The notes under the pieces were generated by a model that saw nothing but the letters and a program-made list of their open reading frames with translations, was not told where the DNA came from and made no database searches. A DNA stretch of 64,000 nucleotides, taken from the NCBI GenBank assembly GCA_031835245.2, contig JAVKOQ020000003.1, positions 186,001-250,000 of the forward strand, read 5' to 3'. Positions 1 through 64,000 of this stretch are shown here, piece by piece. The DNA comes from Balamuthia mandrillaris (lineage: Eukaryota). The translations under genes were made by a program, and so were the position numbers. Within the stretch, counting starts at the first letter, position 1. Every line of letters starts with the position of its first letter.

Positions 1-24
1 CGCCGATACTGCTGCTCGTTTCAG

Positions 25-345
25 GTTTTTCTTTCACCTTTTTTCTTTCTTCATTTATTTTCTTTTTTCTTTTTTCTTTTTTTTTATTCTTTTTCCTTTT
101 TTCTTTTTTTTTCTTTTTTTTACTTTTTTTTTCATTTTCATTTTTTTTCTTTTTCCTTTTTTTTTCTTTTTCTTTTTTTTTTCATTTTCATTTTCTTTAT
201 TCTTTTTCTTTTTTCTTTTTTGTTTTCTTTTTTTTTTCATTTTCTTTTTCTTTTTCATTATTTTTTCTTTTTTTCGTTTTTCGTTTTTCGTTTTCATTTT
301 CTTCTTTTCTTTTTTCTTCTTTTTTCTGTTTTTTTTTTTTTCGTG
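25..345. repeat. T-rich low-complexity tract inside an intron of the ELMO-domain gene
   Basis: Near-continuous (TTTC/TTTTC)n. The Lys-rich minus-strand ORFs here are artefacts of the tract. Confidence 0.9.
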
Positions 346-391
346 TTATATTGACATAAGAACAAAACGCAAAAAAAAAGTCTTTTACCAG

Positions 392-1113
392 AGTTGGACA
401 ACTCTCTCGCCTTGTTGGAGCAATTGAGAGCATTGATAGAGGAACTGCTGGGACTGAGCAACCAAAGCTACGACTCCTCCAACGAGGAGCATGAAGCGCT
501 TCTCGAACGGCTGTGGCAAGGTCTCAAGCCCGGGGTCCATCGCAAGCATGGTAGGAAGAGCCCGGAATGGGGAGAGCTGGGCTTTCAAGGAACGGACCCT
601 GCCACTGACTTTAGAGGCATGGGCATCCTTGGCCTCACAAACCTTGTGTAAGTATCTCTCTTCTCGCTTTCTTTCTTGTCTTGCCGTTCTCTCTAGCGTT
701 CTCTCTATTTCTCATTCTTTCTTTTTGATAGATACTTTGCCGAAAACTATCCAGAAAAAGCAAGACTCACGTTAGCAGACTCAGTGAATCCAAACCACGA
801 GTATCCTCTGGCTATTACCGGCATCAACCTCACCAAAATGCTTTTATCCTTCCTTCACAAAGACCTTACGCGTTCCGTTAGATCTTCCTCTTCCTCCGCG
901 AAACTTTGCAACACTCTGTTGCATCAACACTTTCTGAGCAAAGGCTGCAGCTTGACAACCTTCAACGAGCTCTACAGCCACGTCCTCTTTACCTTTGGCC
1001 GCGTTTATGTCAGCAAGCGACCGGAGAACATTCTGCAGTTCCCTCGTATCCACGATGAATTCAAAGCAAACCTCGTTTTGAAGCTGGAAAGCGATGGCGT
1101 TCTGCATTTCTGA
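392..1113 (+). CDS. ELMO/CED-12 domain protein (ELMOD-like Arf/Arl GAP), 3' part; begins upstream of window
   Basis: Exons 392-647 and 732-1113 (GTAAGT...TAG intron). Motifs WGELGFQGTDPATDFRGMGILGL and YPLAITGINLT are typical of ELMOD. Confidence 0.9.
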
Positions 1114-1193
1114 GATATTGTATGTTTATTTACAATCTTTTTTTCCTTCTTTTCTTGCTTCTTCCTTCTTTCTTGTTCTTGTGCTGCTCTCTA

Positions 1194-2535
1194 TCATCGC
1201 ATGTTGAGCAACAAACAAAGCTCAACTAGTTTTGTACTTTCGAAAAAGTCCAGCATGACAACGTTCATTCGAAACTGATCCGCCCATTCCTCTTCGACCC
1301 ACTGCAGAACCAACGGGCTCACGTTGCTCGCCATCCTCTTCAAACTAGTATTCTTTCCCAGCACGTTGAAGATGCCTTTACATATGAATGAGACATCCGG
1401 GGTTAACACTCCCTGCAACACAAAGAAAGGCAACTCTCCTCCTTCTGCGTTGCTCCTTCTCTTCTCCTCACGCATAACCAGCTGTTGGTGTAGCTTTTGT
1501 TTGAGCTCTGGGAGATGCGTTGTGTTGGGCCAGGGAGAGGAGATGCCACTCCGTGGCCACAACCACCGATGCCGTTGCACAGAGGTTCGGTGATGATAAA
1601 ACACCAACACACGTTTCTCACTCTTCCACAACTCGTTCAACTTTAGTGCTTCTTCTTCTGCTCTATCCCTCTTCCTTCTGGCTGTGGTTGTGTGGCTGAG
1701 CCGAGGAATGAGCAGAGAGCCAAAGGTTTGTTGGATGAGGTCTTCGAGGAGCCGATGGGAGCTCTCGCTCATCGCGTAAAAGTGGTTCAGGTCCAGAAGG
1801 ACGACCTCCTTCTTGTTCTCTCGCAGGAAGCGAAGCACGGAGGAGAGCTCGTCTTGAATGTGGGCGCCGAACAACGCGTGACAGGTGAAGAGCTCTTTGG
1901 GGACAAATGTTCGTGAAGATGGTTTTTCCGTTTCTCCTTCGTCGCCCTCTTCGTCTTCCTCCTCCGCCTCTTTCTCGTCTTCTTCTTTCTTCCGCAAAGT
2001 TCCTCTTTCTTTGTTTTCCTCTTTTGTTGTTGAAGCCACAAGAGAATGGAAGTTAGGGAACCGATCCGAAGAGCGCCCTATTCGGAGATCAAGATAACGT
2101 ATTCCAGCTATCCACAACAACAACAACAACAGAAGGAAAAAAAAAGTGTTCTGTTAATCTTTCTTAATCAATTGTGAAGATTATTTTTTCAAACTCAATA
2201 ACATCGATCATACCTTGTAATTGTTGGTAGAGGGAGAGCGATTGAGTGACGGCCCAGTCCCGGACGAACCGCTTGGGCATTCGTTGCACGAAGGAGGAGG
2301 CATCGGGGGCAAAGGACGAGCGGCTGGTCAGGCAGTACGTGGCCGAGTCGTGCGTGCCTGGAAGCGCCACTTCCTTCAAGGTCTTGTGGCCGATCCAAGG
2401 CGCCATGTCTTCCATCCATCGGTGCGGTCGTACTTCTTCAATCACATCGCTGTCATCGTCGCCGTCGTCGCCCGCTGTTGGTGAAAGCCTCCTCACCCTC
2501 AGCCGTATAACTTCTTCATTTGTGCTTCCTTCCAT
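1194..2535 (-). CDS. PI-PLC X-domain containing protein (PLCXD-like)
   Basis: Exons 2535-2214 and 2107-1194. Motifs WM..., LPGTHDS, TQSLSLYQQLQAGIRYLDLR, EVVLLDLNH, WPNT, NVVMLDF. Confidence 0.9.
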
Positions 2536-2601
2536 CTTGTTCCTTTCCTCCTCTTTCTTTTTATTATTTTTCAAGTTATAAGATAGGATGTAACGCTTTT
2601 T

Positions 2602-3544
2602 CTAAAAGTTAACAGTACCGCCGCTTTGGTCGCGCAATGCACCCTCCTGACGCTTTTGGGTGTAGAAGCAGAACCCTGCTAGCATAACAACGACAGCGAC
2701 GACCACGACCACCGCTGCGCAAACCACGAGCGCAACCATCCCTCCTGTGCCCAATCCGCTGTACTCATCCTCTTCCTCCTCCTCCGCCTCGTTGTTGCTG
2801 CCAGTCAGAATGATGGCAAAGTCTGGGTCAAAGTACATGTGCTCGTGAAAGAAAGGCAACTCGATGGTATTGTCCAGCGTTCGAACGGCCTGCGGTGTCT
2901 CCTCCCCGGATTCCAGCCCTGGAAAGTTGAATGCGGCGAGCTTGTATTGATGATACATTCCATCCAGCTCAACAAAAGAAAGGACAGTTACATTTATCGC
3001 TCCCCCTGTTGGGAACAAAAAGAATAGAGCGGGGTAAGGTGAGGAGGACGAAGAATAAAAAGATGAAGAAGAAGACGAAGGAGCGCTAAACCTATGGGTC
3101 CTTGTGTCGAAAGAATGGAGTTTATAAGGAAACTCTCGTTCTTTGGGATGAAAGGCATTAGCCCACCACCTTCGTGCCATACAAAAGGTTCACTGCTATG
3201 AATCCTTGTTCTTATTCGCATGATGTTGCTCTCATTTCGGAACTTCCAGTTCTTGTTTTTAGAGTGCATCAGATATACGAAAGAAGAGAGATCAACACGA
3301 GACGCGGAGAAGTTGAAGCAAAAAGAAGAAGAGGTAGTAACATACCTTAAAGCGAACGTCAAACTTGAAGCCATCTTCGTTGATGAGATGGGTGAAATTA
3401 GCGAATGGAAAATAGATCTCTGTTGGCTTCTCGAACCAATAATATGTTAACGATAACTCGGTTTCATTAAAATATGTCTGAAGAATAACTTCATGAATGA
3501 TACCTCCTGCAATAGAACAAAAATGAGAAAGAGAGAAGGGAGAG

Positions 3545-3593
<49 letters not shown>

Positions 3594-3977
3594 AGAGTGA
3601 ACTGAACCATCTGGAGTGGATGATATGTTTTCGGAGACGTTAAAAACAAAATTGGGAGAAAGGCAGTCCAAAAGAAACACCTCCTCTCCTTCCGCCGTAA
3701 ACTCACCGAGCCACGCCGGGGTTAACAAGAAGTACTGCGAGGTTATCTTTCCACCTGGACTATCCCGAACAGATACATTCATCGCAAACTCAGAGAAGGT
3801 AGCCTGCCAGTTCTCTTTTACGGCACATTAGAGGATTCGGTTGTGCTCGAGATAGAACGAAGCTTGAAAACTCAACAAATACGCACTTGCGTCAATGGTA
3901 AAGGGATGACTTTCAGAGGAACGCACTGTTGCCAAAGGAAACGCTAGAAACAAGAGAAGCATGTACACAGAGAACAT
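2602..3977 (-). CDS. Single-pass type I membrane protein of unknown function (multi-exon)
   Basis: Signal-peptide-like start MFSVYMLLLFLAFPLATVRS. Spliced ORFs end in the YFDPDFAII motif, a hydrophobic TM segment (MVALVVCAAVVVVVAVVVMLAG) and a short cytosolic tail. Confidence 0.65.
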
Positions 3978-4196
3978 TTTCGAGCTGCTGAGAACCTTAC
4001 GCGCAGCACGCAGAACCTGACGACAAGTTCAAACTTTTCGGTGGACTTTTTAATCGTCATTTCAATGCTTCAATCAGGAGGTATCACCGTAACTCGGTCC
4101 TATCAACCTATAGTGGTATATATTAATGAGGAGGTTTAAAAAAGGACAGAATGTTTGAATTTTGATTGGAAGAGTATTACTGGGGAAGAAAGCCAA

Positions 4197-5521
4197 ATGG
4201 AAGCAGCGGCGCCACAACGTTCGGCGGAGGGAGAAGGCGTGCGCATAGTCTCATGGAACGTGCACAGTTGGTCAGACAACAAGTTTCGCAAAAGCTTCGA
4301 CTCCATATTGCAAGAGCTGAGAGGCCTTGCTCCCGACATTTTGGTCCTCAACGAAGCCACCCACCCGCGCTCCGCCGCGCAGTGCTCCCAAGGAACGTCT
4401 CCGGCAGACATGCGCAAAGACCCAAAGGACTACTCCTCTTCACGCGCCATCGCGGGGTTATATAATGGTGACTCAAAGTTCAACTCGTCTTCAACCAGCC
4501 AAATATTTCATTATACACAAAAGCAGAACGCAGAAGAGGAGCCGGCTGTTAACCCACGAGCCTATGACACGTACTTAGAACGGATTTCGGTGGCTCTGGA
4601 CCTTCCGCACTGGCTGTTCTCGGAGGCCACAGCGCTTGGTAATGCGGTGCTTAGCCGGTGGCCTCTTGAAAGGTCGCAAGCGCTTGTAATGCCTTGCCTC
4701 GATTTGGGAGGACATTATCATGAGACCCGCTCTTGTATTGCTACCTCCATATCCGTTCCCACTGTACGTCCATGCATTCTAAGTGTCGTTGTGTCTATGA
4801 ATCGATTCTCGTGCTGTTCTCACTTTTCGCATCATTGTTTTCTCTTTATATTGTATCTCTCTTTTGTTATGTCTCTTTCCCTTTCGTCGTTTCTTTGTCT
4901 CTTCCTTTAATATACGGCGCTAACACAAGAATGCCGCCCAAGAAAAAAGGAGGAGCACAACCAATAAATCTCTTTGCTACACATTTAGATCAACGCTCTG
5001 AAGAAGCTCGAATGATTCAAATCCAAAAGTGCTTTCAATTCATCAACTCCTTCCAATCCTCCTCGGCCTCAAACTCAGTGAGTCTACTGGTAGGCGATTT
5101 GAATGCATTCACAAAAGAGGACTGCAGCGAGGCTCATTGGAGCGCTATCGTGCACCATTTCAACACACACGGATGGACGTTGCCTGAGGATCGTGTTATC
5201 CCTTTCATCAAGAGCCAAGGCTTTGTGGATTGTTTCTCTTCTTCTCCTTCTTGTGCTTCTTCTTCTGCTTCTTCAAAACAAAGCGTAGCTGGAGATGACT
5301 TTGACGATGGAGAAGAGCAAGACGAAGAGAAGAGCATGGCAATGAGCGAAGTGGACAAAGCGAAATGTTCTGTTTGGACGGGGCGGCCGTTGCTACGCAT
5401 TGACCACGCTTTTGCCAGCAACAACGCGCACGAGCGACTCGTCATCCGCAGCTGCGAGGTGGTACAGAGCTGCGTAGCGTCCGACCACTATCCCCTGCTT
5501 CTGCGCCTCAAACAAAACTAA
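4197..5521 (+). CDS. Endonuclease/exonuclease/phosphatase (EEP) family protein
   Basis: Motifs VSWNV, DILVLNE, GNAVLSRWP, THLD, GDLN, RIDH, SDHYP. One intron at about 4764-4942. Confidence 0.9.
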
Positions 5522-5800
5522 TGCCGTATAGTGGTCATCCAATCAAAATCATGAAATACCGCGAAATGTGAAAGAAATATGGTGGAAACAATACAAAAAT
5601 CAAAATTTAACGATAAAAATTGAAAAAAAATTGAAAAAAAGAAACGAAAAAGATCAACAAAGAAGAGGCGACAACACACACCTACCTCGGCGTAACATGT
5701 CCTTCCCAAAGCAGTTTCCTGGTATGTGACACACTTCACTCCCTCTTTCTTATGTGTGATTTTTTTAAATCAAAAATTATTTTAAAAACAAGGTCAGCGC

Positions 5801-6088
5801 ATGAGTGCTGCTTTCAAAGAGGGACCCACCATCGAAGTGTTCTTGGACCTTCATGTTCGTACTCTTTCTCTCTCTCTCTCTCTCTCTCGTTGCGTTTCCA
5901 CCAACTTATTTTCCAACGGTTGCAAACAACAGTGTCCCTTTTGCAAGAAAGCCTACCCCAAGCTGAAGGAGCTGGTCGGCCACTATGGCGAGGAAAGGCT
6001 GCAGGTGGTCATGTTCAACTGGGTACAGCCTTGGCACGCTCAGGTTCGTGTCCTCTTGTGTGTTGAGGAGAGAGGAGAGAGCAAAGAG

Positions 6089-6132
<44 letters not shown>

Positions 6133-6763
6133 AAAAGTGAATTTAAGAGGAGAGAGAGAGAGGACTGAAGAGGAGATGAGAGAAGAAACGTAACTCACAT
6201 GGGATAACGTGAACGTGAAGGCGACATGGCTGCACCAAGCCGCGCTTGCGGCGTCTATGTTTGAGGACAAGTCCATGTATTGGAAAATGGTGGACTTGCT
6301 CTACGAGCACCAAGATGAATGTACGTGTAAAACTCCTTCTGGTCTTTTGAGATATCTTTAACGATGTCGTCCTTCCATCAATCCAAAAGTCTCTGACGAG
6401 AAAACAGAGAACATGAGCAAGGCTGATATGTTCAACGTGCTCACGGACTATGCTGGTTCTCTTGGCATGGACAAAGAAACCTTTGCTGCCAATCTTCGCA
6501 GCAACCAAGTCATCCAACTGATGAAATGGGAGTTGAAGGTACCCTCATTTACTTCTTTCCAGAAGAGAGAAAGGAGAGAGCGCGCAACATGAGAGAACAA
6601 GAGATTTTACTAACGCAAAAACACAAAAAAAAAATAGTATGGAAGACAAAACGGCATTCACTCATCTCCAACGTTCATGGTGAATGGTTTGTTGGCGCCC
6701 AACCTGTCCAGCGGCACCTCCATCGAGCAGTGGAAGGAGTTCTTGGACCCTTTGATGCCCTGA
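5801..6763 (+). CDS. DsbA/thioredoxin-fold protein (CPFC active site)
   Basis: Five exons splice to EVFLDLH|CPFCKKAY...QPWHAQ|ATWLH...KWELK|YGRQNGIHSSPTFMVNG. CxxC and the cis-Pro SPTF motif are present. Confidence 0.85.
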
Positions 6764-7023
6764 ATCACGCTCGCACCGGTGGTAGTCTGATGCTTTGGCT
6801 GGCCTATACTGATTTTAATCAAACCACCAATCAAAAACCAAACAGCATGACCACTATAATAGTCGACAAACAGTAAACGATTTCTTTTGGCCTCTGCTGC
6901 TGCTTTCTTCGAAAAGCTTGGACGCGAGAATGCCTCACCCTTTTATACGCTTGTTAGGAAGGCAAGCAAAGTCTTCAAGTACCTTCTTCCACACCAAAAC
7001 TTAGCGACACGCGTTGAACACAG

Positions 7024-8604
7024 ATGGAGCAACAGAGAATGCTGCAGAAGAACCACAGGCCACATGCCGTTATCATCGGCGGTGGTATCGCCGGCTGCGC
7101 ACTAGGCTTGTTCCTCGCCTGCGAGAGCGGCTTTCGTGTGTCCATATTCGAGGCGTACTCTCGCACTCAGGCGGTCAATGGTGGGATCGGCGGTGGCCTG
7201 CAGCTGGCCCCCAATGGCATGCGCGTCCTGAAGCATCTCGGCTTGGCGGAGCGGCTGCGTAGGTTGGGTGTGGAGAGCCCCTGCTTTGAGTTCCGAGGAC
7301 ACGATGGACACCTTATTGTGCGCACGCACGTCGATCCCAAGGGTAGGTACGACCAGCCCTCCGTCCTGATGACACGTGCAACACTACACCAGGTCCTCGT
7401 GGAGGCCGTAGAGCACGAGCAGGAGCAGAACAACAACACCACCATCGAGTTTGACAAGCGCCTCGTCGGCGCCAGCGGCATAGAAGCTGAGGATGAAGCC
7501 TACGATTTGGCAGATGCCAACAGCGGGCCAGTAATGCTGCAGTTTGAGGATGGAAGTCGGGCGTGTGGGGACTTGGTCGTCTGCGCTGATGGAGTGCATT
7601 CTAAGATGCGGAGCCTGCTGCTGGGCGAAGACGACCCTAAGGCATGCTACTTGGGCCTCGTCTCTCTCGGTGGCTTTGCTCACTCCGATATCTTCCTTGA
7701 AAAGCCGGAGAGCGAGCAGGGCGTCATCAACTTCCTCTTCTCGCCCGAAGGCAGTATGATGGGGTACTGCCGTGCTACAGGAGACGACCCTCGCCTTGTC
7801 ATGTGGTGGCGCAACATGCAGGTGGCCAACCATCCAAAGCTCATGCAGCTTCTAGGCCTGAGTTCGGCAGCCGACGAGCGCCTATATCAACCACCCACAA
7901 AGGAGGAGCTGCAGGCAATGGATACTGACGAGCTCAAGCGTTGCATCCTGCACTTGCCTGGTGGAGAGGAGTGGTCGCCTGTGTTGCGCCAGATGGTAGA
8001 GGACACCGATACTATCCTGCGTGGCACCATCAGCGACGTGGTTCATATTCCTCGGTGGGCACAAGGTCGCGCATGTCTGATCGGAGATGCAGCCCACGCC
8101 GTCAGTCCACACTCAGGCCAGGGCGCATCGCTGGCGCTGGAGGACTCTATGTTCCTTGCAAAGATGCTACGACTTGCTTTGCATGAGCATCGGTCGCGCC
8201 ATGAACATGACGACGAAGATCTCCCATTCCCGATAACCCTCCTGCAGCGTGCGTTCAAGGCTTATGAGCATGGCCGCAAGGCAAGAGTGGAGAAGATCGT
8301 AGCAGAAGGGCGGCGCAGAGGTGAGCAAAGAAGAAACACAAAAGAGGAGCCCTCAGGACCTGGAGCTGTGAAGAGATGGCTGATAGAGGGCATGATGTAC
8401 CTCGCCTTCAAGCACCTCGCTCAGCCCCTGTTTGGCCAGGTCTTTGGATATCGAATCGAGTGGGACGACGGCAAGACCCTTCGCCAGATCGAAGCGGAGC
8501 AGCGAGAGCAAGCAAGCGGCGCATGGGCAAAGACTGTGGGCACAGCGGTGATACTTACAGCTGTGCTTGTTCCCGTTGTTGCCCTTCTTCTACACCGACG
8601 GTAA
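7024..8604 (+). CDS. FAD-dependent monooxygenase (class A flavoprotein, salicylate hydroxylase/UbiH-like), intronless
   Basis: GGGIAG, ADGVHS and LIGDAAH...GQG fingerprints. C-terminal hydrophobic tail. Confidence 0.92.
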   Translation: MEQQRMLQKNHRPHAVIIGGGIAGCALGLFLACESGFRVSIFEAYSRTQAVNGGIGGGLQLAPNGMRVLKHLGLAERLRRLGVESPCFEFRGHDGHLIVRTHVDPKGRYDQPSVLMTRATLHQVLVEAVEHEQEQNNNTTIEFDKRLVGASGIEAEDEAYDLADANSGPVMLQFEDGSRACGDLVVCADGVHSKMRSLLLGEDDPKACYLGLVSLGGFAHSDIFLEKPESEQGVINFLFSPEGSMMGYCRATGDDPRLVMWWRNMQVANHPKLMQLLGLSSAADERLYQPPTKEELQAMDTDELKRCILHLPGGEEWSPVLRQMVEDTDTILRGTISDVVHIPRWAQGRACLIGDAAHAVSPHSGQGASLALEDSMFLAKMLRLALHEHRSRHEHDDEDLPFPITLLQRAFKAYEHGRKARVEKIVAEGRRRGEQRRNTKEEPSGPGAVKRWLIEGMMYLAFKHLAQPLFGQVFGYRIEWDDGKTLRQIEAEQREQASGAWAKTVGTAVILTAVLVPVVALLLHRR

Positions 8605-8959
8605 GGTCAACTGCGCAACACAATCTCTTGGCTGTTCAAAGAAAAAAGAACTGCATTACCTCCATATGCTATAACGATGCCGAACGAACAACCACCGCCG
8701 TTGACGTGTCTTCTGTGTGACCAAGTGCAATCACGCCAGTGCAATCCTTCGTAACAAACGACAATAAAAGTCTATAAAGCCTATGGTGACATCAGCTGCG
8801 CGTATCTGGTTGCTGCGGACCAGGAGGCGGAGGAGGGATGATGGCAGGGTGCTGAGACGAATTTGAAAAGCTACAGAGAGAGAGAGAGGCTTGAAGTTTT
8901 CATTCTACTAGTTTGGTGGCGCTAACCTCCCCTTCCCCCAGCACCTACCGGAACACGGC

Positions 8960-10304
8960 ATGTCCACAAAGGACCAACATCGCCGGGTGTATGATGTTAT
9001 CGTCGTGGGAGCTGGTACTTGAGTTGTTTTGTTGGTTTCATTGAACACACACAAACAGTTCATGTTGAACCCTCCTCCTCCCTGCGCTTTCCTGTTGAAC
9101 AACATAGGTCCAGCAGGGCTTTGCGCTTGTGCCCTGCTCCAAGAGCGCAACTGCGACTTTTTGTTGATAGATGCGGGTCGCTCCATCCACGAACGAAGCA
9201 GGCATGACCCCCTGCAGTGCGCGGAAGGCGTTGGCGGGGCCGGCCTCTTCTCCGATGGCAAGTTCTCCTTCTATCCTTCCTCCTCGGCGCTGTGGCAACT
9301 GCCGGACAGGCCTCTCTTGCAACGAAGCTACCAGAGAGTGGTTCGTGACCTTCAAGAATACGGCTTGGGAGGTGCCGATGGTTTGCCTTCCTTTCCGACA
9401 ACAGCAATCGAGAAGAAGAAAGAGAGCACTGGAGAAGAGAGAAGAGAAGAAGGGAAAGGGGAGGAGTGGGAGTTAAAAAGGTACCCTTCGTTCTACATGT
9501 CGTTGGAGGATCGCTTACGGTTGACGCAGCGATATGCCGATGGCTTGCCCGCTTTGTTGGAGACCAAAGTCATGGACGTTACATTCAAGAGACGAAACGG
9601 AACCGATAAAGAAGAAGAGGCGGAAGACCTCGTCTGCTGTAAAGTAGTCGTGCAGCGACGACAAAGAGAGCAGCCACACAAAACCAAAGTCTCTGCAGAG
9701 AGTAGCAGTTCTGAAGAGGAGGAGGAGGAGGAACACGATGAGAAAGAAGACGGGGAGGAAGTTCAGCTGTTGTACTGCAAAAGGTTGATATTTGGAGGAG
9801 GACGGTTCGGCCCTCTTTTGTTTCCAAAGCAAGAGTCCGTGTTTCGGCGGATGGAGGTCGGCGTACGCGTGCAGGACCGCAGCCACAACCCCTTCTTCAG
9901 CCGCATCAAGCTGCTAGATCCCAAATACAAGCTTACCATCCCTTCCTCCTCCTTCTTCCATTCATCCCATTCATCCGTAGATGGGCGAACCGAAGAAGAG
10001 GCAACCACCATCGAGTGGCGGACGTTTTGTTGTTGCAGGGAAGGAGAGGTGGTGGAGGCCGGCCCTGGCGGCTTCTTCTCTGGACGGTCGGACTGCCCTC
10101 CCACTGGTCTCAGCAACATCGGGTTCAACCTTCGGTGCTGCAGCGAGAAGGACGCGCTTCTCTGCGGCCAGAAGCTCGGAAACGATTTTCAAGGACCGTT
10201 GCTGCGGTTCCTAGCAGAGCGAGAGGACTGTTTCGTTGCTGTTGGGCTTCGTAAGCTTTGTGATAGCTTTCCTGAACTCTTGGTTCGGTTCCTCCTGTTT
10301 CCTC

Positions 10305-10394
<90 letters not shown>

Positions 10395-10635
10395 TTTCTC
10401 TTCCTTCTAACGTCAACACTAACAACCACCAAAAAAGACCGAAAGCAGCCAAGTGATAGGGCCAACCATGGAGGGAGTGGGCTTCTACCCAGAGTTGGAG
10501 GAAGGGGGAGGGCTGCGCAGCCTCTGGATCGTCGGCGATAGCAGCGGCGTGTTTCGTGGCATCGTGGCCGCCATGGTCAGTGGCTATTACGTCGCTCAGG
10601 AGGTACTGGAAACTCTTTCAAAGAAGATGCACTGA
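8960..10635 (+). CDS. Uncharacterised FAD-dependent dehydrogenase/oxidoreductase
   Basis: Spliced DVIVVGAG|PAGL, GVGGAGLFSDGK, VGVRV, RTFCCC, and C-terminal GDSSGVFRGIVAAMVSG. Introns at about 9015-9107 and 10283-10437. Confidence 0.85.
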
Positions 10636-10788
10636 TATGTTCGAATAGCAAGAAGGTGAAAGTAACAAAAAACAAAAAAATGATCATGATAAAGAGGGAA
10701 AAAATAAACAAAAAAGAGAGAGGCGTAGCTCTGGTCCTTTAAAAAAATGGGTTCGTTTCAGTTTCTTCTTCTTCGTCGTCGTCTCCGT

Positions 10789-11938
10789 TTAGGCACATCG
10801 CTTCCAGATGGCATGAGCACCAAGCAGGGCCTCGATGACTCCAGCAAGACCAACCAAGCCCTTGGACTTCATGGGGTTGAGGTCCACCAGCGCAGAGCTG
10901 ATCTGCAGGTTGGCCAGCTCGCGAATCATTGCCAGCTGCAACTGCTTTTGTTCGTTCCTGTATTCCTTGAGCTCTTGGGCAGAGAGCATGCGCTTTTGCT
11001 TTCGTAGGTTCTCACGGTACCGTCCCACATTCATCAGGAAGGAGCACAACACGCCAATGAACCACCACCACATTGACCACTGAAACATATAGAAATGATG
11101 TTTAGAAAAAGAATTCAAAGGAAACAACAAATAGAAAGAGAAACAAAAAAGAAGAGAAACAACAAAAGAGATTACAAAAGAGAGAATAAAGACAAGGAGA
11201 AGCGTACATCACTGTACTTCTTGGCCTCTCCTTTGATAGCTCCATATTTGCACAGCCAAGAGAGGTTGTTGAAGAAGAAGTAGAGACTCATGCCAAAGGA
11301 CTTACCGATGCTGCCCAAGATGTAGAGGGGCTTGGTCTCCTTCAATGTTCGCAACCGTTGGATCTCCTCCAAGAATTTGAAAAAGCGAAGCAGTCTGAGG
11401 GAGACAGAAGAAAAGAACATAGAGAGGGTTGTGTTAAACACAAAGCACACACACAGAAAAAAAAAGAAGGAAACTACAAGAAAAGAAAGAAAGAACGACA
11501 TGGAATGGAAGAGTCTCAATACAAAAACTTGAACTAAAACCACAAAAACAGAGCAACAACAAACAACAAACATTCCAGCAGAGGAAGAATAACACAAACG
11601 CCAAGAAGCCAAACAAAAATAAAAGGCATTAACGCACTTCCTAACGTCGGAGATGACAGAGTCCAGCCTTTCAAAACGTTGGACGTTGGTGCTTTGAGGA
11701 GAGAACGTCAGGAACCACCATGCCACCACTCTGCTTCCGTATTGCGCAAATTTGTAGAGCTAGCCCAGATCGATGCAGGAAGAGAGCGAGAGGAGAGAGA
11801 GCAGAACACACAGAAAAAAAAAAAGGAATAGCACTTAGCAAGGATCAAAGACAAAACGACAGAAAACGGGGGGGAAAAAAATACCTTATCTCGGCCCTCC
11901 GTGAGAGCAAGGAACTTGTTCACTTGAACCAACGACAT
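10789..11938 (-). CDS. PEX11: Peroxisomal biogenesis factor 11
   Basis: Spliced product: MSLVQVNKFLALTEGRDK|LYKFAQYGSR...ISDVRK|LLRFFK...WWWFIG...GLVGLAGVIEALLG. The GRDK and RK.LR motifs and C-terminal TM match PEX11. Confidence 0.9.
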
Positions 11939-12586
11939 TCGATCTGCTGATGTTGATGATGATGGTTGGATGGGTTTTTCTTTAATCTTTTTTTTTAATG
12001 ACTCGCCACTAAAGTCCTTCCTCTGCGCTCTCTCTTTAATTGCTTTTATTGTTGTTTAAAAGGGAGCGGGAGCGGAGCGGAGAGGAAAGAAGGTTTCCGC
12101 GTTCCTTGCAACGGTCTTTTTCCTCTTTTCTGCGGTGTCGATGGTCGCTCTTGTTCCGATGGGGGAGAACACACCAGCCAACAAAAAAATAAATCCTCCT
12201 AGGGGGGACCGATCGTTGTTTTTATTGTCGACTATGTGTATCGATAAATGTCGACAAATGAACAACAAAAAGTGTCGGCAATGTAGAAAGTGCTTGAGGG
12301 GTTATTACGAATCAACATGTCACCCCTCAGAATAGTCCACAAAAATTCCTCCCGTCGAAAAAATAATAAAAAAGAAAGTGAGAAGGATCAAGGAAAGAGA
12401 GAGAACGGAAGAGAACGTTTTGAGTAGCAGTCTTTTCTCTTTTCCCCTTATTTAAGTTCAAAGGTTCAGTTATTCTTCTTCCTTTTCTTTAAAAAAAATT
12501 CAGCAAACGCAAAAAAACACTCACCTTCAACACACACCCACAGGACAAACAACACACCCACACACACACACACACACCACAAAATC

Positions 12587-13288
12587 ATGTCGGACACAGA
12601 AGAGACCAAGACGGTAAACACAGAGGAAGAGCCGCAGGCCCAGGAGGAGGAGGAAGTGGTCAGCTTCGACTTTGGTGCGAAGAAGAGGAGAGGAAAGGGA
12701 AAGAGAACAAAGGGAAAGGCGGCGGGCGGGGAGGGAGACGCCGCAGGCGAGGGCATCGGAGAGGGGGGTACTGCTGGCGAGGGGGCCAGCGGGGAGGGCG
12801 CCTCCCCCATGCGCGACGACGAGGAGTACCAGTACGAGTTCCTCCTCTCCCGCGCCTTGGAGCAGATCGAGAGCATCAAGGCCTCCAAGAACAAGGGAAC
12901 CAAGGTCCCCCTGGCCAAGGCCTTCCGTGTGGGCAGCACGCGTACCTCCTGGGCCAACTTCCCCGAGACCTTGAAGGCCCTCAACCGTGACCCCCAACAC
13001 TTGCTGACCTATGTGAGCGTGGAGTTGGGTACCCCGGTCAACTTGGACGGCAGCGGGAGGCTCATGATCAAGGGCCAGTACTTCCCCAAGCAGATTGACA
13101 AGATCGTGGCCCAGTACATTCAGGACTATGTGGTCTGCAAGACCTGTGGCAGCAGGGACACTTCGTTGGTCAAAGAGAACAGGCTCTACTTTGTGGAGTG
13201 CAACTCCACCTTGTGTGCCTCCAAGAGATCCGTTTCCGCCCTCAACAAAGGTTACGTGCACAACATCCGCAGAAACCGGGGCAACTAA
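12587..13288 (+). CDS. EIF2S2: Translation initiation factor eIF2 beta subunit (divergent, intronless)
   Basis: YQYEFLLSR, NF...LNRDPQHL..YVSVELGT, and the YVVCKTCGSRDT...YFVEC zinc ribbon. One N-terminal basic box. Confidence 0.88.
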   Translation: MSDTEETKTVNTEEEPQAQEEEEVVSFDFGAKKRRGKGKRTKGKAAGGEGDAAGEGIGEGGTAGEGASGEGASPMRDDEEYQYEFLLSRALEQIESIKASKNKGTKVPLAKAFRVGSTRTSWANFPETLKALNRDPQHLLTYVSVELGTPVNLDGSGRLMIKGQYFPKQIDKIVAQYIQDYVVCKTCGSRDTSLVKENRLYFVECNSTLCASKRSVSALNKGYVHNIRRNRGN

Positions 13289-13435
13289 AAAAAACAAACA
13301 ACCAATCCGCTTTCTTCTCTCCTCCTTGCCTTCTCTTTCATCTTTGTTAACTTATTTTCAAAGTAGTTTTTTTTAAATACATCCCAACCCATTTTACAAG
13401 TGAAACTTTGCGCTTCTCTCTATCTCTTCTGTTTC

Positions 13436-13472
<37 letters not shown>

Positions 13473-13684
13473 GTTCACTCTCTCTTCTTGCTTCCTCTTT
13501 TGCTTTTTGGACATACTTTGCTCGTTGGTGTTTCTCTAGGTAGTCTCACGTTGCGTGCAAAACTGGCTCATCTCTCTCATCCCTGCGAAACAGCTACATA
13601 ACTGTCGACTTTTTTGGCGAAAGAAGAAAGCATCCCTGTTGAGCAACCAACCACTCTCTGAAAAACGAGAAAGAAGGAAGGCCA

Positions 13685-14905
13685 ATGGAGGTGTCCGACG
13701 CTGCCTCCTCTTCTGGACCCTCCTCCCCCAAGGTGGAGTGGTCCTTTGAATCGTCGTCGATGAGCAGCGGCGGCTCCCTTCCCACCACCGGCACGGCCTC
13801 TGGCTCGGCTTCATCTTCAGCTTCTCAGCATTTGGCCCTGGAGGGCGTTGTTGTGCAACCGCCGGACCCGCTGCCTCCCTTCCCATCGGCCGCTTTTGCG
13901 TCCTTCATTCAATCCTTTCAACATAGTACCTCCTCTTCCCCTGCCGCTGCTCCATCCGTACCCGCCCCTTCTCCTGCTGCTGCTTCCTCCTCTTCGAGCA
14001 TCACCTCTCCCTCCGCTTTTTCAGCGCTCTCACTCACAGCAGCAAGCAGCATTCTACATCCTTCTTTCTCTTCTGCAACACACACAACAACAACACCATT
14101 TTTGAACATGGCGTGCCCACCCCCTCCTCCTCTTCCTCCTTTCCCCTCTTCGCTGATCAGTGCTGCAGTAGCGGCAGTAGCGGCAACTCCCTCTTCTTCA
14201 GCTATGTCATCGTCAGCATCTTCATCTTCGTCATCGTCATCTTCATCTTTATCTTCCTCGTCGTCTTTGCGAAGAGTTCCTTCCTCTGCCTTCCATCGGC
14301 CTCGTTCTTCCTCGCCTTCCATCAACGCCGCTTCTTCTCATTCTGTAACATCACCATCATCCCAACTTCGAAAGAAGAAAGGGCCTCGTTCTCCTTCTTG
14401 GTCCTCCTCCACTTCTGCTTCTTTATCTTCTTCCCATTCAATCTCCGCCTCAACAACCAAGACAACCACAAGCGCCTCTGAAGCAGCAAGAGCTGCTGCC
14501 TCTTCGTCCTCTTTTTCCTCTTCTTCGTTGTTGTCTGCTTCTTCCTTCTCCTCTTCCTCCTCTTCATCAGCGTTCTCCTCTCCCGCCTCCTCTTCAACTA
14601 GCAGTGAAGGAGGAGAGGGAGGTGGGCAGCGCACACCCACACCGAGCGGTTATTCTGTCGAAGAGTTGCTTCGCCTCACAAAGGAAGTGTGGTCTCATAC
14701 TAACAACAACAACCACAACAAAACTAGAGACCCGCACGCCTTCTCCTCTTCTTCATCCACCACTACAGCATGTGCCGCTACTACCACAACGGAGGACGGC
14801 ATCAACTGGGCAGCTATTTGCCCTAAGTTCCCTGCCTGGTCTCCTCAGTTGCGTCTCTTCACTTTTGCTCTCCTCTGCCCTTTCCTCTTTTTTTCTCTGT
14901 CCGTC

Positions 14906-14952
<47 letters not shown>

Positions 14953-16170
14953 AGCCGAGTGGCAACGTTACCATAAAGCTGATGCTCACGCTGCTTTCAA
15001 CGATAGGGAGTGTAAGGATATATGGCGGCATCTTGTCCAACAGTATAAAAGCGGTTTTTCCATGTTTGCCGTCACGCCAAAAGTCTCAGAGGCAAGAACC
15101 AAAGTGAAGGAAGAGGAGAAAGACGCTAGCACTGAAAGAGGTAAAACCACTACAACACCTCCTTTTCCCGCTTCTTCTTCTTCTTCCAGCACTCCTTCAA
15201 CACAACCGAAGCGACCGGTGGTCGTCGTTAAAGCCGAACAAACCAGCCAAAGCAAGAAACGGAAGGAGCCTTCTGAAGGAACAAATACTACTCACAACAA
15301 TAAGCCTAACAAGAAACATACTCGAACGAAAGGAGAGAAGAAAGGTAACCTGCTTGACCACCCTTTCTGTTCTTAGCTTCAAGATAGAACATGCAACTAA
15401 TAATCGAGACGGATTGTTTGTTTGCTTTTTTGTTTGTTGCCTTTGCAGCACGTAAACAAAGGAAACTATGGACACCAGAAGAAGATGATGCACTGCTATG
15501 GGGTATCCAACAATATGGGGAAGGAAACTGGTCTTTGATACGTATGTAGTCTTGTAACTGGCTTTCCACCATGCCTCTTGACTGAACCTCTGTTTCTTCG
15601 CCCTGCAACAATAAAGGAGATGACACGAAACTGGAGCGCAAACCGTCGCAGTTGATGCAACGGTGGGCCACTCTCAAGAACAAAGTGGCCAAGAACAAAT
15701 GCTCCAACGAGAAGGTGAAAGCGTTTCTTCGTTCTCGGCAAGCGGGAGGAGGACAGGCCTCTCAAAACCCTTTTGGAACTACTTCTCCACTAGCACCCTC
15801 ACCTCCTACTTCTTCTGCTAGTTTGGATTCTTCCTCCACCGTTTCTTTTCCTTCTACTCCTCTCTTGCCTACCTTCCTGCCCCAATCATCTCCTTTGCCC
15901 CCTCCCATTTCCAACGAACGACTTCCCTCATTCCCTTCCTTGTCCTCCTTCTCGGTTGGACCCCCATCCTTTGCTACCACATCCACCACCTCCACATCGC
16001 TCGCCACTGCGCCAACACACTTCATTCCTGCCTCATCTTTTTCCTCTTCCTCCACCCCTTCTCCTTCTCTGCATGGCTTCGCTTTCCCGTCTTCGCTTTT
16101 GCCTCCTCATCTCCCGCCGAACTCCTCTGCCACGCGCGGAGCCTTTGATCTCTTGTGTCGACCCGAATAA
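13685..16170 (+). CDS. Ser/Pro-rich protein with Myb/SANT domains (C-terminal one telobox/TRF-like)
   Basis: Spliced RKLWTPEEDDALLWGIQQYGEGNWSLIRDD..ERKPSQLMQRWATLK (exon 15449-15541, next from about 15617). An earlier degenerate SANT reads YSVEELLRL...INWAAI...ECKDIWRHL. Confidence 0.8.
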
Positions 16171-16258
16171 ATCATCGGGTCGTCCCGATGAATTTTACAG
16201 GACGACATGGAGTAAACAAATTTCGAAGAAGAAAAAAAGAGAAGAGAAGAGAGAAGAG

Positions 16259-16838
16259 ATGTGTGGGATAGCTTTGATCGTGGTCTGTCGAGGTAACCCG
16301 GCTGCAAGACAAAGAAAGAGTGAAAGAACAAGATCTGTCCGATGGCCGCGTTCATGAGACGGAGCCCGTTTTTCTTCAGCCTTCCTACAACGGGCTCGAT
16401 CTGGAGCGGCTCATCCGCAAGCTTCACCTGAGAGGACCGGATCTGGGGGTGTGTCACACGACGTTGACCCTTCATTCCCTCCGATTTACCTTTGTGGGGT
16501 CCGTGCTTTCTTTGCGAGGCCCGGCCACCGCTCAACCCCTCGTAGATGACCGCGGTAACATTCTTCTGTGGAACGGAGAAATCTTTGGCGGCGTTGAGGT
16601 AAAGTCACTTGTTTGTCATGAGCGCGTTTGAGTTGCTGTTGTTATGTTAACAAACAAGTGTATGAAAGGTAGCACCCGAAGAGAATGACACAACAGTCTT
16701 GATGCAGCGGTTGAGCGAGTGTGCCTCAGAGAGCGAGATAGTGGCGCTTTTGGAGCGAGTCAAAGGCCCTTGGGCTATTGTTTATTGGCAGGTCTTTATT
16801 TCTTCTCCCTCTTGCTCTCCTGTCTCAAACTATCTGTC

Positions 16839-16881
<43 letters not shown>

Positions 16882-17631
16882 CTCATCCCTTTGCGTTTGT
16901 TACAAAAGGCAGAGAAACGCAGGCTGTGGTTTGGCAGAGATGGTATAGGACGACGCAGCTTACTTATACATCGACCAAAGAATGATGTGAACGATTGCTT
17001 TATATTGTCTTCTGTTGGCATCCTCGCTTCTTCTTCTCCTGGAAGCAACAATCAAGCACCCCATCAACTGTGGGATGAGCTTCCTATTACAGGTCTTTAT
17101 TGTGTTGACTTCAGCGATGAAATACCCTCATCGCAGTCACCCTCACCGGAGAGACGTGATGAGTGTCATGAAGAGAAGCAAGAACGAGACAAGATAGAGG
17201 ATGCAAGAGAGGATAGCGAAGAAGGAGAGGAAGGGGAAGAAGGAGATGGAATGATAAGGCACGTATCGTCAACACGTTTCGAGCTCGCGAACGTGTTTAG
17301 CTTTCCTGTTGAACACCATGCAAGGACACCCACCCCAAAGCGCAAGTTAATTGACCCGAAGGATACCACAATCGAAGAAGGAAGAGAACAGGCAACTCAG
17401 CAGCTGTTGCAAGCATTGAGCCAAAGCGTAAAGGATCGGGTGAAAAACATCCCCCCTGTGGAACAAGATGAGACAATGACAAGCTCGAGTAGCAACATGC
17501 CCACTAGCAGTCGTCTTGGTGTCCTTTTTTCTGGAGGACTGGACTCTACGGTGTTGGCGAGACTGGCAGACTTACATTTGCCTCCAGGAGAGCCTATCGA
17601 TCTTATGAATGTTGCTTTTGCTGAAGATAAG

Positions 17632-17675
<44 letters not shown>

Positions 17676-18799
17676 AGTCTCGTTTCATAATGTGGCGTTA
17701 GGCTTATTGTATTCATTGGGAAACGGACAGGAAGATTGGATGGCCTACGAACAAGTGCCAGATAGATTAACAGGTCTACGCAGCTGGAAGGAATTGTGTT
17801 CCCTTTCGCCAAGCCGGCGTTTCAACTTTATCGAAGTTAACGTGACAGCGCAGGAGTTAGACCGGTATCACAACGATATCCTTGACATACTTGTGCCCAG
17901 TGAGAGTGTAATGGATCATAGCATTGCAGCTGCTATGTGGTTCGCATCATTAGGAGAAGGTATCAACCATTTCACCACCTCTGTATTTTCTTTCATCGTT
18001 CAATTCTGACACGATAAGTCAAATGTTAGGCATTATACGTTCCGATGCGGAGCTGCTGGCCACTATAGAAAGAGCGGCCAAACAAAGTACAAAAGCTCCG
18101 CCTCGCCGAAACGAGAAAGGGAGAAAGAATAAACCAAAAAGAGGAGGACGACCGAGAGGGAGGAGAAACACACCAGGAGACGAACAGAACGCACAAGAAC
18201 AGCCACAATTACAAGACCAAGCCCAACTAGAACCGGATGCCATTGATACCAATGCACAACCATCACAACCAGAAGAACAAGAAAAGCAACAACAGCAACC
18301 ACAACAACGGTATAGAAGCACTGTCAAAGTTTTGTTTATAGGCAGTGGCGCTGATGAGCAGTTAGGAGGATATGCTCGACACAGACAAGCCTTTATACGG
18401 AGCGGATGGCAAGGCCTGCAATCCGAGCTCGAGAAAGACATCAACCGGATATGGAAGCGTAACCTCGGCAGGGACGACCGCGTCATTGCCAGCACTGGAC
18501 GTGAGGCAAGGACACCCTATCTCTCCGAGGAGGTCACTGGCTGCCTGAACTCCTTGCCTTTATGGCACGTGTGCGACATGGCAGCGCCGCCAGGAGAGGG
18601 AGACAAGGCTATCCTACGGCGCGTTGGCCGAGAGCTGGGGTTGAAGGAGAGCACTCGCTTGGTGAAAAGAGCCATCCAATTTGGCAGCCGCATCGCCAAA
18701 GTTCACAGACCCCAAACTGCGGTTCTCCTCAACAACGTTCCCTTGCACGCCCCTCGTCGTCGCAAAGCCGTTGGCCAGCTTTCTATTTTCCAGACATGA
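16259..18799 (+). CDS. ASNSD1: Asparagine synthetase domain-containing protein 1
   Basis: MCGI start, LRGPD, LLWNGE, FGRDGIGRRSL, LFSGGLDS, GSGADEQLGGYARH, RNLGRDDR, KRAIQFGSRIAK. Confidence 0.95.
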
Positions 18800-18879
18800 A
18801 AGCTTTGTTGCTCTCTGTGTTTTTCAAAGCTTGGCACGTTTGCAAAGCGTGCTGTTGGAATGAAACAAAGAAAAAAAAA

Positions 18880-19112
18880 GGTGTGAAAGTGAAAGGGCTG
18901 CTGCTCCCTTGGTGGCAAGGTTGAAGCGACAATGTCCGGAACCGAGTCGCGAAAATTGCTGCAAGACTCGCTGCGCCGCAAACAACAAAAACAACGAGCA
19001 CATTTTTGGTGTAACGGGTGAGCGACCCCAACCCGCTCGCGCTCGACTATTGTCCCTCGGAAGGGCGAGAGAATTCCCCTTATCCCTGCTGGACAGGTTC
19101 GACCTGCTGTCG
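18880..19112. ncRNA. Putative structured non-coding RNA (family unassigned; G-U pairs lean to minus strand)
   Basis: Several nested complementary segments, e.g. 18928-18936/19045-19054, 18943-18948/18965-18970, 18995-19001/19039-19045. GC-rich island between AT-rich flanks. Confidence 0.4.
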
Positions 19113-19324
19113 TTTTTTGCCAATAAAGTAGTAATTAATCATTTTGGGTTAACAACGCGCCGCAGCGCACCAAACAAAAGAATAGTCAAAAAAAAAAAAA
19201 ACAAGCAAAAAGTGTAGCGCAGCGTACCCAACGCAAAAGGTTTTCAACAGAGAGAGAAACACAAAAGACAACACGCTTTTTGAGTAGCAACCCAAAAAAA
19301 AAAAGTAGCAACGTTACGCCATCA

Positions 19325-22178
19325 ATGTTCCACCCCTCTGTGTCTCCGCCGACCACCTCCGCCACCACCGTGAGGCAGAGGGTCAATGGGTGGAAACAAC
19401 AACAGCAGACGAACGTGGCAGCAGCAGCTCCCCTTGCTACCTCTTCGGCGCCGCAGCTAGCGACCGCTCCGCCCGCTCGCCCGATGAGGACTCAGCAGCA
19501 ACCCCCATTCACGGTGGGACCTACCTCTGGACGTAAGCTACAGCCTTTTGGCAATCCACCTCAACAACAGCAGAGACCTCCGATCCCAGCCTCTGTTGTG
19601 GGTAAGTGTTTTTATCTCCTTGCTCCTCTTTCTCTCCTCTTTGTCCTCTTTCTTCTCCTTCTGCTTCTGCTTCTGTTTCTGCTTCTGCTTCTGCTTCTGC
19701 TTCTGCTTCTGCTTCTGCTTCTGCTTCTGCTTCTGCTTCTGCTTCTGCTTCTGCTTCTGCTTCTGCTTCTGCTTCTGCTGCTCCTTCTGCTTCTGCTTCT
19801 GCTTCCTTCTGCTGCTCCTTCTGCTTCTGCTTCTGCTTCTGCTTCTGCTTCTGCTTCTGCTTCTGCTTCTGCTTCTGCTTCTGCTTCTGCTGCTCCTTCT
19901 GCTGCTCCTTCTGCTTCTGCTTCGGCTTCTCCTTCTCCTTCTCCTTCTGCTTCTCCTTCTCCTTCTCCTTCTGCTTCTCCTTCTCCTTCTCTTTCTGAGG
20001 AAAACGCTGTGTTCCATTTTTAAGCGAACAGGGCTGTCACAGCTACGATAAGCCCTCCTTCGTTACCCAGAGTGTTCACGCAAACGAAGCCTAGAACTAG
20101 AGCCAGTGTCATGGCTGACCCTGTTGCTGTTGGAAACCAACTTCAACAGCTCCATCAGTTAAGGGCAGAGTTACCATCCTCTACCAGTGCTAGCAGTGAT
20201 CCCATTTTGGCTGCATTAGCTGTACTTGTTGCACTCTCATCTTGCTTTTTTTAAAAATGCACTTACATTTATTTTGGCTGCAGCAAACAAAGCAAATGAC
20301 CAACAAATATCAAGACTTCTTTAAACTCTTACAGCGTTATCAGGGTGCACTTTCAGGTTTCTTTCTTCTCTCTTCTCTCTTTTCTCTTGCTTGCTCTGTT
20401 CTCATCACTCGCTACCCATACTTTCATTGCAGTGGTGAAGGAATTGGAAGACAGCATAGGAAAAGCTTTGATTGATATAGGCAAGTCTACTGAGGACGAC
20501 ATAGGTATGTCGTCTGTGAAGAAAGAGAAGCAGAAAAGGAGAGGAGCGAGTGAATATGAAAGGGACTTGGACTAACCTCAGGTCCTTAACTCAGGTGGTG
20601 GGATTTCGTCATGCGGAGAGTTATACTCATCCATGGCTGCCGAGTTTCAGGTGAGTTGCAGATTCCTCTTTCTAACACCAGATCGTCACACTAAGGATAT
20701 TATTACTGTGACTACAGTGGAAAGAGTTGGAAGGACTACCCGCTCAAATGAATCTTGAACACCGTGTAAAGCGAGTTATCACATTCGAGAAGGATTACAA
20801 GTCGAACTACAAGAACTTACAAGGCCAACTTAAAAAGCTGGACGGCAAGAGCAGGAGAGTGGGCAAAAAGGCAACCAAGACTACTGACGAATTAAAGCAG
20901 GTACGATCACTGTAATGATTAAATCGCTTGAGTGTTTCTGAGCATTTGTTTCGTTTGAATCAACAACAGTACATCCAGCAGATGAAAGACAAAACTCTTG
21001 AGACCGACAAGTTCAAGGTGGAACAACTTCAAGAAGCCATTCTGCTGGGCCGTGAACAAAATGGAGCTTTCTTGGCGTTGTGGGCGGAATGGATGAACGC
21101 CCGTTCCTCCTACTTCGAGTCCTGTGCAAAGCAAACCCGTCCAGCAGAAGCAGGATGGAAATCGCTTGCCCAGTCTGCTTCCACCCTTCCTACTCTTTCT
21201 ACTTCTGCTACAGGCGCCCCAACGCCATCAGTTCAAGCCAAGGCTCCGCAACTTTCTTCACCTGCTCCAACAGCTTTGCCGCCACTGAACGTGCCGCTTC
21301 CTTTGCCTCCCCAGCCTTCTTCCTCTCCTCTGCCATCTTCCTGTGCTTCATCATCTTCAACAACATCCTCCTCTCCTGTACCCCCTACTTCCCCTCGTCG
21401 CTATGGAGGAGCACCCGCTCTCTTTAGCCAAAGCAAGTCACATCCTACTTTGACCCCGTTTATAACTTCTCCTACCAAGGCCTTCTCTTCCACTCCCACG
21501 CTTTCCAATGAGCAGAAACAACAAGCCTCGCCTCCTATTCCTCATCCTCGTCCTCCTCGCCCTACCTCACCAGCATCCGTCTCAAATTTCTTGTCTCAAT
21601 CAACACCATTAGTTGGAGCGGACATTAGAGGAGGTGGAGGAGAAGAAACCAGCAACCTCTCTCAAATTACAGGCAAGGAAGCAGGCAAGCATACTTTGGG
21701 GCGATCAAGGACCTGTGGTCCTGCAGATGGTGGCCGCATGAGAAAGAAGTCCTTCTCAATGCATCAACCAAGCCCCACTCGTGACGCCGCCTGGAGAGCC
21801 CCCGCTCCTTTCACCGCACTCCCTCTCAGCCCCGTAACTTCAAGCCTGCAACGCAGTGCTGCCCCACCTTCGCAACACCATCACCCACAAAAAGCAGAAG
21901 AGAACCCCAATGAGGAAAGATCAAACGGGTCAGACGCTGAGGAAGGAGCGGAGGGGGAGGAAGAAGTGGTGGAGGTGGGCTACGGTGTGGTCGTGGAGGG
22001 TTCCCTGGAGCAGGAGGTGCTGGCGCTCTACGACTGGAAGGCCAACGACGATGACGAGCTGGATTTCACGGCGGGAACAACCATGACGCTCGTTCGCGAG
22101 CACAACGAGGAGTGGTGGCTCTGTCGTTTGAATGGGAGGACGGCCTTGGTACCTGCCAGCTATGTACAAAAGATGTAA
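19325..22178 (+). CDS. I-BAR/IMD-like helical domain + Pro-rich linker + C-terminal SH3 protein (IRSp53-like architecture)
   Basis: SH3 motif ALYDW...DELDF...EEWW...LVPASYV is clear. Spliced helical region FEKDYKSNYKNLQGQLKKLDGKSRRVGKK resembles IMD. Confidence 0.75.
19662..19992. repeat. (GCTTCT)n / (CCTTCT)n hexanucleotide microsatellite in intron 1 of the SH3 gene
   Basis: Direct tandem hexamers between the GTAAGT donor (19602) and the CAG acceptor (about 20031). Confidence 0.95.
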
Positions 22179-22394
22179 AACGTACGGATGGATGAGATGG
22201 AGTGATCTTGGTCCTTTGGACAAACAACAACGTTACAGGTTCCTCACCCCCCGATATCACGTATTCATCTCGTTATTTTTGAATTTTTGAACGTTTGAAC
22301 TCGACACAACCCCTCCTTCCCCGAAACCCCCACTCAACAACACTTCACGCAAACGATCCTCACTTGACGCACATCTTCTCTCTCCCTTTGTCCA

Positions 22395-22676
22395 GGCAGC
22401 ATCCTTGCTGTGGGGTGGTGCAACTCAGAGAGGGCGCTCGGTGCTGTTCCACCACAACACCAAAGGGGGGAGTGAGGCTCGATCTTCACGGGTGTGTGTG
22501 CTGGATGAACTGCATTCTTGCGCAAAAACGCAGAGCGATCTGCGAATGGGGTCGCTCTTTGGAAAGTGCAAAGGGCGAGATGCAGATTTCCGCTGCTCAA
22601 AAAACCTGAGGGGGACTTAGGTAACCTAAGCCCCCCTGACGCGCTTCCGTGATACCCTCCCCTTTACAGCCCTGCC
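22395..22676 (+). ncRNA. Putative ~280-nt multibranch structured RNA (unassigned)
   Basis: Nested helices 22395-99/22672-76, 22462-72/22657-65, 22486-91/22647-52, 22510-18/22578-85, 22533-41/22549-57, plus hairpin 22610-22635. G-U pairs favour the + strand. Confidence 0.5.
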
Positions 22677-22922
22677 AATCGTACGATAACCTCCATTATC
22701 GAAAAGAAAAGGAGTTCAACCACAACAAAGAAAGAAAAGCGAAGAAGGAAAGGATCAAACAGAAATAAAACCAAAAGGCGCAGGGGGCAGGGTTTGAAAG
22801 GTTTCGGGCTTGAGCCGACGTATAAAGACACCGCCGCTTGGGACCACTTTTTTTTTTCACTCTATTTTTCTTCTTCTTCTTCTTCATTCAACATCACACA
22901 AAAACAATCTCGGGAGAAGAGC

Positions 22923-24458
22923 ATGTCCCTAGCACCACCATGGAAGACAGACAGCCAAAGAAAGGAAGAGTGGCAGAGGCTGCGCACTGAACTGCAACTG
23001 CCAGACCTGGCAGCTCAATACCTTCCCGTGTCCTCGTTCTTGCGTAAGCATCCCGCTTCGTGTTTGTTTGTGATGGAAGTGTCTTCTCTTTTTTTTACTC
23101 TGCACACACTCATATACATCAAAACAGTGGACAGCTGGCAAGCCGGCTGTGGGGTAGTGTGGGTCAACGACATGTTCACAAAACTGTCCCAGTACACCAG
23201 CATGGACCTGCGCGAGGGAGGCCTCTGCACTCTGTTGCGGCCACAGCAGCACAGCCAGAAGCGAGTGGAAGCAGAGAAGCAGCTCAGAAACGCGCTCTCC
23301 AAGGGGACCGCCTACGAGGCCGATGTGCTGTGCTACAAGAAGGACGGCACCCCCTTTTGGGGTCTGCTCTCCATAGCTCCCGTTCGCAACGAGCTCAAGC
23401 CCAACCGTTACCTCACTGGCGTGTTGGTGGATGTCTCTAAACGTAAGGCGAGGGAGCTGAAGATGATGGAACGGAAGCAGAGCTGCTGCCTTACTCTCCC
23501 TCACAGTGACGTGGGGCCTCGCATGGTCTCCTCTGCCCTCGTGCTTCACTTGTCCTTTGCCAAGGCCTTTGCCTTCCTGACGGACAGCGGCAACCTTACA
23601 GAACAAGCGGGACGTGGTTCCTCCTCGTTTTTCCTCCTACGAAAGATCTTTCAGTTGTTGGATTCCCAGTTGGGGTCGTTTCCATCCTTGCGGAAGGTGG
23701 AGCGTTCCTCTTCATCGGGAGATTACGTCGTGGTGGGAGCCTCCTTCCTGGAACACCAGCGAGCTCAAGCAATCACCCAGAAGTGCGTGCAATCCCGCCA
23801 TCGAGAGAGCACAAGAAGAAGCGGCACGCCACGATCACCCCAGGGCGGACTGAAGAACGGACGAAGGAGCAGTCTTTCCATCATCCAAGAGTCAGAAGAT
23901 GAGTATCATGCTCACAACAGGGTGCTTGAACCCGCTCCAGTGGACCTGATAGAGTCCTATCGTATGCAGAGGCGATACAGTCTGCCTCATCACTCTTCGC
24001 TAGGGATCATACAGGAACACTCCCCTCTGATGGCCACTAGCAACACAGCGCAGCTGAAGTCGTGCCGTTCAGCCGATGACCAACCCAACGAAGCTCAACC
24101 CACTCCAAGAGAAATACGCCAATCCCAAGCCAAGCTCCTTGCTGAAGCCTTCCAATTCATCCAATCCTTTCTTGCAGCTTCCTCTCTTCTCTTCAAAGAA
24201 CACGCCAAGCACGAACCAACAGAGTCCCTTACGGAAAATCTTCTTCCTTCCATGGGTAGCACCATTGGACCCATCGTAATAGGTTCCTTGGACATCACCC
24301 CTCCATTCACCTACGATGTCTGGGGAGACACCTGCGGGGAAGCTGCCGCCTTGGCCAAATCAACGCCTTCAGGCATGCTAACGCTCAGCCGGCTGGCTTT
24401 TGACCTTTGCGCTCTCTTACCTTCTCCTGCACCAACTCACCTGCTTATGAACTGTTAA
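22923..24458 (+). CDS. LOV-like PAS domain + degenerate class III (adenylyl/guanylyl) cyclase-homology domain
   Basis: PAS: VVWVNDMFTKLSQY...CYKKDGTPFWGLLSIAPV...GVLVDVS. Cyclase-like: IFQLLD...KVE..GDYVVVG and GPIVIG...YDVWGDT. Probable in-frame 66-nt intron at 23062-23127. Confidence 0.8.
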   Translation: MSLAPPWKTDSQRKEEWQRLRTELQLPDLAAQYLPVSSFLRKHPASCLFVMEVSSLFFTLHTLIYIKTVDSWQAGCGVVWVNDMFTKLSQYTSMDLREGGLCTLLRPQQHSQKRVEAEKQLRNALSKGTAYEADVLCYKKDGTPFWGLLSIAPVRNELKPNRYLTGVLVDVSKRKARELKMMERKQSCCLTLPHSDVGPRMVSSALVLHLSFAKAFAFLTDSGNLTEQAGRGSSSFFLLRKIFQLLDSQLGSFPSLRKVERSSSSGDYVVVGASFLEHQRAQAITQKCVQSRHRESTRRSGTPRSPQGGLKNGRRSSLSIIQESEDEYHAHNRVLEPAPVDLIESYRMQRRYSLPHHSSLGIIQEHSPLMATSNTAQLKSCRSADDQPNEAQPTPREIRQSQAKLLAEAFQFIQSFLAASSLLFKEHAKHEPTESLTENLLPSMGSTIGPIVIGSLDITPPFTYDVWGDTCGEAAALAKSTPSGMLTLSRLAFDLCALLPSPAPTHLLMNC

Positions 24459-24523
24459 AAATGTACACTGTATTGCATGTAAACAACGAAACAATTGCTG
24501 TAAAACTATGAACAAAGTTTGTA

Positions 24524-26590
24524 TTAAGGAATGCCCATCTGTGCTTCCAGCTTTTGGCTCACATCGCGAACCAGGCTTGGCGTTGAGAGGTGCAGGCAAA
24601 GAGTGCCTCCGTGAACAAGATTAACTGCTTCTCCCAACAGAAAGTCATTGGTGAGGGCCTTTCTTGGCACCTGCTGCCGTTGCAAAGAATCCTGCGAAGC
24701 TTCACCACTCGACTTATTGTTGAGGCGGATATTTTCGGAACTTGAAGTCGGGGACATTTGCGTCGCGCTTAGTTTAAAAGCGTCTGTATGCGTGAGAGAG
24801 AGAGAGAGAAAAGGTTACACGACAGGTTCAGAGCTATGCACACGTGAAAAGTGGGTATGTACCTGATAAAGTTTCGCCAAATGGATCATACTCGACGCTG
24901 ATTTCCAACGGATAACCACGGAATCGTTTGTTTAGCTCGTTTCGCAGATTCTGTAGGGTAAGGTCTTCCTTCGATACAAGAAAGACAAATGGAGAGGAAA
25001 AGTCGAGCTTGACCTTCTCGCTGTTGGACTGTCGTTCCTTTCTAGGGGAGTTGCTGCGCGGAGAGAGAAGGCCTTTCTGTTCTTCAGGTCGCGTTTCAAA
25101 CTCGAAAGTAAAATAACACTTGATAGCAACACAGACGCAGTGGTTGCTGTTCTTCGACATCGTTTGTTCGCAGAATCGGCGAGCCTCCAACGCCCATTCA
25201 TTCATTAAGCTTCGGTCCAGCTTCGGCTCACCGTTGCTTGCGGTCAAGTTGTGTTTTGGAGATAGTGGCGGTGAGCTATCGGAAGAAGTAGAATCATCGC
25301 TCGAGGGAAATTGCAATGGACGATGAGCGTGAGGATCACCAGCATCGGCGCTATTGGTACGAGGCCTCTGCTCTTTTTTGGTATGTCCACGATTGTTGGT
25401 TAGCACGTTTGCTCGGGCTTGCAACCCCTGGTCAAAGATGCTGTCGTTGCTGCTCTTGGAGCGATTCATGGAGAAAGCCTCTTCAGACTCGTTGACGGTA
25501 CGCGGGTATGGTTTGCCTTGTACACGCGCTCTGCGAACAACGGGGCTGCTGCTGCTATCCTCCACGCTCCTCGTCCTGGTCAACGCGTAGCAACTGGAAT
25601 CCTCATCTGATGATGAGGAGTAGCCGGAGCTGCAGCTGCGGACTTTCCTTGTTGCGATTACGTAGTTCCCGCTGCTGTCATCCTTCTCGAGCATGCTCTC
25701 ATACTCGGAGACTGGAATCTTAGCTCTGGACCGTTCGATAGCGTGTTTGATTTGGGACTGCGGAAGAGCGCTCAACCGTTCGTTCATCTTCTCGATGAGG
25801 CCAGCAAGCCGCTCTCTGTCGGCCTCCGCAAAGTTGCCTACAAAGTCCTCCATTCCCAGCTTTACCAAGTCCGCTTTCTTCAAGCCGAGAAACGTCCTTC
25901 CGTCCACATCCTTCTGACAGAACTTCTCGCTATAGACACTGAACCCTGTTTTGTCCAACCACATGGCCACCTCTACTGGAGACCACTCCCGAATACACTT
26001 CAGCTGGTCTATATCGTAGAGCAAGCTCACGTTCTTCTGAATGGCAATGTAATGCGTTACAGCACCTCCTTTTTTGCCATGCTTGTGAACGGGAAGTAAA
26101 AGAAAGCTGTTCCAGAAGGGCAACCCGTCTTTTCTGTAGTTTAACAGTGTGATGGAGAGGTCTCGTCCTTTGGCTAATGCCTTTCGTATCCTACAACAGA
26201 TTAGTGAGATAAAAACAAGACACTTGTGTGAAACATCTTTGCTTGCCAACACTCCCAAAAATAAAGAACAAGAACGTACTTGCGAACGCTAGCTTTGCTT
26301 GTGTACTTTCCTTGCAGGAAGCGGCAGTTCCTCCCAATAATTTCCTCTCGCGGGTAGAGCGTCAGGAACTCAAAGGCATCATTGGCAAAGATAATGGGCT
26401 GGTCTTTGGCTTTGAAGTCGGTTACGACCATCGAGTCGCTCATCGACCGCAGGAAGGGGTACTCCGCCAGCACTCGGCGCTCTAGTTTGAGCGTCTGTTC
26501 CATAGACAAGAGGCAGGTGCGATACTCTCGCAGCTGCCTCTCTCTCAGTTTCTTCGCTTCGTGACTGAGCGTTGAAGTTGATGTTCCCAT
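24524..26590 (-). CDS. LOV (flavin blue-light sensor)-SAM-PB1-like protein, N-myristoylation motif
   Basis: Exons 26590-26280, 26190-24863, 24783-24524. LOV motifs IIFANDAF, GRNCRFLQG, LNYRKDGLPFWN, IAIQ. SAM motif WSPVEVAMWL...DVDGRTFLGL...LVKLGM. Start is MGTSTS. Confidence 0.92.
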
Positions 26591-27146
26591 GTTTGTTGTT
26601 TTTGCTTCCTTGTCGAAGCGAAGCAATGACTTGTGCTTGTGTGAGCTGAGAGGTGGGGTGTGACGTTGCGTGGGCCGAAGGGGAGTGGGTTCGAAGAGAA
26701 CAGCTCAAATCGGTGCGGACGGGTGACGCACAAGCAGAAGCAAAAACGGCGCCGCAAACTCGTCTCAGGTTTTATCAGTATAACTATAGAGTTTCTGTTC
26801 CTTCTGTCTTGTATTCTCTCCTTGTTTCTTTCAGAATAACGAAAACACGACGAAAATAGATTGATAAGCGTGCTATAAGTGCTTCGTAAGCACCCTTGCG
26901 TAACTCACACGCACAGAAGAGCGAAGCGTTATATAATCATTAAACATCTAATATGGTAATTATCTGCTATAAGGCAACAAAAAGAGGTTGTGAGGTAACC
27001 CGTTGTGATCAATGCTCCTGTTAGTTTTAAAACTAGCAGAAAGCGAGAAGAAAATCGAAGCACAAACCGTTTCTCATCTTTACAACGAAGGATCCTAGCT
27101 CCTAAAAATAATGAGGTTGAAAGATACAAGGAAAAAGCAACACTGG

Positions 27147-29137
27147 TTACTGTTGAGGAGGGTTGGTATCCAGCGATGTTGCACAAAAGAGGGAATGAGC
27201 CCAACCAGCCGCCACGCTCCGCACGCCTCTAAGGACGCTGATCAGCGTCGGCTCGTCTAGGTTTGACCTGTTGGAGTTGGCCAATTGGTAGTCGCTTCCA
27301 AGTCCCCACACTATTGCTTTACCCGCTGTTATTGCGATTTTGCATGAGTTCATGAGGAACCAAAGAGAAGAACGGAACGAGAAAGAGGAGGGGAAAGAAT
27401 AAAGAGAGTGAAAGAAAAAGAAGAGACAAACAAGCATTTGTTCAGGCCATATATACGTGCATTTTGTCAGCAAAAGGGTATGATAGGCTCCACAGGAGAT
27501 GAATGCAGCATCGTCAAACATAGGAGAAGGCACGGATAAAGGGGGTGCTACTTTTTTCTCTCTGTGACCATCACCCAGTTGGCTAAATTCGCCCTCTCCC
27601 CATGTCATAACTTTGCCTTTGTCTACCATGTTTAGCATTTCGTGGCATAAATGGAGTTAGAAGAGATCGAGTGACGAGAATAAACTGAAATGATGGCAAT
27701 AAATACCAGTCAGAAGCACGTTGTGAAACAGACCAGCCTCCACTTGTACGATTTTCTCATTTTGTTCTAAGCGAAGGCCTTCCACTCGTTTTGGTACCCC
27801 TTGCTTTCTAGTGATTGATAAATAGAATGAGGACGAGAAGAGAGTGGAAGATGAAGCGAAAGAATCTTTACTTGGGTTCAGTGTAACCAAGTTGGTATTG
27901 GCGATTATCACCCCAACTCCACAACTCGCGATCATCTATCATTTGGTAACAATGAGTATGCTTCTAAAACAACAACCAGAAACGCGAATGGCACACGTAC
28001 TGGTAACGGCAAGGGAGTGGGAAAGACCAGCAGCCACATGAGTCACCTCTTTGCCCTTGAAGAAGTCGTGCAAACGAGGTATGTGGATTGTAAGACTATC
28101 TCCAAATCCAAGTTGGTCATGCATACTCCCTCCCCACACATATAGACTACCTTCCTCTTTGTTGTGTTATTGTTTTGCCCCCATGTTAACAAAGAAACGA
28201 TAAGCAAAGAGGGAAGGGGAGAAGTTTACAACCAGAGACAGCCAGATTGTGGTCCGGACCACAAGCTACCGCTTTGATACGAACACCCTCTAGCTGGAGG
28301 GACTGCAGTGGCGTCGGCTCCAGCCTAGCGCTCATGAAGGGATGACCACTGTAAGGCCCATTACCACACCCATACAACGTGCCATCTTTGGTCTGAATGA
28401 TATCAGCACATAAGAAGAAAAGAGAGATGAGAAGAGAGAAGAGAGAAGAGAGAACAGAACGAGCAGAGAGGCAAGGAGACCAAACCAAAAACATGGCATG
28501 ATTGCGGCCAACACGAATGGAGGTAATGTCCAAGCCATCCAAAGCAGGAATGGAGGCGGGGCGCAGGCATACGGATTGCAGGTCGGGGCTGCCCTCCGCA
28601 AAGGAGAGGGGGCTCTCTGCAAAGGTGTCAGCGCCGAGGTGGAAGCCCCCTGCAGGCGCTGCTTTCTTTGGCTGCACGCCTCTAAACTTGGTGCTGCCCC
28701 AATAGTACACCCTTTTTTCAGTGGCTGCTCCCTCCACACATACACACAGGGGTCCCAAGTAAGCCAAAGCACTCCACTCACTGGTTCACGAGAGAGGGAG
28801 GCAACGAAAAATACCAGAGTAAGCAAAGGAGGTGAGTTCTCCACAAGCCACGAACTGTACGCCGTCTAGGCTGGTAGGGATCTGAGTGAGTGTAGGGCGA
28901 GGGCGCAGGTCTCCGACGCCAAGCTGCCCGTCCGAGTTCCCACCGCAAACAAAGAGCTGGGGTCGGTTGGCGCTCGGCGCTGCCTTTGTGGTGACTGCTG
29001 CAAAAGCAGCGTCTCCGAGCGTTCCTGTTCAACTTAGGGTTGACCATGACACTGACGGGTTTCGGTTTCGTTGCTGTTGCTGCAGCTACAGGGCCGGCAT
29101 GCCGCAGCCTCACAAGCCCTACCCTCTCTCTCATCAT
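27147..29137 (-). CDS. RCC1-repeat protein, possibly mitochondrial (start uncertain)
   Basis: Repeated G..H.L blades across many exons (GRNHAM, CGPDHNL, AAGLSHSL, AGLFHNV, CGAYHTL, AAGWAHSL) with WG....QLG motifs. Arg-rich N-terminus. Confidence 0.85.
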
Positions 29138-29612
29138 GCCGCCGCTGGCCTTCCTCACCTCCAGTGCTTTTGTGGGGTAGCTATCATGATCGTTGATCTC
29201 CCAGGAACAGCCAACCAAAAATCGAAACAGACGATTTAAGTGTCGACATTCCGGTCCCATACTTGGCATACCTTGCTTATTAATTAATTTTCATCCAAAA
29301 AGGTCTCCCTGCTGGCCGGTGTGTCAGTTGGTGTCCCCTCTTGAGCGGTTGCTGGTCGAAGGGGTTCCCCCGCCCCCCAAACCAAAAAAAAAGCAAAAAA
29401 AAAACCGAGTAGCGGAGAAGAGTTAACAACAACAACGGTAACAGTAACAGCGTAGTGGATACCTACCGGGGCTACTGCTGCTGCTACTGCTACTTCTTTT
29501 GTGTGCTGTGGAGAAAAAATATTTTTTTTCTGTGTACACCTTTGCTTCTTCCCCCTCATAAGAGCGGAAGCATAAACTTTGGACCGCAGTAACAAAAAAA
29601 ATAAGAAAGAAC

Positions 29613-32017
29613 ATGGACTACGACTCCCTCCGAAAGTCGGCAAGAGAAAAACTGGCGCAACAGCTGTGCGTCATGGAGCAGGTCGAGCAGCTGCGCGGCC
29701 AGGCCCAAGGGCCATCCTCAGCCGACCAACCCAACACCAGCTGGTGGAAGCCCCTCACGTTGGAGCCCCTGCGAGGGGATGGGCTGCCGCAGGGCGGCCA
29801 ACCGGAAGCCTACGTGCAGGAACTGCGGCAGCTGTGGAAGCAATTCAAGGCCAAGCACTCGGCCAACCTCTCCCATTTGGACAAGCAGGAGAAGCACCTG
29901 CTGTTCTTGGTGGAGCTGCAGAGATGGTTCGGGATAGCCAAGGAGAGGCTGAAACACACTGCGCTGAACTACCCTTCCACTTCCTATAGAACCTCAACAG
30001 CTGCTTCAAGTTCTTCTTCTTCATCTTCCGCAACATCCACAACCGCGAGTTCTTTTCAAGACGAATATAAAACGAAAGAAGAAGAAGAAGAAGAAGACAA
30101 AGAAGGCAAAGAAGGCAAAGAAAAAGAGAAAGAGAAAGAGGAAGAGGCTTCGGAAGTGAAAACAAAAAGTCGTCTCCGACGCAGAGACACGACGCCGCCC
30201 TCTTTCTACACTATGGCCTCTCCGAAAGCCACCGAAACTGCGCTTACCAAGCTCAAAAGATCAAACACTCGTTCTCGATCAGCCACTCGCCCGACGAAGC
30301 AAAAACGTGGCTTATCGTTGTCTTCTATTGTGGATGCCTCGCGTGGTTGGCTCTTCTGCTCACCTTTTTCTCCTCTCTTATCTTATTTATTTTATCTTTT
30401 TGTTCGCAGAATTGGAGGAGGAGGAAGAAGAGGAGGAAGAAAAGCATGAAGACGAGGAATGGACCAAAACGGAACGAACAAAAGGCGCTAAAGCCGCTTC
30501 CACTTCAGAGGGAAAAAACACCAAAACTCACTCCGAACCAAAAGTGAAAAAACAGAAGCTTGGCCCGATAGCTGTACAAAAGCCACGTCCCGAAAAGCGT
30601 CTGAGCCGCTACAGAAGCTCTCCCAGCAAAGTATGTTTACTTTTTCACGTTCTTCCATCTGAGGATATAAGCAATAGTGTGTGCTGAAAAATAAATATTA
30701 TAGGCACTGCTGGAAAGGATGGACCAAGCTCTTACAGAGAAAATGTACCTGATAGCACGTCCATCGTTGGAGGAAGAAGTCGCAGAAGCCTACTGCCGAC
30801 ACTATGAAGTGTTGGGACCAACGGGCTCCCTCTACTCCATTAAGATAACCAACCTTCCGTTCGTACTATTCTTCTTCCCGCATTCTACCAATCCTACTAA
30901 TCTTATCTGTACTCACAGAAGTTGCAATTGTCCTGATTCCGCCAAAGGACACCACTGTGCCCACATTCTTTTTGTCTTTCTTAAGGTATTGAAAGGTAAG
31001 TTATTGCTGCTCTCAACATTCCTGCTGATGTTCGCTAACGTACGTCGCTATTACCAACGACGCTTCCTTAGTGCCTCCGAAAGATCCAGTACTCTATCAA
31101 AGGGCGCTGCTCAACACAGAGGTATGAATACAGGAAACTGTTTTTTCATTCTCCACTAAACAAATCATAATGATAACTCCTTTTATCTTTGCGAACAGCT
31201 AAGCACCATTTTCGAGAGGGCTCCAACCTCTCCTGCCGCTGAATACCAGGCCAAAACCACGTCTGGGGTGGTTGCAGAGCAGACAGAGTGGTAAGTTTTT
31301 TCTTCGTGCACGTTTTGTTGGGTATTGACTTTTAAATCCTGTCAGTTTTCTATGCTACGACCCACACAACAACGGCGAGGAGACTGTAATGATGTGTCCA
31401 GAAGGATGCCAACGATTTGTACACAGAGAATGTCGTCGCCGATACGTACAGCTGACATCCGTGGTCAGTGCTTACAGGCATTTGTGATTTAGTATCTTCT
31501 TACCATTCCGTAACCAAAACAGAGACCACCCTCGTGTCCCGCGTGCGGCACACTCTGGCCTCCACTCCCAGAGGATAACACTTCACATGCTCTAGCCACC
31601 ACTACCTCTCATGCTGTGTCCTCCTCCGCCGTTGCTGCAGCAAGATCTCCCTCCGGTGCTGCATCTTCGGCAGCCACTTCCACCCGCGTTACTGGTTCGT
31701 GTTGGACTTTATAGTTGTTTCCAATTTTAACCAACTCGCTTGCCTATTTGTTCCTTTTGCTTCCTTTTTTTTTTTGTCTGTTGTCAACAGGAGGAGTAAC
31801 ATCAACAGGTGGAAACAAGTTGGACATGAGAGGGACAAAGTCAGTGGGAGAGGGAGGAGCCACCATCTCCGTTTGGCCAAATGCGTTCCGCGGCCAAACA
31901 CAGCAACAGCAACAGCAACAATCACAACAACTCCCGTCTCCTCCTACACCGCTTTCCCCACAACCGCAACAACCACAACCACAACTACAGCAACAACCAA
32001 ATGCCTCTTCACAATGA
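29613..32017 (+). CDS. SWIM zinc finger + RING finger protein
   Basis: VLGPTGSLYSIKI...CNCPD...HCAHILFV (SWIM). Later exons CFLCYD...CPEGC...VHREC...CPACGTLWP (RING). Gln/Pro-rich tail. Confidence 0.8.
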
Positions 32018-32049
32018 ACCATCTTCTTTCCTTGCTCATTCTCTTCTTC

Positions 32050-32119
<70 letters not shown>

Positions 32120-32121
32120 CT

Positions 32122-32196
<75 letters not shown>
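32050..32196. repeat. (TTTC)n tetranucleotide microsatellite between convergent genes
   Basis: Direct tandem TTTC units. Confidence 0.95.
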
Positions 32197-32197
<1 letters not shown>

Positions 32198-32271
32198 GGC
32201 GCAACGATGGCTGATGAACAAAAACAAAGTGCAGAGAGAAAAAAAGCGCTTCATTTGTGTTTGTGGACAGT

Positions 32272-33599
32272 CTAAAAGTTTTGGTAGGTGGAGTCGCCGC
32301 CGCCGCCACGCAGCCGCAAGTACAAGGAATGCAAGGTGCGGCCGGTGTACTTGCAGCCGTCCCAAACCAGACCCGGCAGCGCCTTCCAGAACTGGAGGTT
32401 GGGTATGAGCTCCCACCCGCTCTCCTCCTTCTTGTACTTTTGCCAGAGCACTCCTCCAACGAGGTACACCACCGTCACGCACACCAAGCTGCTCTCCTCC
32501 GTTCATTAGTCTTTTTCTCCCAACACACACAACGCACACCAAAAGAACAAACAAACAAGCAATAAGAGAAGGATAAGAGCCGAGAAGAACGTTACCAGAT
32601 GATGAAGATCCAGCCACCAGCCAGCCCTCCGCTCTTTTCATCTCCTCCAGAGCTGCGTTCGTTGGTGGGGCAGCCGTACTTGCTCGTAAACGTGAAGCGG
32701 TGATCCGCTGCATAACGAGAGAAACAGAAAAGCAGAGAGGCAGAGAGCGAGAGAGCAAAGTGACGCGAGAGAATAGAAGAAAAAAAAAAGCGGGGAAGAG
32801 GGAGGCAGAGAAGACAGTCAGCAAGGCAGCGTCATAGCAAAGAAACGGAAGGGGGGGGTAGGGTAAACATGCCATCCTCGATGAGATCACACCGGAAGGA
32901 GGGGGGAGCGTCCCTGTTGCACACAAATTTGATGGTGGAGGTACGACCACCGTCTCCGTCCGTCAAGTGTATGGTAAAGCCAGTGCCCGTGGGATTGTTC
33001 TCACTCTGCCACTGTGCTGACCCGCGCTTGCCTAAACCTAAAAACAGGCCACCACCTTTTACGCACAACAGAAGCACGTGAATACAAGAGATGTACAACG
33101 AAGATGAGAGAGGAAGAACGCAGAAGGAAGAAGAAGCAGAAGAAGAAGAAGAAGAAGAAGAAGAAGAAGAAGAAGAAGAAGAAGAAGAAGAAGAAGAAGA
33201 AGAAGAAGAAGAAGAAGAAGAAGAAGAAGAAGAACAAGAAGAAGAACAAGAAGCAGCAGCAGCAGACGCAGAAGACGCAGAAGCAGAAGCAGAAGCAGAA
33301 AAAGAATATCAAGCAGAAGCAATAATGTTACCTTCGAAGCATGTGGACTGGTCTCCTTGGGGGTTTTGACAGTACTCCTCATCGACAAGGCCACAAGGCA
33401 CAAACAAGTACTTGTTGCCACTGGAGTCATAGCAAAAGACCTCCCCCACCTCACTGGCCGCCGCTGTAAAGTCGTACTGATTTCCTGTGTCCGGGTAGGT
33501 GTGTTGGCAGTAGGGCGCTCCTTCCACCAGCAGCCCGCCGCCAAGCAACGTCGCCGCCACCACCAGAGCCAATGCAGCTGCTATCCTCAGTATCCCCAT
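32272..33599 (-). CDS. Mannose-6-phosphate receptor / ATG27-like type I membrane protein
   Basis: Signal peptide; Cys-rich MRH-like domain (YLFVPCG, GRTSTIKFVC); TM followed by GWELIPNLQFWKALPGLVWDGC; C-terminal YQNF sorting motif. Confidence 0.85.
33118..33320. repeat. (GAA)n-rich intronic microsatellite
   Basis: Tandem GAA/GCA units inside an intron of the M6PR-like gene. Confidence 0.9.
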
Positions 33600-34033
33600 T
33601 CGTTGTTTTATTTTTTTGAGAAAAATCGATCTCTACAATTCTTTGCGTTACTCTCTTCTTGCTCTTCTTTTTCTCTCTTCCTTTCTTTTGTTTTTGTCCT
33701 TTGGAGCGGATTTTTGCGTTTCTTTTTCTTTTCATCGCTAATTTCGTCGAGATTTTCCATTATTAATCAATTAATTACGACGAACATCTGGTTCTGTTAT
33801 CGGGTCGTCGCGAAATGTCGACAATTTTTTTTGTGCCTTCTGTTATGAACAGAACTTTTAAAGACATAACTACAATCTATTTACTTTTAAACAACAATAA
33901 TAACATCAAAGGCAAGCCCTCTTCCTCCATGAATAAAGGTCGCCTTTGAACACACCCTACCAACCTACACATGCCCACTCTAAACAAATTCTACACAGGA
34001 GCATGCAAACGAAGAGGAGCGCTATGGCTGCTG

Positions 34034-34247
34034 CTAGGTGCTGCTATCTTGTGATAACTGCTGCTCCTCATTTACCTCTGCCTCTTCTGATGGAGTGCCT
34101 GCTCTAATAGCGTGCTGTCGTCCTTCTTCCAACAAGTTATTGACCTCAGTGTTGCGTGGCATGATGCGATGTGCCTGCTCCAAGTCTGGAAGTGCTTTAT
34201 CCCATTCTCCTTTTGCTATATACGCTTTGGCTGTGTGGAGAGAGAAT

Positions 34248-34291
<44 letters not shown>

Positions 34292-36580
34292 GAGAGATCA
34301 CATGAGACGAATGAAGACGTAAAGAAGAGGAGAGAAGAATCAAACCTCTCCGAAAGAGGGCCTTAATACTGTTGGGTTGAGACTGCAATAGCTCTGTACA
34401 ATCATGGATGACCCGGTCCCACTGCTCCAACTTCAACAGACACGCTGTCTTGTTGAGCATGCATAAAAACTTGCACTTATCCTTTTTCCTTTGAACGCGG
34501 GAGGAAGAGGCCTCAAAGGAGGAGAGATGACTGATAGCCCTCTCGTATTCTTCAAGACTGGCTTCGTATTCTCCCTGATTGAAGTAGGTATTTCCGTTCG
34601 TTCGCATCTCGTTTGCCATCGCTATCAGCTCCATGTCTGCTTCCTCTAGTTCTGCATCCTCACCACCAGTTTCTGTCATGGTCGTAGAAGCATCCTCTGA
34701 TCCTCCTTCCCCTTCCTCTCCTCCAGAGTCACGCCTTTCTCGGCGGTTTCGCAACAGACCCAACAAATTCCATAGGTTTAGTATAGAACCTATTCCAAAC
34801 TGAATGTTTTAGACATGATATAGCAAGGTTAGAAGTCATTGAACCGGGTAAAAAGGGGTAACATGTTCAGCCGCCAGTTACACAAAAACGTACCTCGGGA
34901 GGAGGATCTTGATTTTCTTTCAAAATAAAGGCAGCATGGGAAGAACGGAAGGTGGGACCTGCACCTGGATGCCATACCTTGGCATCAGAATCAATTCCAC
35001 ATGTAGCAAGGAACGGGAAGAATGGATGTGGTGCCACTCCATTTACCACGTTCTCATCCGCCTCCAGCAGCTGCACAAGCTTACCATCGCTGGTACGCCA
35101 AATGAAGGCATGGCCGCAATCGCTGCCAGTGGTAACGTACTCGCTGTCTGCCAGGAAGGCTATTTCTTTAAGAAAAGTGCGAGCGTTGCGATGACCCTTA
35201 AAGTGCTGCACAACGGTATCGGTGCGCAATGCAGAGGGGATAGAGGAGCTGCCTCCTACTTCTGCAGCAGACGTCTTCCTTTCCGAACGGAAAGTGTCAC
35301 TTACATCAAAGAGATAGGCGTCTTCATGGCTGTAGGTGGCAACGATCTGATGTTTGGAGTCCATGTCCACGCCTGTTACGGAGATAGGAGACCATTCGTT
35401 GTTGTTCTGGTAGCTCTCCCAAACAGAAGCAGGACAATGCCGCCCAATGCAGCGATAAGCACTGGTGTTGTTGCTGTTGGAAGCAGTACCGCGGATAGCA
35501 GGCACGCGAAGATCGTAGAGGCGAACTATAGGATTCGCGCATCCCAATGCAAACAAAGAGGAACCCATAGGGCACATCGCTATCGAGTTGACGGAGAGCT
35601 TGCCTTCCTCGCCGACGTTGCGCAAGTCCACAACCACATTGCCTTCGCTTGCAGCGTCCGCCGTGTTTCTCATACGCAGGTCGAAGAGGCGAACGGTGCC
35701 GTCCTGGTTGGCTGAAAGGAAAACGTGAGCAGAGTCTGGCAAGAATGCCAACTTGAGGACCATGTGCGTGTCTGAAAAGAGGAGTTGGCTGGCATCCTCT
35801 CCGTGGCTTCTTTCCAGATAGGTAGCCCTTATCTCTCCGTCCATGCCGCAGGATATCGCTCTCGTGTCGTTGCTGTGAGGCACGAACTTGGCGCAGAAAA
35901 TGTTGCGGCTGTGGCCAGTTGATACGTCCACTTGTAGCTTATAGTTGGGTGCGCCTCCCCATACACCCTTTTTCGTTCAATAGTTGTTTCAAACATGAAC
36001 ATGAACAAGAGGACCAGAGCAAAGAAGAAAGCAGAACAAGAGAAGAAGAACAACAGCAAGAACAAGCGCATACCAAATGACAGTCATCAGAGCCGGTGAT
36101 GAGACGGGTGCCTTCCTCGTTCCAATGAATGGTATTAACGCAGCCACGATGATGCTCCAACCTCTTATGCAAGTAAAGGCGCGACACAAATGAAACGTTG
36201 GTCTGGCAATGTCGCTTGAACGTGTTACCTTTCAGCGCTGCCTTTCGCTTTCCTGTTTGATGTGCGTTAGGGCATGCTAGCCAGAAGAACACCAAATGAA
36301 TATTTTAAAACAAGAAACACTTACTTGTAGTTGTGGTGGTGGGGGCTTCCTCTTGTGAGGCCTGTTGGCCCTCTTCCATTTCTGAGGAGGAGGAGTGGAC
36401 GGGCTTGGCTTCTTCATCCGCTGATCCCTCCACGTCGGAAGATGCTCTCCCGTTCTCCGTTTGCTTTTTGGGCTCCTCGGGAGCGAATGGAAGGGAGGTG
36501 TACGGGGTAAACTTGCGGCTGGCACGGAAGACAGGCCCATCCGCTTGCCTTTGCTTCAGCAGCCACGGCAGGCTGGCCAT
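34034..36580 (-). CDS. DCAF8/WDTC1-like WD40 protein with C-terminal TPR domain
   Basis: HRGCVNTIHWN...TGSDD, GHSRNIFCAKF, LFDLR/LYDLR, FKGHRNARTFLKE, TGSDCGH..IW, VVN...PHP, TCGID. TPR motif GNTYF...LNKTACLLKL...KALFRR. Confidence 0.9.
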
Positions 36581-36896
36581 TCTCATCGAGGGAGGAAGCG
36601 GTGTGCGTGCCAGCTGCTGGTGGCAGGGTTTTTGCTGTGTCTGCTGCTACTTGGCGGGGCGGCAGATCGATCCATTACTTTGTACGAAAGTTGATTGGTG
36701 AATACGAGAAATTTCGTCAATCGTATGACGTCATATCCTGAGGGGTCGTGCGGTATGGGCATTCACCAAAAAAAAAAAAGCAGTCAAAGAAGAAATAGCC
36801 TTTGTTTTTTGTGTAGCCAAAGCGTAGCAGCACAGCATCCTTGCCACCACCCCCCTCTCTGTGGGACGCTTCTCTCGTACTTGAAAAACAAAAACA

Positions 36897-38467
36897 ATGG
36901 CTGACAAAATGAAGCTCGAAGAGGGAGGCGAAGGCGGTTCTTCCTCTGAGGCCGGTTCCTCGTCCTCCCCTGCCACCGTGTCGCACAAGGACTTTGACCT
37001 GGAGGGCTACCTTGCCAACTACTCTGGGCACACCAAGATCGCCCGCGCGCTCTTCATTGCGGAGCATGCCAAGGACCTGGAGTCGGAGGCCCTGCGTCTG
37101 GCCGTGTCCGAAGTGAAGAACACCACCAACACCACCCTGTACAAAGAAATCATGGAGAAGGCTGGCTCCAAGCTGCCCGCCCCGTACTCCACGTTGGACC
37201 GCGAATGGGTCGACTCTGTGGACAAGAGGGCACAGCAGCAGCTCGAACGCTTGGAGCTTGAGCTCAACGGCTACAAAACAAACCTCATCAAGGAGAGCAT
37301 TAGGGTATTTATTTGTTTTCGAATATTTCCTGGGTTGAAACGCTCCTGTCGTTCTCCTATCTAATCGCAATTTTCCTTCTTTTCGATGTGGTTATGCATG
37401 CATCAATAGATGGGCCACAACGACTTGGGTGACTTCCACTATGATCGCGGCGACCTCAACGCCGCTCTCAAGTGTTACGTTCGCACACGAGACTACTGCA
37501 CCACTTCCAAACACATAACTTCCATGTGCCTCAACGTCATCAAAGTGAGCATCGAGATGGGCAACTTTGCGCACGTGATCAACTACGTTAACAAAGCGGA
37601 GCAAACGCCTGACTTGCAGGATCCCATTGTCATCGCCAAACTCAAGAGCTGTGCAGGTCTGGCCCACCTCGAGAACCGCAAGTACAAGGTTGCTGCTCGC
37701 AAGTTCTTGGAAACCAACTTTGAACTTGGCAACAACTTCTCTGATGTTAGTATTACTTTGCTGTTCTCTTCGCTCCATTCTTTTGCTCAACCCATTTACG
37801 ATAAACAAACAGGTAATCTCACCACAAGATGTGGCCATTTATGGAGGTCTCTGTGCATTGGCCATGTTTGATCGGAGGGAACTCAAAACAAAGGTCATCG
37901 ACAACCCTACCTTCAAAAACTTTTTGGAGCTCGTGCCTCAAGTTCGAGAGCTCATCAACGACTTTTACAACTGCCGCTACGCATCCTGTCTTAACTACTT
38001 GCAAGAGTTGAAGGGGGATCTCTTGTTGGACCTCCATTTGCACGACCATGTGGAAGCTCTCTACCAAAAGATTCGCAACAAGGCCCTCGTGCAGTATTTC
38101 AGCCCCTTCATCTCGGTGGATCTCAACACTATGGCCCAAGCCTTCAACACCGATGTTGGTGGCCTCGAGAAGGAGCTCTCTGGCTTGATCATGGAAGGCT
38201 CCATTCAGGCTCGAATTGACAGTCAAAACAAGGTTTGGCGCTGACGCTCTCTTTGCTCATACTTTTCAACTTTACAATTTGCTCACCGCTCTTCTCTTTT
38301 AGATTCTATACGCGCGTACGGCCAACCAACGTTGTGTTACCTTTGAGAAGGCCCTTAAGATGGGAGAGGAATACCAACGCAACACAAAGGCCATGCTGCT
38401 TAGGGTTGATCTTATGAAACATGATTTCGTGGTTCGCCCCAGAGAAGAAATGATCAGAGAGAAGTAG
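36897..38467 (+). CDS. GPS1: COP9 signalosome subunit 1
   Basis: [52 protein letters not shown] end [10 protein letters not shown]. Confidence 0.96.
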
Positions 38468-38560
38468 ATGTAAGCCATTGTCTTGTCAGCACCCCTTCCC
38501 TCCTTTTTTTTTTTTCCCTGTTTCCTAGTATTAAAAACACAACAAAGACAGAGCTGCGAA

Positions 38561-41055
38561 TTATTCGGAGGTTGTAGAACGTTGCAGCTGTTGATAAAAG
38601 TATTCGAAAAGTTGGCTGTACATCTTTTGTGGGCTTCCTCTTAGTACTTGATCACAAAGAGTGAAGAAGGAGAAGAAGAAGAAGAAGAAGAAGAAGAAGA
38701 AGAAGAAGAAGAAGAAGAAGAAGAAGAACAAGAAGAACAAGAAGAACAAGAACAAGAAGAACAAGAACAAGAAGAAGAAGAAGGAGCAGGTACCTGAGCA
38801 AGAATGTCTTGGGCTTGGTTTGCGGAATAACCAGTGGTGGTCACGTAATCACCTTTGCTGGGGTTCAAGTTCGGAGTCCTGCATTGAATGACACAGCGCA
38901 CCTCCTCTTCCGAATACAAAGAACATGGCGTTGGCCCTCCCTCCAACAGAACAGGATAGACGTGGCCTAGTTTAGCAGTCTCGCCCTTATGTTGGTTGTG
39001 AAGACATGGCCCACAGCGTGCAGCCAAGGCTTGGCTTACCCTGCTGCCTTTGCTCGAAAACCGCCAGTTCACCTCGTTCGCCACAAAACTATTGGTTCAG
39101 CATAGGTATGAGAGCATTTCTCCTTTCTTTTCTTGTCTTTTCTGTTCTTTTTGTGCTTGCAAAGAAGGGATAAAGATAGAAAGGAAGCGTACCAGCAAGG
39201 AGTGGAGTGTTGAGTCTTCAACTGAGTTATGTCGGCGTGTTGAACAAGAAAGCGTGGAAGTTTCTCTGAACGCGATGTAATGCTCTTCAATTGTGACGAG
39301 AAGAAGCAGAACGGATCAACCTCTGCTTCCTTGCCGTCATCAAAGTAAAGTTGTTGCAGGCGAGGATGTATGCATAGAATCAAGGTGAAGTCCTCGCCGG
39401 TGTGAGCATCCAGAAACTTTGTCACGGAATGCAACAGCAGGTCGCAAGCCTTTCCAGAGTCGAACCGCAAAAATGGCGCAGTGCAGAAAGGAGGAAAGGC
39501 AAGACAGCGCGCACCTTCCAGTTTGGCAAAGTTGATAGATAAGAGGGGAGGAAGTGGTTGTGCTGAGTTAGTTGATAGTTTTTGTTGTTGATGAGTGGTA
39601 GCTCTTGGCTCGTCCGTTGCTCGTTTCACCTGTTGTGGAGGCATTTCTGCTTCGGAACTTGGTCCTCCTGTTGATTTTATTAGAGGTGGAGGGCGATGAT
39701 GCTGGTGGGAAAGGGGTTTGGAAGGATCTGCTGATACTGATATGGTGGTGTTTATATGAGGAAGGAACTTGGAGGGTTGTTTGTGTTGATCCTTCTTCTC
39801 TTCCTCCTCTTCTTCCGCAGGAGCTTCCAACTTGACAACTTTCTTCTTGGCATCAACAGGGCTAGTAAAAGATTAGTCGGGAAAAACAAAGCAGAGAGAG
39901 AGAGAGAGAGAGAGAGAGCACAAACACAATACGCAGCATTTTCTTTTTGCCGCTTGCTGTAATCGATGTAGACTCTTGTGCTGGCGTTGGACGTTTGGTT
40001 TCGCTGCTGTCTTTGGTGGATTTGGTGTTGGTTTGTGGTTCTGCACCAGCTGTGGCCGTGGTTTTGGCAGTCGTTTTGTTGGTTGAGGAGGTAGTTTTGG
40101 ATGGAATGGGAGGAACAGGATCGGTTATAGCAACGTCTTTCGTGGTAGTCTTGTGGCTTTGTTCTTTGCCTTTGTATGCAATGTTGAGCTCTTTTGCTTT
40201 GGTAGGATCCTTTGTAGTAGTTGTGGAGGAAGAAGAAGCGTTGCCAACAGAAGGCTGTGTTTGCTCTTCCAGGTGAGGATGGCTGAACTGCAGGAAATGG
40301 TCAGGATTGCGCCGAAAGCATTTTTCTCCATACTTGCAAACAGGGAGCCCCTTCTGCCTATTAAGGGCGGCTGACTGCTGTTCTTCTTCTTCTCTATCCT
40401 CGTGGCGAGGCTTCTTAATCCACATGCCTGCGCTAGCAGCACTACTACTGCTGCTGCTAGCTTCAGCAACAGAGGATGGTTCCTCGGCAGGAGCTGCCTT
40501 TCTTTTTTTGGTTGTTGTTGTAGCTTTCGCTTGGTGGTGGTTGTCAGCTGCTCCATATTCGATGTGTAGAGTGTACGTGAACTCGTTGTTAGGGCTCGGG
40601 ATCAGTGCAAACGAGTCTCCGCTTTGCAGGAAGTAAGTCTGTCCGGTGGTCATCTCCATCGGTTCTTGTTGCAGCTTCTCATTGGCGTCCCTCTGCAGGT
40701 AGCTTGGGTTCCTTCCTTCCTGTTGCAAAGCACCCATCAGGCATTCGCGTTTGTCGAGAGGCACAGAAAGAGAAAACGAGAGACCAGGAGAGCGCGAGCA
40801 AGAGAATAGCGTAACGAGAGCGAGAACAGAGCGGCGGGCGGAGACGAAACGTACCTTGACGAAGGACACGCCCGTGTGGGCAACGGTCAAGAGGGCCTGG
40901 TTTCGACTGCAGCGCTTGTCGGTGATGCCCAGGAGGGAGCCTCTCCCCAAAGGAGTAGCGCCGAACGGCAGGATAATCATGTTGCCATCTCTGGTCAGCA
41001 GCATCGCTTGCTTCACAGGGCGACCTTCACCACCATCGCGCCCTTCTCTCTCCAT
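38561..41055 (-). CDS. FHA (APLF/PNKP-type) + PBZ zinc finger + macrodomain protein
   Basis: FHA: LGRGSLLGITDKRCSRNQ...GRNPS. PBZ: CKYGEKCFRRNPDHFLQFSH. Macro-like: LAFPPFCT...DITQL...ANEVNWR...TPNLNP. Confidence 0.85.
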
Positions 41056-41124
41056 TTCTTTGCTTTCTTGCTTGGCTTTTCTTCGAGGAAAAATTTGAAG
41101 AAAAAAGCTTAACACAGCCGCAAG

Positions 41125-42199
41125 ATGGAGGAACCTTTGCCGGAGGAAGGGGAGGAGGAGGAGGAAGAAGAGGTTGGACACCTTCTGATTGTACGTTTTC
41201 TCTAGCTCTCTCTCTCTCTCTCTCTCCAGTTTGTGCTTGGTTTGTGGTTTTGTGTGGTGACACCAGGTTAAATAATAACAGGATGAGGAAGAGCAGGAAC
41301 CGCCGCCCCCTACTTCTTCTTTAAAGAGCGGTGCTGGGGGCAATGCCTCCCGCCGAAAGAGAAAGACACCTCTTTCCAGAACAATGCCTGATGGCCTTGT
41401 TGAAGACAGCAGCAGCCGCTCCCCCAAAAAACTTAGGTACCACCAACTAAACCCTCCCGGCCGATGTTTGCTGGCCACTAACACTCGTGCCTGTGATTTG
41501 TTTCGTTTGTTTTCAAAATAGACTGGAGGACGGCACGTTGAGGGTGAAGGGGCGGTGCATGGCCCCCACGGAAGCCCTTGCCCAGCCCTCCTTGTACTCG
41601 TTGGCACGGCTGTGGCTTGATAACATGACCGCTTCTATCGCCACCCAAGACCAAGAGGTCTTCCTCCTTTCCCCTCTTCCCTCACCACCCTCCTCCTTCT
41701 TCTTCTTCTTCTTCTTCTTCTTGTTCTTCTTCTTCTTCTTCTTCTTCTTGTTCTTCTTCTTCTTCTTCTTCTTCTTCTTCTTCTTCTTCTTCTTCTTCTT
41801 CTTCTTCTTCTTCTTCTTCTTTCTTCTTCTTCTTCTTCTTCTTCTTCTTCTTCTTCTTCTTCTTCTTCTTCTTCTTCTTCTTCTTCTTCTTCTTCTTCTT
41901 CTTCTTCTTCTTCTTCTCCTTCTGCTGCTGCTCCTCCTCTTCTCTTGCTGCACTTTGTTGGCTTGACTGACGGTTGTTTCTTTTGTCCTTTTCTTGCAAA
42001 AGGGGAGCAGCAACAGCGACTCAGCGAAAGCTATGCGACGGATAAAGCTGCCTAGGCCTGCTCCACATACCAAATACTCACTGGCGCGTGGCCCTCCCCC
42101 ACGTCCTCCTCACACCTCTCAGGATTTTGATGTACACTTATACTACTACTACCTTATGTCGCTAGCCCTGTTCTCATCATCCTCTCGCTTCTATCCTCT

Positions 42200-42238
<39 letters not shown>

Positions 42239-42546
42239 CTCACTGGGTCCATTACAGAGATTGATCAACCCATCCAACGGGCCTTCCATAGAAGCTCTTC
42301 AAAAGGGTCACAGGGACTATGCTCACGTATTGCGAACATGGTTTGTACTTATTCCTCCCTTGCTTCCCCGCTATGTCCTTCCTTGTTCCTTAGACACTAA
42401 GTGGTATTGTTTTTTTTGGTAGGTTTAACAATCAACACTTGCACCGGTTGAATCGGTACAAAGCACGGCTGGCCAAGCTGCTCCCTCAGCCTTTAGAAGG
42501 CGTCCAACATCACCAAGGTCGAGACGGCAGAGACTCTCCCACCTAA
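41125..42546 (+). CDS. LIN37: LIN37-like (MuvB/DREAM complex subunit)
   Basis: Spliced product has SLYSLARLWL, IKLPRP and C-terminal RLNRYKARLAKLLP, matching LIN37 conserved regions as I recall them. Confidence 0.7.
41697..41917. repeat. (CTT)n intronic microsatellite
   Basis: Long tandem TTC array with one phase slip near 41820. Confidence 0.95.
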
Positions 42547-43084
42547 CTCCATTTGGATGAGCTATCTACCAAGCTTTTCTTGATAGATACGTACTGTTGA
42601 TAATAAAATAGAAATCAACTTACAAAGGCAGTGCTCGAGTCCTCCTCCTCCTCCTCCTCTCTCTCTCTCTCTCTCTGTCTCTGTAAAGCATGGTAGAGGC
42701 AATGCCAAACTGTTCATCCCATTTCGTGCACAGCCGTTGCTGCTGGCATGAATATGTGTCTCCTGACAAAATGCTGCCCACTAAAGAATGCTAGGCGACC
42801 TAAGAAAGCCCTTTGCCGAGCAGAGTGCAGCACACACACCCCAACCTCGCTTATACATACGTACAGGATTTATTCATTTCAAGGAACAATGGCGTGAGGT
42901 GCCGGTCACCTCACCTCACCATCATCTTGCCCTGCTGCATAAAACTGGCAGGGGGGTATGGCGTGCTGGATGGCACACCACCACTTCATAAAGTGATAGA
43001 GGCAGATGACAATGGGAGGGTGGTTGTACCCTACGCGCCCGCCATGCCTCCTCATACCCTCCCTTCCAGCCCCATGCGCATGGT

Positions 43085-43580
43085 TCATTGAGGGGAGGGT
43101 GCTTGAGGGGAGTGTGCTTGGGAAAGGGCGTGTAGTCTCTCTACCATCTCCTGTTCATGTTCAGGGCTGTACGCTCTGCGCAGTGTTCTGTACTTGTGGA
43201 GCTTGTGGAGCGCTTCCAACTCTTTTATCACATATTCGCCCTGCAGAGCGACCGTCACTCCAAGCCAACACACACACAGACACACAAAAAAACACTACCC
43301 ACCTTTTCAATGGCTTTCTGGATCTTTTGAGGGTCTGTCTCATCTTTCATGGCAAAGAATGCCCTCTTGGTGCCCTCCCGTATGACGTGCTGGCCGGCTG
43401 GATAGTCCTTCCCTGCCCACAAGATCTATCAACAACAATACCACCACAACAAAACAGAAAGGCAGAACAGGTTAGCATCAAGTACTCCCCTCCCTTCCAT
43501 CCCTTAAGCCCACAAACGTTTTTGTAAAGCCGTTTAACAGCCGCTCTGGAGACATCTCTGGTGGCGGTAGCGGAGGCCAT
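43085..43580 (-). CDS. LYRM5: LYR-motif protein 5 / ETF regulatory factor 1
   Basis: Three exons splice to VKRLYKN|ILWAGKDYPAG...KRAF...DPQKIQKAIEK|GEYVIKELEALHKLHKYRTLRRAY. Confidence 0.9.
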
Positions 43581-43871
43581 CCTATCCTGTGTCCCTCGAA
43601 CCGGTTAGGCCTTGCTTCTTTTTGTGTTCTTCCTCCATGGGTGGTTTCCTATTAGCCTATTAGACATATATGAAATCGCGCACAAATGGAGCACAGAAGG
43701 ACCACAAGAAAATAATAATAAAGCAATTATGGGTTAACCAACAATAATTAATAAAGGATTCCTCCAATCATCAAACAAACAAAAGGAAAAAAAAAAGGGA
43801 GGGGGAGGCGTGAAGGAGAGTAACGCAACAGCAAAAACCCGTCGGCTCAACCCTGGTTTGGTGCGGCTGTG

Positions 43872-45400
43872 ATGGCGTCCAAGTACGTTTGTCCTCAATT
43901 TTTTTTTCATTTCTTGTGAGAGGTTTTTTTTGTTTGGTGCGTAAAACCGGTTACAAAGGCTTACTCTTGCTACTACTATTGTAACCACTTGCTTTCAGTG
44001 GCGACCAACGAAAAAACGGCAAGGCTGGCAGAAGGACCACCGGAAGCCTTGAAATTCTGCACAGACAAAACGTTATTCTCACAAAGCTGAAGCCAAAGCT
44101 AGCTGAGCTGCAGGAACAGGTTCAGGTGTGCTCCAAGCTGTGCTCCGATGAAGCGCTGGTGACGGCCACGTTCCTGTCTTCTCTCACAGACATCAGCAGC
44201 CTTGTACATGACCTACAAAATGAGCGCAGAGAGGAGGCACGTTTTTACAAAGCTTTGATGGTTTGTCTTTCTTTTTTTAAAAAAGTTTTGAAACGTATAC
44301 GTGACTTTTTTTTCTGCCAGGTTAAACAAAAACAAGAGGAAGAAAGCACAAAAGGAGGAGGTAATGGAGGTCATCTAGTGCAGAACATAAAGGACTGCGG
44401 TCGGCTGAGCTTGTTGAATTCAGCTCTGTTGGGACGCATATTCTCATTCCTTCCATCGGAGAGGGATCGACGGGCCATCCTTCTTCTCAACCGCCACTTC
44501 TATAGCAGCTGGAAGAACACTTTATTGCATAATGCTCCTCCTCCAGGGGCTGCTACTGCTATCAACGCCACTGGCAGCAGTGCTGCTACAACAACGCAGC
44601 TTCAGCTACCGTCCTCAGCACAAAAATTGGCTGCGGCAGGAGGAAGCAACAATTCCTCCCCGCGAAGTGCAAGACTAAGCGTGCCTCCTTCCATGATCGA
44701 ATGGATGGAAGAGCAAGGTCTGCCCGCGGAATACGCTACCTTGTTGTGGGGAGCTGGGTTTAAAGGACTGGAGGCCTTGCGCCTCGCCACTGCTGAGGAG
44801 CTTGAGAGGGCTGGCATCAAGAAAACAGGTCATCGCCGTCGTTTACTTTACGCCCTGAAGGAAACCAAACCTACTGCTGCCTCTGCCAAAAAGACCTCAT
44901 CAAAAGAAGAAAACGGAGGTCGAAGCTTTCCGTTTTTGCAATCAAAGAGCGCCTCTCTGGCCCAGTTGCCCTCGACAGGCAGCAGATCCCCACCGCCCCG
45001 CAAACCGCTTACCAGGAAGGAGAAGAAGAAGCAAAAGAAGGAAGAGAAGAAGAAGGAGAAAAACGAAAAGAAGGGCAAAGGACCTGCCAATGTTCCTCAC
45101 GTATTTGTTGATTTTAGCCGCAAGCAGTTGACGGAGGTTCCACCAGAGGTATGGAGCCGTACGGATGCCACCATTCTTAACCTCTTTCAGAACAAGTTGG
45201 ATTCTCTTCCAGGTCCCGAATTAGGTACTGCTGTGAACTAAAATACTTTTTGTTCTTGGTAGTGAGCTAACAATGCTCATCTCTCCCCAGCCAAAATGAA
45301 GTACATCACAATGCTTGGCTTGAACGAGAACAACTTGAAGGAGTTGCCTGCCGAAATCGGCCATCTTCAAACATTGCAGATTCTAGATTTGAGGTCTCTT

Positions 45401-45448
<48 letters not shown>

Positions 45449-47211
45449 TTCTCTCTCGTTTCTTCCCAACAACTAACTTTGTAATATCACATGTTCTCAG
45501 ATCCAACAAACTTGTGTGCATCCCTCCGGAAATACAATATTTGACTAACTTACAACGCCTTTTCCTGAGGTTTAACAAGCTAACCGAGCTTCCTGAAGAA
45601 ATAGGATATTTAGCTTCGTTGGAGGTAAGTTTGTTTCAGCTACCTCTTCTTATCTTTTCTTCTTCACCTTCTCTTTTCTTCACTGCTTCATTTCCTTCGG
45701 AATTGTATTGCACTCCTCAAGAATAAAAATTTTCTAATGTATCTTTCTTCGTTGCAGATTCTTTCTGTAAGGAATAATCAGCTGACCTCTTTGCCAGCTT
45801 CTATTCAAGGCTTGACTTCTCTCAAGATATTGGACGTGTCAAGTAACAAGGTCAAGAAATTAGGCAACATAAGTCAGTTGGTGCATTTGAAGGAGTTGGA
45901 CTTGAAACAAAATTCCCTTTCAGCATTACCAAAAGGTCTAAACACTTTGACAGAGCTTTCTCGCCTCAATCTGTCGCACAATAAGGTATATCTGTCTTTC
46001 TTTAGCTTGTTCCTCTGCTGTTGTTTCTCAAAGAGCTACCTTCATCTCACATCCGCCCTGCTATTGCCAGTTCACAGAGTTTCCGAAATCAGTTGTGGAT
46101 GTGACATGTCTTGAAGAGTTAGATATAGAAGGAAACCAGATATCAACGTTGCCCGAGGAGATTGGCCAATTAACCTGTTTACAGAAGCTCTACCTTAACC
46201 GAAATCGGATAGCGTCCCTTCCCAGTTCTCTTGGGGAGCTTCATGCTCTGCGGGAACTTCAGCTGAAGGGAAATCAGCTGCAGGAACTTCCTGAAATGAA
46301 CGGATTGATGCAGCTTCGTGAGTTGGACATCAGCACTAACTTCTTCGCCCTATTTCCGATGTCGGTGTTGCAGGCCAGCAATTTGTTGACTTTGAATCTC
46401 AGCGATAACACGATCAAGGAACTACCAAAACAGCTTGCTGCCAAACTTCCACAATTGAAGCACCTTAACGCTGAAGGAAACCAGGTACTGATATTTTTGC
46501 TTGTGCATCGTTCTCTTTTCATTACTTTCTAATCTCTCATCGCCACTTCTATTCCTTTCAAGATTGAGCGCTTGCATCGTAAGATAGGAGATATGAAGAA
46601 CCTAAGGCAACTGCGTTTGGGCTATAATGAGTTGGAGAGTCTTCCGGAAGAGTTTGGCGGTATGGCAAGCCTCAAGGAACTGGATCTGGAACACAATGCT
46701 TTATGCTCTCTTCCCCATTCCATAGGAGCGTTATCCTCCCTCTCTCTGTTGGTCCTCAACGACAACGAGCTGGATGGTGCGTGTCTTGGTCCCATTTCTT
46801 CGTCTTCTACCACTGTCTCCTCCTCTGCTAAGTTCGGTTGCCTTGTCGTGTGCTCACCGCTTTTTCTTATTTTCTGAAGATCTCCCGAATGAGTTGGTGG
46901 AGTTAGATAACCTGGGCGAATTGAAGATAGACGGTAATCCCATGAAAGATATTCCAGGTACTTGATTCTTTTTGTTGCTGCAATTATATCAGTGCCCTAA
47001 TAATGACCCACTCATCAGATGCTCAACACGGTGGTAACGCTGTTTTCCACTTTTTGATGAAACGCGCGAGAAAAGGTTCGTTCTCCTTCGCCGCTCCCTT
47101 TTATCGGTCGTCCTCTTCAATAGCCTGCCGAACTTTTGCTCACCTTCGTCCTCCTTCCAATAAGCAGAAGCGGCTGCTGCCAACAACAAAAAAGGTGCAA
47201 GACGCAAGTGA
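43872..47211 (+). CDS. SAM + leucine-rich repeat protein (with F-box-like segment)
   Basis: LLGRIFSFL (F-box-like); SAM motif EWMEEQGL..EYA...ELERAGIKKTGHRRRLL; many LxxLxLxxNxLxxLP repeats across exons. 3' end approximate. Confidence 0.85.
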
Positions 47212-47634
47212 AGCCCGCCCCCTTCGCCCTCCTTTCCCAGCGTTTTTTTTTTTTTTTTGTTGTTGTGTGTGGTTTTGGTTGTATGTTGCCGTTTGTGGGT
47301 GCACGGAGAAGAAAGGCCGCCTGGGCCTCGCTCGTCTGCACCCCGCCACCCTCTATTACTGTAAACTATTCCCCCCTCTTGTTGCTTCTCTACCTACCCA
47401 CCACCAATGAATGCATGCATGCATGCATGTATTGTCGTTGTGGTTGGGATCTTCCTTCCACGCGAAGTTCCATTGTTCTTCTTTTTTTTTGTTGTTTTGG
47501 TTTTTTTTTATTTTATTTTGTTCGAAACCAGAAAAAAAAAAGAAAGAGGACAAAAAGAGGGAGAGAGAGAGAGAAAGCGAGAGAGAGAACACCTCGGGGG
47601 ATAGAGTCACACAACACAACCACACAACCGGCAA

Positions 47635-48609
47635 ATGAGACGCTCCAAGACAAGCACCCGTTCGCTGGAACGAGCGGACTACACTCCGATGGAGATGGAG
47701 CTCTTGTCCTCGCAGAACACCCAGAAAAACTACAAAACGCTGCAAGAGGAAGGCACTTACTGGTGCTTCTTCGCTCCTTTCTTCTCCTCCCCTTCCCAAA
47801 AGAGCTGACCAGGAGTTATGACTCAAGTTGAGAGGATTTTGGGGTTTTGATGGGAGATGCGTTGGGTCGTTGGTTAACCTTATGTTATTAACACTTGATC
47901 ATGCAGTTGCGCTCACTGTGGGCTGCGCTTGTTCAACTCAGCGGACAAGTTCGTGGCGAACAAGGGAGGCCCCACCTCGAGCTTCCGCTCCACCTTCAGC
48001 GAGGGCTGTGTGACCACTGGTGTTGACTACAGTTTCGGTTTACCCTCCATCAGCCTTAATTGTGCTGGCGTGCGTGTTCCTCCCTTTCTTAGCGCGCTCC
48101 TTATGATCACTCACCTCGTGCTTTCCTCTTCACCGATCCTCCCTTCTCTCTCATTCCCGTTTGATTAGTGCGGCCTCTATTTGGGGTCTCTGTACAAAGA
48201 CGGAAAACAAACTGGAGACGACCACCCTGCTGCTGGCCAGCGTTATTCCATCGTATCGGCTGCCGTGGAGTTTGAGAACAGCGCCAATGCAGCCATTGCC
48301 CCCGATGAGGTGTGCGTGGTGGCTGCGCCAGTACAAACGGAGGAAGAGGAAGAGCCAGAAGTGCCGACCTACGCCTCCTCCTCGTCAGCGGCCTCCTCGC
48401 ACATGGCGGACCCTTCTGGCTTGGACATCCTGACCGAAAAGCAGAGCCACCACCAACAGCAGCACACCGAGCAATCCCTCAAAAGCACCCACAAGGCACC
48501 AACAAAAAGCGGCAGCGGAGGAAACCTCGTCAAGTATGCCCACCTGGTGCTGCTGGCCGCCCCCCTCTGTCTTGCTCTCTACAACAAATATCAAAAGGGT
48601 TCTCACTAG
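47635..48609 (+). CDS. MsrB/SelR-fold protein lacking catalytic Cys, C-terminal TM anchor
   Basis: Exons 47635-47762, 47907-48069, 48169-48609 give GTYCCAHCGLRLFNSADKF...DYSFG...CAGCGLYLGSLYKDG...RYSIVSAAVEF. Confidence 0.8.
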
Positions 48610-48804
48610 CTGAAGCTTCAATCCACCTTGCTTCCCTCTTCCCTCTTCCCCCTGCCTCCCTTCATCTACCGTGTTTAGTCCGCGTTATAAATAAATAAGA
48701 AAAATAACAAGAGCAATGCCAACTACCGCAGGCACCATGTAGGGCAAGGGGTGGGTGGCGACACTCGGCGACTAGTGCATGCCTGCAGCAAGAACGGGTG
48801 GCTT

Positions 48805-50401
48805 TCATTGTTGAGCGCAGCCAATGCCACTGCTTCCTTCGTCCTCGTCTGCCTCGTAAGCCTCGCGTCTGTTGTACGACTGTCTCTGGGTGGAGCCAAA
48901 CTCTTGCAGATGTACCTCCTCTGCTTCCTTTAGATCAGCACCTTTTTGTGGGGAGGGCTTCGGCAAGATGGTGTTCAATAACTGCACCAGTAAAAAGAGA
49001 GTCAGTTATGCTAGAACAGACATATCTTAAAACGGTATATAAAATTACCTTGGCATGTTCTGGGTCTATGCTCTCTGGGAATTTGATGCTAAACTTAATA
49101 ACGAGCAATCCTTTGTCAAAAGGCCTCTTGTATTGGGGCATGCCCTCTCCTGGAATTTCCTTAACATCACCTGAACATTAAACGTCAGCATACAAGCCAA
49201 ATCGTGCGGAGGAAACATAGACCGCATGCTTACCCGGTTTTATTATTTCTCCTGGTCGTGACTTAACGAGCAAAACGCGGCCGTCCAGGTGAGTAATAGG
49301 AAAAGCAAAACCGCACAAAGCCTCTAAGAGAGTGAGCTCATGCTCCATAAAGAGGTCTGCACCATCTCTCTTAAAGGTGGAGTGGTCGTGTTCGTTCAGA
49401 ACCAGAATAACATCTCCAGGTGCAACATCAGGCTACATGGGCCACATGAAACGTAAGAAGGAAACCCACAAGAAGGAGAAAAGGAGAACAAGGCAGAGGG
49501 GAAGAGAACCTCCTGATCGCCTTCGCCGGAAAAAACGAGCTTTTGTTTGTGTTGCATTCCTTTATCAATGAACACCTCCAAGGTCTTCTTTTCTTCCACA
49601 ACTTTGGCTCCTTCGCAGCGCTTGCAGCGATCTTTGTCCTGGATGATTTCACCTTCTCCTCGACAGTCGGGACACTTGCTCTGAAGCTGTTGGACCATGC
49701 CAGGTCCGATTTGACGAAGGGTGACTTTGATGCCTCTGCCTTTGCAGGTACCGCATGTCTTCACGGCATCTGGATTCATTCCACCCTTACTACAAAGCGA
49801 ACAGTTAATTAAGCCCAAGTACATTGCAAAGGGAGTGGAGGCAAGCAGGGAGGAGGGGAAGAAAAGATGAGCAACCCGTTGCACTTGCTGCAAACGACAT
49901 TCTTCCGCAGATTAAACTTGGTGGTTTTGCCGTTGTACAAGTCCTCCAATGTGACGTCCACAACGTGAACAAGGTCCTCTCCTTTGCGGGGCCTTCTTCT
50001 GCCGCCGCCGCCGCCTCCTCCGAAAAATCCACCTCCACCAAATAGAGTAGAGAACAGGTCTTCGGCAGAGGCGTAGCCCCCACCGCCTCCTTCTTTGATA
50101 CCCTCTTCTCCGTAGCGATCATAAACCTGTTTCTTTTCAGGGTCTGACAATACTTCGTAAGCCATGCTTATTTCTTTGAACTGCAAAATCAGAAAAAGAA
50201 AGGGGGTTAGCGGACATTCACGCATAAGTTGTTGCTAGGGGAGGATCAGTTTGGTGTGTATGTTATTGCCTTATCCCCTGCGTCAGGATTTCTGTCGGGG
50301 TGAAACTCCATGGCCATCTTGCGGTAGCCTTTCTTGATGTCGGCAGGGGAAGCCTCGGGACCCACCCCCAAAAGCTCATAAAATCGCGTTTCCTTTGGCA
50401 T
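48805..50401 (-). CDS. Type I DnaJ/Hsp40 (DNAJA/Ydj1-like)
   Basis: J domain with HPD, G/F-rich region, CxxCxGxG repeats, C-terminal CaaX CAQQ. Confidence 0.96.
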
Positions 50402-50745
50402 CTTGGTGACTCACGGAGAGTTTGTTCTTGAGGAAAGGGCAAGCTAAGGGGCGAAAAAAAAAAAAAAAGCGTAGCGGGACGAGGCCGTTGGTTTGGAAAG
50501 AAGAGAGAAGCAGGGGGGGCAAAGCAAGGGCAAGCAAGCAACGACACCAACCAACCAACAACTTTTTTTTTCTTTCTTTTCTTTTTCCTTTTCCCCGCCG
50601 CGCCTACCAAAATTACGTGGCAAATCCCACGTGCAGCGACCCCTCGCTCTCGATCGTGATCATCATCTCATCGCTCCCGCCCCTGACGTCAGCAGGCCAA
50701 CGCTAGCTACTGCGGAGTCGTGAGGCCACGCCAAGAAAGACCAAG

Positions 50746-53554
<2,809 letters not shown>

Positions 53555-53591
53555 GGAACAAAGTTTTGGTGCGCACTTTTATTTAACAAAC

Positions 53592-55159
53592 TTAATGTGC
53601 CAATATTGGTTGGCGTTGAGTGTATTTAAGAAGCCGAACTACAGTTGCAGGAGTAATGCCGCTGATTTGTCTGGCCATTCCAATTGTAGTCGGCCGTTCT
53701 TTGCTTAGCTTTTGTTTTTCTTCTGTGGATAAGCTGTCTAAAGCCCAGTAGTCCAAATCAGGAGGAAGGTAAAGCTGGTTTTCCTGCCTGTAGGCTGCTA
53801 TTTCTTTCTCTTGTTTCTTAATATAGTTGTTATAATGGGACTCCGTTTCAAGGAAGGAAAAGACTTGTGGATCCATGCCTTTCAATTCCTCTGGAAACGA
53901 TTTCAGCAGCCCATCAAGGCTAAGTTTAAACTTTCCAATCATATCCCAGCCACTCAGTTGGCCACAGCCGTTCACAAATGGAAAGCCCTTTGACTCCCAT
54001 CGATGAGGGCTCAATACCAATTGCTGAAGAGCAGTTTGGCATGCTTTTATTTTGTCCTGTCTTTCTTTGAGACGAGTCATTCGTTGAGGGGTCTGAATGC
54101 CACCCAGTTCGTACGCCTTTTTTGTTAATCTCAAGTCGGCATTGTCTAGTGGGAAGTGAGCAAAATGAGAAAAAATAAAATACAAATACAAAACAAAACA
54201 ACAATATATGAAACTTGGGCGCAAACAAAAAGAACATACCTGCTCGAAGACTAAGGCGGTACTCTGCCCGACTTGTAAACATTCTGTAGGGCTCATTGGT
54301 TCCCAGAGAGGTCAAATCATTGATTAAAACACCAATGTAGGCGTCACCACGATCAAGAACAAACGAAGTTCCAGGTTTGGTAACGGATAGACCCGCATTG
54401 AAACCAGCCATAATACCTTGCGCTGCAGCCTCTTCATAGCCCGTACTTCCTGCATGTTCATAACGATTTGGGCATGAGGGAGAAAAAGATCAAAAAGTAA
54501 GGCTAGCATAGGAGTGCCCACCATTGATCTGGCCTGCAAAGTAAAGACCAGAGACCTGCTTGGTTTCCAGGGTGGGTAGCAGGTTTCTAGGGTCAACATA
54601 GTCATACTCAATGGCATAGCCTGGTCGAATCATGTGTACATTCTCCAGGCCTGGGATGGTGCGCAAAAATTCAAGTTGTACGTCTTCTGGCAGTGCTGTA
54701 GATATACCGTTCGGATATACAACGTCAGTGGTAAATCCCTCCGGCTCCAGGAATACTTGGTGGCTTGCCTTGTCGGCGAATTGGCGGACTTTAGATTCCA
54801 AGGAAGGACAATACCTTGGTCCAAGTCCTTGTCCTTCACCCGACTCAAACCGAGGCAGGAGGGCAATATTCTTCCTCACAATTTCATGAGTTTGTTCGGT
54901 GGTACGCGTTATATGGCAGCTCGCTTGGGAATCCGCAAACTTGACAGAGTTGTGTAGGAAGGAGAACGGAAGAGGAGGAGTATCTCCTGGCTGTACGACA
55001 AGTTTGCTGTAGTCGATGGATGGTCCATGAAGGCGTGGTGGTGTGCCTGTCTTTAGCCGTCCTAAAGGAAATTGAAACCGTGCCAACGTTTCTGCCAAGT
55101 TTTTAGAGGCTGGGTCTCCGAACCGCCCCGCTTCGAACCGTTTATCTCCTGTTTGGCCC

Positions 55160-55206
<47 letters not shown>

Positions 55207-56097
55207 GAAAGAAAGAAAGAAGAAAAAAAAAGAATAAGAACAAGAACAAGAAAAGAAAAAAGAAGAAGAAGGAGAACAAGAAGAAGAACAAGCACAAGCA
55301 CAAGCACAAGCACAAGGAGTACGCACCCAAATGGATCACGCCCCGCAAAAAGGTGCCAGTGGTGAGCACAACTTTGGCGGCTCTGATGATCTGGCCGGAG
55401 TTTAGTACGACGCCTTCCACTTTCTTACCGTCCTCACTCAAGAGGAGGTCATCCACTGCGCCTTCCATGAGGGAAAGGTTTGTTATACGGCCTAATTCTT
55501 CTTGCATACGCTTACGATAGAGCAACCTATCTGCTTGTGCCCTGGGTCCCTATGAAAGAGTGATAGCAGCAGCAGTGCAGAGGTGAGGAAGGGTCAAATC
55601 ATAAGAGGCGGGTGTAGACGTACGTGTACAGCAGGACCGCGAGAACGGTTTAGCACCCTAAATTGAATGCCAGCCTGGTCTATTACTTTGCCCATGAGTC
55701 CATCAAGAGCATCTATTTCACGCACGAGGTGACCCTTCCCAACGCCGCCGATGGAGGGGTTGCAAGACATGACGCCAATGGTATCCAGCTTGTGGGTGAG
55801 CAAAAGGGTTTTGGCGCCCACGCGGGCTGCAGCAGAGCAAGCCTCGCATCCGGCATGCCCTCCCCCTATCACCACCACCTCGTAGCTTGCGTTGCGGTTT
55901 TCTTCAGCATTGCTGCCACTTCCATTGGCAGAAAAGGTACTTGCGGTGGTAGTGAGGGCTCTGCCACGGACACGAGGCCCAGCAACAAATGGCGCCAGCG
56001 CGCTCTTGTGCCCAAACGGACCGCCACCACCCTTAAACCAATACGCAGTCCTTCTGCTGCTGCAGTGCCTGCCAGCCAACCACCAGCCACTCTCCAT
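53592..56097 (-). CDS. MTO1: tRNA U34 carboxymethylaminomethyl modification enzyme MnmG/GidA (mitochondrial MTO1)
   Basis: [63 protein letters not shown]. Confidence 0.97.
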
Positions 56098-56569
56098 CTG
56101 TCTGTCCAGCCGCCAAGGGAAAAATGCTCTTCTTCTTCTTGTTCTCCTCCTCCTTCTTCTTGTTCTTCTTCTTCTACTCCTTAGGGGTTGGGTTGTTGTC
56201 TACAAAAATCCAACAATACAGGCCGATGCATCAGCCTCCTACGCCGCCAGCTTTGGCGTTCAGAGCTTTTGCCTCGCGCAACAAAGCGGAACCCCACCAA
56301 TGCAGAGAGCTTGCGTGGGGAAAGTTCGTTCACAAGTGACGGACCTGATGGCTCCGTGTTGTTTTAGGAACGTCGAGAGCGCTTGCCCTTGGAGGCCAAG
56401 TTTATTTGCTTGCTTCTCTATTTTCAAAGCAAAATGAAGACACAAAAAATGCTACAGGAGGAGCAGGAGCAGGAATTGCTTTCAAGATGAAGTGGGGAGG
56501 ACAGGGCGAGCACGCTCCTGCATAAGTTGAAGAAGGGTAGGGTATATAGTATGTAATAGGAGGTGCTGC

Positions 56570-57794
56570 TTACTTCGGTCAAAGCGAAGGATGTGGCCAG
56601 CAGATAAAGGAAGGCTAGGGAGGGACAATGCTGCAGCCGCCTGTGGTGGATCCCTCACACGTATCTCCCCTATGGGAAGAGCTATCCGCGTTGTGCCTAT
56701 TTACGAAGTGATGATCGTTATCACCCACAATTGATCAGCAGACAGAGAGAAGAGGAAACCAAACTAGTAATAAAAACGGAATCCCAGCTGTCCAGAGCAG
56801 AGGAAAGAGTGGGAGCTTGCTGCACCAGCGGAATGTTGTGGATCGTGCATGTATCAATGACGAGCTTCCGCATTGTTCCTTTCAAAACCATATCATCAGG
56901 AGCTGTCTGAATGGTACCGTTCTTCAATATAACAAAAACGTTGCTAGAAAGCCCTTCAGATAGCTGCCCTTCTTCTCCATGGGCCATGAGCCCCTCTTCT
57001 TCCCCTTCCTGTAATAGGTTCTCATAGCTCTGTCGTGCTTTCAGCCATGCGGAGCTTTTTAGCTGCGGGTCACTACGAAGGGGGGCAGGGTACATGCAGG
57101 CCGCGTAGAACTTTTCGGGGTCTTTCTGTGGCAGTGCATGCACATGCACCCATGGTTGCAACAGGCCCTCTTCCGCTTCTGTAAGTAAAAATAGAACTTT
57201 CATCTCCTTTCCTTCGTGCTCAGGGTTGTTTCGCAGAAACGTGGTTAAGCCAACCCGCACTGCGGGGAGGAATAGCTCTTCCACTTCTTCTGTTGTTAAA
57301 GGGTGGGAAGAGGATTCCTCTGTCTTTGTCTGTGCTACTCTTTCGTTGTTCTTTTCAGGTTGTTTGTCTCCACCTGCGCTTTCAGAACAAGGCTTGTGGG
57401 ACCTCTGTAGCATTGCTTGTTATGGGTCGTGAAATAGAAGGAAGGGGAGAACAAGAAGACCAAGGACAAGAATGAAATGAGAAACAAGAACACGAGAAGA
57501 CAGAGTACAGAAGCGAAAAGGTACCAAGGCGACGCATGTGAGAGTCCCAGTCAAAGATATTAGAGCCACCAACAGTTCTGGCGGCAGAATAAACGGCTTA
57601 GAAGCCCCAATCAAAGCGTGCAGCCTCGCTTCACGTTAGAGAGTGAAGAAGACATTGCAGAGGAAGCACCTACCCGAAGGGAAGTACTGCAAGAATTCTT
57701 TAGGGTTAAGCATGTGGTCCGTCCATACGGAAGTTCCCTTGATAATGACATAGGCAAGCCCTCCATTACGTATTGGTTGCAGTGGGCTTGCCAT
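56570..57794 (-). CDS. Class IV PLP-dependent aminotransferase-like protein (3' end unresolved; may extend to ~56260)
   Basis: AVYSAART...WDSHMRRL, RSDPQLKSS, EGLSSNVFV, VLKGTMR, FITSTTR. Confidence 0.8.
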
Positions 57795-58473
57795 TCTTCG
57801 TCTCGGCAAACCCCAGAAGACTGGACCTGTTCCGCCTTTGCAGTCTGCCTTCCTTTCGTCTTTATCGGTTATCGGGGACAGATCAACCCAACTGATCGCG
57901 AGCTTGACCAACCGAATTTCAATAACCCGTTTGGTGACGTCATTAAACAGGTGATCTGGCTTGCGGAAGAAAACTCCTTTTTCTGTGCCGCCGCTGGGCA
58001 TGCCCAACCAGCAGCAGCAGCCACCAGCTAGCTGCTGTTAATTTTTTGACGAGAGTAGCAGCTGTAACGAGGCTATCTATCTATCGCCGCACCCGCTAGT
58101 AGCGTAGCACAGCTTAGCATAGCAGCAGCCCCACTACCACTGCCACTACCACTACCACTGCAACAACAACAACAACAACTGACAAAGCTCAAATACCAAC
58201 CAGAAGAAGAAGAAGAGGAGAGAGGTTGTTCTTCGTTTTGGCGGCCCCTGGTTTCCCCTACATCTTGTCTGCCTGCTGCCTACTATCATCGACGTCATCA
58301 ATCTCCTCCCCCCTTGACCCCCGTCCTGAAATCTTTGAAGTGGGGGCTGGCTGGCTGGCTGCTACTACTTCTCTGAAAAAAAAAAACAAAAAGGTTTTTT
58401 TTTTGTGCGGCACCAACCATGGGCAAGGTAGAAGGGTGTGTGCTAACGTTTCTCCACTAAACCGTCTTCCCAG

Positions 58474-58759
58474 ATGAACTCCTTAGCTCTCTGCCTTTCC
58501 CTTCTTTCCATGCTTTTATGTCATCACATCGTGGCGGGAGAGCTCTGGGAACAGAGGCATCACTTTGGCACGAAAACGCCGTACTATCCCTTGCAAGACC
58601 CTAGCACCTACACTCCTATTCCTGACAAGTGCCATGTCCACTATGTCAACCTGGTGGCTCGTCACGGAACCCGAGAGCCTACCTCTGGAGACCAAAGAGA
58701 CCTCTCTGCTTTGGAAAGCCTCTTGGTTGAGAAAAAAGACGCTATCATTAACCCTGGTG

Positions 58760-58796
<37 letters not shown>

Positions 58797-60633
58797 CCCA
58801 CGCTCTGCTCTCTGCGCTCTCTGCTCGCTCTGCTTTGTCTCTCGTTCTACGTCAGACCTAACTGTTGTTTGTGGTCCTCCTTGCAGATTATGCCTGGCTG
58901 AAGGAGTGGAAAAACCCTTTTAGAGAGAATGAAGCGGGTTTGCTGGTAACTCCCGGCGAACAGCAGCACTACCAGATTGCGTTGCGTATGAGGGAGGAAT
59001 ACCCCTCTATTTTCAACTACTCGTTCCTCGAGAGTCGTTACTTTATAGAGAGCACCCAAGTCTCAAGGGCTGGCCGGAGCGCCAATGCTTTTGCCTATGG
59101 TTTGGTACGTGCTGCTTCTTTATTCGACAACAAACATGTCTGACTAGAGAACAACAGTTTGAGGGCAAAGGAGATATTGGAGTCAGTCGATATGACCCCT
59201 TCTTTATTCAAACATACAACGGCACTTTGGACAGGGAACTCCGCTTCTTTGATCTTTGCACAAATTATGTGGAAGATATCGCTAACAATCCATCCGGTAC
59301 CTTATCCACCATTTATTTTTGTCCTTCCCTTCCAATAGAGAGTGATTTTGTTTGTATTCATTACCACATGCGACAATATTAGCACGAGAGGAGTCAACTA
59401 AGTACTCTGAGAAGATGCTACCCCATATTGCCGACAAAATAAGTCACCTATTGGGCGGAGAGAACCCAACCTGGATGATAACCTCTGAAAATGTACGTTT
59501 TTAAAAGCATTTCTCAATCTTTTTATTCCTGGTTCTTGTTCTAAGTTGGCCACTTACTCAGGTTGAGGCGATGTGGTCAGCCTGTGTCTTTGAAGTATCT
59601 GTGCAGAATCTTACAGACCAATTTTGTACCTTATTTGACGAAGAGCTAACTGCTATAATGGACTACCGAGATGACCTTAAGCAGTATTGGCTGAAGAGTT
59701 ATGGTTACCCCCTTAATTATGAGATGGCCTGCCCGCTCATGCAAGACATGGTAGACGCTTTTGATAAAGCAATCGGTTAGTGCACTGCCTTTTCACTTGT
59801 TATTTGACTTTTCTGACGGTGGGTAAACTTTTGCATAGCATACAATGGCGCTGCTGAGTTTGCGCCAAAGGCTGATCTTAGATTTGCGCATGCTGAAACT
59901 GTAATTCCATTTCTAAGGTAATTACTCCAGTTTTGAGTTCAGGAAGCATATCTAAAAGTTGTTTCAAGTTTGTTGGGCTTCTACAAAGAATCAGAGCCAC
60001 CTATGGCAGATAGCTCAGAGGCATTCAAGCAAACCAGACAATGGCGTTCTAGTGTATTAGCACCCTTTGCTTCCAATGTTGCTATTGTACTTTACAAGTG
60101 TTCTGGTGGCCAGACATACAAGTACGCTCTATCATTTTTGCTATCACATAGTATCCTATTGACACGCCCTCTCTGTTTAACTCAGGGTAAAAGTGCTGCA
60201 TAATGAACAGGAAATGCAAGTGCCAAGTTGCAGTGGTAGTATTTACTGTGACTATGAGGAATTTAAGGCAATATACCAAAAGCCTTTAACACAGTGTGAC
60301 TTTGACCTCATGTGTGGCATCTCCAATGATCCCTGCCAGTCTGCCAGCTCTGCTTCATCTTCTGATGCACCATCATCTTCTTCATCTTCTTCATCATCTT
60401 CTTGTAATGATGAAGAAACAGATATTAGTCAGTGGAATTTGACTCAAAGCAAGGGAATCATGGCCTTAGTAATTGGCTGTTTGGGTGGTGTACTCATTGG
60501 TATGCTTCTCAGCCTTCTTATTTTTGTAATTTGGCAGTTTGTGCAAAGGCGAAACAAAGGAGTTCAAGTAGTTGGCAAAGAACATTATAACCTTGTTAAT
60601 GGCTCTTTTCCCTCAGATGAAGTTGTTTTATAA
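58474..60633 (+). CDS. MINPP1: Histidine acid phosphatase, MINPP1/phytase-like, with signal peptide and C-terminal TM
   Basis: FGTKTPY, RHGTREP, LRFFD.C, LRFAHAET, PFASN. Confidence 0.9.
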
Positions 60634-60920
60634 ATTTTTATAATATTTATCTTCAAACAAGAAATCCCTTTTTACTTGTGCCATTTTTACTTTTAATACA
60701 ATTCCCTGACTTGAAACTGATGCACAACACTTTGTTTCTTTTAACCAAAGTGAAAACTAATCAGACTTTTTCTTACAAACAATTTTTGATTGCCATTTCA
60801 TTTCACAGTATTTTTTATTTCATTTTATATTTTCAATGTATTATTGTTTTAAAAGCTACTCTTAAATATATGTTTATAGTATGATAAAAAATGACTAGTC
60901 ACTGAAACTTACAACAGTTA

Positions 60921-63900
60921 TCATATGCTGCTATTAATAGCAACAGTACTACTAGGAAGTCGAGTCTTTTGAGGTGATACAACATGGGACATGCCAGAAA
61001 AAGGCTCATTTTCTGTCCCAAAGTAAACAATAATAACAGTAATGTTGTCCAAACTTCCTTTTTTCAAAGCTTCTCTTACAAGACCTTCTGCTGCCTTTTC
61101 ACAGGAGTTGTGTATTAATAAGTATTGCAAAACAATATCAACAGCCTCTTGATTTGAAAGTACATCCCAGAGCCTAACAAATACAGTTAAATATTGACAA
61201 AAAACCATTTCTCTCTCTTCTCAGTTTGGGAAACGAACCCATCACAAGCAAGAATTATGAACTTATCAGAAGGACTATGTATCGTAAGCTCAATTTCAGG
61301 TTCAGCAATTATAAGATCATCTGAAAACTCTTTTCCCCAATATTTATTTTTGAGTGTTCCTTTGTATTCCACATCCCCTGATACCAATTTAAAGTTAAAA
61401 TAAAAAAGCATAGTAAATAAACAACCAAAAAAAAAAAAAAACTAATCACCTATAGCTCTACTGACAGATAGTTCACCACACACACGACTAGTGGTAATAA
61501 AGCCAACCATGTCAACCAACCGTGAAGGAATTTGCATGAGATTAATCAAAGCTGGATTGATTCGATATAGTTGTGATAGGTTGAGATCCTTGGAATTGAC
61601 AATCCAGCCCCCTGCAGCTTTGATGCGCCTTTGCTCATCGTCTCGGGAGGGCTTGTGGTCCCTGGTTAATACTCTAGCACACCCATTACCGTCACAAAGT
61701 ACAGCACGAGAATCGCCCAGGTTGGCCATCACCAATCTATAAGGAACAACAGGTGAGATAAATGGAAAGCAAAGGAAGTAAAAATACAGACCTATCGCCT
61801 TCTAGAAGTGCAGCCACAACTGTAGTGCCACAATAAAGCTCTTTCTCCACCGCAAAAGCAGTAAAATTATCATCGGTGATCTTGAATCCTTGTCGAATAG
61901 CTTCCTTAATGTTGCCGCTGCGACTTCTTGCCAGAGGACGCGGTACTCGACATTCGCCACACGTCATTTTTTCCTTATCTTTCTTGTGCTTATGCTCAAT
62001 GACCAGTTCTTGAGTGCCAGAAAAGCTGGGATGTTTCACAATATTATTCAACAGACTCTGTTGTGCAAAAGCGGCAGCTTCACGACCACCATGACCTAAA
62101 ATGGATGGTGGTTAGGATTACACCCGTTTCAAAAGTTAAAGGAATAGACATACAACGTATGTATGAGAAACAAGGAAAAGAAAATAACATGACAGAAGGA
62201 TTGTAACAAAGAAAGATTGACCAACCATCAAATACTGCAAAGAAGGCACGAGGAATCGAGTCACTAGCAAGCCCATAATCTTTGTTAACATCTGGTACTA
62301 TACAATATTCGTCCTCCATGCTGCAGCGTTGTCCTTGAGTATGGGCGACAGCCACGGAAAACCGCAACCCTGTGTGCCTCTACCAAAGCGTTTAGCAAAA
62401 CCAAAAAGGCAAATCAAGAACAAGCAGAACCTTGACGGTTTCAGTTAAAGTTGCTGGCTGCCATTCCGAGCTCATGGCCTGGTTGCTTTCCTGGGTGATA
62501 TTTACTGTGACAACAAAAACTACGTATAAGAACTAACATGACAGGAACAGAGGATGCAAAAGGTAAGTCTACCAGATGTACACTTTTTCCACCATTTTGG
62601 TGTCTGAATAACTCGTTGACGTGCAGCTAAATGCAAAGGAGAAAGAACATGTTGTACAATCTGGGCTACGGAGCAGTGAATTCCCAAAAGCCACCGTTTG
62701 CACATCTCTTCTGTCGTTGCACGAAAGATGAATGGCCGAGTAACGCTGTTCACAACAAAAGCACAGGTGCCATGCTTGGGAGCTGTCCGGATGGAATCTA
62801 CCAACGAGAGGGGAATACAACCGTGAATTGGTCGTCGGAACGAAACAGATCCGTCATCTTCTTTAAAGACGAACTCGTCCTCAGACTCAGAGCACCAAGA
62901 AGTTGAGGGGGAGGGGGAGGAGGAAGAGGCAGAAGACGAGCCTTCTACAGCCCGAGTCAGTTCACCAGGACGATCAGAAACACTTCGATCTTTCCAATAA
63001 TAGAGCTTGGCATGGTACAACACCACCCAACGTTGCTTCCATTCCTTGTTTTTGCTTCTCTTGTGGAGATAGCCCTCCACATACTGGGACTTGAAATACT
63101 ATCAGGTAGAAACTGCATTAACGAGTGTGTATGCTACTTTAGGGAAAGATGCAACGTACAGGGTGGTAGTCATCATCCTTACGAGGAAGGATAAAGCTGG
63201 TGCCTCGACTGGTTCTAAGGAGACGGATCTTCCGGCGGTCATCACTACCGGCAGAGGAAGGTTGGGTTGAGGGAGGTGGGGAAGCACGCGGTGGAGAGAA
63301 GCTATTGGAGACGATAGAAGGTGGCGGACTGAAGGAACGTATGTTTTCTGTGCTTTCGAACGGATCCTTACTGCTGGAGAAAGGGTCAAAGAGAGAGGAG
63401 GATGTTTGTGCACGCCGAAGGGAGTTGCCGTAAAGCGGCCAAAGTGAAGATGGAAAATCAGCTTTGGCAAAGGAGAAGTTGGTAACACCGTCAGGGGATT
63501 TTGCGTTGTGTGTTTTGCTGGGTAAAATGTTGGGTGCTATTTCTTTCCACTGTTGGCGGGCCTCCTCTTCGAGTTTTTGCAAGACCTCCTCGCTCAGCAT
63601 GACCGAATTGAGAACTGCAAAGAGGTACACAGTCAGAGCACCGTAGACCAAGATTGGTTCAGCTATCAGTTGCTGCGAAACCTCCAAAGTTAATGGTTTT
63701 AACTCCTTTTCAAAGTCAATGCCCAGGGCTACGAACTTGTCAGCGATTAAGTCGTAGAGACCTTCGTGAGCCAATATCCAGTTTTGGCAGAGAGCGGTTG
63801 CAAGTTCCTCTGCTTCTTCGGGTGGTCCCTGCTCCAAGGCTGCTGAGTAACCCTCTACCAGCCGCGCCAAGGGGATCAGAGCGGCCTCTTTTTGATAGTA

Positions 63901-64000
63901 TTCCGGAAAGTAGGACAACACGAAGTTGGTGTCATGTTGAAAGTCTCGCTCCAGGTCCTCCCTCGTCTGTTTTGCGCGAGTGACGATTGCTTAGAAGTGC
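60921..64000 (-). CDS. PH-domain PP2C/PPM phosphatase (5' end uncertain, may lie beyond window)
   Basis: PH: EGYLHKRSKNKEWKQRWVVL...RWLLGI. PPM: RCSMED, VFDGHGG, GTT, NLGDSRA, DHKP, SRAIGD, ACDGLWD, DNIT. Confidence 0.92.

Follow-up and report, generated by a model that had tools for sequence, protein, structure and literature searches.

Two PAS-family genes stand tail to tail in the 64,000-nucleotide stretch of DNA analysed here (the window), and the reading that we favour, with moderate confidence, is that they are independent signalling genes placed side by side by chance in a compact eukaryotic genome: gene B is likely a photoreceptor and scaffold, and gene A likely a flavin-less, inactive PAS-cyclase. 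Gene A (22923..24458, plus strand) runs from an ATG at 22923 to a TAA stop at 24456-24458 and appears to join a LOV-like PAS domain to a class III pseudo-cyclase; gene B (24524..26590, minus strand; 632 aa) runs from an ATG at 26590 to a stop at 24524-24526, with the predicted order LOV, SAM, Ser-rich linker and ubiquitin-like (PB1-like) domain. The original prediction had described the two as adjacent, convergent, separated by 65 bp between their stops and the sole PAS genes of the window, and on all these points the coordinates and Pfam agree. Pfam PAS matches fell in only three reading frames, all from genes A and B, in a scan of 391 of the 397 stop-to-stop frames of at least 75 aa, with an SH3 frame scanned separately and five low-complexity frames at 19488-20062 omitted; a six-frame motif scan for K[DN]GxxFW found only 23340 and 26132. 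A long simple-repeat tract at 19540-20020 opens low-complexity frames on both strands.

The window carries ELMO, PEX11, RPN7 and RCC1-repeat genes, and in genes neighbouring the pair the reads reveal splicing of 64-86-nt introns; together these identify it as eukaryotic. The domain architectures lead us to guess at an amoebozoan source. The AT-rich gap between the stop codons of genes A and B (24459..24523, 65 bp) is ordinary, since a further two convergent pairs in the window, with predicted last exons, are spaced 80 and 37 bp apart. The same adjacency is found in run X2, from the same organism, where a contig covering 22315-25296 bridges the gap. Both loci are transcribed: reads are present on both genes (31, 37 and 8 reads over 8 kb), in numbers too low to reveal their introns or an overlap of their 3′ UTRs. 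Upstream of gene B, two reads of run X5 skip 26963-27133, with 14 other letters between, perhaps reflecting a strain deletion. Elsewhere in the window, a second SAM-domain gene (43985-45238, plus strand) lies upstream of leucine-rich-repeat frames (45629-46874), and a frame at 39865-41634 (minus strand) combines FHA with PBZ (zf-CCHH), an arrangement known from APLF-like repair proteins.

The gene B model has three exons (26590-26280, 26190-24863 and 24783-24524) separated by two putative introns (26279-26191 and 24862-24784) whose joints no read shows; this intron pair was picked among 12 in-frame combinations on the strength of its donors and of the unbroken LOV helix that it yields. Residues 51-158 (26028..26440, minus strand, split by intron 26279-26191) then form a canonical LOV domain. 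The domain keeps 8/8 key flavin and photocycle residues, a count that depends on the predicted intron 26279-26191: GxNCRFLQG with the photoactive Cys (codon at 26326) and the Arg, Asn, Asn and Gln flavin contacts are all present. It also retains 36 of the 39 positions at which 80 or more of 101 reference LOV domains agree, although such counts favour gene B because most of the references were fetched with gene B as query. We infer from these residues that gene B would bind flavin and form a cysteine adduct in blue light, following the LOV flavin photocycle (447 to 390 nm). Identity to many bacterial LOV domains is 40-56%; a record in a viral contig collection (L092:3001-3147) has a LOV domain 63% identical to that of gene B over 49 residues, and an Atlas search with gene B exon 2 returned nothing but PAS fragments scoring under 0.8. 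At one site outside the flavin-contact set, gene B has Leu78 where 98 of the 101 references have Gly. This replacement explains why gene B, in contrast to 89 of the 101 references, misses the LOV search pattern [NS]-x2-[FPGHSA]-x4-[GEQR]-x(9,11)-C published in PMC4844311, a pattern that gene A matches.

About 12 residues separate the LOV core from the SAM domain, whose matched core (25842..25994, minus strand) scores 30.7 bits against Pfam SAM_2 (cut-off 20.5) and which also matches the SAM domains of SARM1, Shank2 and DGK-delta. Towards the C terminus lies a predicted beta-grasp of PB1, RA or UBX-like type (24740..25139, minus strand, right end approximate) that spans the putative intron 24862-24784. 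A single-sequence model of its exon-2 part (pLDDT 69, with the last nine residues intron-coded) matched ATG8-like, UBX, FERM, RA and PB1 chains at Z 4.2-6.6, with MEKK3 PB1 at Z 4.4; this partial model does not tell PB1 from RA, UBX or ATG8-like for this end of the protein. Foldseek returned no match under E 0.001 for the model, and the domain had no Pfam match and no PDB sequence match; the model weakly supports a ubiquitin-like (PB1-like) assignment. At its other end the protein begins MGxxxS, which fits the myristoylation consensus.

This order of domains resembles Physarum LovA, given as RasGAP-PB1-PAS_9-SAM-PB1 in PMC4758236, the one description of a LOV-SAM-PB1 architecture that we found in the literature. 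Both proteins have a LOV domain with NCRFLQ, then a SAM domain, then a C-terminal beta-grasp, which in gene B is a predicted one; gene B differs in being without the RasGAP and first PB1 and in its possible myristoylation start, and the likeness is one of domain order. Pfam found no RasGAP among the window frames scanned, and the ~560 bp between the gene B ATG and the upstream RCC1-repeat gene leave no room for an N-terminal RasGAP-PB1. Gene B looks like the C-terminal part of LovA standing alone, that is, a truncated LovA-like variant, and is likely a blue-light receptor with scaffold domains. In such a receptor the light-induced change would pass through the short linker to the SAM domain, and the contacts of the SAM and beta-grasp domains, with gene B itself or with signalling partners, would be altered, possibly at a membrane.

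Gene A encodes 511 aa read through, or 483 aa once a putative in-frame GT..AG intron (23044..23127, plus strand; 84 nt) is removed. No read shows the joint; the intron has a GC content of 39% against 55% in exon 2, and its removal restores the LOV register of the first PAS strand. We rejected an alternative intron at 23081-23134, which is short and has a poor donor. A contig of run X1 spans 23137-24140 of the gene without gaps. The PAS domain (Pfam PAS_9, E 2.5e-11; 23028..23435, plus strand) finds its best solved and library matches in phototropin-type LOV domains, and the photoactive Cys is kept in register (C102, codon at 23226). The Asn, Arg and Gln of the NCRFLQ stretch and the Asn, Asn and Gln of the sheet have been replaced by Leu, Thr, Arg, Cys, Gly and Leu, leaving 2/8 key LOV residues and 18/39 conserved positions; with these six flavin-pocket residues lost, flavin binding is unlikely, and the domain is likely flavin-less. 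The proposed division into one photoactive and one blind domain looks right on both sides (8/8 versus 2/8 residues), but the blindness would not come about through loss of the Cys, which gene A keeps. A PAS-PAS-kinase protein (P0003, residues 201-300) has a second PAS degenerate in much the same way, with the Cys kept and the Asn of its NYRKDG stretch changed to Cys; in one tree it forms a long-branch pair with gene A.

The remainder of gene A (23520..24455, plus strand) resembles a degenerate class III nucleotidyl cyclase fold by phmmer, Atlas features, profile and model. Six of seven phmmer matches of this region are adenylate cyclases, weakly (best E 0.19); language-model features (Atlas) give the Guanylate_cyc set in 26/30 matches with a score of 0.90; and Pfam Guanylate_cyc reaches 12 bits, below its 21.9-bit cut-off. 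These three lines are independent of the custom cyclase alignment. A profile of 20 of 30 fetched bacterial loci, selected by catalytic motifs, scored 18.1 bits on gene A without, and 16.3 with, a low-confidence insert of ~100 aa inside the fold (23802..24104, plus strand; pLDDT under 50, model residues 110-187), compared with 3.0 for the best of 1000 shuffles. A model folded on an alignment of 15 bacterial cyclase domains from the profile set (pLDDT 66) matched rat AC2 C2 with Z 18.1 (rmsd 3.2, 174 aligned), a match that is partly circular because the model was folded on a cyclase alignment. A class III cyclase homology fold in gene A is supported by these searches and this model.

Whether such a fold could catalyse depends on residues that PMC4886424 divides into metal-binding Asp, substrate-specifying and transition-state classes. 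In gene A the transition-state Asn and Arg columns hold Gly472 and Ala476 (read-through numbering; all three alignments), the strand-4 Arg is Ser and the KGKG flap is absent; we infer from these gaps that it is likely inactive alone and likely a pseudo-cyclase. D267 falls in a metal-Asp column in both alignments, one residue short of the GDAY register, and D221 does so in one alignment and not another, with the model locating it where helix 1 ends rather than in strand 1. Since both metal-binding Asp may survive (in one alignment), gene A could be half of a heterodimeric cyclase. The C1 and sGC-alpha cyclase half-domains lack the Asn and Arg; gene A goes beyond them, having neither the KGKG flap nor the strand-4 Arg, and the assignment of its Asp positions is uncertain. 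The proposed link to cyclic nucleotides holds to the extent that gene A carries a cyclase-like domain, but its output is doubtful with the Asn, Arg and KGKG flap missing.

Known systems offer partial parallels. The mPAC protein of Microcoleus, described in PMC4526808 as a photoactive and catalytic LOV-adenylyl cyclase, has a LOV-type domain ahead of a class III cyclase fold, as gene A does; unlike mPAC, gene A appears inactive in each of its two domains and contains the 100-residue insert. PAS/PAC-domain cyclases reported in Physarum (PMC4758236) have in common with gene A the PAS plus cyclase architecture. Phototropin and bacterial LOV sensors differ from genes A and B in their effectors, and from gene A in that it has lost most of the flavin pocket. 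In the literature on amoeba LOV proteins, LovA and pseudo-cyclases we found the pair undescribed; the catalogue of Glantz et al. 2016 or the Physarum supplement may list LOV-SAM or PAS-cyclase proteins, and 10.1101/2024.09.02.610796 and PMC8017926 have little bearing on the two genes. Only 2 of 159 fetched proteins have a cyclase domain, and none matches gene A or gene B beyond the PAS. Word-based, weak orthologue searches for the two genes gave 5, 0, 4 and 0 matches, generic PAS at most and with no eukaryotic relative among them; one orthologue search returned 11 loci whose matches stayed inside the LOV part except for one that extended weakly beyond it; three of these loci were inspected and are bacterial. 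Exact look-ups of four unspliced frames gave no match.

No full-length relative of gene A occurs in the best 150 of 3984 matches from 1.84 billion representatives, which match through the PAS only, at 22-44% identity; gene A is likely an orphan PAS pseudo-cyclase. This lack of relatives and the degeneracy of both domains are what a decaying PAS-cyclase copy without present function might present, yet the frame is long, intact and transcribed, and its variation is biased towards silent changes. In the X1 contig 7/9 differences from gene A are silent (p about 0.01 versus 34% expected), and across runs 7/11, two extra replacements coming from other contigs; the four replacements fall in the N-terminus, PAS or insert, and none in the cyclase core. 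Gene A is apparently under purifying selection, and we consider decay quite improbable. As an independent gene maintained for something other than catalysis, gene A may use its PAS to bind proteins or small ligands, and its cyclase fold may bind active cyclases or damp them, perhaps under PKA feedback. This role for gene A is the weakest step of our proposal. Three R[RK]x[ST] motifs (like RRxS, a PKA consensus) lie at ~23478-23489, 23865-23876 and 23970-23981, two of them inside the cyclase insert, and gene B has none.

The two genes had been thought to derive from an old local duplication, on account of a YxKDGxPFW pattern in both PAS cores. That pattern is not special: it is exact in 21 of 101 unrelated references, and [YF]xKDGxxFW occurs in 77 of 101, which makes the YxKDGxxFW common to both genes a LOV family consensus. 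Across 104 aligned columns their PAS domains share 26% identity; of the 101 references, 84 are as close to gene A as gene B is, or closer, and gene B ranks 120th among 395 domain matches to gene A, most of them from proteins found with gene A as query. Outside the PAS core we found no similarity between the genes at the protein or DNA level, the intron position in the gene B LOV domain has no intron in gene A, and the effector domains are unrelated. In a careful tree (46 rows, after thinning 103 at 70% identity) and a quick one (45 rows), neither containing amoebozoan or same-genome PAS domains, gene A is a very long branch grouped with other long branches and gene B sits among ordinary LOV domains; they are not sisters in either. 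Trees constrained to hold the two as a clade are worse by 6.1 and 2.2 log units (AU p 0.33 and 0.43), so sisterhood is not rejected, and the duplication is unsupported rather than excluded. Had a LOV gene been duplicated locally (in inverted form) long ago and the copies diverged completely, they would now be related neighbours that are no longer partners. Such a history would account for two LOV-type domains, for the Cys that gene A keeps and for the adjacency of the sole PAS genes detected in the 64 kb; given the low identity, the rank, the unshared intron position, the lack of DNA similarity and the unrelated effectors, we judge it unlikely.

Coincidence, for its part, can be roughly gauged. 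Acanthamoeba PAS proteins number 50-80 according to PMC10468136, and with such numbers, and assumed gene totals, 0.08-0.42 chance-adjacent PAS pairs are expected per genome; on these borrowed figures the probability of adjacency by chance falls short of 50%, and it drops further if LOV-like domains alone are counted. We think that the pair as such is probably a coincidence.

The original prediction went further and proposed a two-gene light-signalling module, in which lit gene B would bind gene A through PAS-PAS contacts and the cyclase-like domain of gene A would alter cAMP or cGMP, the likeliest route being that it pairs with an active cyclase domain separate from itself. The complementary look of a sighted and a blind LOV domain in adjacent genes is in keeping with this proposal, as are the retained fold of gene A, its silent-biased variation, its two possibly retained Asp and the many cyclases of amoebozoans (PMC4758236). 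Gene A would, however, be unable to build a normal homodimeric active site, its cyclase being predicted dead; gene B has likely output domains of its own; and nothing points to a duplication. Nor are adjacency and a 65-bp spacing out of the ordinary here. We find the module unsupported and very improbable, and would say the same of a version in which blue light makes a LOV-SAM-PB1 receptor tethered to the membrane seize the flavin-less protein encoded next door, whose dead cyclase then pairs with one of the cell's working cyclases and raises or lowers its activity.

A structured RNA had also been suggested directly upstream of gene A, in an intergenic stretch (22395..22676) that contains a palindromic hairpin (22609-22637). 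Rfam assigned no family to this stretch, a lone match elsewhere being far under cut-off (E 0.63). Its fold score (z -3.25) was also reached by 1 of 64 evenly spaced windows; with fewer shuffles it scored -2.88, second of 64. The lowest z-score among the 64 was that of 47395-47676 (-3.62). Run X2 differs at 5 positions in the 282 nt of the upstream stretch versus 3 in 3603 nt of genes A and B, flanking intergenic DNA being 0.8-3.1% different; some of the X2 homopolymer differences may be assembly errors. The X2 changes in the hairpin are on one arm only and weaken it from -20.0 to -12.9 kcal/mol, with the fold of the whole stretch barely changed (-117.7 to -116.3). With no Rfam family, a fold score that 1 of 64 unselected windows also reached and variation like that of intergenic DNA, the most fitting reading of 22395-22676 is intergenic or promoter DNA.

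The pair as such teaches little without a demonstrated link between A and B, and the interest lies in each gene by itself. Gene A adds an orphan PAS pseudo-cyclase, seemingly maintained by selection. Blue-light receptors of amoeboid protists are called poorly studied in PMC4758236, and gene B offers a compact, soluble candidate whose SAM domain follows immediately on the LOV domain. Should the assembly of SAM or PB1 be under light control, which we put forward tentatively as a possibility, gene B would be a natural light-switched scaffold and might find optogenetic use.

What the first reader, a model, noticed from the sequence alone, without database searches (positions are those of the whole stretch)
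24524..26590. Intact LOV photoreceptor with myristoyl-LOV-SAM-PB1-like architecture in an amoeba-like genome
Seen: after splicing, a complete LOV domain with the adduct-forming Cys (GRNCRFLQG, 26309-26335), both flavin-binding Asn (LNYRKDG, FWN) and the signalling Gln (IAIQ). A SAM domain follows about 12 residues later, then a Ser-rich linker and a C-terminal region resembling PB1 (AIKCYF...LTLQNLRNELNKRF). The N-terminus MGTSTS fits the MGxxxS myristoylation consensus. Known: LOV domains sense blue light through an FMN-Cys adduct; SAM and PB1 domains polymerise or scaffold. I do not recognise this architecture, which has no enzymatic output. Inference: a membrane-tethered, light-switched oligomerising scaffold, of interest for amoeba photobiology and optogenetics.
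Basis: partly seen in the sequence, partly recalled or inferred. Interest (0 to 1): 0.88.

Follow-up and report, generated by a model that had tools for sequence, protein, structure and literature searches.

The report
Membrane-anchored amoebal blue-light receptor family
This gene encodes a complete blue-light-sensing (LOV) domain joined to two protein-binding domains and a likely membrane anchor, and it belongs to a barely studied family found across amoebae in which light is predicted to free a binding domain that would switch Ras signalling.

Summary
The minus-strand gene (24524-26590, two predicted introns, 632 aa) encodes MGTSTS, a LOV domain with all six photochemical residues checked, a SAM domain, a 211-aa linker and a PB1 domain. 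The PB1 is split by two insertions; its three pieces score 59.6 bits in order, matched by 0 of 600 shuffles.

It is not a one-off. About 75 relatives carry the same LOV-SAM core; 8 of the 9 with a species name are amoebozoans. Of 43 with an N-terminal LOV, 33 start MG, against 0 of 67 non-members. Thirteen are fused to RasGAP or RasGEF.

Novelty is reduced by Physarum LovA (RasGAP-PB1-LOV-SAM-PB1), described in 2015 but untested in the papers I saw. AlphaFold models of two relatives fold PB1 back onto LOV-SAM, with a pre-PB1 segment where the Jα helix sits in phototropin.

Best reading: a myristoylated, light-gated adaptor signalling in trans, likely to Ras regulators. Self-polymerisation is less likely, because the acidic PB1 face and the canonical SAM end-helix motif are degenerate. 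RNA reads were too few to show the splices.

The parts
24524..26590 (-). whole gene, 3 predicted exons, 632 aa myristoyl-LOV-SAM-PB1 protein
26280..26590 (-). exon 1 (N-terminus, A'alpha cap, first half of LOV)
26191..26279 (-). predicted intron 1, 89 nt, GTACGT...CTAAT...TAG, splits the LOV domain
   Evidence: colinearity with solved LOV; no RNA joint listed
24863..26190 (-). exon 2 (second half of LOV, SAM, linker, first two PB1 pieces)
24784..24862 (-). predicted intron 2, 79 nt; if retained the protein stops at 555 aa without the last PB1 piece; other donor/acceptor pairs are possible
24524..24783 (-). exon 3 (PB1 insert 2, last PB1 helix and strand, 18-aa tail, stop)
26573..26590 (-). N-myristoylation consensus MGTSTS (aa 1-6)
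   Evidence: family conservation
26441..26491 (-). conserved N-cap / A'alpha helix ending in EYPFL (aa 34-50)
   Evidence: Y44 in 70 of 74 and P45 in 71 of 74 relatives; helix in models
26031..26440 (-). LOV domain (aa 51-157): C89 at 26326-26324, N121 at 26141-26139, N131 at 26111-26109, Q155 at 26039-26037
25773..25988 (-). SAM domain (aa 172-243) with a 6-aa insert (aa 219-224) before helix 5
25218..25676 (-). Ser-rich linker (aa 276-428, 21% Ser); the core-to-PB1 gap is 211 aa against 1-87 in 44 relatives
25152..25217 (-). segment before PB1 (aa 429-450) holding the linker's only Trp (W436); positional candidate for the family's LOV-docking latch, but it does not score against the motif
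   Evidence: inconclusive
25107..25133 (-). PB1 piece 1, strand beta1 with the conserved Lys461 (aa 457-465)
24864..24995 (-). PB1 piece 2, beta2-alpha1-beta3 and degenerate OPCA loop (aa 503-546), after a 37-aa insert
24581..24655 (-). PB1 piece 3, alpha2-beta5 (aa 590-614), after a 43-aa insert

Best explanation
This gene encodes a LOV-SAM-PB1 protein that is likely a myristoylated, membrane-bound blue-light receptor, predicted to work as a light-gated adaptor: in the dark PB1 would be folded back onto the LOV-SAM unit, and blue light would loosen it so that it can bind a partner protein, most likely a Ras-pathway regulator.

Steps. (1) Shown in sequence: a complete LOV with C89, R90, Q93, N121, N131 and Q155, tied to SAM by a near-fixed linker. 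(2) Inferred from known LOV chemistry: FMN-C89 adduct, Q155 flip, release of whatever packs on the beta-sheet. (3) Shown as family conservation, inferred as function: Gly2 myristoylation puts the switch on a membrane, where Ras GTPases sit. (4) Predicted on two relatives only: PB1 docks on LOV-SAM, and a segment just before PB1 lies where Jα lies in phototropin LOV2. (5) Inferred: the exposed basic PB1 face (K461) binds an acidic (OPCA) PB1 in trans. Relatives that fuse RasGAP or RasGEF to the same core suggest the partner pathway.
For: LOV residues: all six present; also in 67 of 75 relatives. Both halves match solved LOV domains (E 7.5e-10 and 1.2e-14).

Linker: the Gln-to-SAM-Trp spacing is 14-16 residues in 56 of the 58 cores the pattern could measure.

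MG start: 33 of 43 N-terminal-LOV relatives, 26 of those 33 with S/T at position 6; 0 of 67 non-members; 0 of 17 relatives whose LOV is internal. The query began at L120, so it held no N-terminus. The larger set gives 45 of 58, against 5 of 86 phototropin-like controls.

PB1: follows SAM in 44 of 75 relatives. The beta1 Lys is K in 33 of 34 domains; an OPCA-like motif is in 10 of 34.

Models: P0021 (LOV-SAM-PB1 only) pLDDT 81.9, pTM 0.77; P0004 pTM 0.73. My estimated ceilings for an unplaced PB1 are 0.60-0.65 and 0.47-0.54. In 16 of 50 rows the LOV alignment runs on to model residues 279-296, matched to Jα- or HTH-bearing chains (4hhd, 7tal, 3p7n, 6i21). The same model matches PB1 2o2v_B (Z 11.4, rmsd 1.8, 76 aligned) and SAM 3bq7 (Z 11.8, rmsd 1.1, 68 aligned). 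A Trp lies within 45 aa before PB1 in 28 of 38 members, usually in a L..P..L.[FY]W motif.

Ras link: 9 RasGAP and 3 RasGEF fusions among the 72 hits scanned, one more RasGAP, and LovA itself.
Against: The window's own spliced protein was not folded; both models are of relatives, 45% and 50% identical over the core. Docking is read from pTM and alignment ranges, not from coordinates or PAE.

In the P0004 model only 2 of 50 rows reach residues 281-288, and those residues are under pLDDT 50.

The window protein does not match the latch motif: best scores 0.8 and 0.1 bits, and the W436 register is negative. Its linker is 211 aa against 1-87 in relatives, and its PB1 has two inserts, so it may have drifted from the family mechanism. 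10 of 38 members have no Trp before PB1.

No partner protein was identified, since no genome was held. RNA depth was very low and no splice joint was listed.
Confidence: 0.5

Rival explanations
1. One reading: light triggers head-to-tail self-assembly through SAM and/or PB1, clustering the protein on the membrane.
For: The best solved-structure matches of the SAM are SARM1 (E 1.3e-5) and Shank2 (E 8e-5) SAMs; a relative's SAM matches DGK-delta1. That these self-associate is recalled. Membrane tethering would favour assembly.
Against: PB1 homopolymers need both a basic and an acidic face (recalled). Here the acidic loop reads YDPFGE and is cut by a 43-aa insert; 10 of 34 family PB1s have an OPCA-like motif. 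SAM surface positions vary across 75 relatives while core positions are fixed. The G-H-R-type end-helix motif is in 1 of 75 and absent here.
Confidence: 0.2
2. Light changes a LOV-LOV dimer through the A'alpha cap, as recalled for aureochrome and VVD, and so changes the spacing or avidity of SAM and PB1 without an intramolecular latch.
For: The N-cap helix with Y44-P45 is nearly invariant (70 and 71 of 74). Aureochrome, VVD and DsLOV caps align with the models from residues 10-25 onward. The window protein lacks a clear latch motif.
Against: Single-chain models already place PB1 against the core, and the pre-PB1 segment occupies the Jα-like site in the P0021 model.
Confidence: 0.15
3. A drifting or decoy paralogue: it still senses light, or flavin redox state, but its interrupted PB1 no longer signals, or it only competes with effector-bearing paralogues.
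For: Longest linker in the set, two PB1 inserts, a SAM insert, no latch motif match, very few RNA reads. Intron 2 retention would give a 555-aa form.
Against: All three PB1 pieces keep their conserved residues, in order and across an intron. Relatives P0021 and P0017 also carry inserts in the same PB1 loop. Effector-less LOV-SAM-PB1 forms recur: P0025, P0065, P0071, P0180 and P0021.
Confidence: 0.15

Closest known systems
Physarum polycephalum LovA (PMC4758236; passages and section 22 read, supplement not readable)
   Same: Same LOV-SAM-PB1 order with the NCRFLQ cysteine; proposed there as an unconventional blue-light receptor. P0080 in my hits has the full RasGAP-PB1-LOV-SAM-PB1 layout.
   Different: The window protein lacks the N-terminal RasGAP and PB1 and starts with a myristoylation motif; its PB1 is split. 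The passages I read report no family, no myristoylation and no experiment. I did not have the LovA sequence, so orthology is untested.
Database members: Acanthamoeba castellanii P0176 ('SAM domain containing protein') and Balamuthia mandrillaris P0021 ('Phototropin')
   Same: Same A'alpha-LOV-SAM core and a PB1-like region. P0021 also ends at PB1 and is 45% identical over the core.
   Different: Automatic names only. P0176 adds a C-terminal PAS. P0021 as annotated does not start with MG.
Phototropin LOV2-Jα (plants, algae)
   Same: Same photochemical residues. In a relative's model a helix-like segment occupies the Jα site.
   Different: One LOV and no kinase. The predicted latch lies about 125 residues downstream, beyond SAM, rather than directly after the LOV core.
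EL222 (LOV-HTH) and fungal RGS-LOV BcLOV4 (mechanisms recalled; EL222 3p7n aligned)
   Same: Works like EL222 in the predicted dark-state fold-back of the output onto the LOV sheet. Like BcLOV4 it is a single-chain LOV protein tied to membranes and G-protein signalling.
   Different: The output is a PB1/SAM binding surface. The membrane anchor is a predicted permanent lipid, not light-induced lipid binding.

Membership tests
LOV photoreceptor (flavin-cysteinyl adduct type) | GxNCRFLQ motif with the reactive Cys | tested here: met
   GRNCRFLQG, aa 86-94
LOV photoreceptor (flavin-cysteinyl adduct type) | Flavin-binding Asn, Asn and signalling Gln | tested here: met
   N121, N131, Q155; their roles are from established LOV knowledge
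LOV photoreceptor (flavin-cysteinyl adduct type) | Continuous PAS fold, which needs intron 1 spliced | tested here: inconclusive
   Colinear with solved LOV and canonical sites, but no RNA joint listed
LOV photoreceptor (flavin-cysteinyl adduct type) | Flavin binding and reversible photocycle | not testable with these tools
   needs purified protein
SAM domain | Profile match above the curated cut-off | tested here: met
   SAM_2 30.8 bits vs 20.5; SAM_1 29 vs 23
Polymer-forming SAM | Complementary end-helix and mid-loop surfaces | tested here: inconclusive
   Recalled G-H-R-type motif absent here and in 74 of 75 relatives; surfaces variable. Sequence alone cannot exclude polymers.
PB1 domain | Beta-grasp elements in PB1 order | tested here: met
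   Three colinear pieces, 0 of 600 shuffles reach the score; a relative's model matches 2o2v_B at Z 11.4
PB1 domain | Direct Pfam PB1 match | tested here: not met
   No hit at E <= 1 on the exon-2 or exon-3 pieces; the domain is split by 37- and 43-aa inserts and an intron
PB1 domain | Basic Lys on strand beta1 (type II face) | tested here: met
   K461; K in 33 of 34 family domains
PB1 domain, type I/II (self-polymerising) | Acidic OPCA motif | tested here: not met
   YDPFGE followed by a 43-aa insert; the OPCA consensus is recalled
N-myristoylated protein | M-G-x-x-x-S/T at the true N-terminus | tested here: met
   First Met of the open frame; conserved in 33 of 43 relatives
N-myristoylated protein | Lipid attachment and membrane localisation | not testable with these tools
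   needs labelling and a G2A control
LovA type (Physarum) | LOV-SAM-PB1 core | tested here: met
LovA type (Physarum) | N-terminal RasGAP and PB1 | tested here: not met
   Only 33 residues precede the A'alpha cap
LovA type (Physarum) | Orthology to the LovA sequence | not tested
   LovA sequence not in hand; supplement unreadable
Phototropin | Two LOV domains plus a Ser/Thr kinase | tested here: not met
   One LOV, no kinase

The most novel reading that the evidence does not exclude
Amoebozoa share an ancient, undescribed family of myristoylated blue-light receptors built on a closed LOV-SAM-PB1 module with a long-range Jα-like latch. Light opens it to switch Ras signalling at the membrane, in cis in the RasGAP and RasGEF fusions and in trans through PB1 in effector-less members such as this one. 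This would name the missing blue-light input of amoebozoan behaviour and supply natural single-chain light-switched Ras regulators.
Probability: 0.35. Interest if true: 0.87.

Novelty: new variant of a known kind. Interest (0 to 1): 0.63.

Why it matters
[quoted passage not shown] It offers one candidate, LovA.

This work shows that LovA's core is a broad family. Named members come from Filamoeba, Protostelium, Soliformovum, Arcella, Pyxidicula, Clydonella, Acanthamoeba and Balamuthia. The family has a conserved lipid-anchor motif and repeated fusion to Ras regulators. That makes blue-light sensing in amoebae directly testable with named residues (C89, Q155, G2, K461). The RasGAP and RasGEF fusions are candidate single-component optogenetic tools.

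The window gene itself is a derived, effector-less member and probably not the best one to start with.

Tried and rejected
No whole genome was held, so paralogues and PB1 partners in this organism could not be sought.

RNA: no RNA holder was listed for the stretch. Three RNA runs of the same species label and one contig set were laid once; reads were mostly 95-99% alike, directions were mixed and no joint was listed. One X5 read pair near intron 1 fits a spliced and an unspliced placement equally well. A wider lay gave no result.

Complex prediction of P0021 LOV-SAM (15-250) with its pre-PB1/PB1 part (282-395) plus FMN: no answer, score 0.00 in both runs, alignment not used, controls not folded. 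It is no evidence either way.

Word-index searches with exon 2 found only 1 relative at near length and 2 unrelated LOV proteins at longer length; the full HMMER scan was needed. The protein Atlas gave no result for the window PB1 region or for P0004. Pfam missed the window's PB1. Foldseek and the second VIA look on P0004 were filled by LOV hits and say little on SAM or PB1.

Tree: only the quick method finished, and 8 phototropins leaked through my filter; they were removed for the counts. The window protein falls with P0108 and P0152 (SH-aLRT 95), inside an open group with Balamuthia P0021 (80). That is too weak to name an orthologue.

Latch motif scan on the window protein: inconclusive.

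Considered and rejected: that the PB1 inserts are hidden introns. Their sequence is not pyrimidine-rich and X5 reads cover the bins of insert 1. A shorter insert 2 through the acceptor at 24700 remains possible.

Papers: Glantz et al. 2016 (LOV architecture catalogue) was not held; I saw nothing of it and it may list LOV-SAM. Searches for LOV-SAM, LOV-PB1, SAM-PB1, LOV-RasGAP, LOV-RasGEF and 'myristoylated LOV' gave 0 papers. Searches gave 0. Searches listed nothing that names this family in title or abstract. LovA with Physarum gave 3 listings of 2 works. In one search, 1 of the 30 listed (of 124) papers contains 'phototropin'. Earlier scan findings: none.

Full report
Gene and observation. 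The window is eukaryotic and intron-bearing; neighbouring frames give SH3, eIF-5/eIF-2B, PCI, WD40, RCC1, PH and FHA hits. On the minus strand an ATG at 26590 opens a frame that reads MGTSTS and reaches GRNCRFLQG at 26335-26309. The second half of the LOV, a SAM and a long Ser-rich tract lie in another frame. Removing 26279-26191 and 24862-24784 gives 632 aa ending at the TAA at 24526-24524. Of 24 frame-keeping GT-AG pairs for intron 1, 3 give a 33-residue motif spacing, and only the chosen one uses the acceptor beside the CTAAT branch site. It makes both halves colinear with solved LOV 9vf7. RNA reads touch all three exons at very low depth, but no joint reached the listing threshold, so splicing is inferred.

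Domains. LOV spans aa 51-157 with C89, R90, Q93, N121, N131 and Q155. SAM passes both Pfam cut-offs 12 residues after the PAS hit. Pfam does not see PB1 in the window's exon pieces. A profile built from 34 PB1 domains of relatives matches aa 458-464, 503-536 and 591-613 in order. The colinear score of 59.6 bits was reached by 0 of 300 global and 0 of 300 local shuffles, and the third piece is the best of 65,204 window positions. This supports both the PB1 call and the coding status of exon 3. The domain carries inserts of 37 and 43 aa.

Family. phmmer with aa 120-546 against 1.84 billion representatives gave 151 hits at E <= 0.001, of which 150 were listed. A LOV-SAM profile counted 86 of 153 sequences (the window protein included) as spanning both domains and 61 as full-length cores. 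After a second search, and after dropping cluster-mates and 8 phototropins that passed my filter, 75 relatives remained. I hand-picked 72 of the 150 hits for Pfam, choosing longer ones whose match seemed to span both domains: 57 have both PAS_9 and SAM, 15 PB1, 9 RasGAP, 3 RasGEF, 1 a kinase, 1 a weak RapGAP and 4 weak beta-propeller hits. The family profile finds PB1 after SAM in 44 of 75. A common form adds a second PAS after PB1; 5 of 44 end within 45 aa of PB1, as the window protein does.

Taxa. Twenty-one clusters were looked up and 7 gave a species: Filamoeba, Protostelium, Soliformovum, Arcella, Pyxidicula, Clydonella and Syssomonas (a Cys-less member). One search added Acanthamoeba and Balamuthia. 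Eight of these 9 are amoebozoans and, by my recalled taxonomy, they span its three main lineages. Most relatives are unnamed. That the window comes from an amoebozoan is therefore an inference.

Membrane anchor. The first query contained no N-terminus, yet 33 of 43 relatives with an N-terminal LOV begin MG, 26 of those with S/T at position 6. The controls gave 0 of 67 non-members and 0 of 17 members with an internal LOV. Phototropin-like controls gave 5 of 86 MG and 1 of 86 with the full motif. Myristoylation is thus a family trait by sequence; attachment itself is untested.

Mechanism. The LOV-to-SAM spacing is nearly fixed (14-16 residues in 56 of 58 measured), which suggests a rigid unit. 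AlphaFold2 on two relatives gave pTM 0.73 (P0004) and 0.77 (P0021), above my estimated ceilings of 0.47-0.54 and 0.60-0.65 for a PB1 with no fixed place. So the models dock PB1 on the core. In the P0021 model, structural alignments to LOV proteins extend to residues 279-296 in 16 of 50 rows, onto chains that carry Jα or EL222's HTH. Those residues begin a motif, roughly L..P..L.[FY]W, whose Trp is found before PB1 in 28 of 38 members. I read this as a long-range latch on the LOV sheet that light would release.

Against this reading: the P0004 model shows the extension in only 2 of 50 rows and at low confidence. The window protein does not score on the motif, its linker is far longer than any relative's, and it was not folded itself.

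Output. The PB1 Lys is nearly invariant (33 of 34) while the acidic motif is a minority trait (10 of 34) and is broken here. That favours binding to another protein's acidic PB1 over self-polymers. The SAM's surface is variable and lacks the recalled end-helix motif. The repeated Ras-regulator fusions point to the likely pathway; for this effector-less member that link is inference.

Prior art. The Physarum genome paper (PMC4758236; passages, section 22 and the LOV paragraph read; supplement not readable) describes LovA as RasGAP-PB1-PAS_9-SAM-PB1 with the NCRFLQ cysteine and proposes it as an unconventional blue-light receptor. P0080 has that layout. PMC12308756 (passages) mentions LovA only in an expression survey of P. 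roseum, which responded little to light. Passages of PMC5804921, PMC8017926, PMC6324907 and PMC10468136 showed nothing on this architecture. Ten searches turned up no description of the family, its myristoylation or any experiment. Glantz et al. 2016 could not be read and may list LOV-SAM; most subscription papers are outside the library.

Verdict. A real, intact member of an under-described amoebozoan LOV-SAM-PB1 family whose core was noted once, in LovA. It works like a fold-back LOV switch and is not a phototropin. New here are the family's breadth, the conserved lipid-anchor motif, the Ras-regulator fusions and the predicted latch. New variant of a known kind; interest 0.63.

Noticed in passing
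window 22923-24458 (+): Convergent neighbour, its stop 65 bases from this gene's stop. It encodes a LOV-like PAS (PAS_9 E 2.5e-11) that keeps a Cys at the motif position (GGLCTLLRP) but has lost the Arg, Gln and Asn flavin contacts. A remnant of a class III cyclase follows (YDVWGDT; E 0.015 to adenylate cyclases). Possibly a pseudo-receptor; any link to the LOV-SAM-PB1 gene is untested.
   Followed up: partly
P0019 (Syssomonas multiformis transcriptome): A LOV-SAM-PB1 protein without the reactive Cys, outside Amoebozoa. It could mean an older origin of the module, transfer or contamination; it is a long branch.
   Followed up: no
P0027, P0030, P0031 (RasGEF); P0032, P0036, P0041, P0055, P0062, P0066, P0081, P0089, P0181 (C-terminal RasGAP); P0080 (N-terminal RasGAP); P0072 (kinase): Natural single-chain LOV-SAM fusions to Ras regulators or a kinase, several starting MG. 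These are better starting points for optogenetics than the window gene.
   Followed up: partly
P0035, P0051, P0063, P0067: A clade of 1,800-2,200-aa proteins with a Cys-less LOV-SAM core; three have two PAS_9 matches, and P0051 shows the LOV-SAM-PB1-like unit twice. A light-blind, duplicated version.
   Followed up: no
P0039, P0093, P0125 and neighbours: A group with an internal LOV-SAM preceded by weak beta-propeller hits and no MG start; P0039 is from Pyxidicula.
   Followed up: no
window 43985-46532 (+): A second SAM-containing gene (SAM_1 E 2.8e-9) with the canonical GHRRR end-helix motif, followed by leucine-rich-repeat-like exons. A possible SAM partner only by co-occurrence.
   Followed up: no
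window 7018-8604 (+): A 528-aa uninterrupted frame for an FAD-dependent monooxygenase (FAD_binding_3 E 2e-22) in a higher-GC stretch (0.59); unusual among intron-rich neighbours.
   Followed up: no
window 39865-41634 (-): FHA_2 plus PBZ zinc finger, an APLF-like DNA-repair layout (name recalled).
   Followed up: no
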